A DNA stretch of 64,000 bases, taken from IMG/VR virus record IMGVR_UViG_3300010160_000035, positions 15,639-79,638 of that record. One strand, 5' to 3'. Positions 1 through 64,000 of this stretch are shown one piece after another. The DNA is from a virus. Below the pieces are notes generated by a model, which worked only from the letters and a program-made list of their open reading frames with translations, did no database searches and was not told where the DNA came from. A program made the translations under genes and the position numbers. The stretch's first letter is position 1. The number at the start of each line of letters is the position of its first letter.

Positions 1-129
1 ACAAGGGAATCTACCTGCTTTAATTTCGTTTACATAAGCAATGTATTCTGCTTTCATTTCCTCATTTGGGTCTGTAGCTGGTTTTGCTACATCTACCACT
101 TCTTCAAAACTTACTGTTTCTTCTGTCAT
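1..129 (-). CDS. Hypothetical protein, N-terminal part (runs off the window edge)
   Basis: ATG at 129 after an A-rich leader; frame MTEETVSFEEVVDVAKPATDPNEEMKAEYIAY is open to the edge. Confidence 0.6.
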   Translation of the reverse strand, partial: MTEETVSFEEVVDVAKPATDPNEEMKAEYIAYVNEIKAGRFPC

Positions 130-149
130 TTTTCTTGTTTTTGTTGTTG

Positions 150-1388
150 TTAATAGTAACCTCTCCCTTTTGAGAGGTGATTGTCATAATAAGCATCTTT
201 TTCATCAAGATAGTTAAAGCATTCTAAGCAATAGCTTTGCTGCATTCCTGCATCCCACATAGTATCTTTGTGAGAACAAGGTGCACCTACTTTGTCAAAA
301 AATAAATCTAACTGTTTAATGTTATCTGCTTTATTGTCAATAGGTTCAAAACTTTGATTATACTGTTTTTCTATTTTAAATTCTTCTTCTTTTTGTTCTA
401 TATAATCTAAGATTAAATACTCAAGAGGAGCAAATTCATCTGCAAATTCTATCATTTCTACATCACGCTGCTCAATTAAAGCTACAACATAGTCAAATGC
501 TTTACCATAAGCATAAGTATGTTTAGGATTATTGACATAGAGCTTGCTCTTTTTAAAGCCTTCATATAACGCCTCATAAAGTTCTGACTTACTTTCCGTT
601 GGTTTACTCCCGTAGGTAACTGTAGGTCTTGTAAATAAGAAGCGTTTATCAGAATTACTAATAATATCACAAATTACATTGTAGCAATTTGTAACATCTT
701 TAATAGACACATACTCAGTAGATGTATGAGGATTGTAATACCCACAAGAAATATTAAAGCAAGCAATGCCTACATTTCTTTTAGATAAACAACCAGCATC
801 AGTTGCAATACCTACACACTCTTTGTAATTATAGTCTTTAAGAACAGGTGCCACAAATGTACTAAATTCTTCTCCAAATAGTTGCACACCATTTGAATAA
901 TTTATGAAATCTGAGTTATTTTTTCTGTCAGCCTGACCTATAAACATACAATCATCAAAGTATGATAAATCACAAGCACTAGAACCTATGCAACCTATTT
1001 CTTCTGCTACAAAAAATACAACTTTTAAAAAGTTATAGTCTTCCAAAAGTTGTAAACACATAAATACTCCTACAAGGTCATCACCACCAGTACCTATTTG
1101 TCTTGGTCCATCAAATGCTAACAAATAATCACCATTTTGAAATATGGTTTTATTCTGAGCATATTTATGAACTTGATCTAAATGACTTATTATACATGGG
1201 TAAAGACTAGTTTCACCTTTAGTAACATAAATATTACCATGTGTGTCATTCTCTATTTTCAGCTTACCTTTCATCCTAAGATTCAAAGCATCTAAATAGG
1301 CATTTAAAGTAGGAACTATTTGTTCCTGCTCTTTGTTAGACTCAGACTGCCATCCTAGAACCTCTATTAATAATTTTTCGTTAAACAT
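150..1388 (-). CDS. M20/M28-family zinc peptidase-like protein
   Basis: Metal-ligand motifs SHLDQVH, GGDDLVG, AEEIGCIGS, QADRK and HT; C-terminal C..H..CxxC. Confidence 0.75.
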   Translation of the reverse strand: MFNEKLLIEVLGWQSESNKEQEQIVPTLNAYLDALNLRMKGKLKIENDTHGNIYVTKGETSLYPCIISHLDQVHKYAQNKTIFQNGDYLLAFDGPRQIGTGGDDLVGVFMCLQLLEDYNFLKVVFFVAEEIGCIGSSACDLSYFDDCMFIGQADRKNNSDFINYSNGVQLFGEEFSTFVAPVLKDYNYKECVGIATDAGCLSKRNVGIACFNISCGYYNPHTSTEYVSIKDVTNCYNVICDIISNSDKRFLFTRPTVTYGSKPTESKSELYEALYEGFKKSKLYVNNPKHTYAYGKAFDYVVALIEQRDVEMIEFADEFAPLEYLILDYIEQKEEEFKIEKQYNQSFEPIDNKADNIKQLDLFFDKVGAPCSHKDTMWDAGMQQSYCLECFNYLDEKDAYYDNHLSKGRGYY

Positions 1389-1392
1389 TGTG

Positions 1393-3195
1393 TTAAAATA
1401 TAATGTGTTGTTCTTGTTGACTATCTGTTGCTATGTCATTAATTTGACTTAGCATTGTCTGTAATTCAGGGTTAGAAGCTATAAGTCTAGCTATATTAGC
1501 ATTTGGAGTATAACCAGTTATTTGTTCATGTATTCCTGCTCCTGTTGCTACAATATTAACTGGGCCAGGATTTAATGTACCAACTTCATTTAAAGCAGCT
1601 ATAGTATAAGGATTTTCTTCTACTTCTTGCTCTGAATCTAAATCTTCCTCATCCCAATCTAAATCTTCTTCATAATCTTCATCAGCTTCATCAATATCAG
1701 AATCAGAATCATTTAATGTTACTGTATCAATCCTAAGAATTGGATCTATACCATAGCTTGTATTGACAAATCTTGTATCATATACTTTACCATTATCGTA
1801 ATAAACATGATTGTTATCAACAAGTTCACCAGATAATTCACAAGCAGTAAAGAAATTTAATTCATTAACAGATGCTTGCATAGTAAATGCATTTATGTAC
1901 TGAAAATTATCTATATAAGGAACATCATAACTACTACTAATGTTAGATTGTTGCATTATAGCTACTTGATATCTAACAGCATAAGTTTGCTTATCAATAG
2001 CAGAAGGTATCCAATCTAAAGCTACTTTGTAGTTATCATCATACTGTTTAGTCCAGTTACCTGGGCCTTGATTAAGTAAGTTTTTAGTACTACAAGATTT
2101 TCTATGCTCATAGATATTTTTAATATTATTTTCTTTAGCATATCTGTGAAACAAAGTAATAAGCTTAGTATCTACAGAATAAATTCTATCCATAAATACA
2201 GTACCATCAGTTGTAGTAACTAATAGTGCTCTAGCCATAATAGAATCTGTTTGACCTGCTTTCATAATAAGCAATCTAAAGTTAGAATTCTTAGCATAGA
2301 ACTTTATAACATGACTTTTACTACTATCACGCATACAAGAATTACCTAGTTCACCAGTCATTCTAAAATAACTGTCTTTAAGATAATATTTTATAATATC
2401 ATCACCAACAACTACTGAAAATAAATTAGAGTCAAAACATGTTAGCATTTTATTATACTCTATATAAGCATTAACAGTAGCTTCAGATACTTCAGGAAGA
2501 TGGTCTTTAAAGAATTTACCTATACCCATAGTTCTATGATAAGAAGCTGAATCTTCATTCCATCCATTAGCAACAGCATAAGCATATTTTTCTTTAGTTA
2601 CATAAACAATGTTATTTTCATCTATATGCTTAAAATAGTATATCTCACCTACTTCATTTACAGCACTATAAAAACGATAACTATTAATATTAGGCACCAT
2701 TCTATGTAATTCTGAATATAAAGCACCTTTACTAACTCTAACTTTATGTTCATTACGATTTAAAGGTAAATTACCTACATACATAGCAGCTGAAATTACA
2801 ATTTGACCATCAGGATTTTGATATATATAATAATCTAATTCCATCTTTTCACAGATTGTATAGCCTTTACTTTTCATAACACAAAAAGATATACTATTCA
2901 TAGCATTTTCATGATATCTGTTAATACTGCTAATATAAGTATTTGTATACCCATCTACTACTATAAGACTTTTTCTTCTATCAACAAAACGCACATTTGA
3001 ATCTACATAACCTATACCAGTAAGGTGATGCCAATCTACGTCTGTTATTGTTAAATACAATACTTTAGTATCATTATTATAACTTAATGCAGCTTTAAAC
3101 CTTCTAGATTTAGATTGTTTAAACAGGAAAATCAGTTCATCTGGAAATTTTATTTTTGCATCGCCTTGTTGGTTTGTTATTATTATTTTTCCCAT
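1393..3195 (-). CDS. Conserved phage hypothetical protein with acidic C-terminal tract
   Basis: 600 aa ORF with SCMR, ARALL and FMDRIY motifs; D/E-rich tail. Confidence 0.6.
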   Translation of the reverse strand: MGKIIITNQQGDAKIKFPDELIFLFKQSKSRRFKAALSYNNDTKVLYLTITDVDWHHLTGIGYVDSNVRFVDRRKSLIVVDGYTNTYISSINRYHENAMNSISFCVMKSKGYTICEKMELDYYIYQNPDGQIVISAAMYVGNLPLNRNEHKVRVSKGALYSELHRMVPNINSYRFYSAVNEVGEIYYFKHIDENNIVYVTKEKYAYAVANGWNEDSASYHRTMGIGKFFKDHLPEVSEATVNAYIEYNKMLTCFDSNLFSVVVGDDIIKYYLKDSYFRMTGELGNSCMRDSSKSHVIKFYAKNSNFRLLIMKAGQTDSIMARALLVTTTDGTVFMDRIYSVDTKLITLFHRYAKENNIKNIYEHRKSCSTKNLLNQGPGNWTKQYDDNYKVALDWIPSAIDKQTYAVRYQVAIMQQSNISSSYDVPYIDNFQYINAFTMQASVNELNFFTACELSGELVDNNHVYYDNGKVYDTRFVNTSYGIDPILRIDTVTLNDSDSDIDEADEDYEEDLDWDEEDLDSEQEVEENPYTIAALNEVGTLNPGPVNIVATGAGIHEQITGYTPNANIARLIASNPELQTMLSQINDIATDSQQEQHIIF

Positions 3196-3208
3196 ATTAA
3201 AAAATATA

Positions 3209-3238
3209 AAAGCCCCTACTTTTTACAGCAGGGGCTTA
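3209..3238 (-). terminator. Probable intrinsic terminator hairpin
   Basis: AAGCCCCT...AGGGGCTT inverted repeat followed by a U-run on the minus strand. Confidence 0.6.
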
Positions 3239-3247
3239 AATTGTTTA

Positions 3248-3733
3248 TTAGCGTTGGCTAGTTACAAATAGTAATGCTAGATTACCATAAGATTCAGCAT
3301 CAGTTGTTGTAGCAACCCAGTTACCATCCTTCAAAGTTACATGGTAACGTGTTGGTGATTTCTTTTGGCTTCTTACTTTGTTGTACAAAGCACAAATAGT
3401 ATCAGCATCAGGTACTTGTGGCAATTCTGCTTCTGGCTCATGTAGATTAACTTCATCATGGTCAGTATCAGGAGTATAGCTATCTATTAGATTTCTAACA
3501 AAATCAAAGATACCACCATCTTCCAATAAATCAAATACCATACTTGATTCTTTAGCAGCAAATTCTTCAGTTCTAATCCAATTTACATCGAATTTCTTGC
3601 TACCTGTTGTTAAATACATACCTTCCTCTATATCACAGATATTAGGAGATATTGAACAATTTAATTGTTGTGCAAATGCAATACATGCTCTTGCTACATT
3701 GATGTCGTCTACATAAAAGATTTCTCTTGTCAT
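3248..3733 (-). CDS. Hypothetical protein
   Basis: 161 aa ORF within the operon. Confidence 0.6.
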   Translation of the reverse strand: MTREIFYVDDINVARACIAFAQQLNCSISPNICDIEEGMYLTTGSKKFDVNWIRTEEFAAKESSMVFDLLEDGGIFDFVRNLIDSYTPDTDHDEVNLHEPEAELPQVPDADTICALYNKVRSQKKSPTRYHVTLKDGNWVATTTDAESYGNLALLFVTSQR

Positions 3734-3745
3734 TTTAATTTGTTT

Positions 3746-4789
3746 TTAAATTTGTTGATTGTAATAATTGTTTATTTCTAATGAGTCTGGAGCAGGTAAT
3801 TCAAAGAATTTACCAGATTCAGGTTTAACATAAAGACCTTTTGCTATACCATCTCTTGATAATCTGTTCTTGATTATCTTAAGCATAAGCATTTTGTCTT
3901 TAAGTTTACTAAGGTCATAGCCAAGGCTTGTATCCATATCTAATTTATATGGGCACATTAAACCTAAAACTATGTCAGCATCTTGATAAGGATTAGTGGT
4001 ATCTTTGAAATCCCCTTGTGAAGGAGACAGATCTACACCCTTAAATTTTTGACGGTCCACTGAAGATAAACCTTGGTTAAATTGTTGAAGTATTATGGGT
4101 GTAAATCCAAAAATATTCCGCAAAATCACAAAGTACTCACTCATCTTATCCATCACCTCCTTAGTTTGAAATCCTCTTTCTTTTTTAAGTAAGTATAAGT
4201 GGTCTAAAGCTACTATATTATAAGCATATGGATTATTTGGTTTATAACCACATATTCTTTGTTTAGTTTTACCTTCATGATCCTTATACTCTTCATACTG
4301 GATTTCACCATGAAGACTTGCAAATTTCCACAGCTCATTAAAGATACCAGTTGGGTTAGTAGACTCAAATCTAAAATGAATTTTGTCTGCCATTTCCTCT
4401 ACCATTGTTATGATAGGTTCTATAACTGCTACTTCTTGAGGTGTTAATCTAAAATCTCCAAGGCCTTTAATTTTCTCTGGTGGTATTACTACTCCATGTA
4501 ATTGATAAGCAAAAGATGATACCCAATTGCACATCTTAGTTAGCTTGTCAATCTCAAAGGAATAATAAAAGACATTGCATTCAATATCATTATCACTAGC
4601 AGACTTCATAGCATTCCTGACTATATAATCCAACAGAGTTGTCTTATAAGTACCTGAAGAACCACCTATTAGATAGTAGGTTCCACGTTGAACACCAAAA
4701 GTGTACTTGTTTAAATCTTTGAATCCATTAGCTAATCCTTGAAATTTACCTTCCAGACCTTCATTAATTCTTTTTGTTAAAATACTCAT
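3746..4789 (-). CDS. dnaB: DnaB-like (SF4) replicative helicase
   Basis: Walker A GSSGTYKTT, YYSFEI, Walker B VALDHL, LQQFNQ, QDADIV, IIKNR. Confidence 0.85.
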   Translation of the reverse strand: MSILTKRINEGLEGKFQGLANGFKDLNKYTFGVQRGTYYLIGGSSGTYKTTLLDYIVRNAMKSASDNDIECNVFYYSFEIDKLTKMCNWVSSFAYQLHGVVIPPEKIKGLGDFRLTPQEVAVIEPIITMVEEMADKIHFRFESTNPTGIFNELWKFASLHGEIQYEEYKDHEGKTKQRICGYKPNNPYAYNIVALDHLYLLKKERGFQTKEVMDKMSEYFVILRNIFGFTPIILQQFNQGLSSVDRQKFKGVDLSPSQGDFKDTTNPYQDADIVLGLMCPYKLDMDTSLGYDLSKLKDKMLMLKIIKNRLSRDGIAKGLYVKPESGKFFELPAPDSLEINNYYNQQI

Positions 4790-5289
4790 ACTCTTTCCAC
4801 CCTTTCTTGAGTGTCTTGAATATCCAAATCAGCATATTTATCCCAGGTTTGTTGATTAAACCAGGTTCTAATATCTTGAAAGAATGCTTCATTATTACCT
4901 TTCTTCCTAAGAAGAATCTCATTCTGAAGACCTTTCATCATTTTAGCACCTATGTTAACATCTTGCCTTTGATAAATTCTGTACTTAGTCAAGCAATGTT
5001 TCCCATCACCAGAATCAATGCTCTTAGCTTTCAGTACACGATTACCTATCTTATGAGGATATAAATCATATACTCTTACAAAGAGCATGGTAGCATCATC
5101 TGCTTTGGGAAACATTACTTGTTCACAATGGCTTGTTAAATTACCATCTGTGTTCATCAAACCTAGCTCAAATAGAGTTTCTATATCTAAATCATTAGCT
5201 AGATTATATTTCTTGCATTGCAAATAGGCATACTCTACAGGAGTAATACCTAAATTTGCAGAATCATCAGTATCAATTGTCAGTATCAT
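4786..5289 (-). CDS. Putative replication initiator or helicase-loader-like protein
   Basis: Overlaps the helicase start; YDLYP and TWFNQQTWDKY resemble phage replication-protein C-termini. Confidence 0.45.
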   Translation of the reverse strand: MILTIDTDDSANLGITPVEYAYLQCKKYNLANDLDIETLFELGLMNTDGNLTSHCEQVMFPKADDATMLFVRVYDLYPHKIGNRVLKAKSIDSGDGKHCLTKYRIYQRQDVNIGAKMMKGLQNEILLRKKGNNEAFFQDIRTWFNQQTWDKYADLDIQDTQERVERV

Positions 5290-5743
5290 TTGATAGTTTT
5301 AATTTATCTAATAACGTATCCTCATCTAAATCTGCTAACTGCACTAAACATTTTGACAATAGAACTATAGAATTACATTCTTTTTCTCTCATCTCCATAT
5401 CTGGTGAACCACCTAACATACATTCAATGTATTTATTGTGAAAGAATATAAGTAAATCAGCAGCACTTGGTGCTATGAATAATATAAACTCTTTTTCTAA
5501 ATTACCTGAATCTTTACCTGATGAGAAAAATGCTATTGTATCATCTTTAGTATCAAAGATTGTCATTACATCTTTATTCTCTTTAACTTCATTAAGAACA
5601 TCATAAAGGTCTTCTTTACCATCCTTAAAGTTTTCAGAATAATCTGTAATGGCATCTAATCCTACTAATACTTGTACATTATTTGAATCCATAATTGTTG
5701 TATAATATTGAATACTCATCTTGCTCAACAATTCTCTCATCAA
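5273..5743 (-). CDS. Hypothetical protein (true start may be downstream, near 5692)
   Basis: ORF within a tightly packed operon. Confidence 0.55.
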   Translation of the reverse strand: MMRELLSKMSIQYYTTIMDSNNVQVLVGLDAITDYSENFKDGKEDLYDVLNEVKENKDVMTIFDTKDDTIAFFSSGKDSGNLEKEFILFIAPSAADLLIFFHNKYIECMLGGSPDMEMREKECNSIVLLSKCLVQLADLDEDTLLDKLKLSNDTDN

Positions 5744-5900
5744 TTAGTTCTTCAATAGTTGCAAGTGGTATGTTTTCATCATATACATCTTGTATTAGCT
5801 CTCTAATCTTGAATGCAGAATCACTCCATATTCCTGGATAGATAGCTTGTACACAATTGATACAGAAAACAATTTCATCTTTTTCTAAAGTACTTGTCAT
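5679..5900 (-). CDS. Hypothetical protein
   Basis: 73 aa ORF overlapping the helicase stop (ATGA). Confidence 0.55.
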   Translation of the reverse strand: MTSTLEKDEIVFCINCVQAIYPGIWSDSAFKIRELIQDVYDENIPLATIEELIDERIVEQDEYSILYNNYGFK

Positions 5901-7030
5901 AAGTTTTTTGAATTTAAATAAGTTATCTTTTGTTTATCTAGGTTCTCAGAACATTTAGTCCACCATACCTCATCTTGAGTGCCTACAGCAACTAATACCC
6001 AAATAGTAGCTTCATGGTCAGGTCTCCACCTAACAATTCTACCTGTCTGTTGTATTAAGTTTCTTTCAACACTATTAATCTGAATGATAATAGCAGAATC
6101 CAAGTCTGGAATATTCTGACCCTCATTTAAAGCTTTGACGCAGCTAAGTTGCTGAATTTGCTTGCTGCGTAACTTTTCTAAAGCTTTATCTGAGGATTTT
6201 GAATGAAAAGTGTCTGAACACAACTCTTCAGCTTGAGCAATAGAATGGCAAAAGAACAAAGCTCTTTCACCAACCATATACTTATCTTTAATTAGTTTGG
6301 CAACATCCATTTTGGATTTAAGATTCCCAAGAAATCGTTGTCTTGCTAATTGTGCAAACATAGCAGCTTTAATTCTGCCACCATATTTATGTTGCAATAT
6401 CAATTTAGATAGATATTGATAATGGCTATACTCAGTAGTCATAAAGGGTTTATCCTTTGAGCCTGCTGTTATATACTTATCAACACTATTTAATTGAATT
6501 TCCACTAGATTGATTTTATAAGGTGCAACAACACTATCTTCAACTGCTGAATCTAATCTGTACTCATATATCACTGGACAGTGAATTTTGAGTAACATTT
6601 TTTTGGTTTCATCTGTTGGTGGTGTGGCTGATAACCCTAGTATCCTAGTGGATACATTTTGCATAAAGAACTTACTATTACTTTCAGTAATGTTATGCAA
6701 TTCATCAAGTATTACTAAATCATAATTTTCATCAAAGATTTTATTAATGGATACATAACAATATCTATCAAGATACTTGTAGTATTTTGTCATCTTCCAT
6801 TTCTTAAATTCTTCTAGCCAATTATGGTCTCGTAAACTCTCTGTTGGTACAATTAAGCATATCTTTGGTTTCTTGACTCCTAGCGTCTTAATTATGTAGT
6901 CTATAGCAAGTAATGCCACCTTACTCTTTCCAGAGCCTGTAGCCATAGCTAATGCACCTACACATTTATTATCTACCCAAGTTTGTAATGCTTCATCTTG
7001 TATTTCACTTTTCTTATTTTGAACCATCAA
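5897..7030 (-). CDS. Superfamily 2 (DExH-box) helicase
   Basis: MATGSGKS, IVPT, LDELH, GLSATP, LNEGQNIP, QQTGRIVR. Confidence 0.9.
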   Translation of the reverse strand: MMVQNKKSEIQDEALQTWVDNKCVGALAMATGSGKSKVALLAIDYIIKTLGVKKPKICLIVPTESLRDHNWLEEFKKWKMTKYYKYLDRYCYVSINKIFDENYDLVILDELHNITESNSKFFMQNVSTRILGLSATPPTDETKKMLLKIHCPVIYEYRLDSAVEDSVVAPYKINLVEIQLNSVDKYITAGSKDKPFMTTEYSHYQYLSKLILQHKYGGRIKAAMFAQLARQRFLGNLKSKMDVAKLIKDKYMVGERALFFCHSIAQAEELCSDTFHSKSSDKALEKLRSKQIQQLSCVKALNEGQNIPDLDSAIIIQINSVERNLIQQTGRIVRWRPDHEATIWVLVAVGTQDEVWWTKCSENLDKQKITYLNSKNL

Positions 7031-7319
7031 TTTTATCTAAACATCTTTGTTCTAATATCTCAAAGATATTCACGAAAGTACTATTAGGTCTATTACTAGC
7101 ATAGCCATTAGCAAAATATAATTCTTCTGAACAGAAGTATAGTAAGTCTAAAGCATTACCTTTAGATATCTTAACTTCTAAAATTTCAAAAGATGGATCT
7201 GAACCTGGATCTGCATCATCAACAGGATATAATATTTCTGGTTCTCCTTCATCATATATACCTGATATTTCAAGTTCTACATCATGGTCAATTTCAATAG
7301 TTATTGTGTCTGTTGTCAT
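7014..7319 (-). CDS. Hypothetical acidic protein
   Basis: ORF with overlapping start and stop. Confidence 0.55.
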   Translation of the reverse strand: MTTDTITIEIDHDVELEISGIYDEGEPEILYPVDDADPGSDPSFEILEVKISKGNALDLLYFCSEELYFANGYASNRPNSTFVNIFEILEQRCLDKIDGSK

Positions 7320-7744
7320 AATCTCTTATTTCTTAAGTGTCGTTGTTTAGTTCTACAATGTTTGCTGTGATCTTTTTTAAACCCACATATAGGGCATTTA
7401 GAGTTTTCGTTGATTAGTTTACCATATCTGGATACACCAGTTAATTTTTGGTTTTCAACAATTTCAAATTCTACTATAGGATTAGATGCTATTCTAGCTT
7501 CAATGTTATCAAATGTAAATTCAAGTTCACGAATATAGTCTACATCATCATAGTGTAATGAAACACCTTTTGCTTCTCCATTTTCAGTATAAGAAATCAT
7601 CCAACCATGTTCTGATTTGATTAGTTCTCCTTTCATATTAACATCATTATTCATAATATCAATTAATTGATCTGAATGAGATTGTGTTTTATTTACTAAA
7701 TCATCCCATTCTTCTTTTGTCTTGTTTGATTTAAGATTTCCCAT
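7316..7744 (-). CDS. Hypothetical protein with C-terminal CxxC..H..C
   Basis: CPICGFKKDHSKHC. Confidence 0.55.
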   Translation of the reverse strand: MGNLKSNKTKEEWDDLVNKTQSHSDQLIDIMNNDVNMKGELIKSEHGWMISYTENGEAKGVSLHYDDVDYIRELEFTFDNIEARIASNPIVEFEIVENQKLTGVSRYGKLINENSKCPICGFKKDHSKHCRTKQRHLRNKRL

Positions 7745-7991
7745 CTTGTAGCTTTTTTAGTTTTTGCTCAATTTCTAATGTTTTTTCATGAGATACTCCA
7801 CAGTTATAGAATCTAAAAGAGCTAAACTTACTCTTTATCTGAGAATAACTAAAATCAGGAATTTTAATAAACTCTTGAAATTCATTATCTAGATATTCTA
7901 TAGCTTCTGGATTATGCAAATCTAATCCATAATGACCATTTTCTAAATAGTCTGCGTATTTAATATTAAATTCTTCTGCTGTTTTTACCAT
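7731..7991 (-). CDS. Hypothetical phage protein
   Basis: QIKSKFSSFRFY resembles the common QIKEKFGxLRFY phage motif. Confidence 0.55.
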   Translation of the reverse strand: MVKTAEEFNIKYADYLENGHYGLDLHNPEAIEYLDNEFQEFIKIPDFSYSQIKSKFSSFRFYNCGVSHEKTLEIEQKLKKLQDGKS

Positions 7992-8194
7992 TTGTCTAAG
8001 TCTATGTTTGTTGGTCTAATTAATTTGTGTTTAGCTTCTTTCTTGACAAGAGGATTCCTATAAGTACCTTGTCTAAAGACACTAACAGGTTTCCTATGCC
8101 ACCCACTTAAAGATTTTCTCTTATAGTGTGGGTGGTCAAAGTCAGGGTTACAGCTAAGTAAAAATACTAATAGAATTAAGATTAAGAATTTCAT
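7985..8194 (-). CDS. Small putative lipoprotein
   Basis: MKFLILILLVFLLSC: hydrophobic signal plus lipobox. Confidence 0.55.
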   Translation of the reverse strand: MKFLILILLVFLLSCNPDFDHPHYKRKSLSGWHRKPVSVFRQGTYRNPLVKKEAKHKLIRPTNIDLDKW

Positions 8195-8238
8195 AAAGTA
8201 AAGTTTTAAACTTCTTTATTACAAATTCTTATTTTGTA

Positions 8239-8496
8239 CTAGATTTTTAGTACAGTTCCATTCTCAGGTTGATGTTCAATTGATTTAATAATCATTTCTT
8301 CTTTTGTATTAAAATAATTACCTAAATTCATACCTACTGTTATAAATGGTCCACCTGATGGGTCTATAAAATCAATTGTTGTATTATCATTATATCCAAT
8401 TCTGTAATAATCAAAACCAGACATTTTAACTGTGTTATCATCAAGTTTTTCAAACACTATTATATCTCCTTGTCTGTTGTAATAATCTACTTTCAT
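8239..8496 (-). CDS. Hypothetical phage protein
   Basis: NRQGD..F and FIDPSGGPFI motifs. Confidence 0.6.
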   Translation of the reverse strand: MKVDYYNRQGDIIVFEKLDDNTVKMSGFDYYRIGYNDNTTIDFIDPSGGPFITVGMNLGNYFNTKEEMIIKSIEHQPENGTVLKI

Positions 8497-8510
8497 CTTT
8501 TTTGTTAGTT

Positions 8511-9401
8511 TTAGTTAATAAATTTACGAATTACATTACCATTCTCATACTTGATAATCTTAAATCCTGGTGTGTTTAAAGTTGTTGGTAATCCCATAAT
8601 ATCATACACTTTATATTGTAATGAGTATGGATAATAAACACTAATCATTGTGTATTCATGTCTCACACCATTAAAATCATACTCTACTAATCTATAGTAA
8701 TTATTACCTTCATAAGGTTTATCATCTATAGTCTTGTAAGTCAGTGCTTTGATAGAGTTACCACTAGCTTTAGTTCTATTAATCTCTTTAAAGTTAATAG
8801 CATCACTAGATTTCTCAATTACAAAGTAATCAGAACTTGTTTCAGTTGCTGTAGTCCAGCATAAGTTTATTAAATTATCTTGTGTTTCACCTTGAAAACT
8901 TAATAATTCAATTACTAAAGGATTATCTACAAACCAATAAGGGCATATAGCATTAAATCCTTGACAAAATCTACCAACAGCAGTAGCTATTAGTGTCCAT
9001 GTGTAAGTGTGTCCTTCTAATATTTGAAAGGAGTAACCTTCATCCACAAATTGACAAGTGGTGTTATCATATAATCCCGTATACAAAAAATTAACATTTG
9101 TACAAGACAATACACTATAGCCACTGTTAATATAAATGAAGTTATCAGCCACACTATTAAATGTGAAAGAATAGGTAATAGAATTAGAAGCAGGAACAAT
9201 ATTATAACAATACTGGTTGTTTCTAAGGTACTCATAAGAGTCTGGTACATAGCTTATTTCTTTTAGCAATAATGTTGATGTGTCACAGGCAGAATCTAAT
9301 CTGAGGTTACTATCAAACAGGCTATCTTCAATCTTTTTAAATCCTTGTCCTTGTAATGATAATGAAGATATAATCAGCATTAAAATTAAAACAGGTTTCA
9401 T
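8511..9401 (-). CDS. Secreted Bacteroidota-like protein with an Ig-like domain and a reduced T9SS type A-like C-terminus
   Basis: Signal peptide; PLVIELLSFQG..WTTATETSSDYFVIEKS..NYYRL; ends KVYDIMG...RKFIN; TATCTTTG promoter at 9406-9413. Confidence 0.7.
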   Translation of the reverse strand: MKPVLILMLIISSLSLQGQGFKKIEDSLFDSNLRLDSACDTSTLLLKEISYVPDSYEYLRNNQYCYNIVPASNSITYSFTFNSVADNFIYINSGYSVLSCTNVNFLYTGLYDNTTCQFVDEGYSFQILEGHTYTWTLIATAVGRFCQGFNAICPYWFVDNPLVIELLSFQGETQDNLINLCWTTATETSSDYFVIEKSSDAINFKEINRTKASGNSIKALTYKTIDDKPYEGNNYYRLVEYDFNGVRHEYTMISVYYPYSLQYKVYDIMGLPTTLNTPGFKIIKYENGNVIRKFIN

Positions 9402-9418
9402 AGAACAAAGATACGGAA

Positions 9419-11266
9419 TTATTTATCCCAATAATCTGCTATCTTACAGTCTACTACAATAGGTACAGACTTAATAACTTCTTGAGCAGATTCTACCATT
9501 AATTTATCTAGTTCTAATTTCCACCATTCAGATAAGTCTTCAGGACATTCTGTTTGTATCTCGTCATAAACTGATAGTAATATGTTGATAGGCAATGCTC
9601 TAGCATCAATAAACCTTTGTACTTTGACTAATGCTGATTTAATAATATCACCATTGGTGCCTTGAATAGGAGTATTTTTACCTGCTCTCTCAATCTCACC
9701 TTGTCTAATAAAGTTCTCTTTGTTATCATAACCAGCAAACCATCTAATTCTACCATAAGGTTGACCACTTTTGATATAACCTCTAGCTTTAGCTAGTTCA
9801 CCTAATGCATTAAGAAACTGTTCTACATTGGGTACTACTTTAAAGAACTTTTTGATAATCTTATCAGCTTCACCTACAGGAATTTGCATAGTATCTGCAA
9901 GTTTAAACTTTGACATACCATAAGCAAGACCAAAATTAATAGTCTTTTGAATATCTCTGTAGGATACACCTTTCTTAAATGGTGTTTCTTGTTTAACATC
10001 AGTAATAGGTATATCAAATGTTGCTGCACATAATACAGAATGCAAATCTTGACCATCATTAAAAGCATTAACCCATAATGGATCTTTGCTAAACTCTGCT
10101 ATGATTCTTAATTCCATACCACTATAGTCACCACCAACTATCTTATAACCTTGTTGAGGTATAAAACAATTTCTAATCTGTTTACCAAGTTCACCTTTAG
10201 ATGGAATTTGATTTAGATTAGGTTCACTAACTGATATTCTGCCTGTAGATAGAATTTGCCATACATTGTAATGGATTCTACCTGTGTTTTTATTAACAAA
10301 CTTTAGAAACTCTTTACCAAATGCTGATTCTAATTTACTATATCTATTATAGTTAATCAATTCTTTAACTAATGGATGTTTATCCTTGTTAGTTTGTAAG
10401 AATCTATCACCAGTACTATCAGTTTGGAATCCTAAGTCTTTTAATATGTTTAGTTTTTGCAATGGGCTACCCCAGTTAATACCTAGCTCTCTTGTTTCAT
10501 ACTCAAATAAACTAGTCTGTACATACTTTGGTATATACTTACTAAGCTTTGGTTCTGCTTTAAGAATGCTATCTAATTTACCTTCAATCTCAAGAGTACC
10601 TTTTCCTGTAATTTCTGCTATCTCTAACCATTTAATCTTATTAATAGATATACCAGTATATTCCATTTTAGCAAATACTCTTGTTACTTGATTCTCAAGT
10701 CTAACTACATTTTCTAAGTTGTATTTCTTAACTTGCTCCATCTGTTTATCCATAATCTGTTTAAGATATGTAACATCATCAGCACAATATTTTACAACTC
10801 TTGTAGTTAATCCTTCTCTGTGTATTCCACCTCTAATAGATTTATCTAGTACTGCACCACAATATTTCATTGCTAGTGCATCTAAACCTAGTTTTCTATC
10901 TTCTAATCCTGTAGTTAGTATACATTCTACTAAAAATGTATCATATACATTCTTAATATTAATACCTAACTTTAAGAAGAACCTTAAGTCAAACTTAGCA
11001 TTTTGCAATATAAATAGCTTATTACTCTCAAGTATTGGTTTAAAATACATAAGATCAATAGTCTTGTTATCAATAACAAACTGATCATTCTCTGTACCAA
11101 ACTGCTGAGTTATTATTTGGCAAGTATGTGGATCAAGACCTGTAGTTTCAGTATCTAATTCAATTACTCCACATTCTGCTATTTTATTGTATGCTTCTTC
11201 TTTACTAATGATAGTATAAGTATCACTCTTAAACAGCTCATTATTTGTAGTTATCAAGTAAACCAT
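9419..11266 (-). CDS. polA: Family A DNA polymerase (3'-5' exonuclease plus polymerase domain)
   Basis: Exonuclease DTETTG, NAKFD, YCADD; polymerase TGRIS, DYSGMELR, KTINFGLAYG, NTPIQG, VYDEI. Confidence 0.95.
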   Translation of the reverse strand: MVYLITTNNELFKSDTYTIISKEEAYNKIAECGVIELDTETTGLDPHTCQIITQQFGTENDQFVIDNKTIDLMYFKPILESNKLFILQNAKFDLRFFLKLGINIKNVYDTFLVECILTTGLEDRKLGLDALAMKYCGAVLDKSIRGGIHREGLTTRVVKYCADDVTYLKQIMDKQMEQVKKYNLENVVRLENQVTRVFAKMEYTGISINKIKWLEIAEITGKGTLEIEGKLDSILKAEPKLSKYIPKYVQTSLFEYETRELGINWGSPLQKLNILKDLGFQTDSTGDRFLQTNKDKHPLVKELINYNRYSKLESAFGKEFLKFVNKNTGRIHYNVWQILSTGRISVSEPNLNQIPSKGELGKQIRNCFIPQQGYKIVGGDYSGMELRIIAEFSKDPLWVNAFNDGQDLHSVLCAATFDIPITDVKQETPFKKGVSYRDIQKTINFGLAYGMSKFKLADTMQIPVGEADKIIKKFFKVVPNVEQFLNALGELAKARGYIKSGQPYGRIRWFAGYDNKENFIRQGEIERAGKNTPIQGTNGDIIKSALVKVQRFIDARALPINILLSVYDEIQTECPEDLSEWWKLELDKLMVESAQEVIKSVPIVVDCKIADYWDK

Positions 11267-11492
11267 CTATCTCATGTTGTATATACCATATTGCTTTTTG
11301 CAAATCTTCAACTTTATCTCCTTTAGCACCTGCTCTAGCAATATACTTTACAGCATTACCTAATGAGAATCCAAGTTTCCAAGCATCAATTACTTTAATA
11401 GCTTCATAAGGATTATCTTTACCCTTATAGTGGTTTGGATGATTTACATTTTCTACACTTGCAGGTATACATTGTTTAAGGTTATTTTCCAT
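11241..11492 (-). CDS. DUF3310-like protein
   Basis: VNHPNHY, GNAVKYIARAGAK, EDLQKAIWY. Confidence 0.85.
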   Translation of the reverse strand: MENNLKQCIPASVENVNHPNHYKGKDNPYEAIKVIDAWKLGFSLGNAVKYIARAGAKGDKVEDLQKAIWYIQHEIDGLLDNYK

Positions 11493-11677
11493 TAGAATAT
11501 CTCCTCTATTATACCTAATACTTCAGCTATACCAAAAGCAATTGCTGCTGATATTAACATATTACATCCTAAAAATGTACATGCACCAAATCTAACAAAT
11601 GATTTCATAAAACTAATAGTTTGATGAGTTCTTGGATTTGGTAATTCATTTAACTTATCTTTATTTTTCATACCCAC
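11492..11677 (-). CDS. Small membrane protein
   Basis: HQTISFMKS..R and hydrophobic AEVLGIIEEI. Confidence 0.6.
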   Translation of the reverse strand: MGMKNKDKLNELPNPRTHQTISFMKSFVRFGACTFLGCNMLISAAIAFGIAEVLGIIEEIF

Positions 11678-11862
11678 ACTTTTTGAATTTTGTTTATCAT
11701 TTCTACAATTTCAGATTTATGTTCTCTTACTCTATATGGAGTATTTGTTGTTCCTACTGATGTACAATTAGGTAATTCATATAAACTAACAATATGATTT
11801 ATATTAATATATATAGAACTATCATTATCTTGCAAATTTAGTTTAATAAATATATTTCTCAT
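11668..11862 (-). CDS. Hypothetical protein, FlbD-like small beta fold
   Basis: FIKL..IYININHIVSL..VREHKSEIVEMI. Confidence 0.5.
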   Translation of the reverse strand: MRNIFIKLNLQDNDSSIYININHIVSLYELPNCTSVGTTNTPYRVREHKSEIVEMINKIQKVWV

Positions 11863-12113
11863 AATTTTCTTAGTTGTTTTAGTATTTTTTCTTTGTTTTC
11901 AATAGCAAACCAGTACATGTGTACATTTTTTCTGTAGTTAGTACTCCATCCTGGAGAGTATTCTAGTAAATCTTCACGTTTATCTAATGTTTTTGCTACT
12001 AAAGTATCAGTAGTAATTACAATCATTACACAGTCTTGATATACTATATGCATGTTTCTTTGTGAATAACTATTAATAGTTATAAACAGTAATAATGTTA
12101 ATATTGCTTTCAT
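11859..12113 (-). CDS. Hypothetical protein with signal peptide
   Basis: MKAILTLLLFITINSYSQ. Confidence 0.55.
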   Translation of the reverse strand: MKAILTLLLFITINSYSQRNMHIVYQDCVMIVITTDTLVAKTLDKREDLLEYSPGWSTNYRKNVHMYWFAIENKEKILKQLRKL

Positions 12114-12313
12114 AATTTCTCTATTTCTTGTTTAACTTCTTGCCAGTAATATCTATCAATTCTATACAATCCTTGTTCTGTTGAATGATGATTAAGTATC
12201 TCATCAACTGCAACTAAAGCACATTCTTTAGCATATAGATTCTTATAAATAAGACTATCTGCATTTGTTGTCATTTTATTTAATAAATCTTTAGCTTTTT
12301 CTTGTGGTGTCAT
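12110..12313 (-). CDS. Hypothetical phage protein
   Basis: MTPQEKAKDL..AKECALVAVDEIL..YWQEVKQEIEKL. Confidence 0.65.
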   Translation of the reverse strand: MTPQEKAKDLLNKMTTNADSLIYKNLYAKECALVAVDEILNHHSTEQGLYRIDRYYWQEVKQEIEKL

Positions 12314-12338
12314 TATTTAAGTTTTAATGTTGTTAATA

Positions 12339-12369
12339 AATGGGTGATAGCTATTAACTACCACCCATT
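12339..12369 (-). terminator. Hairpin downstream of tmRNA, possible terminator or processing site
   Basis: AATGGGTG...CACCCATT inverted repeat. Confidence 0.45.
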
Positions 12370-12417
12370 AGGACCATCACAGTTATGATGGACTCCACCA
12401 ACTAATCCCCATTAGTG

Positions 12418-12818
12418 TGGAGGTAATGGGAGTCGAACCCATGTCTCAAAATAAATTTCAATTGTTTTCTACAAGTTTAGATAAGGTTTTTCAAACTTTA
12501 AACCTTTCAAAAAGTCTAACATGTACACTGTATGTTATACCAGCTTGAATTCTAATATTTTTTTCTTCCTCACAACTCAAGTAATTTAGGAATATGTACT
12601 TAATTAGACAAGCTCAAGTACAGGAGCTTCAACATCATTAAATGATGCTACAAGGTCAGCGATGGCAGATTTACCAACTACGTCAGCAATCTTACCTGTT
12701 TCAATAGTGTTTCCAGCTATTATTATCTACTAATATTTAAAGTCCTCACATTATTAGACAAGGGACTACTTGCTTACATACTTACTCTTTGTATTCTGAT
12801 CAATACCATGATACCCCC
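12418..12818 (-). ncRNA. ssrA: tmRNA, about 401 nt, CCA not encoded
   Basis: 5' GGGGGUA pairs with 3' UACCUCC-A and includes the G3-U alanine determinant; T-arm AUGGG-UUCGACU-CCCAU preceded by GAC; internal ATG-less tag frame 12714-12604. Confidence 0.9.
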
Positions 12819-12892
12819 ATATGTAAAAACATTCATAGTTGGTTCACACATCAAATGTTACCTATAAGACTATTACTGGTTTTTACAATATT

Positions 12893-13135
12893 TTAATAAT
12901 CAAGTAATTTATTCCATTTTTTTTGAACTTCCCAAGCATTATTTACATACTCATTAAGCTCTTTCATAGCAGTTTCTATTGATTCAAAAGCTATAGATTT
13001 ACAACCTACATTTACAACACAACCTCTACTAAGAAACTGTATTCTTATTTCATATTCTTTTAATACTTCTGAATTTTTAGGTTGGTATTCTTTTATACCT
13101 AATTGTTCTTCACGTAGCATTGGTATTTCATTCAT
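12893..13135 (-). CDS. Hypothetical protein
   Basis: 80 aa ORF, GCVVNVGCK motif. Confidence 0.6.
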   Translation of the reverse strand: MNEIPMLREEQLGIKEYQPKNSEVLKEYEIRIQFLSRGCVVNVGCKSIAFESIETAMKELNEYVNNAWEVQKKWNKLLDY

Positions 13136-13150
13136 GATTATTTAGTTTAG

Positions 13151-13732
13151 TTATTGTTTTTGTTTTAAATATCTATATTTTCTAGCTGAATTTTTATTTT
13201 TAGATTTATATGTGTCCAATTGACTATCACAGTTAGGACAAACTAATCTTAAATTATTTCTATTGTTATTAGCTGCATTACCATCAATATGATCTAATAT
13301 AAATACTAAAATTTTATCATTCCATTTATTACTCATACTACAAATAGAACATTTACTATCTTGTTCTATTAAAAACCTAGGTTTAAATACAGATGGTGAA
13401 TAATTTTCTCTACAATACTCATTATTGTTATCAATAAAATCTATATACCTTAAATTGCTTTGATACTCTTGCTGACATTTAGCAGAACAATATTTTTTTG
13501 AATACACATCACATTCTTTACTACAATTTAAACAATAGACTTTTTCTCTAGTATTATAATTAGCAGGTTTCCAATTTTCAGGAAACTTACTTCTAATTTT
13601 TAATTTTATGCCTAATCTATTAGCTATCTTTTTTATATAAGTGTCTGATACTCCGTATTTTTCACCTATTTTAATATAAGACATCTTTTGATTAAAAATT
13701 AAGTCCTCTAATTCCTCTTTATTATATTTCAT
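13151..13732 (-). CDS. HNH homing endonuclease with N-terminal HTH and zinc fingers
   Basis: CSIC..LDHIDGNAANNNRNNLRLVCPNC; own TATATTTG promoter at 13751-13758. Confidence 0.9.
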   Translation of the reverse strand: MKYNKEELEDLIFNQKMSYIKIGEKYGVSDTYIKKIANRLGIKLKIRSKFPENWKPANYNTREKVYCLNCSKECDVYSKKYCSAKCQQEYQSNLRYIDFIDNNNEYCRENYSPSVFKPRFLIEQDSKCSICSMSNKWNDKILVFILDHIDGNAANNNRNNLRLVCPNCDSQLDTYKSKNKNSARKYRYLKQKQ

Positions 13733-13798
13733 AGTAGTAATTTCTTACTACAAATATAATAAATTCGAACCACATTTCCAAATCTTAATCAGTGATAG

Positions 13799-13875
13799 TT
13801 CCCAAGATTGGATTCGAACCAACATGTGTCCAATTACTGTTTCAACTGTTTAGAAGACAGAGCAGATACTCAGGA
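13799..13875 (-). tRNA. Non-canonical, D-arm-less tRNA-Arg(UCU)-like element
   Basis: Acceptor UCCUGAG/CUUGGGA-A; anticodon arm CUGU-CUUCUAA-ACAG; T-arm GUUGG-UUCGAAU-CCAAU. Confidence 0.6.
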
Positions 13876-13882
13876 GTTTTTT

Positions 13883-13907
13883 ATTCTATCCGTTGAACTA
13901 TGGAAAC
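13883..13907 (-). pseudogene. Orphan tRNA 5' half (acceptor strand plus D-arm, tRNA-Arg-like)
   Basis: GUUUCCA-UA-GUUC-AACGGAUA-GAAU, followed by an A-run instead of an anticodon arm. Confidence 0.55.
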
Positions 13908-13910
13908 AAG

Positions 13911-13936
13911 TAATAGGGGCTTTTACACCCCTATTA
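13911..13936 (-). terminator. Hairpin after the 13958-14443 ORF
   Basis: TAATAGGGG...CCCCTATTA inverted repeat. Confidence 0.55.
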
Positions 13937-13957
13937 ATAACAACAACTCCTTGTTGA

Positions 13958-14443
13958 TTAAGATACTATCTCAGCTCTTAAAGCTTCTAAAGCAGAAGCA
14001 GTTTTGTTAACATTAGCATCAGCAGTCATTACTTCATGACCTTTAGATGCAAATGCAGACTTAACTGCGCTTTCATGTGCAGGAGAATCAGTATCACTGA
14101 ACACAACAGTTGTGTAAGTATTTACTGTTCTAACTGAACCATCACCAGCTGTAATGTCATATGGCATAACTTCACGTGTTTCAATAGAACCCATGAACCA
14201 ACCACCATTGGTTGGATTAGCTGCGTTGAACATTGCATCAGTATAACCTGAATCTTGTTTACCAAGATAGTTTAACTCATAGCAATTTGCTTTGGTTGTT
14301 CTTGCTTGAGTACTTGGCACTAACATTTTCCCAAATGGAGTGTCAATATACTTTACTTCGCCAAAAGATACAGTCTTGTATTTACGGCCATTCTTGTCTA
14401 ATTTTACTTCAGACTCTGCTGTTTTGATTACTACGTTACTCAT
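13958..14443 (-). CDS. Hypothetical protein, possibly single-stranded DNA binding
   Basis: 161 aa, beta-rich, in the replication arm, followed by a hairpin; function is inferred. Confidence 0.4.
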   Translation of the reverse strand: MSNVVIKTAESEVKLDKNGRKYKTVSFGEVKYIDTPFGKMLVPSTQARTTKANCYELNYLGKQDSGYTDAMFNAANPTNGGWFMGSIETREVMPYDITAGDGSVRTVNTYTTVVFSDTDSPAHESAVKSAFASKGHEVMTADANVNKTASALEALRAEIVS

Positions 14444-14457
14444 AATTTTAAATTGTT

Positions 14458-14712
14458 TTAATTGTTTTTGTTTTTGTTGTTAAATTGTTTGTTTTTGTTG
14501 TTATTATTACGGAGTTGTTGTTTTTCTTTAATAGTCTTTATTGCTAATCTGATATTATTAATATCTTGTTGGCATTGGTTAAACATAACCACATTACCAT
14601 TAGTAATATAATAATCAGACCACATAAAGTTCATTTGTAAGTTTTTATGAAGGACATCAATTTCTGTCATATCATAGTTGTTCCATCTTACTGGCATTGT
14701 GAAATTACTCAT
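14458..14712 (-). CDS. Hypothetical protein with N/K-rich tail
   Basis: 84 aa ORF. Confidence 0.45.
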   Translation of the reverse strand: MSNFTMPVRWNNYDMTEIDVLHKNLQMNFMWSDYYITNGNVVMFNQCQQDINNIRLAIKTIKEKQQLRNNNNKNKQFNNKNKNN

Positions 14713-14865
14713 AAGTTTTTAATTTGTTTGAAAATGTGAATAGCTTGAGAATTAAAGTCTAATGAATCATCATAAGCTTTAACTTTCGTTAATAATGGTG
14801 GTTTAGAAATAAATGTGCTCTCTGACTTTTTATTAATCAGAGAGCTTATTTTTAATCTAACCATT

Positions 14866-14961
14866 TCAAATGGTGTTTGCATAAATACAAAAAATTAAAG
14901 TAACTAACAAATACAATATGCTAATTGTAGCCATTGGGTGTTTTCTAATGATTCTTGTCAT
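14866..14961 (-). CDS. Small single-TM peptide, 31 aa (not in the ORF track)
   Basis: MTRIIRKHPMATISILYLLVTLIFCIYANTI after an A-rich leader. Confidence 0.4.
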   Translation of the reverse strand: MTRIIRKHPMATISILYLLVTLIFCIYANTI

Positions 14962-14977
14962 GTTTTTAGTAAAAAAG

Positions 14978-15196
14978 CTATAAAGGGTTAGTAATAATAT
15001 GAGCAGTATATTCTGGTTGCTCATCCAGTTCTTCATGTGTTGGTATCAGTTCTATTTCAACAATACGGCTATCATATTTATCAATAATATTCATAGCTTG
15101 AATACTTGATATATTATAAACCTTTTGTTTAACAGGAACTGAAGGAACATAGACAAAATAACTATTGCCTATGTTCACTATCTCTCCTATGTACAT
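14978..15196 (-). CDS. Hypothetical protein
   Basis: 72 aa ORF with TAATG coupling to the upstream gene. Confidence 0.5.
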   Translation of the reverse strand: MYIGEIVNIGNSYFVYVPSVPVKQKVYNISSIQAMNIIDKYDSRIVEIELIPTHEELDEQPEYTAHIITNPL

Positions 15197-15330
15197 TATT
15201 TATGCGTTTTAGGTAATCTAGCAAGTCCACCACAACCATGATTTACTAAACCATTGTTTTTACCTGCTGAACAGCTAGTCATTACAGCTATTAAACACAT
15301 TAATACGAAAATTGAAATTGCTTCTTTCAT
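15196..15330 (-). CDS. Small lipoprotein, 44 aa (not in the ORF track)
   Basis: MKEAISIFVLMCLIAVMTSC-SAGKNNGLVNHGCGGLARLPKTHK; lipobox; fills the gap exactly. Confidence 0.6.
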   Translation of the reverse strand: MKEAISIFVLMCLIAVMTSCSAGKNNGLVNHGCGGLARLPKTHK

Positions 15331-15335
15331 GTTAA

Positions 15336-15710
15336 TTAAAAGTCTAATGTTATTTGTCGTGGTGGTGGTGGCATTTGATTACCATTTTTTAGATGTGCAA
15401 TATTCCACGTGCCTGGATGGTCAGAATTAGATAGTATATCTATTTCTTTCTGCAAATGCTGTTGTTTTTGCATTCTGTTAAACAACATAGCCTTCTTTTT
15501 GTGTTGGTAATATTTATCCATCACAATCATTGGCATGTTATTCTGATACTTTACAGTATATTCTAATGAAAAGTATTTTCTACCTTTCCAATTAGAGTAA
15601 ACTAATACACCATCATGCATACCTTCTGGTAAAGAAGTTGCATATGTCATTCTTACTTGTACACTATCATTAAAATAGAATACTTTACAGTTTTTTGGTA
15701 ATGTTACCAT
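15336..15710 (-). CDS. Hypothetical early protein
   Basis: 124 aa ORF. Confidence 0.55.
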   Translation of the reverse strand: MVTLPKNCKVFYFNDSVQVRMTYATSLPEGMHDGVLVYSNWKGRKYFSLEYTVKYQNNMPMIVMDKYYQHKKKAMLFNRMQKQQHLQKEIDILSNSDHPGTWNIAHLKNGNQMPPPPRQITLDF

Positions 15711-15805
15711 TTTTAGTTGTTTTAAGTGAATAAAAAAATAAAGCCTTTTGTCTTCATGCTTAGGAATACGTCGGATATCACGACCTTTCTATTGTATTTT
15801 TAGTA

Positions 15806-16036
15806 CTAACAGTACTCATTTTCATCATACACATCCTCATCATATACATCTTCAATTTCTGCTTCAGCAAAACTTGCTTCAATATTTGATTGATACTTAA
15901 CTTCAACAGGATTACTATCAATTAAATACTCGTAGTAATTAATTATAGTTATTACTGATGCATTAGGCAAGACACTACCATCCATTAGGTTGGTAAATGC
16001 CTTGCTTGTTTTAGCCATTGCTTCTAACTTAGTCAT
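15806..16036 (-). CDS. Hypothetical acidic early protein
   Basis: 76 aa ORF with D/E-rich tail. Confidence 0.55.
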   Translation of the reverse strand: MTKLEAMAKTSKAFTNLMDGSVLPNASVITIINYYEYLIDSNPVEVKYQSNIEASFAEAEIEDVYDEDVYDENEYC

Positions 16037-16038
16037 AG

Positions 16039-16548
16039 TTAATGTGCTAATTGATAAGGAATTTCATCAGTAACTGCTGGTTGTTCCCATTTATCACACT
16101 TATTCCAAGAATTCAAATCCATTGTACCATGATTTCTTTCCATTTCTGGAAGAACTACATGCATAGAGGTAAGTTCTTTATTATTAGCATACTCTTGCTT
16201 ATAGCTTAAGTAGTTTTCATAATTAATATCCTCTTTGTTAGCATTTCTTTCAATGTAAATGTGTAATTTCTTGTTTTCTTCAAAACTATATGACACAATT
16301 TTTGCAAACATATCATAATGTGTTAAAGTAAACCTATTACCAGTATTAGAACTTTTAACATCTGTTTCTAACTCAGGGTGTTCGTAAATACCTAACATCA
16401 ACTCCATTGCTATCTCAGCATTCGGTGTTGCATAAATAACTGTTAGTAAATCATCTACGGATACTCCGTGATATTTACTTTCTAAAGCTGCTTTGTACAC
16501 TTTAGAGAACATTACTCCATCATTGTTGTTTTTTGATTTTGAGTTCAT
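16039..16548 (-). CDS. Hypothetical early protein
   Basis: 169 aa ORF. Confidence 0.6.
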   Translation of the reverse strand: MNSKSKNNNDGVMFSKVYKAALESKYHGVSVDDLLTVIYATPNAEIAMELMLGIYEHPELETDVKSSNTGNRFTLTHYDMFAKIVSYSFEENKKLHIYIERNANKEDINYENYLSYKQEYANNKELTSMHVVLPEMERNHGTMDLNSWNKCDKWEQPAVTDEIPYQLAH

Positions 16549-16549
16549 T

Positions 16550-16777
16550 TTAAATTGATTTATGTGAATAATAATTAGTTGGTTTCATTGGTTTTGCTCT
16601 CATTTCTAATAGATAACTATACTTATCCAAATATGGTTGTAGTGTAGTTATTCTATTTTCATGATATGTTCTTGACCCTTTACCTGAAGGATTAAATATT
16701 CCTTTAGATAGTACATCTTTAGAATGTGCTAATGATTTAGCTAATATTCTAACTTGAGAAGGTAATGGTGTTCTCAC
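16550..16777 (-). CDS. Hypothetical basic protein
   Basis: 75 aa ORF with GTG start. Confidence 0.4.
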   Translation of the reverse strand: MRTPLPSQVRILAKSLAHSKDVLSKGIFNPSGKGSRTYHENRITTLQPYLDKYSYLLEMRAKPMKPTNYYSHKSI

Positions 16778-17374
16778 TATATATTAAATTAATTGGTTAC
16801 AAAAGAATATTTAAAACTTTGATATAGTACAGCAAGAGTTCTCTATTGTACTTTCATTCTTACTACCTTAACAGCTTCCTTTGTGCATTTCTACATCAAC
16901 ATCAGAGTTTCAGCTAATTAAGCTAAGGAGTATAAGACCGACCTTACACTAACTTGTAATTAAATCTCAAAATATACCTTATAGGTGCTGAATGAGTATT
17001 ACAATATTGTTAGTATATCAAAGAATTAAATTAAATCTTTGCACTCAGTTGTAATAGTAAACTTTCAGTAGAAGACAACTACAGTTTCCTGTTTTCACAT
17101 CTATTGTTTACCTAACACTTATAAATTACAACTAAATGCAAAGAGTATTTTGGTTAGTAAGGCGAATGCCTGCATTGTTTCATCACCACTTATGCTATAG
17201 TCAAAAAATGCGTGGTAGTTATATTACCACTAGGTTAATGTCTTGTAACCTATACAATGCAAACTACGATGAGTTTGTCTAATCAGCGGCCAATATAACT
17301 GTTTATGGTTAGTGTTCCACGTGCCTTTTGTGCTAAACTGTCACTACTCAGTATTATTATAACCTGTGCACAAG

Positions 17375-18148
17375 TTATAACTGCGTTGCTTTAGAAGAAT
17401 GTTCTCTATGAAATTCAAGATAACTACCTAAATAGCTTCTATATTCAATGATTCTATCCTCTTTATCGTAAAACTTTACTTTATCTAGATAATCTTGATA
17501 AACCTTTTCAAGTTCTATTTCACTATATACAGTTTCTTCATTTTTATCTCCTATTACTACACATTGACCCATACTTTTATACTCTGAGTAATATTTTACA
17601 GGCTTAAATTCTAAATGAGCCTCTAATACTATCTCTTGCAGTAGAAAATTAAAGCAATTACCTAAACTTTCAAGGTTTTTACGAATATTGAGTTTTAACT
17701 CTTTTTCTTGATGCATAAACAATAAAGCTTTAACATCATCTTGAACTAATAATTCATCCATAGATGTAACTATATCTCCAGCCCAATACACATTTTTGGA
17801 AAGAAACTTTGCAATTACTTCTACTTCATAAGGCTCATCCATATCATAATCATATCTTGATCGTGTATATGTATAAGTTAATATGCTAAATTCTACTTTA
17901 TTACCATAGTCTAATGTAATAGTAAGTCCGTGAAAATTCTCTACAATGTTATGAGTAGGTAATAAATCAATTTCTTCATCTTTAGCTATTTCAGCTAAGT
18001 ATTTTGCACTGCCTTCTTTATAGTCTTTTGCATTAGAACGATAATTCTTTTTAGCAAAATACTCATCAATTACTTTTTGAGGTACTTTATTATCAAAGAA
18101 GTTATTCAATAAGAACAGTTCAGATACATTAATTTCAATACTTTTCAT
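17375..18148 (-). CDS. Hypothetical early protein
   Basis: 257 aa ORF with A-rich leader. Confidence 0.65.
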   Translation of the reverse strand: MKSIEINVSELFLLNNFFDNKVPQKVIDEYFAKKNYRSNAKDYKEGSAKYLAEIAKDEEIDLLPTHNIVENFHGLTITLDYGNKVEFSILTYTYTRSRYDYDMDEPYEVEVIAKFLSKNVYWAGDIVTSMDELLVQDDVKALLFMHQEKELKLNIRKNLESLGNCFNFLLQEIVLEAHLEFKPVKYYSEYKSMGQCVVIGDKNEETVYSEIELEKVYQDYLDKVKFYDKEDRIIEYRSYLGSYLEFHREHSSKATQL

Positions 18149-18325
18149 TGTTTTTAGTTTTTAAATGTGGATAAAAAGATTTGTCCATCTGCACTCAGTT
18201 GTAATAATGTCCGTAGATTTTATAGATACATTCTATATTTACCATTATTACAACTGCTCACCCTTTGGAAGTGAGTTATGGTGCATTAACAAATTTGGAA
18301 GCTTATGGTTTACCAACCTGTATTA

Positions 18326-18619
18326 TTAACTAACTGTTTCTTTTGGTAGAAAATGTTCTTTTAATTCTTCAAAAGAATACTCATTATCATGAATATCTAT
18401 AAATGAATCAACTGGTTCTATCCAAGTAAAATCAGGATCAAATACTCTAATTTCACAATAAGCATTGAAATTATAGTTACTAATAACTAGTATTTCAATT
18501 TCAGTTTTACTTGTTTTAACTGCTTTGTAAAATCTACGAGCTGATCCACAGCTTTCTACAAACTTTTGACCTATTGGACAATTGTTAAATTCTTCTTGAG
18601 TTAAATCTTTAATTTGCAT
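18326..18619 (-). CDS. Hypothetical early protein
   Basis: 97 aa ORF. Confidence 0.6.
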   Translation of the reverse strand: MQIKDLTQEEFNNCPIGQKFVESCGSARRFYKAVKTSKTEIEILVISNYNFNAYCEIRVFDPDFTWIEPVDSFIDIHDNEYSFEELKEHFLPKETVS

Positions 18620-18913
18620 TGTTTTTAAATTAGAATGTGAGTAAAAAGATTCATTGCACCAGTATCGTCATATCTCAAGGTTGGCTCCACTATTACACCC
18701 GTAGATGTGTTTCATAGCCTCTGACGTATCCTGATATACTGTATATGTGCAATATAGATGATTTTTGTCACGGTATCACCAACCTCTATACCCTTTTTAG
18801 GGGGTTTGCGCAGTCTAACTATTTCAGAGAATAATACATCTCACCTGCCGTTGTTTTAAAACAGGAGAAAGCAGAGCCACTTAAAAGTGGATGCTTTCCG
18901 TACCTGTCATATT

Positions 18914-19189
18914 TTAATCAAACTTGGACACTTTATCTATCCAATCAGCAATTTCATTGGTGTCACAATACCCTTGAACAACATCACCACCAAAGTCATA
19001 CCAATCACCATTTTTATCCCAAATAGCAATCTCTGCATTTGATGATTCTACAGTATCTTGTTTTTCAAGATCCATACCTGCAGGATGGTTTTTGTTATCA
19101 CAATAATTACCATAACCAAATTGAACTGATATAGTCCAATTGTTAGCAAATGTCATTGCAAATCCTTTTTTTGTTCTTGATCTAAGCAT
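18914..19189 (-). CDS. Hypothetical early protein
   Basis: FANNWTISVQFGYGNYC..AEIAIW..DVVQGY, a common phage motif. Confidence 0.65.
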   Translation of the reverse strand: MLRSRTKKGFAMTFANNWTISVQFGYGNYCDNKNHPAGMDLEKQDTVESSNAEIAIWDKNGDWYDFGGDVVQGYCDTNEIADWIDKVSKFD

Positions 19190-19207
19190 TTTGTTTGTTT
19201 TAGATGA

Positions 19208-19399
19208 TTAATTATATACTACGTCAATTGCAATTGCAACTAACAACAATGGTAATGCTGTATAACAAGTAATACTTGCAAACATAAGAAATATTTCAGA
19301 TTCATTGACAGCTAATGATACAGTTGTCAAAGTAAATCCCACTAATACAATGGTGAGAATTACTTTCAGGAGTATTTCAAGAACTTTAAGCATTTTCAT
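19208..19399 (-). CDS. Small two-TM membrane protein
   Basis: Two hydrophobic stretches. Confidence 0.55.
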   Translation of the reverse strand: MKMLKVLEILLKVILTIVLVGFTLTTVSLAVNESEIFLMFASITCYTALPLLLVAIAIDVVYN

Positions 19400-19756
19400 T
19401 TTATTTAAAGATTTAGTGAATACAAGAGTAAAACTTTGATAACATTATCACCTTCAAGAAATTAATCTGGCAGGTTGGTGTTACATTGGTCTCCGAAGGG
19501 TTTTATCCCAAGTCCAACATAATGTTATCAAAGTTATTGTGTCCATTCATCATCCTATTACAGGTATGTATCACATAGTGACTAAGGCTTGGACTAAGCT
19601 GTTTGAGGTTGAGAACATAATATGTGCTATATATTTAATAATGAACCATGAGAAGCACAGAATAACAAATGGTCTGATGAAAGAGGGTAGATATATATCA
19701 ACAATAAAAGAAACAGAGAACCCAAAGGGTTCTACTGTTTCCATTGATGACAATGA

Positions 19757-20029
19757 TTAAGGTACAATGTTGAAAGGTGACGCAGGAACCTGAACAACTT
19801 GTGGCTGAAGCATTGGCTTCAATGCATTACCTACAGCTAACACAGTATCACGCGAAGTGATGATACCTTTACCACTTGCTAACATTATAAACTTAGGCTC
19901 AATCTTCAACAAGTAGGCAATGCCTGCCATTACTATTGTTGAGTCATAGAGTAAATCTACATTCTCATTAGTGATTTCAACTGATTTTTCTGAGGCTTTG
20001 CCTAATCTAGAGACAATTAATTCATTCAT
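19757..20029 (-). CDS. Hypothetical protein, first gene of the leftward arm
   Basis: 90 aa ORF after the strand switch. Confidence 0.55.
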   Translation of the reverse strand: MNELIVSRLGKASEKSVEITNENVDLLYDSTIVMAGIAYLLKIEPKFIMLASGKGIITSRDTVLAVGNALKPMLQPQVVQVPASPFNIVP

Positions 20030-20154
20030 GATTTTAAGTATTAATTAAAGTTGGGGGCCATTGGCGGCTAATGATTAGGGAGGGTGGTTTTGTAGAGTAG
20101 GTACCCACTTCCATATCCACAAAACATTTTTGTTTTTTATAAAAAAATTTTATT

Positions 20155-20162
20155 TACCTTTG
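20155..20162 (+). promoter_or_regulatory. Bacteroidota sigma70 -7 element
   Basis: TACCTTTG with TTTG about 22 nt upstream. Confidence 0.6.
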
Positions 20163-20476
20163 TACTGTAACCTAATTTTAACACACCTCTTAAAGTTAGA
20201 CCACCCATAAGTAAAAGTGGGTTAGAAGTTGGATTAGCAGAACTAAATAAGTTCAAAGGTTTTCTCCGATAGTTACAAAAATGGAATTTATATAAAGCAG
20301 GACTACCACCAACGTGTAAGGGAAAGAGTAGGCTAGGGGCTAAAAACCAACTGTGGAAATTAAATTTTAAATGCTAATGACCTCAAGGGGAAAATTATAC
20401 CTACTCAGTAACAGGTGATTATATTAAAAGTAAACAGATTTGTTTATTTTTATCTTGGATATCCAATCTATGGTTT

Positions 20477-20484
20477 TACATTTG
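20477..20484 (+). promoter_or_regulatory. Bacteroidota sigma70 -7 element
   Basis: TACATTTG just upstream of the 20501 ORF. Confidence 0.65.
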
Positions 20485-20500
20485 TAAAAAAATATAAGAT

Positions 20501-20821
20501 ATGATTATGTATGAACCACACCCTAAGGGTATTTTAATTGAGTACAAGGAAGCAACTAAAACTTCAACTGGAGTTTACCTTCCTGATGGAATGCAAAATT
20601 TTGAATTAGATGATTACAACGGAGATTTAATTATTGCTGTTGGTAAAGATGTTGAACTTTATAAGGTAGGAGATACTATTATGTTTTTCCCTCATTCTAT
20701 TCCTACATCTTTTCAAGGTAAAGATTCTGATGGAGAGAAACACAAGTACCAAATGTTTAGAGAAGCTGATATCTGCTGTAAATGTATTGTTAATACTATT
20801 GAGCCTTCAACAATTTTATAA
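20501..20821 (+). CDS. groES: GroES/Cpn10-like co-chaperonin
   Basis: KTSTGVYLP, IIAVGKDV, KVGDTI, FREADI. Confidence 0.75.
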   Translation: MIMYEPHPKGILIEYKEATKTSTGVYLPDGMQNFELDDYNGDLIIAVGKDVELYKVGDTIMFFPHSIPTSFQGKDSDGEKHKYQMFREADICCKCIVNTIEPSTIL

Positions 20822-21045
20822 TGCTACAGTTAAATCCACCATTATGGTTATACATTCCAGAACTCAATGCCTATGGGTTAGCTCACTTTGTTGAGAACCA
20901 TGGGTTAGAGCATCATTTATATTGGACTGTATTTATGGATAATGGTGAGATTTGGACTTTACCTAATGATAGAGTAAGGGCTGGGTATAATAATACTTTA
21001 GATAGACATGAAAAGAATAGAGATAATGGCAAGTCAACTCAATGA
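20821..21045 (+). CDS. Hypothetical phage protein
   Basis: LQLNPPL..GEIWT..N..VRA..N.T motif. Confidence 0.65.
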   Translation: MLQLNPPLWLYIPELNAYGLAHFVENHGLEHHLYWTVFMDNGEIWTLPNDRVRAGYNNTLDRHEKNRDNGKSTQ

Positions 21046-21217
21046 GTTGTATACTACAGTAAATCACTTGCATAGGAATAAGCAACTAACTGAACATATG
21101 GATGCAGATATAGAACATGGTGGCAATGTTATCAGGTTTATATATGATAGGAATATGGGAAGAAAAGGATCTTGGGTAGTCATCACACCTATTAGTGTGG
21201 TGTATGATGAAGATTAA
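21008..21217 (+). CDS. Hypothetical protein
   Basis: 69 aa ORF. Confidence 0.45.
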   Translation: MKRIEIMASQLNELYTTVNHLHRNKQLTEHMDADIEHGGNVIRFIYDRNMGRKGSWVVITPISVVYDED

Positions 21218-21247
21218 TTTTGTATTTTTGTTTTAAGATTATAAACA

Positions 21248-21538
21248 ATGATTATAGATCCTAAGTGTGGATCAAATACTGTGGTGTTTGTTCACAAAGA
21301 ATTTGATGCAGTAATAGAAAAACTAGGTGTATATACAGAACTTGCTAAGAAATTTATTAAGAGAAATAAAAGGTATCAGTATATCAAACATGTGGAGAAA
21401 CTTCCTGATGGTAAATGGGTCCTGGTTTTTAAAGTACTGCCATCTAATCATGAATCTATTAAGGAATATAATAGGATTGTAGAGGGGAGCAAGAGAGAAC
21501 TTTGGATTAACTACTTAAACCACTTTATAATAGGATGA
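21248..21538 (+). CDS. Hypothetical protein
   Basis: 96 aa ORF preceded by TAnnTTTG at 21215-21230. Confidence 0.6.
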   Translation: MIIDPKCGSNTVVFVHKEFDAVIEKLGVYTELAKKFIKRNKRYQYIKHVEKLPDGKWVLVFKVLPSNHESIKEYNRIVEGSKRELWINYLNHFIIG

Positions 21539-21858
21539 TAATCAAGGCTCTTGAACAACTATTTACTTTTAAAGATTCTACCAATGAGAATGGAGAACCC
21601 ATTACTCTTGAGATTCCTGGAAAGTTTATAGTCAAGAGAGTTGAGATTCAAGAAGTGTTAGAGTTTTCAGAGATTATTAATGAGAGAACTAACAAGCCAT
21701 ACAAAACTAGATGCCTACTTAGGACTATAGAAGGTTGGTTACCTGTTAAGCATTCTTTTGAGCAATTAATGGAAATGAAAAATACACCACAAAGAATAAC
21801 AATAAGAGGATTTTATGCTGCAGCAAGAAGTAGTAAAGGTATTAACAGAAATAAGTAA
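21535..21858 (+). CDS. Hypothetical protein
   Basis: 107 aa ORF with ATGA overlap. Confidence 0.6.
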   Translation: MIIKALEQLFTFKDSTNENGEPITLEIPGKFIVKRVEIQEVLEFSEIINERTNKPYKTRCLLRTIEGWLPVKHSFEQLMEMKNTPQRITIRGFYAAARSSKGINRNK

Positions 21859-22078
21859 AAGGCATAATATATCATACAAAGATGCTAAGAGTATCTACTG
21901 TGATGTGTTTGTTTTTCTAACAGAAAGATTTAGTAAAATTACTGATAGCAATCCAGAAACTTGGAATAATAACTGTATTGTCAAAAATTTTGGTAAATTT
22001 GTAGTAAATAAAAGCAAATTAAAAAGATATGGAATTAATAAAAAGATTGAGAGACAATCCAATGAACTCTCCACTTAA
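21815..22078 (+). CDS. HU/IHF-like DNA-binding protein
   Basis: EISKRHNISYKDAKSI..IVKNFGKFVV pattern. Confidence 0.55.
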   Translation: MLQQEVVKVLTEISKRHNISYKDAKSIYCDVFVFLTERFSKITDSNPETWNNNCIVKNFGKFVVNKSKLKRYGINKKIERQSNELST

Positions 22079-22412
22079 GTTTATAGGAAGATTATTTGAA
22101 CTTAGGGATGCTGCTCATGTAGAGCATTTAAAAACTAGAAGCTTTGCTGCACACAGTGCTTTAAACACATTCTATGATGAATTACTTGAACTAGCTGATG
22201 GCTTTGTGGAAAGCTACCAAGGTAAGTATGGCATTGTTACTATTGATATTAAACACACAAAGCCAGATAATTTTCTAAGCTACCTTACAGAGTTTGCTAA
22301 TTATGTAGAAAGCTCAAGAGATGTGTTTAAAGATGAGTGGTTAAGAAACCAAGTTGATGAGATTTCTTCATTAACATACTCTACAATTTATAAATTAACT
22401 TACCTTAAGTAA
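22062..22412 (+). CDS. Ferritin-like four-helix bundle (DUF5856-like)
   Basis: AHVEHLKTRSFAAHSALNTFYD..DGFVESYQGKYG..YKLTYLK. Confidence 0.75.
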   Translation: MNSPLKFIGRLFELRDAAHVEHLKTRSFAAHSALNTFYDELLELADGFVESYQGKYGIVTIDIKHTKPDNFLSYLTEFANYVESSRDVFKDEWLRNQVDEISSLTYSTIYKLTYLK

Positions 22413-22933
22413 TGAAGATTTTTGATCTAAAAGATAATGAGATTACTATCTCACCAGAGATCTTAACTATTGAGTGTTTTGAGACTCTTTGGAAGAGTGA
22501 CAAAAGTAAAAATAAGATTAATGCTTACAACGACTTTAAGTATATTTACCATTTATGTGATTTCAACTCTCCATATAATAACTACTCGCAGGAAAAAAGA
22601 ATTGAAGCAATCAAGGAGGAAGTTGTTGGTAACAAAGAATATGAAGCTTCAGAGCAAGTCCAGCAGGCTTGTAAGATATACAAAAACTTAAAGGAGACAC
22701 CTATTGAAAGGTTGTTTAATAGTGTTAAGGATAAGATAGAAGAAATGTCAGACTATTTAAAAGAGAATACCCTTGATAGTGAATCAGTTACACCAGTATT
22801 AAAGATAATGGATTCTATTAGTAAGGTAATCTCACAATACAAGACATTAGAATCAGCAGTTAAATCTGAAAAGGAAACTACTGCTATTAAGAATAGAGGA
22901 GATAAAATTGTAAACACATCTTTTAATGTATGA
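22412..22933 (+). CDS. Conserved crAss-like protein upstream of TerL, candidate small terminase
   Basis: Position directly before TerL with start/stop overlap. Confidence 0.5.
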   Translation: MKIFDLKDNEITISPEILTIECFETLWKSDKSKNKINAYNDFKYIYHLCDFNSPYNNYSQEKRIEAIKEEVVGNKEYEASEQVQQACKIYKNLKETPIERLFNSVKDKIEEMSDYLKENTLDSESVTPVLKIMDSISKVISQYKTLESAVKSEKETTAIKNRGDKIVNTSFNV

Positions 22934-24972
22934 TATTAAGTAATACAAAAGCATTCCTAGAGGCTAGAACAGAGTTTGAAACTACGGGATTTTATACTAA
23001 AGCTCTTATTGGTACATACCAGTATAATGAGTTTTGGAAAGAGGAAGTAAGAAAGTGTATGGAAGGTGTAACTATAGGAAATACTACAATACCTGGGACA
23101 TATTATTTTTACCTGAACTACACTAGGATGCTTTTAAAAGATGAAAAGACTGGAAGAAAGACTGAAGGATTTCCTAGGTTCACAGATGTGGATTTAGAAT
23201 TCTTTACTCTTATTGAACAGGCTAGAAAAGAGAAGAAAGGTTTTATCATGGTTAAGCCAAGAAGAACTGGATTTTCTTACAAGAATGCTGCACTAGTTGT
23301 GCATGAATACAATTTCTTTAGAAATGCCAAATGTATTATCTCTGCTTATGAAAATAAGTACTCAGATAATACAATGGCTATGACATTAAATAATATTAAC
23401 TTTCTAGATCAGAATACTGTATGGTATAAACCTAGAAACCCTAATACTCAGGACTATGTGAAGTCTAGACATCAACAAAAGATGGAAGATGGTAGAGATG
23501 TATGGGTAGGTTATCAATCTGATATTAGAAAGATTACATTTAAAGATAACTCATTTGCATCTGCAGGTATGAGTAGCTCTATTTTTCTATTTGAGGAAGC
23601 AGGTATCTTTAGTAATATCATAGAATCATACAATATTTCTGAGCCTTGCTGGAAAGATGGGGATGATGTTATTGGTATTCCTATTATTTATGGTACAGGT
23701 GGAGATATGGGTGGGGGAACTGCTGCATTTTCTGAAATGTATTATGATCCAGAGAGGTTTAATCTGTTAGCATTCCCTAATGAGTGGGAACCTGAGAAAG
23801 GAAACCAACAATGTGGGTGGTTTTTACCATCTACTAAGCAAAGGTTTGGGGTTTACACTGATAAAGAAAGTAAAAAGACTTTTCCATTAGTAGATTTTGA
23901 AGGTAATTCCAATGAAGAGTATGCTCTTAAGTCAATTATGGCTTATAGAGAGACTAAAAAGGGTAACCCATCAGCTTATAGAGATGCAGTAACTCAATAT
24001 CCACTTACACCATCAGAAGCATTCTTAGTAACATCAGGAAATATGTTTCCTACTATGTTACTTAATGAAAGGTTAGCTGATATTAAGGTAAATTCTCAAA
24101 AATATGTTGAAAGTAACTGGATTGGTGTAATTGCACCATCAGAAGATGGGGAATTAAGGTTTAATTCTCTAGATAATGTACATCCACTTAGAGATTATCC
24201 AATAAAACGTAGACCTGATGATAGTATAGTAGGATGTATTGAGGTTTATGAACAGCCACAGAAAGATAGTGATGGTAAAGTGTTTGTTAGAAGGTATGTT
24301 GTAGGTATTGACCCCTATGATGATGACTATTCTACTACAGATTCTGTAGGTTGTGCCTTTGTATTTGATAGATTTACTAGAAGAATAGTAGCTGAGTACA
24401 CAGGCAGACCACAATTAGCCAAAGAATTCTATGAAAACTGTAGAAAGTTAATAGTGTACTACAATGCTGCAGGATTTCCCGAGATTAATAAGTTAGGTTT
24501 TGTTACTTATATGGAACACAGAAAGTGTTTACACATGCTAGCAGAGACTCCAATGCAACTTAGAGATAAGATTGAATGGAAACCTAATTTAAATACGTCT
24601 TATGGCTTTAAAGCAACAGAAAGAACAAATACATGGGGTAGAGAGTTGATTAGAGAGTGGTTATTAGAACCAATTGAACCTAACTCAGAAATACTTAATG
24701 TAAATAGACTTCGTTCTACAGGTTTAATACAAGAATTGATTAAGTGGAATAAAGATGGTAATTTTGATAGAGTATCTTCTTTAATTGCTGTATTGATATT
24801 AGATGTAACTTTAAACAAACAAGCAATACAAGCTGAGACAAGAAGTACTAAGAACTTTTTAGAATCTGACTTTTTTAAAGAAAGAGGGTTTTTAAAACAT
24901 AATGATGACCCATTTGCTGATAATAGCTATAATGAAAATGGTGCTTTTTTTAACAACATGTTTGTTAAATAA
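22930..24972 (+). CDS. terL: Terminase large subunit
   Basis: KPRRTGFSY, FEEAG, YGTGG, nuclease GIDPYD, NFDRVS. Confidence 0.92.
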   Translation: MILSNTKAFLEARTEFETTGFYTKALIGTYQYNEFWKEEVRKCMEGVTIGNTTIPGTYYFYLNYTRMLLKDEKTGRKTEGFPRFTDVDLEFFTLIEQARKEKKGFIMVKPRRTGFSYKNAALVVHEYNFFRNAKCIISAYENKYSDNTMAMTLNNINFLDQNTVWYKPRNPNTQDYVKSRHQQKMEDGRDVWVGYQSDIRKITFKDNSFASAGMSSSIFLFEEAGIFSNIIESYNISEPCWKDGDDVIGIPIIYGTGGDMGGGTAAFSEMYYDPERFNLLAFPNEWEPEKGNQQCGWFLPSTKQRFGVYTDKESKKTFPLVDFEGNSNEEYALKSIMAYRETKKGNPSAYRDAVTQYPLTPSEAFLVTSGNMFPTMLLNERLADIKVNSQKYVESNWIGVIAPSEDGELRFNSLDNVHPLRDYPIKRRPDDSIVGCIEVYEQPQKDSDGKVFVRRYVVGIDPYDDDYSTTDSVGCAFVFDRFTRRIVAEYTGRPQLAKEFYENCRKLIVYYNAAGFPEINKLGFVTYMEHRKCLHMLAETPMQLRDKIEWKPNLNTSYGFKATERTNTWGRELIREWLLEPIEPNSEILNVNRLRSTGLIQELIKWNKDGNFDRVSSLIAVLILDVTLNKQAIQAETRSTKNFLESDFFKERGFLKHNDDPFADNSYNENGAFFNNMFVK

Positions 24973-24994
24973 CAATTTGTAACTTAAATAAACG

Positions 24995-25002
24995 TAAATT
25001 TG
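24995..25002 (+). promoter_or_regulatory. Bacteroidota -7 promoter element
   Basis: TAAATTTG before the portal gene. Confidence 0.6.
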
Positions 25003-25012
25003 TAACCTTAAT

Positions 25013-27547
25013 ATGAACAATTTAGTAATACAAGTACCAGAACAAGCTTTACCAGATTCCAAAAAGGATTTAGAATGGGGAATGAGATGTGTAGATGCTG
25101 GGGAGAATGTATTGATGTTTGATTCCTCTGTAGTAAGACAGACTTTTTATAATAAAAAAGTTAACTACAGACTTAGGAACAACATGCTTACAGACAAAGA
25201 TATACAACAGATTTGTGAGCCTTATGGAGTAGAGTTTTCTGCTGCTCCTAAAAGTATGCAACATATTGGATTAGGTAACTCTAAGATTAACACTTTAGTA
25301 GGTGAAGAAGCTAAGAGATTAACTAGATATCCATTTAAAGCTTATATATCATCTGATGACCAAATGGGTATTTCTTCTAAAGAGGAGGCTGTCAGAGATA
25401 TGTGGCATCAAAAATTAGTAGATATAGCAAAACAAAAATTAGAATCTTCTGTAGAAGGACAGCAAGTAGATTCAAAAGCTTTAGAAGAAGAAATGCAGAA
25501 AGAGCTTGGTAAATTTGATAAATACCTTAAGTATAGTTATCAAGATTTAAAAGAAATGACTGCTAATAAGATACTTAAGTATGAGTATAAAAGACTTGAT
25601 GTATCAGATACTTTCCTAAGATGTTGGGAAGACTTTTTAGTTTGTGGTGAAGAGATAGTATGTATTGAAGAATTAGGTAATGATTTAGTATTTAGAAAGG
25701 TTAATCCTTTGTATTTGTTTACTATACAATCTCCTGAGACTTATAAGATTGAAGATGCAGATTGGATTGTAGAATATACAATGATGTCAATAGGTCAAGT
25801 AGTAGATTATTATCACACAGAACTTACTAAAGATGAGATAGATACACTAGAGCAAAGCAAAGAATATAACAGTATGAAAACTGGGGGTATTCAAATGGCT
25901 TATAATAGGGATATTACAGTAGAAGAGAGATTTGGATATACAGCAGGGGAATTGTTTGTTCCCAACCAAATTGCTACACATTATTTTGGGGGTGCCTACG
26001 ACCAGAGAGGGAACGTCAGAATTATGAGGGTGTGCTGGAAATCAAGAAGAAAGATTGGAAAGGTAAAGTACTACGATGAAGATGGAAGCCAACAAGAAAA
26101 GATAGTAGACGAGTACTACAAGATAGATAAAGAAGCTGGAGAGATAGTAGACTACTTATGGATTAATGAGTGGTGGGAAGGAACGAAGATAGCAAACGAT
26201 ATTTATGTAAAGATTAGACCAATCCCTTATCAATCAAGGAGTATGGCTAACTTATCAGAAAGTAAACCACCTTATGTAGGTATTTACTGTAATACTAATA
26301 ATTCAAGGGTAATGTCTTTCATGGACAATATTAAACCAATGGATTATTTATACGATATTTATTTCCACAGATTAAACCTAGCCTTATCAAAATACAAAGG
26401 CCCAATGTTAGGAATCAACGTAAGTATGATTCCATCAGAATGGGATCCTTTGAAGTGGTTGCAGTATGCAGAAGCAACTAACATTTTATTCTTAGACCCA
26501 ACTAACGAAGTACTTAAAGGACCAATGCAGGGTAAATCTGCAGGTACTTTTAATCAAATGTCAGCACAAGGTATTAACCTTGAAATGGGTAACTATATTA
26601 CACAGCACGTTAACCTTATTGGATTTATTAAATCACAGATGGATTTGATATCTGGAGTTAATGAATACAGACAAGGTGATATTAAAGGTGATGCCAATGT
26701 AGGTACATCTAACATGGGATGGTCAGCATCTAACTCAATGACTGAAAAGTATTTTGCACTACATAACTCATTTAAAAGAGATTGTATGCAAAGATTATTA
26801 GAAGTTGCTAAGTATGTTTGGAAAAACAATCCAAAGAAAGTACAGTATGTAGGTGATGATATGATGGTTGAGGTAGTTGATAGTTATGATGAATTCTGTG
26901 AATCTGAATACGATATCCATATAGATGATGGTCCAAATACTCAAGAACTTATGCAAGCACTTAATCAGTTGGCTCATGCAGGTATGCAGACAGGTCAGAT
27001 TAAGTTTAGAGATCTTATTGAAATCTATAAAAAAGATAGTATATCAAGCTTGGCTAGATATCTAGAAGAAGCTCAAGATAAAACAGCACAAGAAATGCAA
27101 GAAAAAGAACAAGCTGATAGACAGCATGAAAAAGAACTTGCACAACAACAAGCTGAACTTCAAGCACAAGCATTGCAGCTTGAGTACGCTAAACTTGATA
27201 GAGAAGATGTTAATAGACAATTAGATAGAGATAATAAAATCCAAATTGAAACTCTTAAAGCTATGGGCTTTGCACAAGACACAGATGTTAATGATAATAT
27301 GATACCTGATGTATTAGAACAAAGTAAGATTGCTTTACAACAACAAAAGCAAACTTATGAACAAATACAAAAAGATAAAGAGCATCAATTAAAATATTCT
27401 GTAGAAAGACAAAGGAATGAAATTGAAAAGAAAAAAATAATTGTTAAAGAAAAAGAAATTACTTCTAAAAAAGAAACTGAAGAACTTAAAGCAGAGACTG
27501 CTTTAAAGATTGCTAAAGAAAATAAGAATAAATATGACAAAAAATAA
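25013..27547 (+). CDS. Portal protein
   Basis: 844 aa after TerL; WINEWWEGTKI motif and long C-terminal coiled coil, typical of crAss-like portals. Confidence 0.85.
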   Translation: MNNLVIQVPEQALPDSKKDLEWGMRCVDAGENVLMFDSSVVRQTFYNKKVNYRLRNNMLTDKDIQQICEPYGVEFSAAPKSMQHIGLGNSKINTLVGEEAKRLTRYPFKAYISSDDQMGISSKEEAVRDMWHQKLVDIAKQKLESSVEGQQVDSKALEEEMQKELGKFDKYLKYSYQDLKEMTANKILKYEYKRLDVSDTFLRCWEDFLVCGEEIVCIEELGNDLVFRKVNPLYLFTIQSPETYKIEDADWIVEYTMMSIGQVVDYYHTELTKDEIDTLEQSKEYNSMKTGGIQMAYNRDITVEERFGYTAGELFVPNQIATHYFGGAYDQRGNVRIMRVCWKSRRKIGKVKYYDEDGSQQEKIVDEYYKIDKEAGEIVDYLWINEWWEGTKIANDIYVKIRPIPYQSRSMANLSESKPPYVGIYCNTNNSRVMSFMDNIKPMDYLYDIYFHRLNLALSKYKGPMLGINVSMIPSEWDPLKWLQYAEATNILFLDPTNEVLKGPMQGKSAGTFNQMSAQGINLEMGNYITQHVNLIGFIKSQMDLISGVNEYRQGDIKGDANVGTSNMGWSASNSMTEKYFALHNSFKRDCMQRLLEVAKYVWKNNPKKVQYVGDDMMVEVVDSYDEFCESEYDIHIDDGPNTQELMQALNQLAHAGMQTGQIKFRDLIEIYKKDSISSLARYLEEAQDKTAQEMQEKEQADRQHEKELAQQQAELQAQALQLEYAKLDREDVNRQLDRDNKIQIETLKAMGFAQDTDVNDNMIPDVLEQSKIALQQQKQTYEQIQKDKEHQLKYSVERQRNEIEKKKIIVKEKEITSKKETEELKAETALKIAKENKNKYDKK

Positions 27548-27595
27548 GCTATATAGGAATATCTTGTATAGATGTAAGGTAAGAATTAATAAACA

Positions 27596-27603
27596 TAATT
27601 TTG
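27596..27603 (+). promoter_or_regulatory. Bacteroidota -7 promoter element
   Basis: TAATTTTG before the 27620 ORF. Confidence 0.55.
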
Positions 27604-27619
27604 TAAACAAATAAGAAAA

Positions 27620-28813
27620 ATGAAAGTAAATAAGTATTATTCACCTGAATTTGGTGAACCAGATGGAGATGGTATCCCTACAATTGATAACTCTTCTGAT
27701 AAGAATCTTGTAAAAGATGTTTTAGAAGGTGGAGAATTTGATTTTGATACAGAATTGTCTAATCTAATTAGTGATTCAGATGATGATGATATTGACCAAG
27801 AAAAGAGTATTGAAAAGAAAGCAAAAGATTTTGCTCCTAATGATAGTTCTTTAAAAGATGATGATAAAGAAGATGAGCCTTTATATAAAGTTTTAGCTGA
27901 ACAGTTAAAATCTGAAGGTTTATTTGATGATGAAGATTTTGCATCTGATGATGATTTTGAATTTGATGGTTCTCCTGAGAGTTTTAAATATCTAATGGAA
28001 AGACGTGACTTTAAAAGAGGTTTAAAAATCTTTGAAGAAGTTGTATCTGAAATGCCAGCTAAAATGAGAACTCAGTTCCAGCTATTTATGGATGGCTTAG
28101 ATGAAGATTCAGCATCTGATATTGGTAGTAAATTAGTAGATTATTCTAATGTAACTAAAGAAGATTTAGAAAATAATCCTGCAAAAGCAGAACAATTGTA
28201 TAGAGAGCTTCTTAGAACTAAAGGATTTTCTAATGAAAAAATTACTAAGTATGTAGAAAGAGCAAGAGATTTAGATGAATTAGCTGATGAAGGATTAGAA
28301 GCAGCACAATCATTAAATCAAGATGCTCAAAAACAGATTGAATTTAAAAAACAAGAAGAGCAATATAATTCTCAAAAAAGACAACATGAAGCTAGTCAAA
28401 GACTTCAAGCTCTTAAAGCAGCAATTATAAATACACCTGAGATTTTCAAAGGTGTAGGACTTACTGAACAAATGAAAGAAAAGCTATACAAGTCTATGAC
28501 TGAAACAGTAGCTTATGACGAAAATAAACAACCATTAAATAAAGTAGCAGCCTTGTCAAGAAAAAATCCTGAAGCATTTAGAATGCAGTTGCATTATCTG
28601 ACTGAACTTGGTTTATTTAATACAGATGAAAGAGGTAATCTTAAACCTGACTTAACTAAACTCATGAGATTAGCGGAAACTAAAGTATCAAGATCAATAG
28701 ATGACAGATTAAAAAAAGCTGCATTTAGATCAGGTTCAAATCTGAGTAATAATATTTCAGAAAAAGAATCTGATGTATTATCATCACTTGAACATTTCCT
28801 TAAAAACAAATAA
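27620..28813 (+). CDS. Probable capsid scaffolding/assembly protein
   Basis: Acidic N-terminus, helical, located between portal and major capsid gene. Confidence 0.6.
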   Translation: MKVNKYYSPEFGEPDGDGIPTIDNSSDKNLVKDVLEGGEFDFDTELSNLISDSDDDDIDQEKSIEKKAKDFAPNDSSLKDDDKEDEPLYKVLAEQLKSEGLFDDEDFASDDDFEFDGSPESFKYLMERRDFKRGLKIFEEVVSEMPAKMRTQFQLFMDGLDEDSASDIGSKLVDYSNVTKEDLENNPAKAEQLYRELLRTKGFSNEKITKYVERARDLDELADEGLEAAQSLNQDAQKQIEFKKQEEQYNSQKRQHEASQRLQALKAAIINTPEIFKGVGLTEQMKEKLYKSMTETVAYDENKQPLNKVAALSRKNPEAFRMQLHYLTELGLFNTDERGNLKPDLTKLMRLAETKVSRSIDDRLKKAAFRSGSNLSNNISEKESDVLSSLEHFLKNK

Positions 28814-28820
28814 ATAAATC

Positions 28821-30332
28821 ATGCAATTATTTCAACTCCAAAAATACGCAGCCAAAGACTATAATGGTCTAGTAACTGCAAATAACTTGGGAGCTTTATA
28901 CATGAAGCGACCACAGCTTGTAACTAACACCATTCACCAGATTTTCAGAACTAATTTGAAGAATGCGATGTTTGACTTCCTTAATCAATTTCCAGTTGTG
29001 GAAGTTGAAGAAAATAACTACTATGAGTGGATGCTCCAAGGTCAACATGATAAAAATATTCCTTTGTTAGAAGCATATGATGCTACTGGAACTTCTGCTG
29101 CTTCAGTAGGTGAACTAGGTGCAGGAGTTGCTGCTTTCTATGTAGTATTTGGTGAAGAGTATTTTGAGCCAGATAACATCTTAAAAGGTAACAAAGCAGA
29201 ATACTTACTTCGTGTAATCTCTGTTAAACCTAAAGGTACTAACTATGAGTATGAAGTAGAACTTTTGACATCAGATCCAACACTTTCTGTTCCTGCAGAA
29301 GAACTTGAAGCTGGTCAGCGTTGGGCTAAGTTTTTCAACGTAGCACCATCTACACTTTCTAGTAGAGGTCAGAAGCCTAATTTTACTTCACCATTCAGAA
29401 TGCGTAACAGAATTACTATGCAGCGTTTTGAGTATGAAGTTCCTGGTAACATGATTAATGAAGGTAAAAACTACCCATTAGAGTTCTCTTTTCCTGGACT
29501 TGATGGTAAGCAAGAAAAAGTTTGGATTAACTACCTTGATATGGTAGCTATGTACCAAGCTGAAGTTGCTAATGTAGTTATGCACTTTTATGGTCTACAC
29601 AACTTTACAGAAAAAGATTTGTTCTTGAACAAAGACGCTTCTGGTAAATATCCATTGGAATCAGGTGCTGGTTTATTTGAGCAAATTGCACCATCTAACA
29701 TTCACTATTACTCAACTCTTGACTTGGACTTCTTAACTGAAGTATTCTTGGATCTATCTATTGGTAGAATTGAAATGGGTAACAGAGTTGTTACTTTGTG
29801 TACAGGTGAATATGGTATTCGTGATTTTCACAGAGCTGTACTTGCTAAAGGTGGTACTGAATTATTGATGTCTACTACTAACAGTGGTCCAGGACGTAGT
29901 AATGATACTTCTATCCACAAAGAAAATGGTGGAAAACTTACAGGTATTCCTAAGCCACTTTCTGCTGGTTTCCAGTTCACTAAGTATTACTCAATCAATG
30001 GTATTACATTTGAATTAATGTACTGTCCAATGTTTGATGATAAAGTTCTTTTCCCTGAAACTCACCCAGAAGGTGGAACTACTGAATCTCGTAGAATGAT
30101 TGCTATGGATTTTGGTGGTGAATCAGGAATTAAGAGAGTATCTGTAAAAGGTCAACCATCTGTATTCCGTTATATCCCAGGTATGCGTGATCCATTCACA
30201 CCTGCAGGAAAAGGTTCTCCTTCAATGGCAGTATCTAGATCTGATGGTTATGAAATTCACAGAATGATGTGGGGTGGAATGATGATTACTGATCCAACAA
30301 AAGTTGTTGACTTCCGTTACAACTTAGTTTAA
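28821..30332 (+). CDS. Major capsid protein
   Basis: 503 aa, crAss-like synteny, followed by a strong terminator. Confidence 0.85.
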   Translation: MQLFQLQKYAAKDYNGLVTANNLGALYMKRPQLVTNTIHQIFRTNLKNAMFDFLNQFPVVEVEENNYYEWMLQGQHDKNIPLLEAYDATGTSAASVGELGAGVAAFYVVFGEEYFEPDNILKGNKAEYLLRVISVKPKGTNYEYEVELLTSDPTLSVPAEELEAGQRWAKFFNVAPSTLSSRGQKPNFTSPFRMRNRITMQRFEYEVPGNMINEGKNYPLEFSFPGLDGKQEKVWINYLDMVAMYQAEVANVVMHFYGLHNFTEKDLFLNKDASGKYPLESGAGLFEQIAPSNIHYYSTLDLDFLTEVFLDLSIGRIEMGNRVVTLCTGEYGIRDFHRAVLAKGGTELLMSTTNSGPGRSNDTSIHKENGGKLTGIPKPLSAGFQFTKYYSINGITFELMYCPMFDDKVLFPETHPEGGTTESRRMIAMDFGGESGIKRVSVKGQPSVFRYIPGMRDPFTPAGKGSPSMAVSRSDGYEIHRMMWGGMMITDPTKVVDFRYNLV

Positions 30333-30342
30333 TAAATAACTA

Positions 30343-30375
30343 TAAAGGAGGGTTGAAATACATCCTCCTTTATTT
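30343..30375 (+). terminator. Intrinsic terminator after the major capsid gene
   Basis: TAAAGGAGG...CCTCCTTTA followed by TTT. Confidence 0.7.
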
Positions 30376-30376
30376 A

Positions 30377-30384
30377 TACCTTTG
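30377..30384 (+). promoter_or_regulatory. Bacteroidota -7 promoter element
   Basis: TACCTTTG. Confidence 0.6.
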
Positions 30385-30398
30385 TAAAAAATAAGAAA

Positions 30399-31358
30399 AT
30401 GGACAAGAAAATTAATAAGACAGAAACAACAGCTGCACCACTAGAAAGCTTCTTTATAGATAAGGTGGTTAAAGTTGTACCAATTGTAAGACCCAATAGT
30501 TGGGGACACAAATATCAAATCAGTGAAGATGGTAAAGATAAAACCAATGGTTCTTATCAATTTAATACTGCACTCACTTATTTGTCAGTACCTGTAAGTA
30601 AAAAGACAGGTCTATATATTAGACCACTTGACAACATTAAGAAAGTTAGAACTCCTGAGTTTCCTGATGATGAAATTACTGAACAAGATTTCTTTGAAAG
30701 AATGTTAGGAATGAGTAAAGGTGACCTTGATATTTCTAAGTATAAAACTGATGAAAAAGGTAATCGTTTTCCTGATACATTTTGGCAAAGAAGTGGTACA
30801 GTTAAATTGAGAAATGAAGCAAACACTTTGGATTTATCTCTTCCAATGGATATGTTAAAATATAAAGTATTAATGTTAAACAAGAATGTGGTGGCTCCAT
30901 CACCTTCTGAAAAAAACAAAAAGCGTACTTACAGATTTATGATAGTAGATCAAGAAGTTGCTGAGATACAAGAGAAAGAAGAATTAAATGTAAAACTAGA
31001 AGCGTATTCTTGGTTTGCAAGAGTTAAAGCAGATATTGAACAACTAAAAGAAATTATGTGGTTATATGATTCAAGAATTAGTAATACTACAAACTATGAT
31101 TATGTGTTTGCCTATGTTGGAAAACTCGTTAATGATTCACCTACTCAATTCTTAAAAGTAGTTAATGATATTAATAAAGATGCAAAACTATTACTAATGA
31201 AAGCATTAAAAAATGGTGCATTAGTTTTAACTAAAGAAAAAACTTATCAATTCCTAGATGGTAAAGATATTGGTCCACAAGTGAATGCAATTAAATTCAT
31301 TAATGATTCTGAAAACTTTGCTATTGTAGAAAGACTTAAAGAACAATCTGGTGTATGA
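30399..31358 (+). CDS. Conserved crAss-like protein downstream of the major capsid gene
   Basis: 319 aa, synteny. Confidence 0.6.
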   Translation: MDKKINKTETTAAPLESFFIDKVVKVVPIVRPNSWGHKYQISEDGKDKTNGSYQFNTALTYLSVPVSKKTGLYIRPLDNIKKVRTPEFPDDEITEQDFFERMLGMSKGDLDISKYKTDEKGNRFPDTFWQRSGTVKLRNEANTLDLSLPMDMLKYKVLMLNKNVVAPSPSEKNKKRTYRFMIVDQEVAEIQEKEELNVKLEAYSWFARVKADIEQLKEIMWLYDSRISNTTNYDYVFAYVGKLVNDSPTQFLKVVNDINKDAKLLLMKALKNGALVLTKEKTYQFLDGKDIGPQVNAIKFINDSENFAIVERLKEQSGV

Positions 31359-32104
31359 CAGCTAATGAAATGTGGGATAATGTCCTTGTAACTTATGATG
31401 CACTTTATTCACAAAGTGCTCCTGGGTTTGTTGACCCTGAAGCAAGCATTATTTTAACAAAAGCTCAGTGGTATTATATACTTCAGAGAATCAACCCTAA
31501 GAGTAATAGAAACATGGAGGGTTTTGAAGAAACTGAAGTTAGAATCCAAGAGTTATCTTCTTTAATAAAAGATAGTGGAGATGCAAATCCTCCAATATTA
31601 CAATTAACTAATCCTACTGGAACATTGCCTGGAGAAACTCTCTGGGCAATCCCAGTTGATTGCATGCTACCTATTTATGAAGGTTGTACTACAAATACAA
31701 AACAATGTAATACTACATCTACATATAATAGGATTATGACAATACCAATATCTCATGATGAGTATAACTTAAATTACTCTAATCCTTATAAAAAACCTTG
31801 GACTGATGGTGTTGAAGGTATTATATGGAGATTAGAACATGGTACTCAACCTGTAAATACTGTAGAAAGGAAAATACATGGTATTATTACTGATGGTAGT
31901 TTTAGTATTACTAATTATTATATGAGATATATTAAATATCCTGAAGATATTCAAATTAATTTATCTAACCCTAATTCACAAGTAAGTTGTAAACTAGACC
32001 CCATATCACATCAAAGTATCTGTGACATCGCTGTAAAATTACTCTCTGCAGCAGTGAGAGAACAGATACCAGCTAACCAACTAAGTGCAGAGAATTTAGA
32101 ATAA
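31355..32104 (+). CDS. Probable tail ring/adaptor protein
   Basis: SAPGF..EASIILTKAQ..GFEETE..RYIKYP..HQSICDIAV. Confidence 0.6.
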   Translation: MTANEMWDNVLVTYDALYSQSAPGFVDPEASIILTKAQWYYILQRINPKSNRNMEGFEETEVRIQELSSLIKDSGDANPPILQLTNPTGTLPGETLWAIPVDCMLPIYEGCTTNTKQCNTTSTYNRIMTIPISHDEYNLNYSNPYKKPWTDGVEGIIWRLEHGTQPVNTVERKIHGIITDGSFSITNYYMRYIKYPEDIQINLSNPNSQVSCKLDPISHQSICDIAVKLLSAAVREQIPANQLSAENLE

Positions 32105-32112
32105 ATATTTCA

Positions 32113-32120
32113 TATATTTG
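32113..32120 (+). promoter_or_regulatory. Bacteroidota -7 promoter element
   Basis: TATATTTG. Confidence 0.6.
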
Positions 32121-32156
32121 TAAAACAAAACAACAACAAATTAACATTTTAAAAAA

Positions 32157-33449
32157 ATGGCTTTAGATTCAAAAAATAACATTAAGAGTGTATTTCTTGT
32201 TCCCGCAAATGCAACTGTAGTTACAGCTGGGACAAAAGTAACTCCAGGCTCATTAGCATTAAATTCAGTAGTACTTACTAATATGTCTAATGAAGTACTT
32301 AATACATCTGCTGCAGGTAATTTTAACCCAGTTCTTTTTGATAAAATTAAAATTATCAAAGATCGTGGTGCTGATTTACCTTTACAACAAGTAGTACTTA
32401 CACGTGATCAAATTATAGCTGCTTCTTCTATTGCAGGTAGACTAGCTGTAGAACAAGTATCTTATGTTGGATACAATGGTAGTACTGGTTCTATGGATTC
32501 AACATCTAATAATTTCTTTATTATTAAATTAGAACACACACCAAATGCTTTCTTATATGGTAAACGTCCTGCAAGTTACAAGTATGGTACTTACCAATCA
32601 AGTGGGTCAGCTTCTCAAGCAGAGATTGCTAATGGACTTACAGCTTCTTTAGTACAAAATTTTCGTGCTAATAGAACTATTGATTGGAGAGTATTTTCAG
32701 AAGTAACTAATGGAGGTGCTAGAACAGCTGCAACTGCAACTGCTGCAGTAACTTTAACATTTACTAAATACTCTAAATTTGTAACTGCATCTGCTGCAAC
32801 TGCATCTACTAATATTGTAGCTGGAGATTATGTAGCAATTGATGCTGCTACTACTTCAGGTGTTTATAAAGTAGCTTCTAAAGATGCTTCAGGTAATTTA
32901 ATTCTTGATATTGCATTCCAAGGAGAAACTACAACTATTGTAGCTGCTACTAATAATATTCGTATAGTTGCTGCTACTGCTAACGCTGCTTCTTTTGGTA
33001 TCAAAATTACAGGTATCAAACAAAAGTATGATGTTAACAGATGGAGACAATATGACAAAGTTAGATTTAACACATTCCTTGAAGGATTTGTTACTGCTGT
33101 AGCTACTACAACTGCTGCCTTTGATGGTGTTGCTGTTTATGAGCAAGTAGCTAATGATGAGTATATCTCTTGGGGTGATGAAGGTCAAGTATTTGTTGAT
33201 CAAGTTCCACCATTGTTCCGTGAACAAGATGCTGTAGTTGGACAACAATATCAGCCTGCTGTAATTGGATGGTTAGATAGACTTCCATCTTTAATTGGTG
33301 CAGGTCAAAACAAAGGACAAGCTATTATGTATTTTGCTGGTGGTACTGGTACTTCAACTTATACTCCTGCTGCAGGTAATCAAGCTAGTATTATTACTTC
33401 TTTTAACTTGTGGTCAAATGTAGATTTACCTGCTACTTTTGTTTACTAA
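32157..33449 (+). CDS. Structural protein, candidate auxiliary capsid protein
   Basis: 430 aa, Ala/Thr-rich, with its own promoter and terminator. Confidence 0.55.
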   Translation: MALDSKNNIKSVFLVPANATVVTAGTKVTPGSLALNSVVLTNMSNEVLNTSAAGNFNPVLFDKIKIIKDRGADLPLQQVVLTRDQIIAASSIAGRLAVEQVSYVGYNGSTGSMDSTSNNFFIIKLEHTPNAFLYGKRPASYKYGTYQSSGSASQAEIANGLTASLVQNFRANRTIDWRVFSEVTNGGARTAATATAAVTLTFTKYSKFVTASAATASTNIVAGDYVAIDAATTSGVYKVASKDASGNLILDIAFQGETTTIVAATNNIRIVAATANAASFGIKITGIKQKYDVNRWRQYDKVRFNTFLEGFVTAVATTTAAFDGVAVYEQVANDEYISWGDEGQVFVDQVPPLFREQDAVVGQQYQPAVIGWLDRLPSLIGAGQNKGQAIMYFAGGTGTSTYTPAAGNQASIITSFNLWSNVDLPATFVY

Positions 33450-33471
33450 TAACAATTAATCTCTAGATAAG

Positions 33472-33517
33472 GATAGTGAAGGACCTAGTTTTTGAATTAG
33501 GTTTTTCACTATTTTTG
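33472..33517 (+). terminator. Intrinsic terminator
   Basis: ATAGTGAA...TTCACTAT followed by a T-run. Confidence 0.6.
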
Positions 33518-33542
33518 TTTAGAATAAAACCTATAATATATT

Positions 33543-34151
33543 ATGGCATTTATACCAACAATATCTGCTTGTCTTAATGGATGCACAGGTATAACATTTA
33601 ACGACACTACTGGGTTTTATAATAGTGTTACTAACCCTTATGGGTGGAATAATACTTTATGGAAAAACCAAATAGATGGTTCTCCATATGTTAATGCAGC
33701 TACTATTAGTATATCATTAAATGGTGGTGAGGCAACTACAGTTAGTGTATTAAATAAAATACAAGATTCTATATTCCCAGATTTTGAATTATATCAATAT
33801 ACTCCTGTAGATAGTACAGGAAGTAATTTTAATTTAGCTGATGGTTATTATACTATTGTATATACTATAACAGACAGTAATGATGCTACATATGTTGTAG
33901 ATACTATTTTTGTAGTATATTGTAATGTAGCTTGCTGTGTTACTAATAAAGCAGCAGCTGTTGCAGCTGAATTGTGTCTTGATTGTGATTCACAAGCTTA
34001 TGAAGATTTCTTACTTGCAGATGGTATTTTGCAAGCATTAAAAGCTACTGCAGAATCTTTAGGTACTGCAGAATTTACTAAACTATTAAACAAACTACAA
34101 AGATTATGTGGTACATCTACAACTGGCGGTTGTGGTTGTGGCTGCAGTTAA
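33543..34151 (+). CDS. Tail-hub-like structural protein
   Basis: Ig-like N-terminus (DTTGFY..ADGYYTIVY) and Cys-rich helical C-terminus. Confidence 0.5.
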   Translation: MAFIPTISACLNGCTGITFNDTTGFYNSVTNPYGWNNTLWKNQIDGSPYVNAATISISLNGGEATTVSVLNKIQDSIFPDFELYQYTPVDSTGSNFNLADGYYTIVYTITDSNDATYVVDTIFVVYCNVACCVTNKAAAVAAELCLDCDSQAYEDFLLADGILQALKATAESLGTAEFTKLLNKLQRLCGTSTTGGCGCGCS

Positions 34152-34165
34152 AAACTTATAAAAAT

Positions 34166-34987
34166 ATGTGTTCATGTTCAGGCAGTTGTAACTGCAATTC
34201 AACAATAATACCAAGAGGTCCACAAGGTGTTCCAGGACCACAAGGTGATACAGGAGCTCCAGGCAGTAATGGAACTCCAGGAACTCCTGCTACAATAACA
34301 TTAGGTACTGTAACTACAGGTGATGCAGGTACAGATGTAATTATTACAAATGTAGGCCCTGATGCTAACAATGCTGAATTTGATTTTACTATTCCAAGAG
34401 GAGATGAAGGAATACAAGGTCCTGAAGGTATACAAGGTGCACCAGGCCCTAGTATTATAGATGCTATTTGGCCAAGTAATGGAATTGGATTAGGTGGATT
34501 AAATGATAAAAAAGGATCTATATATGTACCATATAATTATATGACTACAGCTGATGATACTTTAGAAGTACAAGCAATATTTAAAGTTGCAGATGGTGTT
34601 GAGATAGATCCATTAACTTTTTATATTAGAATATTAAATACTAATGTTGCTGCAGGTTCAACAATATTAACTCAATATGGATCAATACCTTATATAGGTG
34701 TAGAAGGTGAAAATTTTGTAGTAGAAGTAGATTGTAAAATACAAAGAACTGGTCCTAATGCATTTAGAATTAGAGCAAAATGGGAATTATCACAAGGACC
34801 TGTTGGTTCTACATACAAAAATACAATAACTACTTTTATAACAGATATTACTTTAAATAGTCTTATGTCATTAAGTAACCCTAACACTTGGGCAAATAGT
34901 CAATTTATTATTGCTTCTGCTGATGATAATACTCCTCCAGATATAAACTTAGTCCATTTAGAAGTTAGATCATTAAAACGTGTTTAA
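34166..34987 (+). CDS. Collagen-repeat fiber protein
   Basis: MCSCSGSCNC start; G-X-Y repeats; start moved from 34106 to the ATG at 34166. Confidence 0.65.
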   Translation: MCSCSGSCNCNSTIIPRGPQGVPGPQGDTGAPGSNGTPGTPATITLGTVTTGDAGTDVIITNVGPDANNAEFDFTIPRGDEGIQGPEGIQGAPGPSIIDAIWPSNGIGLGGLNDKKGSIYVPYNYMTTADDTLEVQAIFKVADGVEIDPLTFYIRILNTNVAAGSTILTQYGSIPYIGVEGENFVVEVDCKIQRTGPNAFRIRAKWELSQGPVGSTYKNTITTFITDITLNSLMSLSNPNTWANSQFIIASADDNTPPDINLVHLEVRSLKRV

Positions 34988-35002
34988 AATAAAATATAAA
35001 CT

Positions 35003-35434
35003 ATGACTTGCTATAACTCAGAATTACCAATAGGTCCTCCAGGACCAACTGGTCCAATAGGTCCTCAAGGGCCTGCGGGCACACCTATATATAAAGTTTA
35101 TACTGCTTTATTAACAGAAACACCGGGAAATCCTCCTACTGTTAATACATTAGAAAACACAACTGATTTTGATTTAAGTTTTAGTAGATTTGATGGTGGT
35201 AAATACAGATCTAATACATTTGCAGCAGATTTAAATAAAATTACAATAACTTGTAATATTGGTTATTATAACCTTGCAAATCCTATTTTAATTGATGGTA
35301 TTACAATATCTTCATTAGTTGTAGATGCAGGTTCTGGTAATATATATTTTGAATTAAGAACAGTAATTAATGGTCTTGGAGCAAGCGATGAATTATTAAC
35401 TAATGCAGTATTAGAATTAAGAATATACCCATGA
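35003..35434 (+). CDS. Short collagen-repeat structural protein
   Basis: GPPGPTGPIGPQGP; YKVYTALL..LENT..LELRIYP. Confidence 0.65.
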   Translation: MTCYNSELPIGPPGPTGPIGPQGPAGTPIYKVYTALLTETPGNPPTVNTLENTTDFDLSFSRFDGGKYRSNTFAADLNKITITCNIGYYNLANPILIDGITISSLVVDAGSGNIYFELRTVINGLGASDELLTNAVLELRIYP

Positions 35435-38400
35435 TACTAACACCTTTAAATATACAAGTAGCAATAATTAAAGCATTCTATGCTTTAGCTAAGAAATCAG
35501 TTAAGTACTATACAGGACTTGCTTTAGGTAAGAATAATACTTGTCTATTTAAAGAAATAAGATTACTTAGAGCTTATGTAGAAATACTTAGAAACTTTGA
35601 GATAGTAGGTAGTACTATTACCTGTAACTGTTGTGTTGAAGGTGACTTTAATGTATTACTAAATTCTGATTTACCAGTAACTGATACACCTATACAATTT
35701 GGTTGTGATAACCAAGGATATATGGTATATAATGGTATTGGATATGAGTTTACATACTTTTATGATGATGCTAATAAAAAAATAGTAATAGATTTTTCAG
35801 GAGTATTAAATGATGTAGTTATTACTATTACTGATGTACAATTTACAGATACTTGTGATATAACAGGGAATGCTGTTTCACCAATAGAAGTAGCTACTAT
35901 AGATGAGATTACAGAACCTCCAGTTACAGTAGACAATGATTTTGGTACTTGGGATGGTAATATAACTATATATGAATCTGATGGAAGTACAGAACTTGTA
36001 CCACCTATAAGTTTAACTATTCCTGCAGCTGACATGGATAATGTAGAAGCTATTTTAGAACTTTGGAATACTACATATCCTGAATGGATTTTACAGTATT
36101 TTGAAGGACAGTTTGTTTTATATTCTCCATTTGATAATGTAAATTATACTGATTATATTGTAAAATTTAAACAATATGAAGGTGGTACTGATGCTACTTT
36201 AGATTTTGATTTATCAGAACTACCTCCTTTTATAACTGAGAATACACCATCTTACGCTGATATATTATTTGAACAACCTACTTTTGCAGCTAGTCATGTA
36301 GCAGAAACTACAATAGCACTATCTTCTGGAAGATTGCCTTATAATGTTACTGCAGATCCTGCATCTGTTACTATATTAATACCAATTGATCAATTTGCTG
36401 TTGGTGAACCAGCAACAATGAGTATTCCATTATACGAATTATTTAATTCTACAAATCAAGATTTTTATTATTTAGGTATGCCTATGTTTAGTCATTCTGG
36501 TACTTATACTGGCATGCCTCAATTAATAGATGATTTTAATGTAAATAATGGTCAAGGATTTACAGCAAGTTATGGTGGTATACAGCCAATAAGTGAAACA
36601 TTAGCAACAGCTTCAAATATATCTACACTGTTTAATATTGCTGTACCTACAGATGTGTATACAGCTAGATTATTTAATCAAAGTTTAAGTATTAATCTTA
36701 CTATAGGTACATACACAGTAGGTGGAGATGATGTTCCTGAAGATATAGCAAATTTTATAGCTGCTGATATTATTGCTCAAGATATATTTGAAGGTACTGT
36801 TAGTGTAAGTGGAACAGTTATTACATTAACTGCACCAACAGGTACAGGAGCTTCTTGGAATGCTGTGTATTCATTTACTATACAAAGAAATGCTACTAGA
36901 ATTAATACTTATGTTTTTAGTGGTGGTGTAGGGGTTCCAACTACACCAATATATTTATTAAATATTACAGCACTTAATATTTATCCACAAACAGATTACG
37001 ATGGAGGAATAATTGAAATTAGATATCCAACAGAAATGTATGACCCTGATGGAGGTCAATTTGCAGGTGCAGTAGATAATACTGATGGTATAGTAAAATT
37101 TACTAATTCTTATCTTGGTCCTAATATTATTTATAATACTGGACCATCTATTCCACCATCAGAAATTTTTACTAGCATATATGATATGTTAGATTCTTTT
37201 AATTTTAGTAATACTTTATTAGCGCAAGCTACTGTAACAGGAACTAGTGGTCCAAACTATGTAGTAAATATAGTAGTACCTACACCACCAGCATGGGCTT
37301 ATAATGGTACTACTTTAAAATACGAGTATATATCAAATAGAACTTATATCAATATTGGCACTTATTCTGGAGGTTCAGATACTACAGCAGCTACTTATAC
37401 TTTAGTAATACTTGATGATTCTAATGATCCATTTTTAACAGTAATTGGTACAGGTAATTTTTCAAATTATCAAGGTATTGTAAATAGTTTAAATAGTCAA
37501 TCTACTTTTAATTCAGATTTTATAGCATCATTAAGTGTTAATAATATTATTATTACAACATTATATGATCCACAAGGAGCTTTTTATAATGATTACAGTT
37601 TTCAATTAGCTTTAGATTATACATCTATGCAGTATACAGCAAATGATTTTGTAAGTACAGTTGGTATAATGTCTGGTGGTTTAGATGCTGTAGCTCCAAA
37701 TATTACCCTTGTTAATGAATTTATTCCTCTTACTATTTTAGATTTACCTCAAAATAGTTATGATGTAGATGGTATTAGTGGATTTGTAGATTATTTTAAT
37801 GGTCTTAGTCCATACAATTATTCAGCAGAATATCTTGGTACTTCTCAAGATTTACCTGAAATACTATCTCAAAGTTTGCTTAACATGCCTAGCTTAACTG
37901 GAGACATACCAAATACTGTATTAAAAGCTTTTTATGCACCTTCTGTTATTTCTGCACCTACTTTAATAGGTACATTTACACCTACTACAGGTGGAGATTA
38001 TACACCTAGTGGATTAGCATTAGGATTAGCAAATGCTGTAAATTTAAATGTTTGGGATGGTACAGCAACAACTAATCTTTCTACTTTAATATTGTCATCA
38101 CCTTCAGGTACTTTTGGTTCTTATAATAACTATATATCTGCAGTAACTTTAAAAGTACCTAATGCTAAAGCAATAGTTAATGTTACATTTTTAACACCTT
38201 CTACAGGAGCAGGCACAGTAGAATTAACTGTATCTTTTGGTTCAGTTAGTCTTGGAATACAGTCTATTCCAGTAGCACAAACTGCAGTTCAATGGGCAAC
38301 TGCTTATAAAAATAGAATTAATTCTGGTACAGGAACACATGGTTATACAGCTTTTACTTCAACTAGCAGTCCAACTATATCAATATATGCTCCTGCAAAT

Positions 38401-39168
38401 ACAGGTACTATTTTAAATACTGCTACTATTTCAGCAGTAACTACTGGTGGTGTTACAATAAAAACAACTCCAACACCTACGTTTAATGGTGGTACAGATA
38501 CTACTACTACTGTAGCATTAAATGTTTTTTCAGGAGGTGGTTATACTATTTATGATAAAGTTAGATTTACAGCAGACCCTGATATATATACTTGGGAATA
38601 TACTGATGATCTTATAAACGGTAATTTAACTTATACTAATCTTACAGCTTCTCCTAATTATATTAATACAGGTGCATTTTTTGGTGGTATTGATAATACT
38701 GCAGGACAATTTAGTTTAGTATTAACTAATACACCGCCTGCTTTTCCAGCTTTATTTTATGTTTTATATAATGACTCTACGCCTGTTATTTATGATTCAT
38801 TTCAAGAATGGGTAGATGCTGTAAATAATTCTGCTAGTAACTTAGATTTTAGTACTTCTGTTTTAACTACAGATTTTACAGTACATTCACCTGAAGACAG
38901 TTTTGCTTATTTTAATAATTCTGAATTAGCAATAGACTATACATATGCATCACCACAATGGAGTGGTTTTAATTATAGTAATACAGAGACAATTATTAAT
39001 GGGTTAGACCCTGTATTAACATCTTATGAAGGTATATTTGAAGCAGGTGTATTAGGTAATTTTATAAAGAGTAATAACCCTTGTACACCTACAATAGCAA
39101 CACAGACTTGTTTAACTAATAACCAAGCAAGTAAAATTATACAACATATAAACAAACTAACAAAATAA
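35431..39168 (+). CDS. Large tail-associated structural protein
   Basis: 1245 aa, T/S/G-rich beta repeats ending in xSGG; basic helical ends. Confidence 0.6.
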   Translation: MILTPLNIQVAIIKAFYALAKKSVKYYTGLALGKNNTCLFKEIRLLRAYVEILRNFEIVGSTITCNCCVEGDFNVLLNSDLPVTDTPIQFGCDNQGYMVYNGIGYEFTYFYDDANKKIVIDFSGVLNDVVITITDVQFTDTCDITGNAVSPIEVATIDEITEPPVTVDNDFGTWDGNITIYESDGSTELVPPISLTIPAADMDNVEAILELWNTTYPEWILQYFEGQFVLYSPFDNVNYTDYIVKFKQYEGGTDATLDFDLSELPPFITENTPSYADILFEQPTFAASHVAETTIALSSGRLPYNVTADPASVTILIPIDQFAVGEPATMSIPLYELFNSTNQDFYYLGMPMFSHSGTYTGMPQLIDDFNVNNGQGFTASYGGIQPISETLATASNISTLFNIAVPTDVYTARLFNQSLSINLTIGTYTVGGDDVPEDIANFIAADIIAQDIFEGTVSVSGTVITLTAPTGTGASWNAVYSFTIQRNATRINTYVFSGGVGVPTTPIYLLNITALNIYPQTDYDGGIIEIRYPTEMYDPDGGQFAGAVDNTDGIVKFTNSYLGPNIIYNTGPSIPPSEIFTSIYDMLDSFNFSNTLLAQATVTGTSGPNYVVNIVVPTPPAWAYNGTTLKYEYISNRTYINIGTYSGGSDTTAATYTLVILDDSNDPFLTVIGTGNFSNYQGIVNSLNSQSTFNSDFIASLSVNNIIITTLYDPQGAFYNDYSFQLALDYTSMQYTANDFVSTVGIMSGGLDAVAPNITLVNEFIPLTILDLPQNSYDVDGISGFVDYFNGLSPYNYSAEYLGTSQDLPEILSQSLLNMPSLTGDIPNTVLKAFYAPSVISAPTLIGTFTPTTGGDYTPSGLALGLANAVNLNVWDGTATTNLSTLILSSPSGTFGSYNNYISAVTLKVPNAKAIVNVTFLTPSTGAGTVELTVSFGSVSLGIQSIPVAQTAVQWATAYKNRINSGTGTHGYTAFTSTSSPTISIYAPANTGTILNTATISAVTTGGVTIKTTPTPTFNGGTDTTTTVALNVFSGGGYTIYDKVRFTADPDIYTWEYTDDLINGNLTYTNLTASPNYINTGAFFGGIDNTAGQFSLVLTNTPPAFPALFYVLYNDSTPVIYDSFQEWVDAVNNSASNLDFSTSVLTTDFTVHSPEDSFAYFNNSELAIDYTYASPQWSGFNYSNTETIINGLDPVLTSYEGIFEAGVLGNFIKSNNPCTPTIATQTCLTNNQASKIIQHINKLTK

Positions 39169-39173
39169 AAAAT

Positions 39174-39569
39174 ATGAGTAATTATTATCCAGCTGGAAGG
39201 CTGTACCAAAAACTAATGATTGCATTAGATCCTAGTGCAAAATGTGTAGTAATTGCAGCAGCACTTACTGGTGGTGGTAGTGCTAAAGCAATATTAAAAA
39301 CAGACTTTGCTGCTACACCTGCTAAATACCCAAACTATACAACAGAATCATTTGCTGAAATGTTAGATCAAGTAAATATGTTTCAAATTATAGGAGCAAC
39401 TGGCCAAGCTGCATATAAATTTAACGACAGTGCAACATCTGGAGCTATAGTAGCTCCTACTGAAGTTCAAGGTGGAGTATATTTATACGGGCAAGAAAAC
39501 TTTAATAACTTGTATTTTACTGCAGGTACTATTACACACTTAGCTTTATTTATTAAACCTACACCTTAA
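39174..39569 (+). CDS. Hypothetical structural protein
   Basis: 131 aa ORF in the tail module. Confidence 0.5.
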
Positions 39570-42500
39570 TGGCATTTTTTGGTAACAAGAGAAAGGACTT
39601 TAGTATTCAACCACCTAGGCAACAGGTAGATGGTACTCCTTTTTTTGTTACTGATAGTGCTAATATAGATTTTACATTAGCTAATTTAAATTTAACTGCT
39701 AACTTAACTACAACAGGAATAACAGCAGGTACTTATGGTGATGCTACACATATACCTATATTAACATTAGATAGTTATGGTAGAGTAACAGGAGTAAGTA
39801 CAACTACATTCTCAGCAGCAGGTATATTATTACAAACTAATACTGTAACTAATGCTACACAAACTATATTAAACTTAGTAAATGGTACTGATATATCCAT
39901 TGTTGATGATACTTTAGGCAATATTACTATTTCATATACAGGTACTGGAGGTAGTGCAGTTTGGGGTTCTATTACAGGTACATTAACTAGTCAAACAGAT
40001 TTAATTACTTATCTATCAACTAATTACCAACCTATAGGTAGTTATCAACCTCAACTTAATGGTACAGGATTTGTTAAAGCTGCTGGTACTACAATATCTT
40101 ATGATAATAATACTTATTATTTAGCAAGTAATCCTAGTAATTTCATAACAGCATCTGCTTTAACTCCATATTTAACTATTACTAGTGCAGCTGCTACATA
40201 TGAACCTATAATAACAGCAGGAACAATCTCTCAATATTGGAGAGGTGATAAAACTTGGCAAACATTTCCCACTATACCAACTGTTGGTACTTGGGGTGCT
40301 CTTAATTACCCTGCATGGACTACAGGTACTCCATTTGTTAAAATGACTGCTGCTGGTACATTTGCTTTAGATACTAATACATATCTAACTACAATATCAG
40401 GATTAAATATATCTTTATTAACTAATGATTCTGGGTATATAACTTCATCTGCTTTAACAGGGTATGTACCAAATACTAGAACATTAACTATCAATGGTAC
40501 TACATATGATTTATCAGCAGATAGGTCTTGGACTATACCTACATTTACTTCACCTCTTACAACTAAAGGTGATATATATGTAAGAAATGGAAGTGCAGAT
40601 ACAAGGCTTGGTGTAGGAAGTGATACATATGTTCTTATAGCAGATAGTACGACATCTACAGGGCTTAAATGGGGGTCTAACACAACACCTCCTGCAAGTG
40701 GATACTATTTTGCAATATCAGATAGTACAACACAAGATAATCCAACTGCCAATATACCAAGAGCAGTTAAATTCAATACTACCGATTTAGCTAATGGATT
40801 CTCTTTACAAACAGAAACTGCTGTTTTTACAGGAACAATCAACAATGGTGGCGCAGGAGCAGGAACAATATTAAATGTTACAGGTGTTACATCAGGAACA
40901 TTAAAAGTGGGTATGGTGTTAACAGGTGGCAGTATAACTGCTGGTACATTCATATCTGCATTTACAAGTGGTACAGGAGGAATAGGTACTTATGTAGTTT
41001 CTATTTCACAAAATAGAACATCTGCTACCTATACAGGAACAATGACTTCGCAGATTGTTGTTGCCCATACTGGCATCTATAATATTCAGTTTTCATCACA
41101 AATGGATAAAACTGATGCAGGTGTTGATTATGTTAATTTTTGGCTTAGAAGAAATGGAGCTGATGTAACTGCAAGTTCTGGTGTTGTTTCATTACAGGGA
41201 AATTCTCCTGCATACATGATGGCTGCTTGGAATTATCTTATAGAATTAATAGAAAATGATGTAATAGAGTTATATTGGGGTAGTGCTGATGTTGGTATGT
41301 CAATATTAGCAGAAACAGCTCAGACAAGCCCATTTGCACATCCTTCTATACAATCTACAATACTTACAATTACTCAGCAGAGTGGTATATTGGCAGGGAC
41401 GGGTATCACCGCCATCAACAGTCTTACGGCATCAGCACAGACATTATCAAGTACTGACCTTAACATATCATCTTCTGTAGCAACGCATACATTTTCAATA
41501 GCCAACAACGCTGTTACGTATGCTAAAATGCAAGCTATATCAGCAGTATCGAAGCTGCTTGGTTCTAGCTCTACTACCACACCTGTACAAGAGATAACAC
41601 CAACGAAGTCAATAAATATATTAACTACTAATCTAGAACTAGTAAACGATCAAACTTCGCCAGCTTATCCTGGCGTTTATGGTATTGATTCCGCAGGGGC
41701 GAAAAATTGGCGTTCAGATGCAAGCGTAAGGGGAAACATTCCCCTATTAAATATGCAAGAATCTTATCCCGTAGGAACAAATCAAACGGGTATTTTATAC
41801 GTCGCAAGTGTTAGCAAACTTTACGTTTGTAATTTATCAGGAAGTACAGTCAATATTTTCGATACTACAACAGGCGTTTTGCTTTCTACAATAGCCGTTA
41901 CAAATGCTTATAAACCATTTTACATTGCATCAATTAATGAAGTTTGGGTAACTTCAACAACATTATTAACAATTAATAGAATAAGTGCAACATTGAATAG
42001 TTCACTTGGAACTATAATTGGTGCAACTATATTCGGAACAGAGGCGATTGAATATTCATCGACAAAAGTTTTTATTTGCTGCGGAAATGCAACGGGAACG
42101 ATAATGTTAATTAATCCGTCTACATTATTAGTTACATCTACAATTGCATTAAATGTTCCAGCATCTCCACAAGGAATGGTATTAAATACAAATGTAGCTT
42201 CTTCGCAATACGATAAAATAATTGTTTCAGCATCTGCTGGAGTTGCAATATTAAACCCATCAACAAACGCAATAACTACAACCGTTGTTAATCCTTCAAG
42301 TTCAATAAGCACAGGAACGAAAATTAGATATATAACATCGACAAATCAATATGTTTTATCAAGTTTCGGAAATAATTCAATTGTCGTTTTAGATATTGCA
42401 AGCGCAACAACATTTACTTTAAATTCAACTATTAGAAATTTGCCTGGTATTTTAGATGTTGGATTAGATGAAACAAGCGGTTATATTTTTACTGCATTTA

Positions 42501-42703
42501 CAGGACTTACAAGTGCTTCACAATTATTTATTTCGCTAATTGATTTAACAAGTAAAAAGGTTAAAATAACAATTGGAACAAATGTTCTTTGTGGTTCTGC
42601 TTCTACCTCAGGATACTTAGCAATGGATACGCCAAATACACGTTTCTTTATTTGTGGGCGTTCATCCAATACAAATGTTGCAACTACAATTAAATATTTA
42701 TAA
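39569..42703 (+). CDS. Tail fiber / receptor-binding protein with C-terminal beta-propeller
   Basis: Fiber motifs [49 protein letters not shown]; YncE-like repeats at the C-terminus. Confidence 0.75.
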
Positions 42704-42705
42704 TT

Positions 42706-42876
42706 ATGCGAGTTCAAATAAGAAATGGGGAAATTATCGGGTACGGGTTTGAATTATACGGGGATGAAAGTTTTGAAGGCGCGCCTGAAGATTATACTTT
42801 TGAAAAATATTCTTATACGCCAAACGTGGACGGTTCTTTTAATCCCAATGGATTTGTTTTAATTGAAAATAATTAG
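42706..42876 (+). CDS. Small acidic protein, candidate fiber chaperone, 56 aa (not in the ORF track)
   Basis: MRVQIRNGEIIGYGFELYGDESFEGAPEDYTFEKYSY...; fills the gap exactly. Confidence 0.55.
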   Translation: MRVQIRNGEIIGYGFELYGDESFEGAPEDYTFEKYSYTPNVDGSFNPNGFVLIENN

Positions 42877-42878
42877 CT

Positions 42879-43334
42879 ATGAGCAAGATAACATCAACCA
42901 GCAAGAATGGAATAAACCTTATCAAGTCATTTGAAGGTTGTAAACTACAAGCATATAATGATCCTGGAACTGGAGGATTACCAATTACTATTGGATGGGG
43001 TAATACAACTAAAGAAGATGGTAGTAAGTTTAAACTAGGTGATAAAATAACACAAGAAAGAGCAGATGCTTTATTCTTAAATTTACTTCCTAGATATGAA
43101 AAGAAAGTTATTGATAATATTACAGTACTTCTAACACAAAACCAATTTGATGCTTTAGTTTCTTTCTGTTGGAATTGTGGATACTCATCTACTCTATTCT
43201 CATTAATCAATACTAAAACTAGTAATGAAACAGTATATGATTGGTGGATTTCTCACTACATTAAAGGTGGGGGTAAGATACTAAAAGGTCTAGTTAGACG
43301 TAGAAAAGCTGAAGCTGATTTATACTTTGCTTAA
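42879..43334 (+). CDS. GH24 lysozyme (endolysin)
   Basis: IKSFEGCKLQAYND..TIGWG..QNQFDALVSF..GLVRRRKAEA. Confidence 0.92.
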   Translation: MSKITSTSKNGINLIKSFEGCKLQAYNDPGTGGLPITIGWGNTTKEDGSKFKLGDKITQERADALFLNLLPRYEKKVIDNITVLLTQNQFDALVSFCWNCGYSSTLFSLINTKTSNETVYDWWISHYIKGGGKILKGLVRRRKAEADLYFA

Positions 43335-43351
43335 TTAAGTATCTTTGTAGT

Positions 43352-43822
43352 ATGAAGAAATTCCTACTTTGCCTGCCATTATTGTTAGTATTTACTTTTG
43401 TAGGAGGAGATCAACCTTCTGCCTATATACAAGGAGATGTAACTATACAGCCTATTGTAGAGAATGAAGATTTAGATATTAAATCACAATACATAAGAAG
43501 CATCAAAGTATACTACAAAGACCCATTAGAAAAGCCTATCATATTACAGAACAACCAAGCTTTATACAACTATTGCTCAGATTCAACATTAGTTATTTTT
43601 AAATCTGTTGCAGATTCTATAAAAGTACCTAGTGTTAAAAGAATGTCTTGTGAGATAATGGCTATTATTAACCTAACTAAAAGAGATTCTGAGTGGTTAA
43701 AGTCACATATTGTCAATGAAGTTGCAGTAGTAAACACTATTACAGATAACAGATTCTCTGTTTATATGGATGATACTGAGTACTTTAGAAGACTAATGCT
43801 TAAATACAATGCAAAGTATTAA
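43352..43822 (+). CDS. Secreted hypothetical protein
   Basis: Signal peptide; TATCTTTG promoter at 43340-43347. Confidence 0.6.
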   Translation: MKKFLLCLPLLLVFTFVGGDQPSAYIQGDVTIQPIVENEDLDIKSQYIRSIKVYYKDPLEKPIILQNNQALYNYCSDSTLVIFKSVADSIKVPSVKRMSCEIMAIINLTKRDSEWLKSHIVNEVAVVNTITDNRFSVYMDDTEYFRRLMLKYNAKY

Positions 43823-44693
43823 ATGGATACTGCTATTAGTAACAAGCATAAGTTTTGCTCAATGTCCAAATATAGGATTTGAAAGTAATAACTTTAGTGG
43901 ATGGGTAGGTAGCAGAGGAGCTTGTTGTCCTATAGTTATGACAAATGCAGGTATAGTTGCTAATAGACATACTATAACTTCAGGAACAGCAACAGACCCT
44001 AGTACTTGTAATGTAGTTCCAATAGTTGCTCCAGGAAGTATTCATTCTGCTAGATTAGGTAATAATGATGTTAATGCAGAAGCTGAAGGTTTAAGTTATA
44101 ATTTTACAGTAACACCAACATCTAATTTAATTACATATCAGTATGCTGTAGTGTTTGAAGATCCAGGACATACACCATCACAACAACCTAGATTTGAAGC
44201 ATCAATAGTTAGAGCTAATGGAACTGTTGTATCATGTACACAATTTACAGCAACTGCAGCTAGTGGTTTAACAGGATTTCAATTTTGTAATAGCATTGAT
44301 GTTTTAGGATTACCAGTAATTGTTAGATACAAGAATTGGAGTACAATAGCTGCAGATGTTTCTGCATACATGGGTCAAACTTTAACTTTAAAATTTAAAA
44401 CAGGAGACTGCTCACAAGGAGGACACTTTGGTTATGCTTATGTAGATGCTAGTTGTGGACCATTACAATTAGCTATAGATTACTGTGTTAATGATATGTA
44501 TGCAGTAGTTACTGCACCATCAGGATTCTTTACTTACTTATGGTCTACAGGAGAAACTACACAAACTATTTATGTAAATCCACTGCAAGCTATTAATGTT
44601 ACTTGCACTATAACAACTGTCTCAGGCTGCACATCTACAGTATCAGTACCAATAACACCAATTGCTAATTTCCCTGCAATCTATACCAATTAA
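43809..44693 (+). CDS. Secreted Bacteroidota adhesin-like protein, resembling the N-terminal domain of T9SS cargo
   Basis: Signal peptide; CPNIGFE, SARLGN, YAVVFEDPGH, GGHFGYAYVDASC, YLWSTGETTQTI. Confidence 0.7.
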   Translation: MQSIKWILLLVTSISFAQCPNIGFESNNFSGWVGSRGACCPIVMTNAGIVANRHTITSGTATDPSTCNVVPIVAPGSIHSARLGNNDVNAEAEGLSYNFTVTPTSNLITYQYAVVFEDPGHTPSQQPRFEASIVRANGTVVSCTQFTATAASGLTGFQFCNSIDVLGLPVIVRYKNWSTIAADVSAYMGQTLTLKFKTGDCSQGGHFGYAYVDASCGPLQLAIDYCVNDMYAVVTAPSGFFTYLWSTGETTQTIYVNPLQAINVTCTITTVSGCTSTVSVPITPIANFPAIYTN

Positions 44694-44730
44694 TTGTATT
44701 TATTTTATAGTTATCTTTGTAAAATACTAT

Positions 44731-45291
44731 ATGAAAAATTTGGTAGTGTCAATTATTTTTATATTACTTTGTGCAACATGTTATGCACAAGTACCTACAC
44801 CCCTTGTTGCCAATGGACAAACTGTCTGTGTAGGTGCTAATCACTACTATGGGGATCAAGTAATTACACCATCATCTACTTATGCATTTAGTATAACACC
44901 AGTTCAAGCATTTAGTGTTGTAGGAAAACAAATAAATGTTACTTGGAATATACAAGGAGTATATACTATTACTATGACAGAAACAACATCTTCAGGATGC
45001 TTGTATACAACTACTTGTATTATTACTGTATTGCCTCCTATAACAATAGCATTAGATCCTATTGTTGTATGTCAAGATGGATTACCACAAACTATAACAG
45101 GAACTAACATTGGCTCTAACCCATCTTTTAGTGGAGTAGGAGTATCTAATAATACATTTAATCCTTCAGGTATATTACCTGGGATATATACTATAAACCT
45201 AACTTCAACAACAGCTAATGGTTGTGCTACAGTAGGCACCACAACAGCAACAATAAATCCACTACCAACAGGCATTATATATACAGATTAA
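44731..45291 (+). CDS. Secreted Ig/PKD-like protein
   Basis: Signal peptide from the ATG at 44731; TATCTTTG at 44712; two Ig-like repeats. Confidence 0.65.
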   Translation: MKNLVVSIIFILLCATCYAQVPTPLVANGQTVCVGANHYYGDQVITPSSTYAFSITPVQAFSVVGKQINVTWNIQGVYTITMTETTSSGCLYTTTCIITVLPPITIALDPIVVCQDGLPQTITGTNIGSNPSFSGVGVSNNTFNPSGILPGIYTINLTSTTANGCATVGTTTATINPLPTGIIYTD

Positions 45292-45848
45292 TGAAACTAT
45301 ATGCATTGTTTTGTTTAATTAGTTTAAATATAAATGCACAGACACTTAAAGAATATGAACTATGCAATGACTATTTAACTAAAGAAATTAGAGCTGTAAC
45401 TACAAATGCTGTTGTAAGTTGGGAGGTTTCACCTTATGTACCATACCAAGTAAGTAATAATGTTATGACTATTACTTTTAGCAGTACAGGCTATTATGTT
45501 ATAAGTGCTGATTTTAGAAGTGGTGATTGTTATAAAGAAGATAAAATAATAATAATAATAAAAGAATGTACAGAGACTTTTATTTATTTTCCCAATAGCT
45601 TTACACCTAATGGTGATAATGACAATGAAAGCTTTGGACCAAAAGGAATAAATGTTTATGATTTTAAAATGTATGTATATAACAGATGGGGAGAGTTAAT
45701 CTTCACTGCAAAGGATATAAGTGATAAATGGAATGGCTATTATAAAGATAGAATATGTCAAAGTGATATATATGTTTATAAAGCATTCTATAAAGATAAA
45801 AGAGGTAAGGAGTATAATAAAATTGGTAAAATAGCACTAATCAAATAA
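45291..45848 (+). CDS. Protein with gliding-motility-associated (T9SS type B) C-terminal domain
   Basis: Signal peptide; IYFPNSFTPNGDNDNESF..VYNRWGELIF..WNG..YVY..GKIALIK. Confidence 0.85.
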   Translation: MKLYALFCLISLNINAQTLKEYELCNDYLTKEIRAVTTNAVVSWEVSPYVPYQVSNNVMTITFSSTGYYVISADFRSGDCYKEDKIIIIIKECTETFIYFPNSFTPNGDNDNESFGPKGINVYDFKMYVYNRWGELIFTAKDISDKWNGYYKDRICQSDIYVYKAFYKDKRGKEYNKIGKIALIK

Positions 45849-45857
45849 ACCTAACTT

Positions 45858-46172
45858 ATGGATCAGAACTTACTATTAGCAATCATTGCAGGAGCATCAT
45901 CAACATTGACAATCCTTATACCTAAAATGTTACCTCACAGTAAAAAGAAAGATGCTATTGAGATGTATGCAGAATTACAAGAAAAACTATTTAGTGAAAT
46001 AGATAGATTAGAGAAAAAGATAATACTATTAGAAAACAAAGAAAAGGAAGCTGTTAGTGTAGAAGAAAAACTCACTAAGAGAATCATGGAACTAGAACAA
46101 GAAAATAAAAGACAAGCTTATGAAATTGAACAACTTAAAGCAGAACTTGCTAAACATGTCAAAAACTACTAA
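45858..46172 (+). CDS. Membrane-anchored coiled-coil protein of the lysis module
   Basis: N-terminal TM followed by a coiled coil. Confidence 0.5.
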   Translation: MDQNLLLAIIAGASSTLTILIPKMLPHSKKKDAIEMYAELQEKLFSEIDRLEKKIILLENKEKEAVSVEEKLTKRIMELEQENKRQAYEIEQLKAELAKHVKNY

Positions 46173-46413
46173 AGACTCATTCATTGAATCCCTTAAAGGT
46201 AGCAGTGGTAAAATAGACCATAAAAGATTAACAGTATTAGCTTTTGTATTGATGTTTGTTGGTATAACTATAGTAGGCTTGTATAAAAAAACACCTATTG
46301 TAAACCAAGCATTAATGGAAACTATACTGTATATAATTGGATCTGTTATATTAGGAGGGATGGGATTAACAAAAATAAAAACAAAAACAGAAACAACTAC
46401 AAATGAAACTTAG
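46156..46413 (+). CDS. Putative holin (two TM segments)
   Basis: GKIDHKRL, two TM segments and a charged tail, next to a lysin. Confidence 0.6.
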   Translation: MSKTTKDSFIESLKGSSGKIDHKRLTVLAFVLMFVGITIVGLYKKTPIVNQALMETILYIIGSVILGGMGLTKIKTKTETTTNET

Positions 46414-46915
46414 TAAAAACTTCACATTAGATGAGTTACTCAAGTCACCATCTGCAACCAGGTGGGGCTTTGAAGAACAGTTTACACCTACACAAGACAT
46501 AGTAAATAACCTTACTTTGTTGTGTAATAAAGTGTTACAACCTATTAGAGATATTCTAAAAGATACATTAACAGTATCATCTGGATATAGATGTCCTAGA
46601 TTAAATGCTAAAATTGGTGGTGCCTACACTATTATTAATGGTAAACCTGTACAAAGTTCACAGCATTGTTTTGGACAAGCTGCAGATATTGGTTATACTA
46701 AACTAGGTGCAGAGCATAACAACTTAATTTTAGCAGCTATCAAAGAATTAATGTCTGATCCAACTTTTGTATTTGACCAATGTATAGTAGAATTTGGTAC
46801 AGATACTAATCCTGCTTGGGTACATATTTCTTATTCAGAGAGAAAAAACAGAATGCAAGTGCTTAGAGCATACAAGTCAGGTAAAAAAACATTATATAAA
46901 GAATGGAAACTATGA
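46403..46915 (+). CDS. Peptidase M15 family endolysin
   Basis: LSKNFTLDEL, VSSGYRC..LN..IGG, SQH..GQAADI, WVHISY. Confidence 0.9.
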   Translation: MKLSKNFTLDELLKSPSATRWGFEEQFTPTQDIVNNLTLLCNKVLQPIRDILKDTLTVSSGYRCPRLNAKIGGAYTIINGKPVQSSQHCFGQAADIGYTKLGAEHNNLILAAIKELMSDPTFVFDQCIVEFGTDTNPAWVHISYSERKNRMQVLRAYKSGKKTLYKEWKL

Positions 46916-47487
46916 AGAAACATAACACTTGGATAGGTATTGAAGCAGTTATAATTGGATTACTCATTTTAGTACTATTATTTTTAAAGCAATGTGAGAG
47001 TAATGTTGAGGTTACTAATCCTATTAGCAGAGTAGTGTATACAAAAACAGATACAGTTACTATAATTAAAACAGATACAGTTACAAGATATGTTACTCTT
47101 AAAGTTCCAAAACCAATTCCCCATGTAACACCTGATGGTGATACAGCACAAACTTATGTTCAAGAATATAGTGATAGTATTTTAGATGCTACTGTAACAG
47201 CTAACCTAAAAGGCAAACTAGATTCTTGGGCATTAAAGTATAAACTTAAAATCCCTACTACTATAACTAACACAATAACAGTTACTAATACTGTTACTGA
47301 AACTAAAGAAGTCAATGTTCCTAAGAACATGTTATTTGTTAATGGTGTAGTTGTAGGTAATACTACTAGCCTTGATGGTGGTATAGGTATATCTTTTTAT
47401 CATAAAAAAGGTTATATTTACCAACTGAATTACCTACCTATGACCAATAAAGTTGTAGTTGGTGTATCATTCCAATTAAATAGATAA
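46912..47487 (+). CDS. Spanin-like membrane protein
   Basis: N-terminal TM, DTVT repeats, amphipathic C-terminal beta strands; follows a lysin. Confidence 0.45.
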   Translation: MKKHNTWIGIEAVIIGLLILVLLFLKQCESNVEVTNPISRVVYTKTDTVTIIKTDTVTRYVTLKVPKPIPHVTPDGDTAQTYVQEYSDSILDATVTANLKGKLDSWALKYKLKIPTTITNTITVTNTVTETKEVNVPKNMLFVNGVVVGNTTSLDGGIGISFYHKKGYIYQLNYLPMTNKVVVGVSFQLNR

Positions 47488-47489
47488 CT

Positions 47490-48251
47490 ATGATAACATT
47501 AAACCAAATGATTTATCAAGTCTATGAAGGACTTCAGATTACATCTGATGATACTTCATTAGATAAAAGATTAATTAGAGATTTAATTAATCAATCAAGA
47601 GCTAATTGGATTAGAAAAGAACACAACAAGAACAGAAGTATTGATGATAATATCATCCAAGATTTAGGTTGTATAGACATTGAACTTACAGATAGAGTAT
47701 CAGCTAATTGCTGTGATATATCTACAGAATGTAGGATTCTCAGATCTAAAGAAAGAATACCTAATGCTATTGAGTTAAACCATGAAAAGATAATCACTAG
47801 AATATCAGCAGTAGACTTTATGTCTATTCCTATTATATTTATGGATTATGATGCTGCTATTTACTTTGGTAATGGTAGATACAATAAGAAAGCTTTAGCT
47901 GCTTTCATTAAGAACAACTACTTATATATTATATATAACAAAGGTGCATTCAATATGCTAATTGAGAAACTAAATGCTCAAGGTGTATTTGAAGACCCTA
48001 CAGAAGCTGCATCATTTACTAATGATTGTGGTACACCATGCTTTACTTGGGATTCTCGTTATCCTATTAATGCTTGGATGTGGCAGACTTTAGTTAAACC
48101 AGAAGTACTTAATGAATTAAGAAGCAAGAGAACTCTATACAGAGATGATAACAACAATGCTAAGGATGATGCTATTCCATCAGTAGCAGCTAATTTTACA
48201 CAAGCTGGTACAGATCCTGGACAAGGTAGACAGAAACAACAAGAAGAATGA
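47490..48251 (+). CDS. Tail ring (tubular) protein
   Basis: SDD..LD.RLI, QDLGC, GVFEDP, YPI; crAss-like synteny. Confidence 0.65.
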   Translation: MITLNQMIYQVYEGLQITSDDTSLDKRLIRDLINQSRANWIRKEHNKNRSIDDNIIQDLGCIDIELTDRVSANCCDISTECRILRSKERIPNAIELNHEKIITRISAVDFMSIPIIFMDYDAAIYFGNGRYNKKALAAFIKNNYLYIIYNKGAFNMLIEKLNAQGVFEDPTEAASFTNDCGTPCFTWDSRYPINAWMWQTLVKPEVLNELRSKRTLYRDDNNNAKDDAIPSVAANFTQAGTDPGQGRQKQQEE

Positions 48252-48772
48252 CAAGAAAAGATTCTAAGAACAAGTTTGATGTGCATAATACTTATGAAGA
48301 TATTTATAAGCATTATAAAGTAAATACAGATAAGCCAGTAGACAAAGCTAACCATGCTGCAGTACTGGCTGACACATTTGAAACTCTAATGAACATGGTA
48401 ATCAAAGATGGTTACTCATTAAAGTTTCCACACAAGTTTGGAACATTAGAAATACAAAAGAAAAAACAAAAGATAGTCTACAATGAAAATGGTTCTATAA
48501 ATAGAATCTGCTATAAGATTGATTGGGGTGAGACTAAGAAACATTGGCAAACAGTTTATGGTGATATCTCTGCTGAAGATTTAAAACAGATTAAGAATAA
48601 ACCTAAAATCTATTGCAAGAATAAATATAGAATGAAATTTAAATATATTAAAGACAAGGCTGTATATAAAGGTAAGTCAGTAGTTATGTTTATACCAAGT
48701 AGAAAATGGTGTAGAGAATTAGCTACTCATCTTAAAACAGATCCTTATAGAACAGATTATAAAGAACAATGA
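48248..48772 (+). CDS. IHF/HU-like basic protein of the crAss tail module
   Basis: FPHKFGTLEI..IDWGETKK..FIPSRKWCREL. Confidence 0.6.
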   Translation: MTRKDSKNKFDVHNTYEDIYKHYKVNTDKPVDKANHAAVLADTFETLMNMVIKDGYSLKFPHKFGTLEIQKKKQKIVYNENGSINRICYKIDWGETKKHWQTVYGDISAEDLKQIKNKPKIYCKNKYRMKFKYIKDKAVYKGKSVVMFIPSRKWCRELATHLKTDPYRTDYKEQ

Positions 48773-49065
48773 TTATAAAACTAAATGCTATGGCAGATGA
48801 CAAAAAAAAGTGGGAGAAATCAGAAACTTCTGATGGAATCACTAAGAGAGTAAGTGTTGAACAAGTAGAAAATGGTTACATTGTAACTATGGAAAAATAT
48901 GGTAGACCATCTATGGGTGATGGTGATGAAGATGATAGCAAATATACTAATGACTGCAAGAAATATATCTCTAAGAAAAATCCTCTTGAAGGTATGGCAC
49001 CTAAGACAGAGAAAGAATCTGTAGAAGATAAAATTCTTGATGGACTAGAAAACTTATCCTTTTAA
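48769..49065 (+). CDS. Hypothetical protein
   Basis: 98 aa, VEQVENGYIV motif. Confidence 0.55.
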   Translation: MIIKLNAMADDKKKWEKSETSDGITKRVSVEQVENGYIVTMEKYGRPSMGDGDEDDSKYTNDCKKYISKKNPLEGMAPKTEKESVEDKILDGLENLSF

Positions 49066-49070
49066 TAACT

Positions 49071-50036
49071 ATGGCTACTTCAGGTAAACTTGTCAGTTTA
49101 AAAACTATTGTAGAGAGAGTCTACATGGACTTTGGATTTAATTATTCATTATCATTCACAGAAGCTGCTGAATGGGCTGGTAGTTTACTTGCTTTACTTA
49201 AAGCTCCTTTGATATTAAAACATCATGTTGAAGAGATTATAATTGATGAAGGTAGAGGTAAGCTCCCTTGTGATTTAGAATCTATTATACAAACAGCTAG
49301 AAAAGTACAGGGTGTTGGTGATGGTTGTTCTACAGGTGTAATTGCTACTTTAGATAGAGGTACACAGTATGTAGAAATCTCTGCTATTGATATTGTAAAT
49401 AGAAAATTTAAATTATGTGGTTGTAATGCATTCACTACTTGTGATGAATGTACTACTATTGAAGGTCCTAATATTGAAGGTAATATTCCTTGTGAACCTC
49501 GTACTCCTATTATTAGAAGATATGGTGGTGGCACTGAAAGACCTAACTTTAGATTAGAGCCTATGAGATGGGCTACTGATTCTTTTAACAATAGCATGCA
49601 TTGTACTAACTATGACTATGCTTGTAAATCTGCAAGTACATATACAGTCAATGGTAATTATATATTTACATCTTTTGATCAAGGTTCTGTAATGATGGCT
49701 TACTTAGCTATACCTACAGATGAAGAAGGCTTTCCTTTAATACCTGCTGATGAATGGTGGAGACAAGCAGTACAGTTTGAGATTGCTTATAAGATTGCAA
49801 TGAAACTATTTATTCAAGGTAATATTGCAGATAAAACATTTCAGTATATTGAGAGAGAAAGAGATTGGAAAGTAGCACAAGCTGTTAATAAATCTAAAAT
49901 GCCTTCTATTGATGAAATGGAATCATTCAAGAATCAGTGGCTTAAACTTATTCCAAATTACAACAATCATAGTACATTCTTTAAAAACATGCAAATGCCA
50001 GAAAGAATGTTTAATCATCCATACAGATACTTCTAA
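49071..50036 (+). CDS. Tail ring (tubular) protein with a Cys-rich insertion
   Basis: LPCDL, YIFTSF..G, YLAIPTDEEGFPLIP, MPSIDEMES. Confidence 0.7.
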   Translation: MATSGKLVSLKTIVERVYMDFGFNYSLSFTEAAEWAGSLLALLKAPLILKHHVEEIIIDEGRGKLPCDLESIIQTARKVQGVGDGCSTGVIATLDRGTQYVEISAIDIVNRKFKLCGCNAFTTCDECTTIEGPNIEGNIPCEPRTPIIRRYGGGTERPNFRLEPMRWATDSFNNSMHCTNYDYACKSASTYTVNGNYIFTSFDQGSVMMAYLAIPTDEEGFPLIPADEWWRQAVQFEIAYKIAMKLFIQGNIADKTFQYIERERDWKVAQAVNKSKMPSIDEMESFKNQWLKLIPNYNNHSTFFKNMQMPERMFNHPYRYF

Positions 50037-50039
50037 TAT

Positions 50040-53000
50040 ATGCCAGCTAGTAAAAATACATGGAATAAGGGGCTTAATTCAGATTTTTCAAAACTTAAAA
50101 GCCAACAAGACAGTTACTTAGATGCTAAGAATATCAGAGTAATGACAGATGAGGGTTCATCTACTTTTGCTATAGAGAATATTAAAGGAAATGAATTTAG
50201 TTTTAATATACCACCTGTTGAAGCTACATATACTATTACAATACCTGAAGGATTTTTAGGTACAATGTATGTTGATTTACAAAGAGGTGTTTACTTAGAG
50301 AGTCTCCAAATTGATAACATAGAAAATAAATCATATGAGTTTATTACTGAAGAACTAAATGCTAAATTACAAACAACTAATTTTCCTGGTAAAGAATACA
50401 CAAGATTTTATTTTAATTCAAAAGGCATTGTACTATATGATTTTTTACCAAATTCTTCAACATTATCTAGTATTGTTTTAACTGTATATAATGCATTATC
50501 TGATTTAAGAACTGGTAGAACAGCTACACATACTATACTTGGATGGGGATATTATAATAATACAATTGTATTAATTACTTGCCCTTCAAATAGTAATAGT
50601 GAAACTCCTGAAGATGAAGAAGGTTTTATATGGGCAGCTACTTATGATAATGCAACAAATACTATACAAGTTGCTGACATTGATGGTGATTATTTAAACC
50701 CTAATACTACATTAAGATATGCAGGTAAACTAAATTTATCAAGACAATATGCTATCTACAAACATTTAAAATGTAGATATGAAAATAACTATATTGCAAG
50801 AGTAGTATGGACAGATGGTTATAATAATTTAAGAACTTGCAATGTTCTTGATCCACAAATATGGGCAACACCACCAGAATTATTCTCTTATATACCTGTA
50901 CATGCACCACAGAAACCTGTTATTACTCCAATAACTGGAGGTACATTACCAACAGGTAAATATCAATACTTTTACCAACTATCTTCTAATCAAGGAGCTA
51001 CATCTACATTCTCTCCTATAAGTAACTTAATATTTGCTTATCCTGGTGACTCAATTAATTATGCTACACCAGGCAATAACCCAGGAACAAATTCTCAAAA
51101 ATCAATGCAGGTTTATATACAAAACCTAGATACTAATTATGATACTATTAGATGTGGTTATATAGTATATCAAATTACTGATGTACCAGAAGCTTTTTTC
51201 TTTGATGAAAGAGCTATACCTGATACTGGTAATTTAACTATAGTGCATAGTGGTAATGAAAATGATATACCTATTGATTCAGTAAATATTGCTAATCTTA
51301 ATAGAACTCCAGAAGTATTTAAAACTATTGATGTAGTTAGAAATAGATTATTTGCAGCTAATGCTAAAACTACTAATTTTGATTTAACAAATGAGTTTGA
51401 TGCTAGAGCTTATAGATTTGATTCTACAGGTATAGCTAGATTATATAATATAGATGATACTTATTTTAACCCATCTTTATTAATAGACATTAGTTTAAAT
51501 CAAATGTTTATTGAAAATCCTATTCCTATATCTCCAATAGACTATACATTAATACCTGATACATTTGATTGCATTAATCCTTTTAATCAAGAAAATAATG
51601 CTTATAATCCATTTTCAAATAATGATTGGTATAATACTGCACAATATAAATATCAAGATGCTAATGCAACTATAATTGGTGGTAAAGGATTAAACATTTC
51701 TTACCAGTTTGTAACTAAAGAGATGACAGCTAAAATAGCTAGGTTTGATACTGCTAGTAAATATATACAACCTGATTTTAATTATGCAAATGAATATACA
51801 TATGAATTTTCTGATACATATGCATATCCAGGTGGTAGAGGTTTAACAATGGACAGTTTGAAAAATCCAATAATTGAAACATTATTTACAGGGTATTCAA
51901 GAGGTGAGGTTTACAGATTTGGTATTGTATTTTATGATAACTATGGTTATCCATCTTATCCACTATGGATAGGTGATATTAAGTTTCCATTTGCTTATGA
52001 GCAAGATGATATAGGAGATAGCTTTGGTCTTACTAAATTAAATGATGCTGGTGTACCATATACTCAAAAAACATTTGTAGGTATACCTGACTATACACAA
52101 GTTGATGATATCGATGAAGAAAGTTCTTTTGATATGTTACAGGTTGGATTTTATCTTGCAACAAAACTAGTAGGGCCTAATGGATTTGTACATACATTAG
52201 CTGATTTTACTCTTGGAGTAGGTGAAGGTAATCCTGAAAATTATCAATCAGATTTTAATAATTTACCATATAGTCAAAGATATGGATTATATGTTATGTT
52301 AGATCCTTTATTTCCTCAAGCTATATCATTTATTACTGATGATAATGGACCATACTCTGGATTTCTTCCATCTGTCTGGGCAGGAAAATCTATACAAATA
52401 ACTAAACAACTTTTAGGTGCTGAATATGTATCTATACTATTTACTTTCCCTACTTTTTTTCCAAGTGGGAGTGGTAGTTCTAACCCTGTAATAGTTAAAC
52501 AATTAGGTATTACATTTTCTTTAGATACATCAGGTGCTCAGTTTCAAGCTATTAAAAATAAAATATCAGGATACTCTTATGTAAGATTAAAAAGAGAACA
52601 AGCTGATAGTACTAGATTAGGTACTGGAGTACTTCAATCTTCATATGCTAGTGGAGATGATAAAAATAGATATATACTAACGTCATATGAATGGGATACA
52701 GCGCAAAGTGGTCCTAAATGGGGATTTGATTTAGGTCCTGGTAATGAAAATGGTGAGCAAGTTAGATTAGGATTACAAACATATTACACTCCTAGTATAG
52801 TAGGAAATTCTTTACCTGTATTTTCTAATGGAGATTATCTTAGATTTATAGGTAGAACTAATGATTATGGCTATGTTGTACAATACTCTGCAGAAATAAC
52901 AACTCCTGATTTTGGTACAAATTATGCATATTATGTAGCATCAAATGATTTTACATATAGTTATGATGATAGTACTTACACTCATTGGATGTTAAATGTG

Positions 53001-54827
53001 CAACAAGCACAATCAACTAATTCTTTTTTACCTACTAATAATAAATTTCTAATTAAATCAAGAGCATCTGTTCCTTATTCAACTAGTGGAAATGATGCTA
53101 CTATAGATAGTTTAGTTTTTAGAAATATGGCTAATGCTAATATTGATGATGCTCAAGCTGGTAATTTTTCTGAATGGGGTGCACAATGCTTAGCAATTAC
53201 ATTTGATGCTGCTATTAGTAACTTTCCAGATACTACTGCTATCTTTAGACCTACTAATGTTAAATTGCCTATATATTTAGTTGCTTATGAAAGATATTTA
53301 CCAGAACAATATAGAGGGTGGACTAGAGCAGATAGATATAATAATGAATACATACTTACAAATCACTTTCAACCAATAGTTGGTGCTGGTAATTTATTTA
53401 GTGATGTATATGGTGGAGATACATGGGTTAATTATTTTGATTGGCAAAAGACTAATATAAATTTTACAGATAGTGTTGGAGGTAGTGGTTATGGAACTGG
53501 TGGAGAACCAGGTAGAGGTGTAGCAATATTCTTTCCTGCTGAATCTACATTTAATACAGATTTAAATGTTTCAGCACAACGTGCTGCTGTAAGACAAAAT
53601 ACAGATTCTATATTTCAAAGTAATTATCAATTTAATGCTGCTTATTCACAACAGAATACAACTAATGTATTTGTATCAAAAGGTTATCTACAATCTAATG
53701 TTATAGATGAACCACACACTATATACCCATCAGAACCTAAATTAGATGGAGAAGGTAATGACTCTTGGAGAACACTATTAGTTAATAATGCATTATCAGT
53801 TAACGGTAACTACGGTGAAATCAATAGAGTAATACAATTTAAAGATAGATTATTTTATTATCAAAATGATGGTGTAGGTATAGCATCAGTTGATGAGAGA
53901 GTACTTGCTAATGAAGGTGATACTACACAAACTCAGTTAGGTACAGGTTCAGTATTACAAAGATTTGATTATATATCTACAGAAACAGGATGTAAACATT
54001 CTTTTGCTGTAGAGTCTACAGGCTCATCTCTTTATCATTATGATTCTTTTATTAATAAATTATTTAAATACAGTGTAGGTAAAACTAAAGATGAAATATC
54101 AGGTATGAATCCTTTAACGGATATTAAAGGATTATCTGGATTCTTTAGAACTGCATTTATTGGTAGTAGTATTAAATCAGAAGATAAAATATTAAGAACA
54201 GGAGATAGAGTAGGTATTGTATCTTCATTTAATTCAGAGTACAATACTGTGTATTTTACATTCTTTGACCAACCTAATCTTATAAAATATACTATATCTT
54301 ATAATGAGTTATTAGATTCTTTTGAATCATTCTATGATTTCTTTCCATCTATGTATCTTAATATGAGAAAAAGATTTTTATCTTTATCTACAGAAAGTTC
54401 ATTTTCTAAAGTGTATACACATAATGTAGGCACTAGAAATATTTTCTATGGTGCAGTTTATCCGTCAACAGTTACATTTAGAGTTAATGAAAACTCTGAC
54501 TTTGTTAAAACATTTGATAACTTTCAACTTAATACAGAAGTTATATTAAATAACTTGCAATTAGCAGAAACAGTTTCTTCATTAGCAATTACTAATGACT
54601 ATCAAATTTTTACAGACAAAAATGTTAACTTTGTACAAAAGATAAGAAGCTGGAGATTAGCTATTCCAAGAGATGAAACTAATCTTGCATTGACTATTAA
54701 ACCTAGAATATCGGATAAATATATAGATGTTAAATTTACACATAATCCATTAGGTCTTGATAAGACATTTAGATTGCATGATGTAATAACAGAATATTCA
54801 ATGAGAAGTAAAATTGTACCTAAATAA
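50040..54827 (+). CDS. Tail stabilisation/muzzle protein (P22 gp10-like)
   Basis: 1595 aa; NTWNKGLNSD..YLDAKNIR, YSRGEVYRFGIVF, GGDT, DSWR, YGEI, TISYNE..FESFYDF. Confidence 0.8.
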   Translation: MPASKNTWNKGLNSDFSKLKSQQDSYLDAKNIRVMTDEGSSTFAIENIKGNEFSFNIPPVEATYTITIPEGFLGTMYVDLQRGVYLESLQIDNIENKSYEFITEELNAKLQTTNFPGKEYTRFYFNSKGIVLYDFLPNSSTLSSIVLTVYNALSDLRTGRTATHTILGWGYYNNTIVLITCPSNSNSETPEDEEGFIWAATYDNATNTIQVADIDGDYLNPNTTLRYAGKLNLSRQYAIYKHLKCRYENNYIARVVWTDGYNNLRTCNVLDPQIWATPPELFSYIPVHAPQKPVITPITGGTLPTGKYQYFYQLSSNQGATSTFSPISNLIFAYPGDSINYATPGNNPGTNSQKSMQVYIQNLDTNYDTIRCGYIVYQITDVPEAFFFDERAIPDTGNLTIVHSGNENDIPIDSVNIANLNRTPEVFKTIDVVRNRLFAANAKTTNFDLTNEFDARAYRFDSTGIARLYNIDDTYFNPSLLIDISLNQMFIENPIPISPIDYTLIPDTFDCINPFNQENNAYNPFSNNDWYNTAQYKYQDANATIIGGKGLNISYQFVTKEMTAKIARFDTASKYIQPDFNYANEYTYEFSDTYAYPGGRGLTMDSLKNPIIETLFTGYSRGEVYRFGIVFYDNYGYPSYPLWIGDIKFPFAYEQDDIGDSFGLTKLNDAGVPYTQKTFVGIPDYTQVDDIDEESSFDMLQVGFYLATKLVGPNGFVHTLADFTLGVGEGNPENYQSDFNNLPYSQRYGLYVMLDPLFPQAISFITDDNGPYSGFLPSVWAGKSIQITKQLLGAEYVSILFTFPTFFPSGSGSSNPVIVKQLGITFSLDTSGAQFQAIKNKISGYSYVRLKREQADSTRLGTGVLQSSYASGDDKNRYILTSYEWDTAQSGPKWGFDLGPGNENGEQVRLGLQTYYTPSIVGNSLPVFSNGDYLRFIGRTNDYGYVVQYSAEITTPDFGTNYAYYVASNDFTYSYDDSTYTHWMLNVQQAQSTNSFLPTNNKFLIKSRASVPYSTSGNDATIDSLVFRNMANANIDDAQAGNFSEWGAQCLAITFDAAISNFPDTTAIFRPTNVKLPIYLVAYERYLPEQYRGWTRADRYNNEYILTNHFQPIVGAGNLFSDVYGGDTWVNYFDWQKTNINFTDSVGGSGYGTGGEPGRGVAIFFPAESTFNTDLNVSAQRAAVRQNTDSIFQSNYQFNAAYSQQNTTNVFVSKGYLQSNVIDEPHTIYPSEPKLDGEGNDSWRTLLVNNALSVNGNYGEINRVIQFKDRLFYYQNDGVGIASVDERVLANEGDTTQTQLGTGSVLQRFDYISTETGCKHSFAVESTGSSLYHYDSFINKLFKYSVGKTKDEISGMNPLTDIKGLSGFFRTAFIGSSIKSEDKILRTGDRVGIVSSFNSEYNTVYFTFFDQPNLIKYTISYNELLDSFESFYDFFPSMYLNMRKRFLSLSTESSFSKVYTHNVGTRNIFYGAVYPSTVTFRVNENSDFVKTFDNFQLNTEVILNNLQLAETVSSLAITNDYQIFTDKNVNFVQKIRSWRLAIPRDETNLALTIKPRISDKYIDVKFTHNPLGLDKTFRLHDVITEYSMRSKIVPK

Positions 54828-54829
54828 AT

Positions 54830-57800
54830 ATGGCAGAGAAAAATTCACTTTGGAAAAATATCAGAGAAAAAGCTAAGCAAAACAGAGCATCTGGTGCTAC
54901 ACCTAAGAAGCCTACTACAGAAATGCTTAGGCAAGAAAGAAAAATTAGAGCACAGAAAGCTGATGGTGGACCAGTAAAAGAAAACCCTTTATATAAATCT
55001 AATGAAGATTATGTGTATAATCAATGGGTACAATCTATGCCTGAAAACCTTAGACAAGAATCTACAGGTTATAATATGAGAGGTGCTTGGGAAGGTGGTC
55101 TAGAACCTGAAATGTTTTACAGAGATGAGCAAGGAAACTTTAGAACTGCTCATGAACCACATCCATTTAATCCTACATATGAACCACATTTAGGAAGTAG
55201 AAATCCTAACACTGGAGAAATATTAAAATCACCAGAACACCATACTTATGATATGGGTATTGAAGGTGATATTAGAGCAGGCTATACTCCAAGAGTAGAT
55301 GCTAAAACAGGTAAGATGTATTCAACTAATTCTAGTGATCCTACAACAGCAGGACCATTTAAAGGTTATGCAGTAGGAGGTCCAACAAAAAAAGATGGTT
55401 ATTTAAGTACTCCTGTAGAACAAGTAAGCACAGGTTCATTATATAATCCAATTAGCAATAGAATTCATTCAGACCCTAATGATCCTGCAGAAGCTTTACC
55501 TCATGAATATTACCATGCTTGGCAACATGAACAAGGATTAGATAGAATACCAGAATTATATGATGGTCCATTAAGACAACCACAAACTCCTTGGTTAGAT
55601 GAATTAACTGCTGATTATTATAATAGAAGGTCAGCTGAAGAAAATCAAATTAATAATGAATTTAGAGGTCAAAACCCTAGTTTTAATTTTGTACCTAATG
55701 ATGTAATGTATGATAAATATACAAATGATGAAATGTATAATAGACCATACACTATGGAAGGTGAAGCTAGAGCAACAGAATCTCCTGAAGGTAGAGCATG
55801 GTTAAAAAATAATGGTATACTACCTCAAGGTGTTGAGAATATGTATAAAGCTAAAGGTGGGCCTGTAGGTGAAGATGAACTTTCTTTTTTAGAAAGACCA
55901 TTAAGTATGCCTATGGAAGGTTATGAGTGGGAGAGTAGACCAGAAAATCATGTAAAAGAACCTGTAAAAAAAACTAACTATAGTAACCCAAAATCAAAAG
56001 AGCAAGGTAAATCTAGTAAAGATTGGAAAGATGATTTATATTTAACTGAACAACAATTACAAAATCAAACTCTTAGAAAAAAAGGTACTCCATATAACTT
56101 ACCTAAAACTTCAGATCAATTACAAGCTGTAGGTGAACATTTTTTTGATCCTAAAAGAGTTAACTCTGTAGGTGAAAATCTACTTGAAATTATTGACCCT
56201 ACAGGAATATCATCTTGGGATGATGCATCTACTTCTTATAACTCTAAAAACCCAACTAGTTTTGAATCTATAGCAAACTACGGTTCTGTTATTCCTGTAT
56301 TAGGTAAAATACCACAGGCAGCTAAATCAATACTTCGTGGATGGAATGCTATTAATGGAGCTTGGGATATTAATAAAGATAATTTTGCTGAAGGAGGTTA
56401 TTATCCTACACAAGGTCCACCAAAAGCATTATTTAAAGGTTATGCTGAAGGTGGTTATATGTACCCAGGTGGTGGATATACTTTACCTAGTGGATTAGAT
56501 CCTACTAAACCTACTAGACAAGATAGTTTAATGTTATTTAATAATGCTTTAGAAAAGATTAAATTTTATAAAGGTAATCCTGATTATCAACGACTTGCTG
56601 TAGATAAAAATCTTAGGGACCCTAATAATACTATACCGCATACTAATTTTAAAGATCCTATTCAAAGAAAAAAACTTATTAAAGAAGGAAATTCACAACC
56701 AAATAAAAAAGTAACTCAAAAACATATAGACGAGGCTATTAAAAATGCCTTATCAGTTAAGCCTGTAACACCTTTAGAAGCTTCAAAATTAAAAGCACAA
56801 CTTAATAAAAATAGATTTGGTAAAATACCTAATACTAATTTAACTTCTTTTGGAGATGTTTTATTTAGTGGTTCTGATGATATTTATAATCCACTTGCTC
56901 CTCCTATATATTTACATCCTAATATAACACCTCAAGGTTCTGAAAGTTATGAGTCTTATAGATGGGGAGACAGTACAGATATACCATATTATGACCCAAT
57001 AGCTGTTGCTCCTTTTGATAAACTAACTACAGAACAAAAAGAAAAAAGAGTTGAAAAATATGGTGACGTAGGAGTACCTCAATCATACATGAATACTAGA
57101 AAAAAGAATACAACAAATACATTAACTAGTACTACTACATTAAAGAAAGCTGGTAACTCTACTACAATTATACCAAATACTCAACCAAAGCCTATACAGA
57201 TAGATAGATTAGAACCACTTAGACTTACAAATCTACAAACACAAGAAACACCATTAAAATTAAATTTATCTAATACAGAATACAAAGAACCATTTAAACC
57301 ATCAAGAGTGGTATTAAGAGAAATGGGTAATATACGTAGGTATAATAATAATGAGCCTTATAAAGCTACTCATGAAGTATATGTAGATGATGGTAATCAA
57401 TGGAGACCTGTTTCTAATGCAGAGCGTGAAAAATATATACAACAATATCCTGGCTCAGACCAACCTTTAGGATGGACAGGTAAAAAAGAACATGCTACTG
57501 GTGGTTACTTAAACCAATACCAACAGTATTCAACTGGTAGTTTTGTAGGTGAAGATGATAAATTACCTAAATTACCTTCTAATAGTTATGTAAATAAAGA
57601 AGGTGTTATAAATGGTCCAGTACTAACAGAACAGGGTTGGCAAGTACCAAAAACAAAAGACAATACTCCTATTGTTAATTTAAGAGAAGTTGAAATTATA
57701 TCTACACCAACTGGTGAATCAAGATTTAATAGTACACCTAATCCTTATTCTCCTGTAACAGGAATAGAGTTTTTAAATAGTGGGTTTAATCCAATTAATT

Positions 57801-60800
57801 GGTTTTTACCAAATACTGAAAAACAAGTACAGCCAATAGATCCTAAAACAGGAATGCCTTTTCCAGCAAGTGGTAAAGCAGATTATGACTATGGTACTGA
57901 AATGGCTTTAGCAGCACCATTAGCACAAGGAGTAAAATCTATAAGTAAAGGTGTTAATAAAGCGTATAATACAGTAGCAACTGGTAATTCAGCATTACCT
58001 ATTGCTTGGAAAAGTCCAGCAGTTGGACTTAGCCAAGAAATTAGTGATGATATGTTTAAATCACTTATAAATAGTGGTAAACTTTCAGATGCTGAAAGAG
58101 CTGTTGTAATTGATTATCAATATAATAGCAGACCTTTTACTGGAAGATCTGGTACAGTTAATGTAGAAAAAAGAAATCAAATTAACGATATAATAAAAAA
58201 ATACACTATAAATGCTGATAATACAGCAATAGCAACAAGAAAATTTAACCCTAAAAATAATTCAATAGGGGCAACTATAGAAAATGGTACATTAAATTTT
58301 GGTGATAGACCTACTTCTTTTTCAGCAGGTGTTGGTAAATCAGGTTATGGTTCAGGTTCTGTAGATAGAATAGTTATACCTAATAGAAGTTTAAAAAACC
58401 TTAATAAACAATTTACAGCTAATTCTTATGATCCAATTTCAGAAGAAGCTCTTAAAGGATTAGAAATTGATCCTCAATTTATTAATCATAATTATAATAA
58501 TTCTGCTATTGGTACTTTAAGAGATGAAAGAGAACTTGTAGGAACAGGGTTAAATTTAAAACAAGTAGGTAAAGTTAAAAATGATATTGGTGGTTATGAT
58601 TGGATAGTACAACATAAAAAACAAGCTGAAGGAGGATACACTATGAAAAACAATCAATCTTGGAGAAACTATCTTCAATATGCACAAGGTGGTAAAACTA
58701 ATAATGATAAAAATACATTATTAAATTCAATTATTTCTAATAATCTCGGTAGTAATGTTACAGATGATAAAGGAGGTAGAGGTTATGACTATTGGATTAA
58801 TAAATTACAAAATGAAGACAACTTAACTTTAGAAGAAGCACAACATGTTTTTGGTGCTCTTGAAAATCCTATGGCTAACAGAAATCCATTATATAACTCA
58901 ATACCATTTAGAGAAGAAGATTATGATTCACCTCCTGATGCTAGTCAGTTTGATTTATACACAGGCAATCAAGATAGAGCTAATATTAGAAGATATAGAC
59001 CTGACCAAAATCTTCAACCTAAAAAACCTTTTGGTTATGGTGAACCTGAATATGCACAAGGTGGATATACTAATCCATATAATCAATATCAAGATGATCC
59101 TCATTATCAATACAAAGTAGGTGGTAAAACTTGGCAAGGTGTAGGTTCAACTGCTTGGAATGTTCTTTCAGGTACATTAAATACTGTTACTGGTGGTCTT
59201 ACAACAGGTATAATGGATATGGGAGAAGAAGGTTTACAAAAAATGGCTAATCCTAATTTTGATCCTAATAATCCTGAAGATGTAAAAGCAATGCGTCAAA
59301 TAGAAACAGCTGGTGGTGCTGGTGAAATTGCTGGTAGTTGGTTAGGATTAACTCTAAATCCTGCAAATGTAGGTAGTGCTGTTGCAGGAACTGGAAAAGG
59401 TGCTAATGATATAGTACAAGCATCTACAGCTTCTGATGATGCTAAACAATGGTCACAGGGAATATCTGGAGTTATGCAATTAGGGCATCAAATGAATGGT
59501 ATGAATTCAGCTAGTTCTACAGGCAGTACACCAGGCGGTAGTGCTCCAGGAGCAGGTGCGGGAGCAGGAGAAGGTGTTTCTAAATTTGGAGATATATTGA
59601 CTAACTTTTCAGGCTCTGATTTTGGTAAAGATGCTAAAAAAGCAATGCCTTATATTAACCAAGCAGCAGGTATGGCTAGTGGTAATAAAGGTTCATTATT
59701 AGAACAAGGAGTTGCTAGACAAGATTATTTAAATTCACCAGAATATTTAGCTTTAAAAAACCAAGGTGATATAACAGTTAATAATGGAATCACTTTTTCA
59801 CAAGGTGGAAACATAACAAATAATTCATTAAATTTGCGTAATACTATGAGATACAAAAGATTTGCCCAAGGTGGTACATTTGACCAATATGGAATAAATA
59901 TGATTCCAGATTCTGCAGGACTACACCATGAAAGTGCTTATGGTGGTGTACCTATTGGACCTAATGCTTTAGCTGAAGGTGGTGAGATTAAAATGGATAC
60001 TGGGGATGGTGGTCAATATATAGTATCAGACCAAGTTGATGGTGCTGAGTCTCAAAAAGATTTTACTTTTTCTAAAGGTGGTAAGTATAAAGAACTTAAT
60101 AGAACTTTAGCTGATGGTATGAAACAAGATTTGACTAAATATACCTTTGGCTCATTGGCTACTAGTGATAGAGTTAAAGGTGATTTAAGAAGACCTAATG
60201 ATTCTTACTCTCAAAGTACTATAGAACAAATCAAACAAAAGTGGCAAGAGAAAACAGAATATGCCAGACAACGTAGTCAGCAAGAGCAGGCTATTGCACA
60301 AGCAGAAGAGCAAAAAAGAATGGCAGAAGAACAGTACATAGCTGCTTATGGTGGTAGAATTAATCCTAAGAAATACCCAGGATTAAACTATGCTAAAGGT
60401 GGTATACATATTAAACCTGAAAACAGAGGTAAGTTTACTGCATCAGCAGAAGCTGCTGGACATACTGTTCAAGAACATGCTAGTGCTGTATTAAATAATC
60501 CTAATGCAACTCCTCTTCAAAAGAAGAGAGCTAACTTTGCAAGAAATGCTGCTAAATGGCATCATGCTGATGGTGGTTATGTTCATAATCAAATGACACA
60601 ACCTATGCTAGCAACAGGTGGTCCATTATATGGAGACCCTGCATCACCATATACTTATGCAATGGGTGGTATGTATGGTGACCCATATGCTAGAGGTGGT
60701 CAAATAGATTACACTAATGATATGTATAGTTCATATGCAGGTGGTGGTCCAATGGTTAGTAATGTGCCACAAGCATTTAATGGACCTTCTGCACAAAATA

Positions 60801-62998
60801 GAGGTGGTATGTATATTTATGCTGATGGTGGTATGATGCCACCAGAACAGCAAATGATGCAACAGCAACAAATGCAACAACAAGCACCACAAGAACAGAT
60901 GCAACAACAGAGTGGTGGTCAAGACCAAATGATGCAAATGGTTCAGCAAGTTGAACAAATGTTACAGCAGGGTGCAGAACCTCAACAAGTAATGCAACAA
61001 CTTGTACAGTCTGGAGTACCACAAGAACAAGCACAACAAGTTGTTCAAATGGCTATGCAAGATTTACAAAGTCAAATGCAACAACAACCTCAAGAACAAC
61101 CTATGCAACAAGGTGAGCAACCTATGCAAGGTCAAGAACAACAAATGCCTCCTCAACAAGGTATGGCTAGAGGTGGTAGATTACCTAAAGATATTTTAAG
61201 AGCAAGAGCAGAAGCTCATATGTCTCCAGAAAAAGCAGCTAATTATGTAAATAATTATGCTATGGGTGGTAAAATGTATTATAAAGGTGGTCTTAATAAT
61301 AACAATGACCGTGAACATCGTAGGAAAATGAGAACAGACCCTGTATACAGAGAAGCATATAATCGTAAAATGGAAAGCTATAATGCTGCAATGGGTAATA
61401 AAAGCCAAGACTTTATAGATAAAGATGCAAAACTTCAAGAAGAAAGTAGAAGAAATTTTACATACCTTAGTCCATATACTGATCAAAATGAATTACGTGA
61501 TGCTACTGATTATTCAAAACAATTAACAGCTAATCCAGTAGGCCCAATTGCAGGTCCAGTTAATATGTATAATCAATACACAAATCCATACTCTTTATCA
61601 GACTTTCAAGAAGAAAAACTTGCTCAAAATGAAAGTTTAATGAATAGGTCTTTAAATGTAAATGCTAATCAACCTAAAGCACAACCAGAAACTGTACCTA
61701 CATTAAATAGAATAGAACAAAATTATTTTGATACTAGTAATTCATATAATCCTAATCCTTCATTACCTAATAATGAATTAGGGTCAATGCCTTCAACAGC
61801 TCCAACTTCTCCATTTAAACCAGAAGCAATGCCATATGATGATGAAATAGATTATACTGAAATACCAAACACTACACCTGTTAAATTAACAGGGTGGAAT
61901 ATGCCTAACTCCACTGCTAAAATTCCAGGTCCTATAAGTCCAAATACAATAGGCCCTAATGGTCCTATTACAGAAGAACAAGCTATTGCTCAAGGTTGGG
62001 AACCAGAACAACTAACAACTAAAACTCCACCACCTACTAAAAATGGTTTATCTACTTCAGATTGGATGGATTTAGGTACTGGAGCTTTATCATTAGCTGG
62101 ACCTATTTCACAATTCTTTCAAAAGAAACCAAAACCATTTCAGTATAAAAAAGCAAGTGCTACAACACTAGATCCTACAACAGCTATTGTACTTGCTAAC
62201 CAAGCTTCAAGAGAAGCCCAAGCTACATCTGATTATAACATTAAACAAAATGCTCCTACATCAGGAAGTTATTTAGCTAACATAAGAGGCAATGCTTTAC
62301 AATTTGGTAAACAACGTGGATTAGGTGCAGCTGGTATTAGAAGTCAATATGATTTACAAAATGCAGGCATCTTAAATCAATTTGGACAATACAATACTGA
62401 TATTGAAAACAGAAATATTGATGCTATACAACAAGACCAAGCTAACTTTCAAGAACAAAGAACTAATGCTCTTTATAATGCAGGTGCTAATGTAGCAGGT
62501 ATGCGTAAAGATTATAAAGCTAATAAGATTAATGAAATAATTGCTAAAAATATTGGTACTAATAATTGGCAGTATGATGAAGCTACACAAACTATTAAAT
62601 ATAAGACACCTAGTGGTCAAACAGTTAGTATGCCAGTACAAGCTGTTACTGCAAATAATACTCAAACTACAACAACTGCACCAGCAGTAACACAGCCTAC
62701 TCAAGCAAATACTCAACCTGCTGCATCTGCTAATCCACCTGCTACAACTGTTGATAATTTTACAATGCCAAATGAATTACAAAAAGGTAATGAAACTAAA
62801 GCATTTCAAGATTTCTTAGATGCTGGTGATATTCCTTGGTATAAAGGAAGTAAACTAGGACGTGGTAAAGGTTATGGTACATTTGGACCTAATACTAGAG
62901 CAGCATATGCTAAGTATAAAGATGCGTATGCTGAAAAACAAAAAGAAACTGCAAGGTTAATGTATAATATACAAAATCCTAATAATCCAATAAAATAA
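54830..62998 (+). CDS. Giant multi-module putative virion cargo (ejection) protein with repeated AxGG motifs
   Basis: 2722 aa directly after the muzzle gene; HExxH, ART-like, Gly-rich TM-like, Q-rich and PG-binding modules. Confidence 0.75.
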   Translation: MAEKNSLWKNIREKAKQNRASGATPKKPTTEMLRQERKIRAQKADGGPVKENPLYKSNEDYVYNQWVQSMPENLRQESTGYNMRGAWEGGLEPEMFYRDEQGNFRTAHEPHPFNPTYEPHLGSRNPNTGEILKSPEHHTYDMGIEGDIRAGYTPRVDAKTGKMYSTNSSDPTTAGPFKGYAVGGPTKKDGYLSTPVEQVSTGSLYNPISNRIHSDPNDPAEALPHEYYHAWQHEQGLDRIPELYDGPLRQPQTPWLDELTADYYNRRSAEENQINNEFRGQNPSFNFVPNDVMYDKYTNDEMYNRPYTMEGEARATESPEGRAWLKNNGILPQGVENMYKAKGGPVGEDELSFLERPLSMPMEGYEWESRPENHVKEPVKKTNYSNPKSKEQGKSSKDWKDDLYLTEQQLQNQTLRKKGTPYNLPKTSDQLQAVGEHFFDPKRVNSVGENLLEIIDPTGISSWDDASTSYNSKNPTSFESIANYGSVIPVLGKIPQAAKSILRGWNAINGAWDINKDNFAEGGYYPTQGPPKALFKGYAEGGYMYPGGGYTLPSGLDPTKPTRQDSLMLFNNALEKIKFYKGNPDYQRLAVDKNLRDPNNTIPHTNFKDPIQRKKLIKEGNSQPNKKVTQKHIDEAIKNALSVKPVTPLEASKLKAQLNKNRFGKIPNTNLTSFGDVLFSGSDDIYNPLAPPIYLHPNITPQGSESYESYRWGDSTDIPYYDPIAVAPFDKLTTEQKEKRVEKYGDVGVPQSYMNTRKKNTTNTLTSTTTLKKAGNSTTIIPNTQPKPIQIDRLEPLRLTNLQTQETPLKLNLSNTEYKEPFKPSRVVLREMGNIRRYNNNEPYKATHEVYVDDGNQWRPVSNAEREKYIQQYPGSDQPLGWTGKKEHATGGYLNQYQQYSTGSFVGEDDKLPKLPSNSYVNKEGVINGPVLTEQGWQVPKTKDNTPIVNLREVEIISTPTGESRFNSTPNPYSPVTGIEFLNSGFNPINWFLPNTEKQVQPIDPKTGMPFPASGKADYDYGTEMALAAPLAQGVKSISKGVNKAYNTVATGNSALPIAWKSPAVGLSQEISDDMFKSLINSGKLSDAERAVVIDYQYNSRPFTGRSGTVNVEKRNQINDIIKKYTINADNTAIATRKFNPKNNSIGATIENGTLNFGDRPTSFSAGVGKSGYGSGSVDRIVIPNRSLKNLNKQFTANSYDPISEEALKGLEIDPQFINHNYNNSAIGTLRDERELVGTGLNLKQVGKVKNDIGGYDWIVQHKKQAEGGYTMKNNQSWRNYLQYAQGGKTNNDKNTLLNSIISNNLGSNVTDDKGGRGYDYWINKLQNEDNLTLEEAQHVFGALENPMANRNPLYNSIPFREEDYDSPPDASQFDLYTGNQDRANIRRYRPDQNLQPKKPFGYGEPEYAQGGYTNPYNQYQDDPHYQYKVGGKTWQGVGSTAWNVLSGTLNTVTGGLTTGIMDMGEEGLQKMANPNFDPNNPEDVKAMRQIETAGGAGEIAGSWLGLTLNPANVGSAVAGTGKGANDIVQASTASDDAKQWSQGISGVMQLGHQMNGMNSASSTGSTPGGSAPGAGAGAGEGVSKFGDILTNFSGSDFGKDAKKAMPYINQAAGMASGNKGSLLEQGVARQDYLNSPEYLALKNQGDITVNNGITFSQGGNITNNSLNLRNTMRYKRFAQGGTFDQYGINMIPDSAGLHHESAYGGVPIGPNALAEGGEIKMDTGDGGQYIVSDQVDGAESQKDFTFSKGGKYKELNRTLADGMKQDLTKYTFGSLATSDRVKGDLRRPNDSYSQSTIEQIKQKWQEKTEYARQRSQQEQAIAQAEEQKRMAEEQYIAAYGGRINPKKYPGLNYAKGGIHIKPENRGKFTASAEAAGHTVQEHASAVLNNPNATPLQKKRANFARNAAKWHHADGGYVHNQMTQPMLATGGPLYGDPASPYTYAMGGMYGDPYARGGQIDYTNDMYSSYAGGGPMVSNVPQAFNGPSAQNRGGMYIYADGGMMPPEQQMMQQQQMQQQAPQEQMQQQSGGQDQMMQMVQQVEQMLQQGAEPQQVMQQLVQSGVPQEQAQQVVQMAMQDLQSQMQQQPQEQPMQQGEQPMQGQEQQMPPQQGMARGGRLPKDILRARAEAHMSPEKAANYVNNYAMGGKMYYKGGLNNNNDREHRRKMRTDPVYREAYNRKMESYNAAMGNKSQDFIDKDAKLQEESRRNFTYLSPYTDQNELRDATDYSKQLTANPVGPIAGPVNMYNQYTNPYSLSDFQEEKLAQNESLMNRSLNVNANQPKAQPETVPTLNRIEQNYFDTSNSYNPNPSLPNNELGSMPSTAPTSPFKPEAMPYDDEIDYTEIPNTTPVKLTGWNMPNSTAKIPGPISPNTIGPNGPITEEQAIAQGWEPEQLTTKTPPPTKNGLSTSDWMDLGTGALSLAGPISQFFQKKPKPFQYKKASATTLDPTTAIVLANQASREAQATSDYNIKQNAPTSGSYLANIRGNALQFGKQRGLGAAGIRSQYDLQNAGILNQFGQYNTDIENRNIDAIQQDQANFQEQRTNALYNAGANVAGMRKDYKANKINEIIAKNIGTNNWQYDEATQTIKYKTPSGQTVSMPVQAVTANNTQTTTTAPAVTQPTQANTQPAASANPPATTVDNFTMPNELQKGNETKAFQDFLDAGDIPWYKGSKLGRGKGYGTFGPNTRAAYAKYKDAYAEKQKETARLMYNIQNPNNPIK

Positions 62999-63001
62999 GA
63001 T

Positions 63002-64000
63002 ATGAATAGATTTTACAAACCAACACCAAGAGAATATGTATCTACACATGTAGATATGCCTTGGGAATTTTTACAAGGAGTTGCTGAACAAAAGCAAAAA
63101 GGTTATGACTCTGCTTTAGGGTTAGGTGATTCAGGTTCTAAGTTACTTGACTTCAATGCTATACCTGGAGACTATGAACAAAAGCAAGCTGTTCAAAATA
63201 AGTATAATGATAGATTTGCTGAAATCACAGACTATATTCAAAAGACTGGTGATTCTACAGGAGCATCAAGAGCATTTACTAATGTAATTAGAGATATCAC
63301 TAAAGATAGAAGTATTCAAATTATGAAAGCTGCTTATGAACCTTGGCAAAAAGATAGGGAAGCAGACTTAAATCTTGAAGGTAAAGCTACTCCATTTAGC
63401 AGACCTTTTAATTATATGCATAGTACCTTTGATGAAAAACTAGGTGACTTTAAACCATATTCACAAAGAAGAGGTTATGAAGGTATTGCAGTTGGTAAAC
63501 AGTTTAAGGAAGAATTTGAACAATCAATTGCTAATGTGCATGCTGATACACATGGTGAAAGAATTCATAAAAATGCAAATGGTGATTGGGTTGATAGATC
63601 TAATACAAGAGTAACTAAAGAAAGATTAAAACCTTTACTTGATGCATCCTTAAAAGAATTAATACCTAGATATTCACAATATGTAGGTGACTTTGTTAGT
63701 TGGGAAAAGAAACAAGGTAAGTCAGGATATGAATGGTTAAATAATATGACTGCTCAAATAGCTGGTGAAAGACTTGTTGATGATTCTACAATTAAATATA
63801 TTGAAAGTGAATTTAATACTGGTAGAAGACTTAAAGAGCTAGAAGGAGCATCTAATATGTTTGAAACAACAGGTATGGTATCTCCAAGAAATTTAAGTTA
63901 CAAACAACTACTTGAAGCTAAAAATACAGGAACAGCAGGTATAGCAGACTTAGAAAAAAGAATAGCATCTAGTGGTAATTCAGTTGAAAAAGCACAGCTA
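63002..64000 (+). CDS. Next putative cargo/ejection protein (truncated by the window)
   Basis: MNRFYKPTPREYVSTHVDMPWEFL; frame appears open to the window end. Confidence 0.7.
   Translation, partial: MNRFYKPTPREYVSTHVDMPWEFLQGVAEQKQKGYDSALGLGDSGSKLLDFNAIPGDYEQKQAVQNKYNDRFAEITDYIQKTGDSTGASRAFTNVIRDITKDRSIQIMKAAYEPWQKDREADLNLEGKATPFSRPFNYMHSTFDEKLGDFKPYSQRRGYEGIAVGKQFKEEFEQSIANVHADTHGERIHKNANGDWVDRSNTRVTKERLKPLLDASLKELIPRYSQYVGDFVSWEKKQGKSGYEWLNNMTAQIAGERLVDDSTIKYIESEFNTGRRLKELEGASNMFETTGMVSPRNLSYKQLLEAKNTGTAGIADLEKRIASSGNSVEKAQL

Follow-up and report, generated by a model that had tools for sequence, protein, structure and literature searches.

The closest described relatives of the gene reported here are the one-piece tmRNAs of Bacteroidota, whose tag is GENNYALAA or a variant of it; this peptide followed by a stop is encoded in at least 120 genome contigs, almost all of them from Bacteroidota. 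Among 41 genomes drawn evenly across the phylum (GTDB), 38 carry a tmRNA, and in the 30 best-scoring genes, in which the tags were read, 29 tags have 9-10 codons and end in Ala-Ala, some of the host tags beginning with GNTQ. The host genes share with the gene described below a G3.U pair in the acceptor stem, a T-arm, a P2 helix, a PK1 pseudoknot and the lack of an encoded CCA (they end in ...CUCCAC), as well as the sequence UA at positions -5 and -4 followed by a GGN resume codon and a tag that begins with Gly.

Phage tmRNAs are already known, as is one long phage tag, that of mycobacteriophage Bxz1. Bxz1-like phages and Bacillus phage G are listed as tmRNA carriers in a 2014 survey (PMC4131195), and an ARAGORN survey of 2022 reported tmRNAs in 2.3% of 18,146 phage genomes, with phi14:2 and several crAss phages in its Table S1 of tmRNA-carrying phages and forms (PMC9004378). 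The same paper describes the pelagiphage-like myophage Melnitz, which resembles the present case in that a tmRNA is carried by a lytic aquatic phage without smpB, and its authors propose that the tmRNA keeps the hijacked translation machinery running or serves to tag proteins of the host. Unlike ours, the Melnitz tmRNA is a two-piece, circularly permuted one of alphaproteobacterial type, with a link to a glutamine riboswitch. The tmRNA of Bxz1, which sits among tRNA genes, resembles ours in its Rfam score (73.9 bits) and in a long acidic tag, of 25 codons, whose end is ALV and not LAA; however, it belongs to an unrelated phage with an actinomycetotan host, is unrelated in sequence and has the shorter tag. 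Published tag lengths span 8-35 residues (2021 review, PMC8012679), and in the limited library of literature that was searched we found no paper discussing tag length in Bacteroidota phages.

Here we describe a tmRNA gene in an IMG/VR record of 79,638 bases (79.6 kb), rated 86% complete by CheckV, from which a stretch of 64 kb, hereafter the window, was analysed. The terminase, portal, major head protein and family A DNA polymerase of the record all have their best relatives among crAss-like phages, and the hosts named for these relatives are all Bacteroidota (Bacteroides, Flavobacterium, Cellulophaga and Azobacteroides). The carrier is an uncultured crAss-like phage from a lake and, because it is crAss-like, its host is probably a member of the Bacteroidota as well. 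The sequence-only reading of the window had seen no smpB and concluded that host SmpB would be required; the conclusion holds for the whole 79.6-kb record, in which SmpB was not found.

The gene is detected on the minus strand at 12415-12818 by the Rfam tmRNA model RF00023, over full model positions 1-374, at 72.2 bits (cut-off 47; E 4e-26), and it is the sole RNA family above the Rfam threshold in the 64 kb. This score lies far below those of the Bacteroidota host genes (105-186 bits), which also differ in having recognisable PK2-PK4 pseudoknots and 9-10 codon tags with an Ala-Ala end, where the predicted tag of the gene in the window has 36 codons and ends in LELV. The full-model match bears out the initial proposal of a phage tmRNA with an intact tRNA-like domain and a G3-U pair; of the extent first given, 12418-12818, the upper end is that of the Rfam match and the lower end is not. 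Rfam and ARAGORN, which the sequence-only reading had put forward as alternative checks, diverged: Rfam returned a full tmRNA, while ARAGORN at default thresholds reported none in the window or in the whole record, and with lowered thresholds (-ps) placed a gene at 12417-12818 in which it chose a 9-codon frame, discussed and rejected below, under the output 'Tag not identified'. The features of the gene are collected in Table 1, together with the tag frames of other phage tmRNAs. The gene, which reads ...CCUCC-ACAC, encodes no CCA; the two stems of PK1 have 5 and 6 bp, and 15 nt separate the end of PK1 from the resume codon GGA. Scans for sigma-70 promoters and terminators around the gene returned nothing useful.

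Table 1. Positions of features in and near the tmRNA gene of the window, and of predicted tag frames in tmRNA genes of other phages.
Feature	Position	Strand	Description or basis
One-piece tmRNA gene	12415..12818	-	Rfam full model; acceptor end 12419, discriminator A 12418
Acceptor stem, 5' strand GGGGGUA	12812..12818	-	7 pairs with 12419-12425; includes G3.U alanine identity pair
P2a helix, 5' strand	12792..12799	-	8 pairs with 12446-12453
PK1 pseudoknot, H-type	12730..12767	-	Stem 1 AGUCC/GGACU, stem 2 CUAAUA/UAUUAG; sequence and Rfam alignment
Resume context AUAGCU (U at -5, A at -4)	12715..12720	-	Register of host and other phage tmRNAs
Predicted tag frame, GNTIETGK...APVLELV	12607..12714	-	36 codons; sole open frame common to the 6 distinct variants
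Second hairpin, inside tag frame	12631-12649	-	Pair-by-pair check
6-bp hairpin directly before tag stop, helix 5 position	12610..12629	-	Pair-by-pair check
Tag stop codon UAA	12604..12606	-	Read from sequence
Variable 3' domain, in the place of PK2-PK4 of bacterial tmRNAs	12477..12603	-	Not alignable among window, L004 type and L018
T-arm, 5-bp stem and 7-nt loop UUCGACU	12426..12442	-	Rfam alignment, pair-by-pair check
tRNA-Arg(UCU) remnant, 5' 24 nt	13884..13907	-	100% match to first 24 nt of L004 tRNA-Arg
FpV4 tag	L262:1721-1825	-	35 codons, GNTNNSVV...VAVAA
phi14:2 tag	L263:1584-1697	+	38 codons, GNDTDNTQ...LAMVA
L273 tag (62-kb viral contig)	L273:81-194	+	38 codons, ends VAVAA
L267 and L276 tag (identical genes, two viral contigs)	L267:1672-1752	-	27 codons, ends LEIAA
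L009 tag (380-kb phage, rated complete)	L009:1561-1623	+	21 codons, ends AAVVA

Further copies of the gene come from viral and metagenome contigs. By blastn the tmRNA has no match among 50,697 phage records, and an exact 28-mer from the T-arm is absent from 185,579 species genomes. A degenerate pattern of the tag matched 67 times in metagenomes, five of the matches being full tmRNA copies (L018, which is marine, L033, L051, L058 and L079) and another, L048, only a 27-nt tmRNA fragment at a contig end; among genome contigs the same pattern matched 47 times in unrelated taxa, none of the 47 being a tmRNA. With three copies on viral contigs (L002, L004 and L012), the window and its eight copies make a set of nine genes with six distinct tag frames and sequences.

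The tag frame is best placed by comparison of these genes with each other and with those of hosts. In the Rfam alignment the consensus resume codon GCA falls on GGA at 12714-12712, and the context AUAGCU|GGA is in the same register as AUAACU|GGC, UUAAAC|GGC and UUAAUU|GGC of Bacteroidota hosts. From this codon 36 codons run to the TAA, which is the frame 12714-12604 of 36 aa that had been read from the letters with an inferred resume codon. Across the six distinct variants only this long frame stays open, the other two gaining stops, so that the comparison of tag frames in relatives comes out in favour of the initial reading. Nine codons vary, five of them in a purely synonymous way (including three Leu switches between CTT and TTA, which take two base changes apiece) and four conservatively (I/V, V/T, N/Y and A/T). 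The synonymous changes all lie within codons 19-35, and the translation of codons 1-18 therefore rests on the openness of the frame, the homology of the resume site and the conservative replacements. At the local base composition, the chance of at least 36 open codons from a fixed start is about 0.026.

Further peptide variants are in keeping with this frame. RNA-library contigs add V12I and V22A. Of the matches to the tag that phmmer returned from 1.84 billion proteins, one is genuine, the call of a 40-residue ORF that covers the tag in a sister lineage; the other four are repeat proteins (HYR domains) and were taken as spurious. The sister lineage, known from this ORF call, comprises six peptide variants on 28 contigs, with T3I, I4V, D20N, V22I/T and A23T, all of them conservative; its tmRNA DNA was not found in scans of viral sequences. 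The last 13 residues are identical in all six of its variants, and across all variants of the tag they carry only N26Y and A30T. On these comparisons the 36-codon frame is the best-supported tag frame, and it would yield, with the charged Ala, an appendage of 37 residues. In length the predicted tag is at the upper limit of the published range or slightly past it, and it has no Ala-Ala end; a length inside the range and an Ala-Ala end are usual, not defining, features of tmRNAs. In this respect the end is non-canonical, as had been claimed; its final residues LELV are hydrophobic, however, which is usual for tmRNA tags (PMC4131195). Seven residues of the tag (FNDVEAP) also match a small ORF at 12817-13155 of the genome, outside the window, probably by chance.

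The RNA structure is maintained among the copies. Over the six distinct sequences, standard pairing is found in 99% of the cells of a 50-pair structure, against about 42% when the partners are slid. Seven base pairs are altered on both sides, of which P2a accounts for four and the acceptor stem, the T stem and the pre-stop hairpin for one each. All seven acceptor pairs form in each of the six sequences, with G3.U invariant and pair 7:394 changed from A-U to G-C in L033; the same copy changes T-stem pair 377:393 from A-U to C-G and four of the eight P2a pairs on both sides, while P2d is invariant. In the pre-stop hairpin, pair 192:207 goes from G-C to A-U in L018 with the Leu kept (CTT to TTA). 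Both stems of PK1 pair in every copy without any variation, so covariation gives PK1 no support.

Downstream of the tag the picture is different. In the region of PK2-PK4 the posterior probability of the Rfam alignment is low and no PK2-PK4 can be recognised, and the folding energy of the 3' domain at that position is no better than that of shuffled sequences (z -0.1 and -0.6). The post-stop domain exists in three versions that cannot be aligned, in the window (12477-12603, minus strand), in L004 (3332-3441), whose type is the common one, and in L018, in genes that are otherwise near-identical, and by this comparison it appears to be swapped wholesale between near-identical tmRNA genes. The version in the window was seen in its own record alone. 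In L058, a group I intron (841-1066, minus strand; RF00028, 83.7 bits) splits the T-loop of the tmRNA, the rest of which matches the L004 type; T-loop introns in tmRNA genes are known from clostridia.

The gene is also present in RNA libraries. By word matches, the stretch occurs in freshwater and lake metagenomes of at least 14 studies from 2016-2025 and in six RNA libraries. The body of the tmRNA is covered by contigs in all four of four metatranscriptomes, from four studies, these being assembled contigs in which DNA carry-over is possible. [quoted passage not shown] Together these contigs, which are contigs and not reads, hint at a stable and abundant tmRNA. We did not count as evidence the parts of the stretch over which no RNA contig lies, nor habitat assignments that rest on small word shares.

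Long tags are found in other phage tmRNAs when the tag is set, as here, by the resume codon of the Rfam alignment and its UA context. The closest cases in cultured phages are Flavobacterium phage FpV4 and Cellulophaga phage phi14:2, which are phages of Flavobacteriia with crAss-type capsid genes and have, like the phage in the window, a one-piece tmRNA that resumes on GGA AAC with a very long tag. The FpV4 gene (NC_041872, 81947-82361, or L262:1501-1915, minus strand) scores 58.2 bits and lies in a 2.3-kb unannotated gap; that of phi14:2 (KC821624, 4031-4502, or L263:1501-1972, plus strand) scores 46 bits with the full model, just under the cut-off, and small hypothetical ORFs (gp012-gp014) are drawn over it in the phage record. 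The GenBank records of both phages lack a tmRNA annotation. In crAss001, cr112_1 and ProJPt-Bp1 we obtained no convincing tmRNA match. With tags of 21-38 codons in these and other Bacteroidota phages, and with Bxz1, the initial reading overstated how singular the long tag is; on the frames predicted here, the tmRNA in the window is one of several long-tag tmRNAs in Bacteroidota phages. Default ARAGORN misses the FpV4 and L009 genes and, in phi14:2, starts from an in-frame site inside the tag and assigns 11 codons; as most phage annotation pipelines use this program at default, ARAGORN-based surveys would under-count such genes and mis-describe their tags.

The tag in the window and those of the other long-tag phages have a common layout: they start in a GNT-like way, continue with E/D-N, are hydrophobic in the middle, then acidic, and hydrophobic again at the end. 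Its residue identity is 18-24% to FpV4, L273 and L009, 11% to L267 and 6% to phi14:2. FpV4, phi14:2 and L273, whose tags all end in Ala, have in common a middle motif (ANM..V/A.F/H.L/I) that is absent from the window's tag, which shares with FpV4 and phi14:2 only the GNT start and the loose pattern. Our gene is therefore of the same layout as FpV4, phi14:2 and L273 (phage-borne, resuming on GGA AAC, with a tag of at least 27 codons), and its tag, lacking the middle motif and ending in LELV, is a separate type within it. In the tRNA-like domain, identity to the phage genes is 0.74-0.81 and to the best host gene 0.75, and phage and host genes are not clearly separated. The tRNA-like domain closest to that in the window (81% identity) is of the type in L271 (7819-8176, plus strand), also found in L272, L279 and L280; these are viral contigs of 72-122 kb, either phage or flanking host DNA, and the tag of this type is a normal one of 9 codons, GETQLALAA, which when followed up led to no host. 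The L009 gene (1464-1860, plus strand; 106.7 bits) encodes CCA, is accompanied by no SmpB, and has the same 29-base T-arm and acceptor sequence as the window.

Several other readings of the gene have to be weighed against a 36-residue tag. Resumption at codon 14 instead (GUAGUU|GGU) would give a 23-residue tag with the same end, codons 1-13 being conserved as RNA; the site likewise has U at -5 and A at -4 and resembles the E. coli context AUAGUC|GCA, the purely synonymous changes all fall downstream of codon 18, and ARAGORN chose an internal in-frame site in phi14:2 as well. We nevertheless consider it unlikely, given that GGA is the resume codon by the Rfam alignment and by comparison with host genes, that the internal site is 54 nt past PK1 where GGA is 15 nt past it, that a GN(T) start is common to host tags (GNTQLAMAA) and four other phage tags, and that codons 3, 4, 9 and 12 change only conservatively. 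The 9-codon frame VDNNSWKHY, with the long frame open by chance, is highly improbable: it was proposed by ARAGORN -ps under a label that disowns it, it would resume on a codon that shares bases with the 3' strand of PK1 stem 2, its product would end in Lys-His-Tyr, and the substitution pattern fits the long frame instead. Nor do we give much credit to an RNA that does no tagging, whether a decaying host capture or a gene of which only the tRNA-like domain matters, for example by titrating host SmpB, a role put forward in PMC4131195 for mycobacteriophage DS6A, whose gene consists of the TLD alone. The low Rfam score, the unrecognisable PK2-PK4 and the absence of the gene from a related phage would suit such an RNA, but against it stand a tag frame preserved through synonymous changes, an undamaged PK1 and resume context, compensatory substitutions in P1, P2 and the T stem, and the persistence of the gene in lake metagenomes across the studies and years given above.

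In the reading that we favour and hold to be likely, the constrained tRNA-like architecture, the peptide frame of 36 codons conserved at a host-type resume site and the presence in RNA libraries belong to a functional one-piece phage tmRNA, which would provide extra rescue capacity and whose long tag would probably still be a proteolytic mark, read by a route not of the Ala-Ala/ClpX type. From established tmRNA biology, host enzymes would trim the 3' end and add CCA, and host AlaRS would charge the RNA through G3.U; host SmpB and EF-Tu would deliver it to ribosomes that have stalled where an mRNA is broken or lacks a stop, AUA at -6 to -4 would set GGA as the resume codon, and Ala plus 36 residues would be appended before normal termination at UAA. 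The likeliest benefit would be added ribosome-rescue capacity during infection, which would fit an AT-rich phage whose Arg codons are 80% AGA (in ten long ORFs) and in whose relatives a tRNA-Arg(UCU) adjoins the tmRNA; scarce tRNA-Arg was reportedly linked to SsrA tagging in E. coli by Roche and Sauer in 1999. The sequence-only reading had proposed that the phage could rescue ribosomes stalled through the action of host nucleases directed against it. The weakest step is the fate of the products, which the acidic tag ending in LELV most likely still marks for proteolysis: the near-invariance of the last 13 residues together with the loss of Ala-Ala points to recognition outside the host Ala-Ala route. 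Gur and Sauer are said to have found in 2008 that long Mycoplasma tags switch recognition to Lon.

A tag about four times the length of the 9-10 codon host tags, conserved as a peptide and lacking Ala-Ala, suggests that the appended sequence matters to the phage besides ribosome release. It is possible, if rather doubtful, that it is a phage-specific functional peptide, one that would route rescued chains to another protease or adaptor or shield them from the host Ala-Ala route. Such a role would accord with C-terminal residues that hardly vary and yet end in LELV, with the recurrence of long tags in phages and not in 29 of the 30 sampled genomes of the host phylum, with the Bxz1 parallel and with the Mycoplasma case. 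On the other side, the only peptidase-like ORF is no degron protease, and since Ala is retained at the end of other long phage tags, length alone need not alter fate. A wider version of this idea can be offered only tentatively: a class of Bacteroidota-phage tmRNAs, crAss-like phi14:2 included, may have tags lengthened about fourfold to 27-38 codons under peptide-level selection for a fate chosen by the phage, whether through a protease or adaptor other than the usual one or by evading the Ala-Ala route of the host; the tag in the window, with its LELV end, would be the most extreme of them. Two phage-host pairs in culture have the long-tag layout, Cellulophaga baltica with its phage phi14:2 and Flavobacterium psychrophilum with FpV4, and these ideas can therefore be tested at the bench. 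The peptidase-like ORF, of 412 residues at 150-1388 on the minus strand, lies in the replication module and has a weak match to M42/M20 aminopeptidases (Pfam E 1.4e-5; PHROG 'peptidase' E 4e-43).

Within its phage group the gene seems to have a narrow distribution. A 95%-complete relative with 60% polymerase identity carries no tmRNA gene, which indicates that the gene is dispensable in the group and an accessory of a narrow clade. In relatives that have the tmRNA, an intact tRNA-Arg(UCU) stands just upstream of it; in the window ARAGORN and Rfam found no intact tRNA, and an ORF for an HNH endonuclease (13151-13732, minus strand) lies between the tRNA-Arg remnant and the tmRNA. In the marine relative L018, ARAGORN predicts a further tRNA between tRNA-Arg and tmRNA (1534-1619, minus strand), which is 86 nt long with a four-base anticodon (atga); ARAGORN gives it no amino-acid identity, and its Rfam tRNA score is 52.3 bits.

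Follow-up and report, generated by a model that had tools for sequence, protein, structure and literature searches.

In the window, by which we mean the whole stretch of 64,000 nucleotides that was analysed, a giant open reading frame begins 3 nt past the stop codon of the muzzle gene, giving the gene order tail ring 2, tail ring 1, muzzle, cargo gene. The same order is found in phage crAss001, in which gp44 is followed by gp45. The giant protein is laid out as a leader, a variable cassette, a Gly-rich region, a CARG1 domain and a 60-aa mini-domain, after which come a disordered stretch with clustered motifs and a C-terminal part that lacks the motif, and a short aromatic-Ala-x-Gly-Gly peptide, here termed the seam, recurs along the chain. 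The genes and the parts of the protein are located as follows:

47490-48251, plus strand: tail ring protein 2 (context), Pfam CrAss_Ring_2, E 2.8e-37
48248-48772, plus strand: open reading frame between the ring genes (context), no Pfam match
49071-50036, plus strand: tail ring protein 1 (context), Pfam CrAss_Ring_1, E 3.2e-50
50040..54827, plus strand: muzzle protein gene (context), Pfam crAss_MUZ, E 1.8e-141, plus crAss_MUZ_C
54830..62998, plus strand: giant cargo protein C1 homologue (P0001), exact open reading frame of 2722 aa, about 100 homologues, directly 3' of the muzzle gene
54830..54970, plus strand: conserved basic N-terminal leader (aa 1-47; about 46 aa), ending in the first seam K-A-D-G-G, which is followed by Pro
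54971..59059, plus strand: variable cassette of effector-like modules (aa 48-1410, about 1360 aa), any part of it covered by only 2-23 of 69 homologues
55379..55858, plus strand: zincin-like module (aa 184-343) with HExxH at aa 225-229, flanked by Y-A-V-G-G and K-A-K-G-G
57932..58636, plus strand: predicted C3-type (R-S-E) ADP-ribosyltransferase-like module (aa 1035-1269), with Q-A-E-G-G directly after the last strand
59060..59809, plus strand: Gly-rich region (aa 1411-1660, 18% Gly), covered by 50-56 of 69 homologues, counterpart of the Gly-rich N-terminal part of gp45
59864..60367, plus strand: CARG1 portal-binding domain (aa 1679-1846), flanked by F-A-Q-G-G and A-A-Y-G-G, its four internal GG copies being hairpin turns
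60398..60577, plus strand: three-helix basic mini-domain (aa 1857-1916, 60 aa), flanked by Y-A-K-G-G and H-A-D-G-G, pLDDT about 90
60578..61309, plus strand: disordered motif clusters (aa 1917-2028 and 2091-2160; ten GG copies) around a Q/M-rich three-helix bundle (aa 2029-2090)
62015..62704, plus strand: conserved C-terminal domain (aa 2396-2625), covered by 37 of 69 homologues

Searches with the whole 2722-aa protein against Pfam and PHROGs yielded nothing useful, phmmer found no match among PDB sequences, and tblastn against 50,697 phage records returned only short module matches, in crAss-like phages. An exhaustive VIA search matched the AlphaFold2 model of the CARG1 region to 7qog_M (crAss001 gp45 425-552) with Z 11.5, an rmsd of 2.3 A over 109 aa and 30% identity, the next row having Z 6.2; a Foldseek search with the 763-aa multi-domain model gave no match at E <= 0.001. 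BLASTP aligned the region with gp45 433-567 (E 2e-5). Pfam PF25725 was matched by the homologues P0030 and P0027, and P0001 itself did not match it at E <= 1. The locus had originally been predicted to encode a crassvirus cargo protein, and the position after the muzzle gene together with the CARG1 fold match confirms that the product of 54830..62998 is an oversized homologue of crassvirus cargo protein C1 (gp45 of crAss001). In crAss001, C1 lies inside the virion, is held at the portal via its CARG1 domain and is ejected into the host before the DNA (PMC10172136); the product described here is probably packaged and ejected too.

The resemblance to gp45 (Bayfield et al., 2023, PMC10172136; 7QOG chain M; PF25725 crAss_CARG1) extends from the gene position after the muzzle to the basic N-terminal leader ending in GG, the Gly-rich region, the 60-aa mini-domain and the CARG1 fold. 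It also includes the Gly-Gly seams, which in gp45 take the variant form A-[FY]-G-G (at 209, 332, 427 and 562) or F-A-E-G-G (at 263) and which are not discussed in the crAss001 paper. However, gp45 has 842 aa compared to 2722 aa here, where an enzyme-like cassette of about 1360 aa separates the leader from the Gly-rich region. Furthermore, the order of mini-domain and CARG1 is reversed, a Q/M-rich bundle and dense seam clusters are added, and PF25725 stays below threshold on the present sequence.

The Gly-rich region was modelled mostly as low-confidence helices, and a hydropathy scan detected no strong transmembrane helix in it (Kyte-Doolittle maximum 0.88). Both motif clusters had pLDDT values <50 and the Q/M-rich bundle a value of 94; past aa 2160 no seam motif is present. 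The mini-domain aligned with gp45 368-433 (E 4e-7). When aa 1650-1925 were used as query, 2797 representative proteins were found (E <= 0.001), the majority of which matched the mini-domain alone and some of which are fusions with peptidoglycan hydrolases. Where the mini-domain forms a protein of its own, it begins precisely at the residue that would follow GG and stops 2-4 residues before the C-terminal GG. An exposed C-terminal Gly-Gly of the ubiquitin type was rejected, as these natural C-termini stop short of the GG. A repeated capsid-packaging tag had been one of two roles first suggested for the motif; the mini-domain (aa 1857-1916) would be a better candidate for such a tag.

Within the cassette, a structure model was obtained for aa 1020-1300 only (281-aa query; AlphaFold2, mc2f7ac747ba1), with core pLDDT values of 70-92 in the ADP-ribosyltransferase-like module. 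In a Foldseek search of the PDB (E 1.5e-4, probability 1.0, target-normalised TM-score about 0.5), the 8 matches at E <= 0.001 were all transferases of the C3, ExoS, iota Ia, CDTa, C3larvin or Tre1 type, as were the matches listed beyond this threshold. R118, S144 and E214-R-E216 (numbered as in the 281-aa query) do not vary among 8 sequences and stand in the correct catalytic order, the middle motif S-F-S-A-G being compared by sequence order with the Ser-x-Ser of C3-type enzymes. The model thus assigns aa 1035-1269 a predicted C3-type ADP-ribosyltransferase-like fold. Outside the family the module is also present in P0089, P0093, P0094, P0097 and P0098. Like C3-type exoenzymes and T4 Alt, a packaged and injected ADP-ribosyltransferase, it has the R, S, E-x-E order on a predicted C3-like fold and would be delivered by the virion; whereas Alt is a stand-alone protein equipped with a capsid-targeting peptide, the module here is embedded in a chain of 300 kDa.

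For the zincin-like module no Pfam match was obtained, and the protein-atlas leads (SprT-like, LPD23 and Zn_peptidase_2) were weak (0.86-0.88). Its HExxH is kept in the homologous modules of P0015, P0030, P0061, P0078 and P0084, and 34 of the 70 large relatives contain an HExxH, against an expectation of about one. Pfam matches of the relatives comprised ADPrib_exo_Tox, ART-PolyVal (P0070) and DUF3597. The predicted presence of effector modules is supported for at least one of them, the predicted C3-type fold with its invariant residues, and HExxH modules are common in the family.

On sequence and fold predictions, a single phage polypeptide encoded beside virion genes thus holds at least two unrelated effector or enzymatic domains, as polyvalent proteins do, and the cassette, composed of His-rich, zincin-like, C3-type ADP-ribosyltransferase-like and other independent modules, can be classed as part of such a phage protein. 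Polyvalent proteins (Iyer, Burroughs, Anand, de Souza, Aravind, 2017, PMC5512222) are likewise long single chains adjoining virion genes, with unrelated effector domains including ADP-ribosyltransferases and zincin-like peptidases, and the ART-PolyVal domain of P0070 adds to the likeness. In contrast to the proteins treated in that paper, the carrier here is a crassvirus C1 scaffold and the joints bear one conserved peptide; the words crAss, glycine and linker occur nowhere in its text (PMC5512222).

The 2722-aa protein contains 38 GG dipeptides, 22 of them within A-x-G-G and 14 within [YFH]-A-x-G-G. In 2000 shuffles of the protein, A-x-G-G was found 1.67 +/- 1.29 times (maximum 7), and 0.13 copies of [YFH]-A-x-G-G were expected. 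The 46 other open reading frames of the window (15,433 aa) hold a single A-x-G-G and no [YFH]-A-x-G-G, so that the enrichment over the remaining proteome, proposed as a check on the recurrent motif, is clear. The nucleotide positions first given for its copies were correct within about 3 nt, and the variants YKVGG, FSQGG, FSKGG and YYKGG are likewise present. The motif is real and family-wide: 69 of 70 large homologues carry 4-23 copies of A-x-G-G each, and the aromatic and Ala positions are retained across very divergent phages, as far as crAss001, which points to selection on the peptide. Literature searches on crAss cargo in connection with ADP-ribosyltransferases or polyvalent proteins turned up no account of it. 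The view that its count merely reflects the composition of a Gly-, Ala- and Tyr-rich (9%, 7.4% and 5.1%), partly low-complexity protein is ruled out by the composition-keeping shuffles, by the large homologues and by the recurrence of the motif where unrelated modules end, across about 100 relatives.

Throughout these relatives, leader and core are retained and the cassette is altered, and the conservation map accordingly shows a constant leader and core with aa 50-1400 variable. The leader could be aligned in about 59 of the 69 large homologues compared and the start MAEKNS is shared by 58 of 70 family sequences (P0001 included); past the leader GG the relatives differ wholly. P0073 and P0074 lack the cassette, and in P0078 two modules are found in reverse order. 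The cassette seams lie at GG 183, 343, 522, 541, 891, 1268 and 1287, with a degenerate Y-S-T-G-S at 905-909. Alignment of related cargo genes, which had been suggested as a check for exchange at AxGG, yielded 125 homology break-points in the variable region, 27% of which lay within 8 aa of a motif compared to 8.5 +/- 4.7% upon random placement (P = 0.0006). Break-points cluster at 183, 341-343, 538-546, 891-900, 1277-1291 and 1408-1411. A shufflable cassette is thus well supported by the common leader and core, the differing modules, the junctions at the motif and the permuted order. That the motifs mark module borders is partly borne out: break-points fall near the motif more often than by chance and the seams 1681, 1841, 1857 and 1915 stand at the edges of confidently modelled domains, but the borders at 790 and about 1040 are free of the motif, and five motif-like copies (1254, 1705, 1717, 1727 and 1750) form beta-hairpin turns within predicted folded domains.

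Such swapping and permutation of modules at the seams would also be expected if the seam had no partner at the protein level and were a flexible Gly-Gly hinge and recombination scar, at which in-frame DNA microhomology mediates exchange and the motif persists because exchanges occur there. The motif-coding DNA does form imperfect repeats of 14-27 nt (75-93% identity), with an exact run of about 16 nt common to 58678 and 59050. However, these repeats are only as long as the peptide and codon bias dictate, and long recombination repeats were rejected for this reason. The scar explanation also leaves the aromatic and Ala residues kept down to crAss001 and the dense clusters in the conserved, unshuffled aa 1917-2160 unaccounted for, and we regard it as improbable.

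Gly-Gly-X processing is well known from adenovirus, African swine fever virus and poxvirus core precursors, and coronavirus PLpro cleaves LxGG sites, the enzymes being cysteine proteases of clans CE and CA. The seams resemble these sites in their small or hydrophobic residue followed by any residue and Gly-Gly, and in their many copies in a viral protein that is probably packaged. If the protein were a true polyprotein, it would be cleaved at or behind the Gly-Gly of each seam, either inside the capsid or once ejected, by its own zincin-like module, by an unrecognised phage protease or by a host protease, and the ADP-ribosyltransferase, the peptidase and other modules would be freed as separate effectors. 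The x-x-G-G shape of the motif, its strict conservation at the ends of unrelated modules and the excess of HExxH in the relatives argue for this explanation. Metallopeptidase domains have been proposed to process polyvalent proteins (PMC5512222), and cleavage would spare twelve chains from threading the crAss001 portal channel, as deduced from the published structure (PMC10172136).

Cleavage after GG, the other role first suggested for the motif, was not supported by any of the tests. In the solved crAss001 virion 7QOG (PMC10172136), the homologous joint A-F-G-G (425-428) of gp45 is an intact, ordered chain. Pro, which would occupy P1', follows GG in 21% of the sites across the family and at 33 of the 58 leader joints. 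Motif density does not follow HExxH, being 7.5 per 1000 aa in relatives without it and 5.8 in those with it. In the clusters, where seams lie 7-30 aa apart, cutting would release only tiny peptides. The search for a protease in the rest of the contig, which had been called for, revealed no adenain-, Ulp1- or C39-type enzyme (C5, C48, C39) among the 25 listed of 26 Pfam families in 50 other open reading frames of the 79.6-kb contig, which is broken inside a giant gene. Pfam likewise showed no GG-type cysteine peptidase family within the 2722-aa frame, and no C5, C48 or C39-type protease is annotated in the 85 kb of crAss001 sequence that the comparison covered. The seams thus differ from Gly-Gly-X sites in the missing protease, the frequent Pro after GG, the aromatic residue before Ala and the one joint seen uncut in the virion. 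Two further routes seem not to fit: for signal peptidase I (Ala at -3, Gly at -1) the sites appear to lack a preceding hydrophobic core, and for double-glycine leader cleavage of the C39 type they appear to lack the leader pattern upstream.

MALDI peak lists published in 2018 for crAss001 virion bands 1-10 were also re-analysed. Bands were cleanly assigned to gp50+gp47, gp49+gp44, gp20, gp26+gp22, gp22+gp25, gp25 and gp23. In the 85-100 kDa bands no convincing gp45 signal was detected, though the 12-copy portal was seen there, which favours processing weakly; the few gp45 mass matches are explained as well by the dominant proteins, and intact gp45 was neither found nor excluded. Taken together, cleavage after GG is somewhat disfavoured and a true polyprotein appears rather unlikely. 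Slightly more doubtful still is the specific version in which the seam is a recognition code for a dedicated, as yet unrecognised protease, either one of the many HExxH modules, acting in cis or trans, or an enzyme of the Bacteroidota host. If it were true, C1 would deliver and then free in the cell phage-specific, exchangeable host-takeover enzymes such as a C3-like ADP-ribosyltransferase; no tailed phage has so far been shown to use a polyprotein in this way.

The best reading, held with moderate confidence, is a polyvalent C1 cargo protein whose modules are joined by seam or docking peptides that stay uncut. Between the conserved basic leader and the Gly-rich/CARG1 core it would have gained its cassette of about 1360 aa, and aromatic-Ala-x-Gly-Gly would be a conserved seam in flexible linkers at both ends of each module, most likely uncut. 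As a hinge, it may allow each module to fold, unfold and pass the portal and tail channel by itself. It may also serve as a short linear element that a putative virion partner recognises or docks to, a role suggested by the dense motif clusters in disordered stretches beside the portal-binding domain, and it may provide a standard in-frame junction for the exchange of modules between phages. Against this reading, the conserved motif is shaped like the hydrophobic-x-Gly-Gly sites at which adenain, Ulp1 and PLpro-type proteases cut, and is more specific than a plain hinge would require; the frequent HExxH modules of the relatives also count against uncut seams. In crAss001 the cargo zone of the tail is estimated at 0.4 MDa, too little to accommodate twelve copies of the 154-kDa cassette, so the protein must be stored in a topology other than that of the crAss001 model.

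In the human gut no phages are more abundant than the Crassvirales, and to our knowledge almost nothing is known about how they take over Bacteroidota cells. On sequence comparison, C1, which is expected to be the first protein out of the particle, carries a variable enzyme payload in many uncultured relatives, predicted to include toxin-like ADP-ribosyltransferases and metallopeptidases that are linked by one conserved peptide. By cutting sequences at the seams, injected effectors can be delimited in metagenomes and catalogued. As crAss001 is culturable and its gp45 has the same seams, cutting of the joints can be tested against docking in the particle. The widespread 60-aa mini-domain, fused to peptidoglycan hydrolases, may flag further virion-borne proteins, and the seam might serve as a standard junction when cargo is to be engineered into crass-like phages.

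The frame at 54830..62998 on the plus strand is open over 2722 codons, and on recounting this cargo ORF the list of glycine motifs made in the original prediction, with its coordinates, proved right to about one codon. Among 38 GG dipeptides, 22 belong to A-x-G-G and 14 to the stricter form [YFH]-A-x-G-G, compared with 1.67 ± 1.29 (maximum 7) and 0.13, respectively, in 2000 shuffles of the same protein. An enrichment over the other proteins had been proposed as a check, and it was found: across the remaining 46 ORFs of the window, 15,433 aa in total, A-x-G-G occurs once and [YFH]-A-x-G-G never. The motif ends at aa 2160, and the final 560 residues are devoid of any copy.

Gene order, BLASTP and the CARG1 (portal-binding) fold of a predicted model identify the cargo ORF as a homologue of cargo protein C1 (gp45) of phage crAss001. 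On its 5' side lie the genes for tail ring proteins 2 and 1 (Pfam CrAss_Ring_2 and CrAss_Ring_1) and for the muzzle protein (crAss_MUZ, E 1.8e-141), with the portal, terminase and major head protein genes farther upstream; in crAss001, muzzle gp44 is likewise followed by gp45. When the C-terminal half was compared with gp45 by BLASTP, two matches were obtained (E 4e-7 and 2e-5). In an AlphaFold2 model of aa 1398-2160, based on 44 homologues, aa 1679-1822 (model residues 282-425) superposed on PDB 7QOG chain M, which is gp45 425-552, with a Z score of 11.5 (rmsd 2.3 Å over 109 residues, 30% identity), the next-best structural match reaching Z 6.2. Muzzle adjacency and this match bear out the crAss-like cargo locus that had been proposed. 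C1 was detected in crAss001 virions, where residues 425-552 lie on the portal wing in the capsid interior and residues 214-245 inside the tail barrel, and it was proposed to exit the particle first, N-terminus leading (PMC10172136). The nearest described phages belong to the Suoliviridae and Steigviridae, with muzzle protein identities of at most 30%.

The ORF 3' of the cargo gene (63002-64000) continues past the contig end, and the contig start (L003:2-2947) lies inside an open frame with a NADAR domain (E 5e-10). The break in the assembly probably falls within a single giant gene of the RNA-polymerase-associated block, which would leave the genome (79,638 bp) incomplete. Elsewhere on the contig, single Pfam matches were to CHU_C (type IX secretion signal), collagen repeats, PKD_4, Cpn10 and, weakly, Peptidase_M42 (E 1.4e-5).

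Homologues numbered about 70 large and 35 shorter proteins, of which the large ones were mapped onto the cargo ORF.

Architecture of the cargo ORF (amino-acid positions in 54830..62998, plus strand), from homologue mapping or, where stated, the AlphaFold2 model
aa 1-46: leader, common to about 59 of 69 large homologues
aa 50-1400: variable stretch, covered by 2-23 of 69 large homologues
aa 1400-2150: conserved core
aa 1687-1847: CARG1 domain, confident in the AlphaFold2 model
aa 1862-1909: three-helix mini-domain, AlphaFold2 pLDDT about 90
aa 2030-2087: Q/M-rich helical bundle, AlphaFold2 pLDDT 94
between the conserved core and the C-terminal domain: second variable stretch
aa 2400-2620: conserved C-terminal domain

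The Gly-rich region and the motif clusters at aa 1911-2028 and 2091-2160 were predicted to be disordered in this model. In the homologous protein P0083 (682 aa), a small module corresponding to aa 790-975 adjoins the C-terminal part (aa 2236-2721) directly; the C-terminal domain can thus occur without the leader and the CARG1 core.

The leader terminates in [YKH]-[AP]-x-G-G; Pro is the usual next residue, and the sequence downstream is wholly different among relatives. Homology break-points in the cargo ORF cluster at GG 183, 343, 541, 891, 1268/1287 and 1411; 27% of 125 fall within 8 aa of a motif compared with 8.5 ± 4.7% under random motif placement (P = 0.0006), and over the whole family 19.6% fall within 5 aa compared with 7.6%. 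In two homologues, P0073 and P0074, the leader joins the core almost directly, and in a third, P0078, the zincin-like and His-rich modules stand in inverted order. Together with the break-point enrichment, these empty and inverted cassettes uphold the proposal of a shufflable cassette. The mini-domain and CARG1 are exchanged in order relative to crAss001 gp45, both retaining flanking GG. Seams 1681, 1841, 1857 and 1915 lie at borders of confidently predicted domains, and in the model Q-A-E-G-G 1268 comes after the final strand of the ART-like module. That the motifs mark module borders therefore held in part: the break-points favor it, but the borders at 790 and about 1040 lack a motif, and the models place GG copies 1254, 1705, 1717, 1727 and 1750 in hairpin turns within folded domains. 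The border at about 905-919 carries a degenerate Y-S-T-G-S, matching the Y-A-[EK]-G-S leader joints of homologues P0006 and P0014. DNA repeats coding for the seams are no longer than the peptide dictates.

The mini-domain (aa 1857-1916; 60398-60577) is a basic three-helix unit of 60 aa with the sequence elements I-H-I-K, K-G-K-F-T and K-K-R-A-N-F-A-R-N-A, and matched no Pfam family. A homology search with aa 1650-1925 returned 2797 representative proteins at E ≤ 0.001; the majority of the best 150 match the mini-domain alone, typically at 70-80% identity, and it is frequently N-terminal in proteins of 200-500 aa. Some carry a tail lysozyme (Phage_lysozyme2), SLT transglycosylase, M15 peptidase (Peptidase_M15_4) or CARG1. 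In free-standing mini-domain proteins, the first residue corresponds exactly to the one that follows GG, and the last lies 2-4 residues ahead of the downstream GG. Such a profile would be expected if the mini-domain were a tag carried by ejected proteins of the virion, as it may be; for the packaging-tag role raised earlier for the repeated motif, it is the better candidate.

Effector-like modules, as had been suggested, were recognized in the variable stretch. For the ART-like module (aa 1035-1269), modelled from seven homologues, the eight Foldseek matches at E ≤ 0.001 and the further ones listed were without exception R-S-E ADP-ribosyltransferases, including C3, ExoS, iota Ia and CDTa (best E 1.5e-4), and an Arg, a Ser and E-R-E are invariant in its alignment. 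Five proteins that lack the C1 leader and are 1000-1400 aa long (P0089, P0093, P0094, P0097 and P0098) share this module (57932-58636) at about 50-55% identity; P0097 carries a YkuD L,D-transpeptidase domain, and in P0089 the 60-aa mini-domain follows directly. The aa 184-343 module has a conserved HExxH, and protein-atlas leads to its candidate zincin-like identity were weak. Of 70 large C1 homologues, 34 contain HExxH, where composition predicts about one; a chain frequently has two or three copies, and the surrounding sequence is of at least six unrelated types. Judged by sequence, metallopeptidase-like modules appear to be the payload that the family carries most often. Other Pfam domains in relatives are ADPrib_exo_Tox, ART-PolyVal and DUF3597. 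The cargo ORF is of the 'polyvalent protein' design described from phages and conjugative elements (PMC5512222), a text silent on crAss-like phages and on any glycine joint.

We give roughly even odds to the account in which the seam stays uncut and would act in a polyvalent C1 cargo protein as a hinge, a docking or recognition peptide and a standard exchange junction. Processing of the chain at the Gly-Gly seams, as originally predicted, appears rather unlikely. Protease sites of the hydrophobic-x-Gly-Gly type are known, the seam has this form, and its pattern is more specific than a plain hinge requires. Metallopeptidase-like modules are frequent in the C1 family, and processing was proposed for polyvalent proteins (PMC5512222). 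However, A-F-G-G 425-428 is where the solved gp45 chain of the virion starts, and this joint is therefore continuous and ordered there. Of 759 distinct family sites, 21% have Pro after GG, as do 33 of 58 leader joints; motif density is 7.5 per 1000 aa in relatives without HExxH compared with 5.8 in those with it, and cutting at clustered seams 7-30 aa apart would yield only tiny peptides. The reported lack of an Ulp1/adenain-like protease persisted when the search was widened: no adenain-, Ulp1- or C39-type peptidase was found among the Pfam matches listed for the 50 other ORFs of the incomplete 79.6-kb contig, or in the crAss001 annotation examined. MALDI peak lists published for crAss001 virions, covering ten gel bands (PMC6235969, supplementary file 14), were re-analyzed by peptide-mass matching. 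Bands 3-9 assigned cleanly (gp50 and gp47; gp49 and gp44; portal gp20; gp26 and gp22; gp22 and gp25; gp25; gp23), and gp45 (90.8 kDa, 12 copies expected) could not be convincingly identified in the bands of 85-100 kDa, which could hint at processing or equally reflect suppression under dominant proteins. A seam that is purely a hinge and recombination scar is improbable.

Whichever reading holds, twelve copies of the 154-kDa cassette exceed the tail barrel capacity measured for crAss001 (0.4 MDa, PMC10172136), which requires either another copy number or another place of storage than in crAss001.

Follow-up and report, generated by a model that had tools for sequence, protein, structure and literature searches.

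The window analysed here is a stretch of 64,000 nt that corresponds to positions 15,639–79,638 of the IMG/VR record IMGVR_UViG_3300010160_000035. On its plus strand, a muzzle protein gene (50040..54827; PF25731 crAss_MUZ, E 1.8e-141) is directly followed by a giant open reading frame, P0001 (54830..62998, plus strand, 2722 aa). P0001 starts three bases past the end of the muzzle gene and lies within the late structural block of the phage. It is a homologue of crassvirus cargo protein 1, which is known as gp45 in ΦcrAss001. When P0001 is set against its relatives, it is laid out as a conserved leader (aa 1–49), a mosaic payload (aa ~50–1407, that is, ~1350 residues between leader and core), a conserved core (aa ~1408–2118), and a C-terminal part. 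The motif A-x-G-G is found 22 times in P0001, as against 1.6 expected occurrences.

The original prediction had called P0001 a cargo protein. Its place directly after the muzzle gene and a divergent crAss_CARG1 domain, the portal-binding domain of gp45, speak for this description. The region in question (59900..60298, plus strand) matches PF25725 with an E-value of 1.1e-3 and 19.5 bits, which is below the cut-off of 27 bits. Regions at the same place in other proteins, which do pass the PF25725 cut-off, show homology to it with E-values of 1e-17 to 1e-28, and a profile built from it, A3, matches residues 439–554 of gp45 in PDB 7qog_M (E 0.0079). These matches support the view that P0001 carries a divergent copy of the gp45 portal-binding domain. 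The AF2 model of the region (pLDDT 56) is of too low a quality to serve as a query for fold matches. In the relative P0114, the ADP-ribosyltransferase (ART) module described below stands immediately before a CARG1 domain scoring above the Pfam cut-off. The apparent occurrence of CARG1 after the ART module in many relatives, obtained with jackhmmer, was rejected as an artefact of an overlap with the end of the ART module.

In ΦcrAss001, gp45 is present in the virion and has been modelled as being ejected from the N-terminus to the C-terminus (PMC10172136). Since P0001 lies next to the muzzle gene and has a divergent CARG1 domain, it is plausible by analogy that it is also packaged in the virion and ejected. 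The two proteins (gp45 in PDB 7QOG) share their place next to the muzzle gene and, it appears, a CARG1 domain, but differ in size and content. While gp45 has 842 aa and no reported enzymatic module (PMC10172136), P0001 has ~1690 residues ahead of CARG1, a mosaic payload that includes the ART module. The cargo space of the ΦcrAss001 tail is reported to be 0.4 MDa, and twelve copies of these ~1690 residues would far overshoot it.

The ART module covers aa 1045–1262 of P0001 (57962..58615, plus strand). It was delimited by conservation, from AYNTVATG at its start (57962) to DWIVQH at its end (58615), and it is assigned to the R-S-E type on the basis of its relatives, its AF2 model, and the ART folds that this model matches. 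A hidden ART at 58050–58636 had been proposed in the original prediction. The end of this interval, which is the last base of the motif QAEGG, is exact, whereas its start is shifted from the reading frame by a single base and falls inside the module. The six motifs quoted for the module are all in frame in the P0001 translation and in the order given. One detail is of local value only: QAEGG (58622..58636, plus strand), one of the 22 A-x-G-G linker motifs, does close the module in P0001, but the family at large does not share this, as a GG within 25 residues past it is found in 36 of 108 relatives, compared with 18% of background windows.

Conservation was counted over 101 full-length copies with identities down to ~25%. 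The helix LSDAERAVVIDY (58082..58117, plus strand; model helix 37–48) corresponds to the “LTxxExxAxxxY” helix found in the helical sub-domain at the N-terminus, and its Y46 (module numbering) is present in all 101 copies; INDIIKKY comes next after this helix in the translation. The arginine of the R-S-E triad lies in IATRKF (58238..58240, plus strand; R87 of the module, R1137 of the ORF). It is invariant (101/101) and sits on the model strand 85–89. The “STS” motif is S-F-S in PTSFS (58316..58324, plus strand; S113-x-S115, S1163–S1165 of the ORF) on the model strand 112–116, with S113 invariant and position 115 occupied by serine in 89 copies and threonine in 12. A second invariant arginine, R130 (58367..58369, plus strand; R1180 of the ORF; 101/101), follows 15 residues past the STS motif; by analogy with iota and C3 structures, it is a candidate for the phosphate-binding arginine of the PN loop. 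The catalytic E-x-E is E-R-E in RDERELV (58526..58534, plus strand; E183/E185, E1233/E1235 of the ORF), which closes the ARTT loop, immediately ahead of the model strand 185–188, and of which both glutamates are present in 101 of 101 copies. All the catalytic positions (R87, S113, R130, E183, and E185) are 100% conserved. The C-terminal end of the module carries a family-specific beta-hairpin, GKVKNDIGGYD (58568..58600, plus strand; model strands 192–200 and 206–212), in which N201, G204, G205, and D207 are 100% conserved, and K200 is lysine in 100 copies and arginine in one.

The ART module is the sole part of P0001 that is conserved in BLAST comparisons, which covered nine viral loci. An exhaustive HMMER search retrieved relatives in 87 clusters at 50% identity, all of which lie in large multi-module proteins. 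This conservation, the 87 clusters, and the invariance of the arginine, the serine, and both glutamates place the motif string beyond chance. Existing sequence models do not recognize the module. No ART family was found with Pfam when the whole ORF, the module, ten sub-segments, and all 27 members of the alignment A1 were searched, with the module and the members taken to E ≤ 5. Scanning of the phage genome with PF03496 (ADPrib_exo_Tox) gave nothing at E ≤ 10, and PF18760 was also absent from this genome. Similarly, PF26816 did not match the module, PHROGs returned only a match of 0.06 to a family of unknown function, and sequence searches of the PDB with the single module and with its profile yielded no ART. 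There was no match to the module by megablast or tblastn in 50,697 GenBank phage records, a collection that presumably includes the cultured crassviruses. No relative was found in the bacterial and archaeal species genomes that were scanned, and none of the 35 matches to a degenerate GKVKNxxGGxD pattern in such genomes was confirmed by the A1 profile. The family may be absent from cellular genomes, and so far the module appears to be confined to phage cargo-type proteins.

The original prediction had been made to depend on an ART fold being predicted. The AlphaFold (AF2) model of the module (pLDDT 86.9, pTM 0.84) displays this fold, with a split beta-sheet core and an N-terminal helical sub-domain, and the modelled core carries the motifs of the R-S-E clade in their expected places, the E-x-E included, which falls where the ARTT loop ends. 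In a Foldseek search of the PDB, the top 50 matches were all R-S-E ARTs, with E-values down to 2.5e-4. A VIA-align scan, which covered all 48,161 representative chains, gave C3stau2, CPILE-a, Certhrax, C2-I, and VIP2 at Z 11.7–10.6, the best being C3stau2 (Z 11.7, 158 residues aligned). Out of the 21 matches with Z ≥ 5, 20 were ARTs, and the remaining one was the ART-like domain of anthrax lethal factor. Among viral models in BFVD, the matches were phage ARTs, including ModB, Alt-like proteins, VIP2, and fusions with MuF or minor-capsid proteins. The VIP2/C3-type R-S-E fold that had been proposed agrees with Foldseek and VIA-align, in which the model matches only that ART clade. The assignment of R, S, and E-x-E is also supported, as these residues are invariant, lie on the expected model strands, and fall in register with T4 ModB in a weak profile alignment.

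C3-like exoenzymes and the catalytic domains of binary toxins provide the closest structural comparison. C3stau2, C3bot, VIP2, iota Ia/CPILE-a, C2-I, CDTa, and Certhrax are the best structures (Z 10.6–11.7, 155–172 residues, rmsd 3.1–3.7 Å). The module and the C3/binary toxins have in common an N-terminal four-helix sub-domain with an LTxxExxAxxxY-type helix. In both, strand 1 bears an arginine, the core strand that comes after it bears S-x-S/T, and strand 5 is preceded by E-x-E. Nevertheless, the identity is only 9–18%, and no similarity was found at the HMM level. In the phage module, the arginine and the STS motif are closer together (26 residues), STS and E-x-E are separated by a variable insert of ~45 residues with two helices, and the C-terminal hairpin GKVKNxxGGxD is invariant. 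Additionally, the phage module is internal to a virion-type protein, whereas C3 and binary toxins are secreted.

In the reading that we prefer, to which a probability of roughly 0.6 is given, aa 1045–1262 form a catalytically competent R-S-E mono-ADP-ribosyltransferase with a C3/VIP2/iota-like fold, which is a payload cassette of cargo protein 1. The original prediction of the ART module is largely supported. In characterised toxins, the E-x-E form with a first glutamate is tied to arginine transfer, and the form of E-R-E suggests that the predicted enzyme is arginine-specific. P0001 would be synthesized late with the structural genes and packed into the particle via CARG1. It would then be ejected with its N-terminus first, before the DNA. 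The module would exit early because it is N-terminal to CARG1, and it could refold in the cytoplasm, the presumed site of its action, where NAD+ is available. ADP-ribose would be transferred to arginines of one or more host proteins, and the benefit to the phage might be host shut-off or a disabled defence; roles in host reprogramming or anti-defence are both conceivable. The module might be released from P0001 by cutting at A-x-G-G. Peptidase_C39 and C48, proteases that would fit cleavage after GG, are absent from the phage genome.

T4 Alt is an ART that is packaged in the head and injected. By analogy, the ART of this phage is probably also carried in the particle, but in T4 the carrier is an internal protein of the head, while here it is a cargo protein situated close to the tail in a crassvirus of podovirus-like build. 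Since a module with all of its catalytic residues intact lies in a protein that is probably packaged and ejected, chemical modification of host proteins probably begins when the phage enters, in the way T4 uses Alt. In ΦcrAss001, the CARG1 domain is seated on the portal wing. Phage ARTs that are packaged in the head are well established (PMC5512222, PMC9503650).

An ART-fold enzyme need not mainly modify protein arginines. It might transfer ADP-ribose to a different nucleophile, or work as a NAD+ glycohydrolase, by which NAD+ would be lowered or defence signals derived from NAD destroyed, and this is an unlikely alternative, although the best placed of those considered here. The fold and the NAD-binding motifs would suit a NADase equally, and R-S-E ARTs hydrolyse NAD+ when an acceptor is missing. 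Conflicts centred on NAD+ are common between phages and hosts (PMC9503650), which also counts in favour of this alternative. On the other hand, the nearest structures are all protein mono-ARTs, the first glutamate of E-x-E, the one linked with arginine transfer, is invariant, and the number of injected copies, about 12, would be small for the bulk depletion of NAD+.

Arginine transfer to host proteins after injection also has to be weighed against a different time and place of action. The enzyme could act late in the producing cell or on the virion proteins of the phage itself, rather than after injection into the next host, and this is about as improbable as the NADase, or slightly more so. 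The gene belongs to the late structural block, and NAD+ and the enzyme would therefore coexist in the producing cell. Macro and ADP-ribosyl-glycohydrolase domains, which could serve as antidotes and keep the enzyme in check, are absent from the phage genome, and packaging is a step that we infer. However, the module is located inside a homologue of a protein that has been seen in virions and modelled as ejected (PMC10172136), and late action and action after injection are compatible with each other.

The substrate might also be a nucleic acid (DNA, RNA, or tRNA), or the enzyme might attach NAD-capped RNA to proteins. T4 ModB does the latter, a reaction called RNAylation (PMC10468400), and the weak profile link of the module leads to this very enzyme. 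The hhalign comparison with the ModB family gave an E-value of 0.0019 over 128 columns with a probability of only 14%. In its register, R87 falls on R73 of ModB, S-F-S on S99-F-T101, and E-R-E on E171-Q-E173; R73 is catalytic in ModB (PMC10468400). With T4 Alt and ModA, nothing was found by hhalign. DarT and tRNA 2'-phosphotransferase, which would point to nucleic acids, occur among the weak VIA-align matches (Z 2.3–3.3), but DarT and Scabin do not exceed Z 3.3, compared with 10–12 for protein ARTs. Moreover, RNAylation by ModB is still an arginine-directed modification of proteins and would be a sub-case of the preferred reading. This reading, nucleic acid modification or RNAylation in place of simple protein ADP-ribosylation, is a rather poor candidate.

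The fold alone is no proof of activity, because the model has a match at Z 10.3 to an ART-like fold that is inactive, namely domain 2 of anthrax lethal factor. That match and the failure of sequence models of active ARTs to recognize the module are what might suggest a non-catalytic scaffold for packing, unfolding and refolding, or target binding, a reading made very improbable by the absolute conservation of R, S, E-x-E, and the second R in 101 copies down to ~25% identity, which is unexpected for a pseudo-enzyme.

A protein mono-ART in cargo protein 1 would have consequences for the understanding of crassviruses. Crassvirales belong to the most abundant of all known phages, and their cargo proteins, although observed in virions, have to our knowledge been assigned no enzymatic function. 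The ART module, which was previously unrecognised, provides a predicted biochemical activity for cargo protein 1 that is concrete and can be tested, and it defines an ART family that is missed by current sequence models. The target, if found, would reveal how host modification at entry is still required by a phage equipped with an RNA polymerase of its own.

P0001 resembles the polyvalent proteins of phages and conjugative elements (PMC5512222), which are large and multi-module, are encoded beside virion genes, are predicted to be injected, and include ARTs as effectors. Polyvalent proteins have ARTs of the H-Y-D/E type (Tox-ART-HYD2), which has been explicitly contrasted with the R-S-E clade (Iyer et al. 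2017, PMC5512222). Identity of the module with ART-PolyVal (PF18760) was rejected: the module has R-S-E, its hhalign comparison with the PF18760 regions of relatives gave a probability of 0.3%, and the two belong to different clades. R-S-E ARTs, besides the H-Y-D/E type, would thus also occur as internal modules of multi-module phage proteins that are counted as injected. MuF polymorphic toxins (PMC5576092) likewise combine a virion-associated carrier with exchangeable toxin or enzyme modules, ARTs included. In contrast to them, P0001 has neither a MuF domain nor any other domain above the cut-offs of Pfam, its ART is internal rather than C-terminal, and no adjacent immunity gene is evident. 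MuF phages are temperate, whereas the phage studied here is crAss-like, and no integration module was noticed during an incidental look at the window.

The surroundings of the module vary among relatives. It is missing from 36 close relatives of the cargo core, and an indel of the cassette relative to the closest homologue begins at QAEGG. Judged by these comparisons, the module is a swappable cassette in the cargo protein. The ART-bearing ORF keeps a conserved gene order across 13 IMG/VR loci. At most of them, an ORF of 1500–1800 aa directly precedes it, and a muzzle Pfam match was obtained for two of the four such ORFs tested; the muzzle protein of the window found no match at related loci by tblastn.

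A broader interpretation may be offered tentatively, at somewhat less than even odds. In this crassvirus lineage, cargo protein 1 would be a polymorphic carrier of effectors, in which the 49-residue leader and the portal-binding core frame cassettes that are the size of enzymes, are linked by A-x-G-G, and are gained, lost, and reordered among close relatives. The R-S-E ART would be one warhead, and relatives would be armed with a second ART of another clade or with cell-wall hydrolases. Such a carrier would be to phages what polymorphic toxins are to bacteria, with delivery through the tail and portal channel, and the A-x-G-G joints would be points of recombination, cleavage, or both. Peptidoglycan hydrolase modules are typical of ejected proteins, and SLT, amidase, and glucosaminidase modules are borne by relatives. 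In the three relatives P0018, P0023, and P0123, R-S-E and H-Y-type ARTs stand in tandem, with a true ART-PolyVal domain downstream of the R-S-E module.

The sequence strings behind the original prediction of an R-S-E ADP-ribosyltransferase (ART) module are all present in the cargo ORF, in frame and in the claimed order, as checked by translation. On the plus strand, they comprise the LSDAERAVVIDY helix (58082-58117), the arginine of IATRKF (R87 in module numbering, 58238-58240), the S-F-S motif (S113-F-S115, 58316-58324), the E-R-E motif (E183-R-E185, 58526-58534) and QAEGG (58622-58636). Of the limits first proposed, 58050-58636, the end coordinate proved exact and the start had to be moved, since the module delimited by conservation is a little larger N-terminally (aa 1045-1262, 57962-58615, plus strand).

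When 1.84 billion representative proteins were scanned exhaustively with HMMER, 87 clusters of relatives were recovered, and in all of them the module is found inside large proteins, at differing positions. Y46, R87, S113, G117, R130, E183, E185, N201, G204, G205 and D207 are invariant in 101 of 101 full-length copies, which reach down to approximately 25% identity; position 115 is Ser or Thr. The catalytic set is thus intact, and its invariance places the proposed Arg, Ser and Glu-x-Glu under absolute constraint. The module ends in a GKVKNDIGGYD hairpin with family-specific conservation (58568-58600, plus strand), in which N, both G of the GG pair and D are invariant in the 101 copies and the second K is replaced by R in one of them. 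To our knowledge, this hairpin has no counterpart in characterized ARTs.

The module has an ART fold. AlphaFold2, given an alignment of 27 sequences, produced a confident model (pLDDT 86.9, pTM 0.84; all five models at 84-87), and the top 50 Foldseek matches in the PDB were all R-S-E ARTs (best E-value 2.5e-4), including CDTa, iota Ia, C3 enzymes, VIP2, ExoS/T, C3larvin and Tre1. VIA-align, which is independent of Foldseek, was used to scan 48,161 representative chains and gave C3stau2 a Z of 11.7 (158 residues aligned, rmsd 3.3 Å), with CPILE-a at 11.4, Certhrax at 11.2, C2-I at 11.0 and VIP2 at 10.6. At Z of at least 5, 20 of the 21 matches were ARTs; the other was domain 2 of anthrax lethal factor, which has an ART-like fold (Z 10.3). 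Nucleic-acid-modifying clades, e.g., DarT, scored 3.3 or less. Named matches among predicted viral structures were mostly phage ARTs, including ModB-type, Alt-type (“RNA polymerase ADP-ribosylase”) and VIP2-like proteins and MuF/minor-capsid fusions. The structure prediction therefore bears out the VIP2/C3-type R-S-E fold that had been proposed. In the model, LSDAERAVVIDY is on the second of four N-terminal helices, R87 in strand 85-89 and S113-F-S115 in strand 112-116, while E183-R-E185 closes a loop directly ahead of strand 185-188. The conserved residues are thus predicted to sit where the R-S-E clade has them in the secondary structure.

A residue-level link to a T4 enzyme is suggested by profile comparison. 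With hhalign, the family profile found nothing in T4 Alt and ModA, aligned weakly with single T4 ModB and aligned better with a seven-member ModB alignment (E 0.0019, 128 columns, probability 14%). In this weak alignment, all three motifs are in register: R87 with R73, S113-F-S115 with S99-F-T101 and E183-R-E185 with E171-Q-E173 of ModB, whose positions are invariant in the seven members. R73 is catalytic in ModB, and its mutation abolishes activity (PMC10468400). As far as computation reaches, the reading of the module as an R-S-E ART is supported by the predicted model.

Sequence searches did not recognize the module. Pfam matched neither the cargo ORF nor the module, nor any of 27 family members; PHROGs gave no meaningful match for the module, and PDB sequences gave none with either a single-sequence or a profile query. 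The ADPrib_exo_Tox model had no match across the phage genome, and tblastn of the module against 50,697 GenBank phage records found nothing. A search of limited sensitivity over 185,579 genomes representing bacterial and archaeal species yielded no confirmed copy. So far, the family is restricted to phage cargo-type proteins. In a comparison with nine related viral loci, the BLAST-detectable similarity of the cargo ORF was confined to the module stretch.

The carrier is homologous to gp45, cargo protein 1 of ΦcrAss001. Residues 1691-1823 (59900-60298) match the cargo protein 1 domain CARG1 (PF25725) below threshold (E 1.1e-3, 19.5 bits, positions 20-130 of 133), and its homologous regions in five proteins (E down to 2.7e-28, whole database) score above the Pfam cut-off in precisely this position. 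The best PDB match of its profile is gp45 (residues 439-554 of 7qog chain M, E 0.0079), and these residues form the domain seen attached to the portal wing within the capsid (PMC10172136). Taken together, these matches indicate that the cargo ORF is probably a much enlarged cargo protein 1 homologue, and the “cargo protein” label of the original prediction is supported. The divergent, putatively portal-binding domain spans 59885-60349, with the PF25725 match inside it and a strongly conserved N-terminal stretch, QYGINxIPxSAGLHHxxAYGGVPIGPxALAEGGE. The AlphaFold2 model of the isolated region was poor (pLDDT 56), which might fit ordering only on the portal. In a relative, P0114, the ART (251-495) is followed directly by a CARG1 domain passing the Pfam cut-off, and the ART is N-terminal to CARG1 in all three proteins in which both domains can be located (the cargo ORF, its closest homologue P0003 and P0114). 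While gp45 has a predicted transmembrane helix, no classical one is evident in the cargo ORF, where Kyte-Doolittle hydropathy (19-residue window) never exceeds 0.88. Residues ~1430-1600 (59069-59650), between ART and CARG1, are Gly/Ala-rich, mildly hydrophobic and conserved in relatives, and residues ~2001-2100 (60830-61130) are extremely rich in Gln and Met, with 44 Gln and zero Lys/Arg in 100 residues.

The source is a crAss-like phage (IMG/VR record of 79.6 kb, ~86% complete), with genes for the major capsid protein (28821-30332, PF23898, E 5e-105) and the muzzle (50040-54827, PF25731, E 1.8e-141). The cargo ORF (2722 aa, 54830-62998, plus strand) starts 3 bases after the muzzle gene. Gene order is kept in 13 IMG/VR loci from distant crAss-like contigs: an ORF of ~223 aa, one of ~300-350 aa, one of muzzle size (1500-1800 aa), the ART-bearing ORF and two to three ORFs of ~900-1300 aa. 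In most of these loci, the ART-bearing ORF is just downstream of the 1500-1800-aa ORF, which matched the muzzle Pfam model in two of four tested cases.

In the proposed mechanism, the module would be an active mono-ADP-ribosyltransferase that travels in the virion within cargo protein 1, is ejected early and uses host NAD+ in the cytoplasm to modify arginine residues. Comparison of C3 with the iota and cholera toxins has shown that E-x-E, not Q-x-E, goes with arginine transfer, and the arginine specificity suggested here follows from that. The packaging and ejection of the product in this phage are inferred, as are the site of action, acceptor residue, target and benefit to the phage. About 1690 residues precede CARG1, and 12 copies would not fit into the tail cargo volume reported for ΦcrAss001; either the protein must be processed or its arrangement in the particle is a different one. 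Cleavage may occur at A-x-G-G sites. The available 79.6 kb encodes neither Peptidase_C39 nor Peptidase_C48, and neither a Macro nor an ADP-ribosyl-hydrolase domain. In ΦcrAss001, the tail barrel is lined by gp45 residues 214-245, and in the published model gp45 leaves N-to-C, before the DNA (PMC10172136).

Phages are well known to inject ARTs, T4 Alt being the classic case. We know of no enzymatic module described in crassvirus cargo protein 1. ARTs are the commonest protein-modifying domain of polyvalent proteins (PMC5512222), ~44% of phage ARTs occur in contexts suggesting head packaging (PMC9503650), and MuF polymorphic toxins are a further injected example (PMC5576092). In contrast to these known injected ARTs, current sequence models do not detect the present family, and its carrier is crassvirus cargo protein 1. 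A full-text literature search for crAss-like phages or Crassvirales with ADP-ribosyltransferase gave no report of such a module, and crAss phages are absent from a survey of viral NAD+ systems.

The module is a cassette: the 36 relatives closest in the CARG1 core all lack the ART, even where identity in that region reaches 95%. Comparison with these relatives and P0003 divides the cargo ORF into a leader (aa 1-49) whose last residues are KADGG, a mosaic payload (aa ~50-1407), a core (aa ~1408-2118) and a C-terminal part; leader and core are conserved in nearly all relatives. Single cassettes (aa 1-192, 180-355, 341-546, 560-900 and 898/919-1036) turn up again at other places in different relatives. 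The cargo ORF contains 22 A-x-G-G motifs, against 1.6 expected from shuffles (maximum 7 in 2000 shuffles), with zero inside the module, and cassette indels relative to P0003 start and end at such motifs. The linker FAEGGYYPTQGPPKALFKGYAEGG (aa 519-546, 56384-56467) is 57-96% identical in many relatives, stands directly after the ART module in P0003 and could be a recombination joint. The finding would be of greater interest if the cargo protein proved to be a polymorphic effector carrier. ARTs of polyvalent proteins are of the H-Y-D/E type, whereas the module is R-S-E, two clades explicitly contrasted in PMC5512222. Both are present in three relatives, in which an ART-PolyVal domain (PF18760; P0018 575-725, P0023 776-927, P0123 905-1056) follows the R-S-E module at a distance of ~80-130 residues. 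Other relatives bear SLT, amidase, glucosaminidase or YkuD modules.
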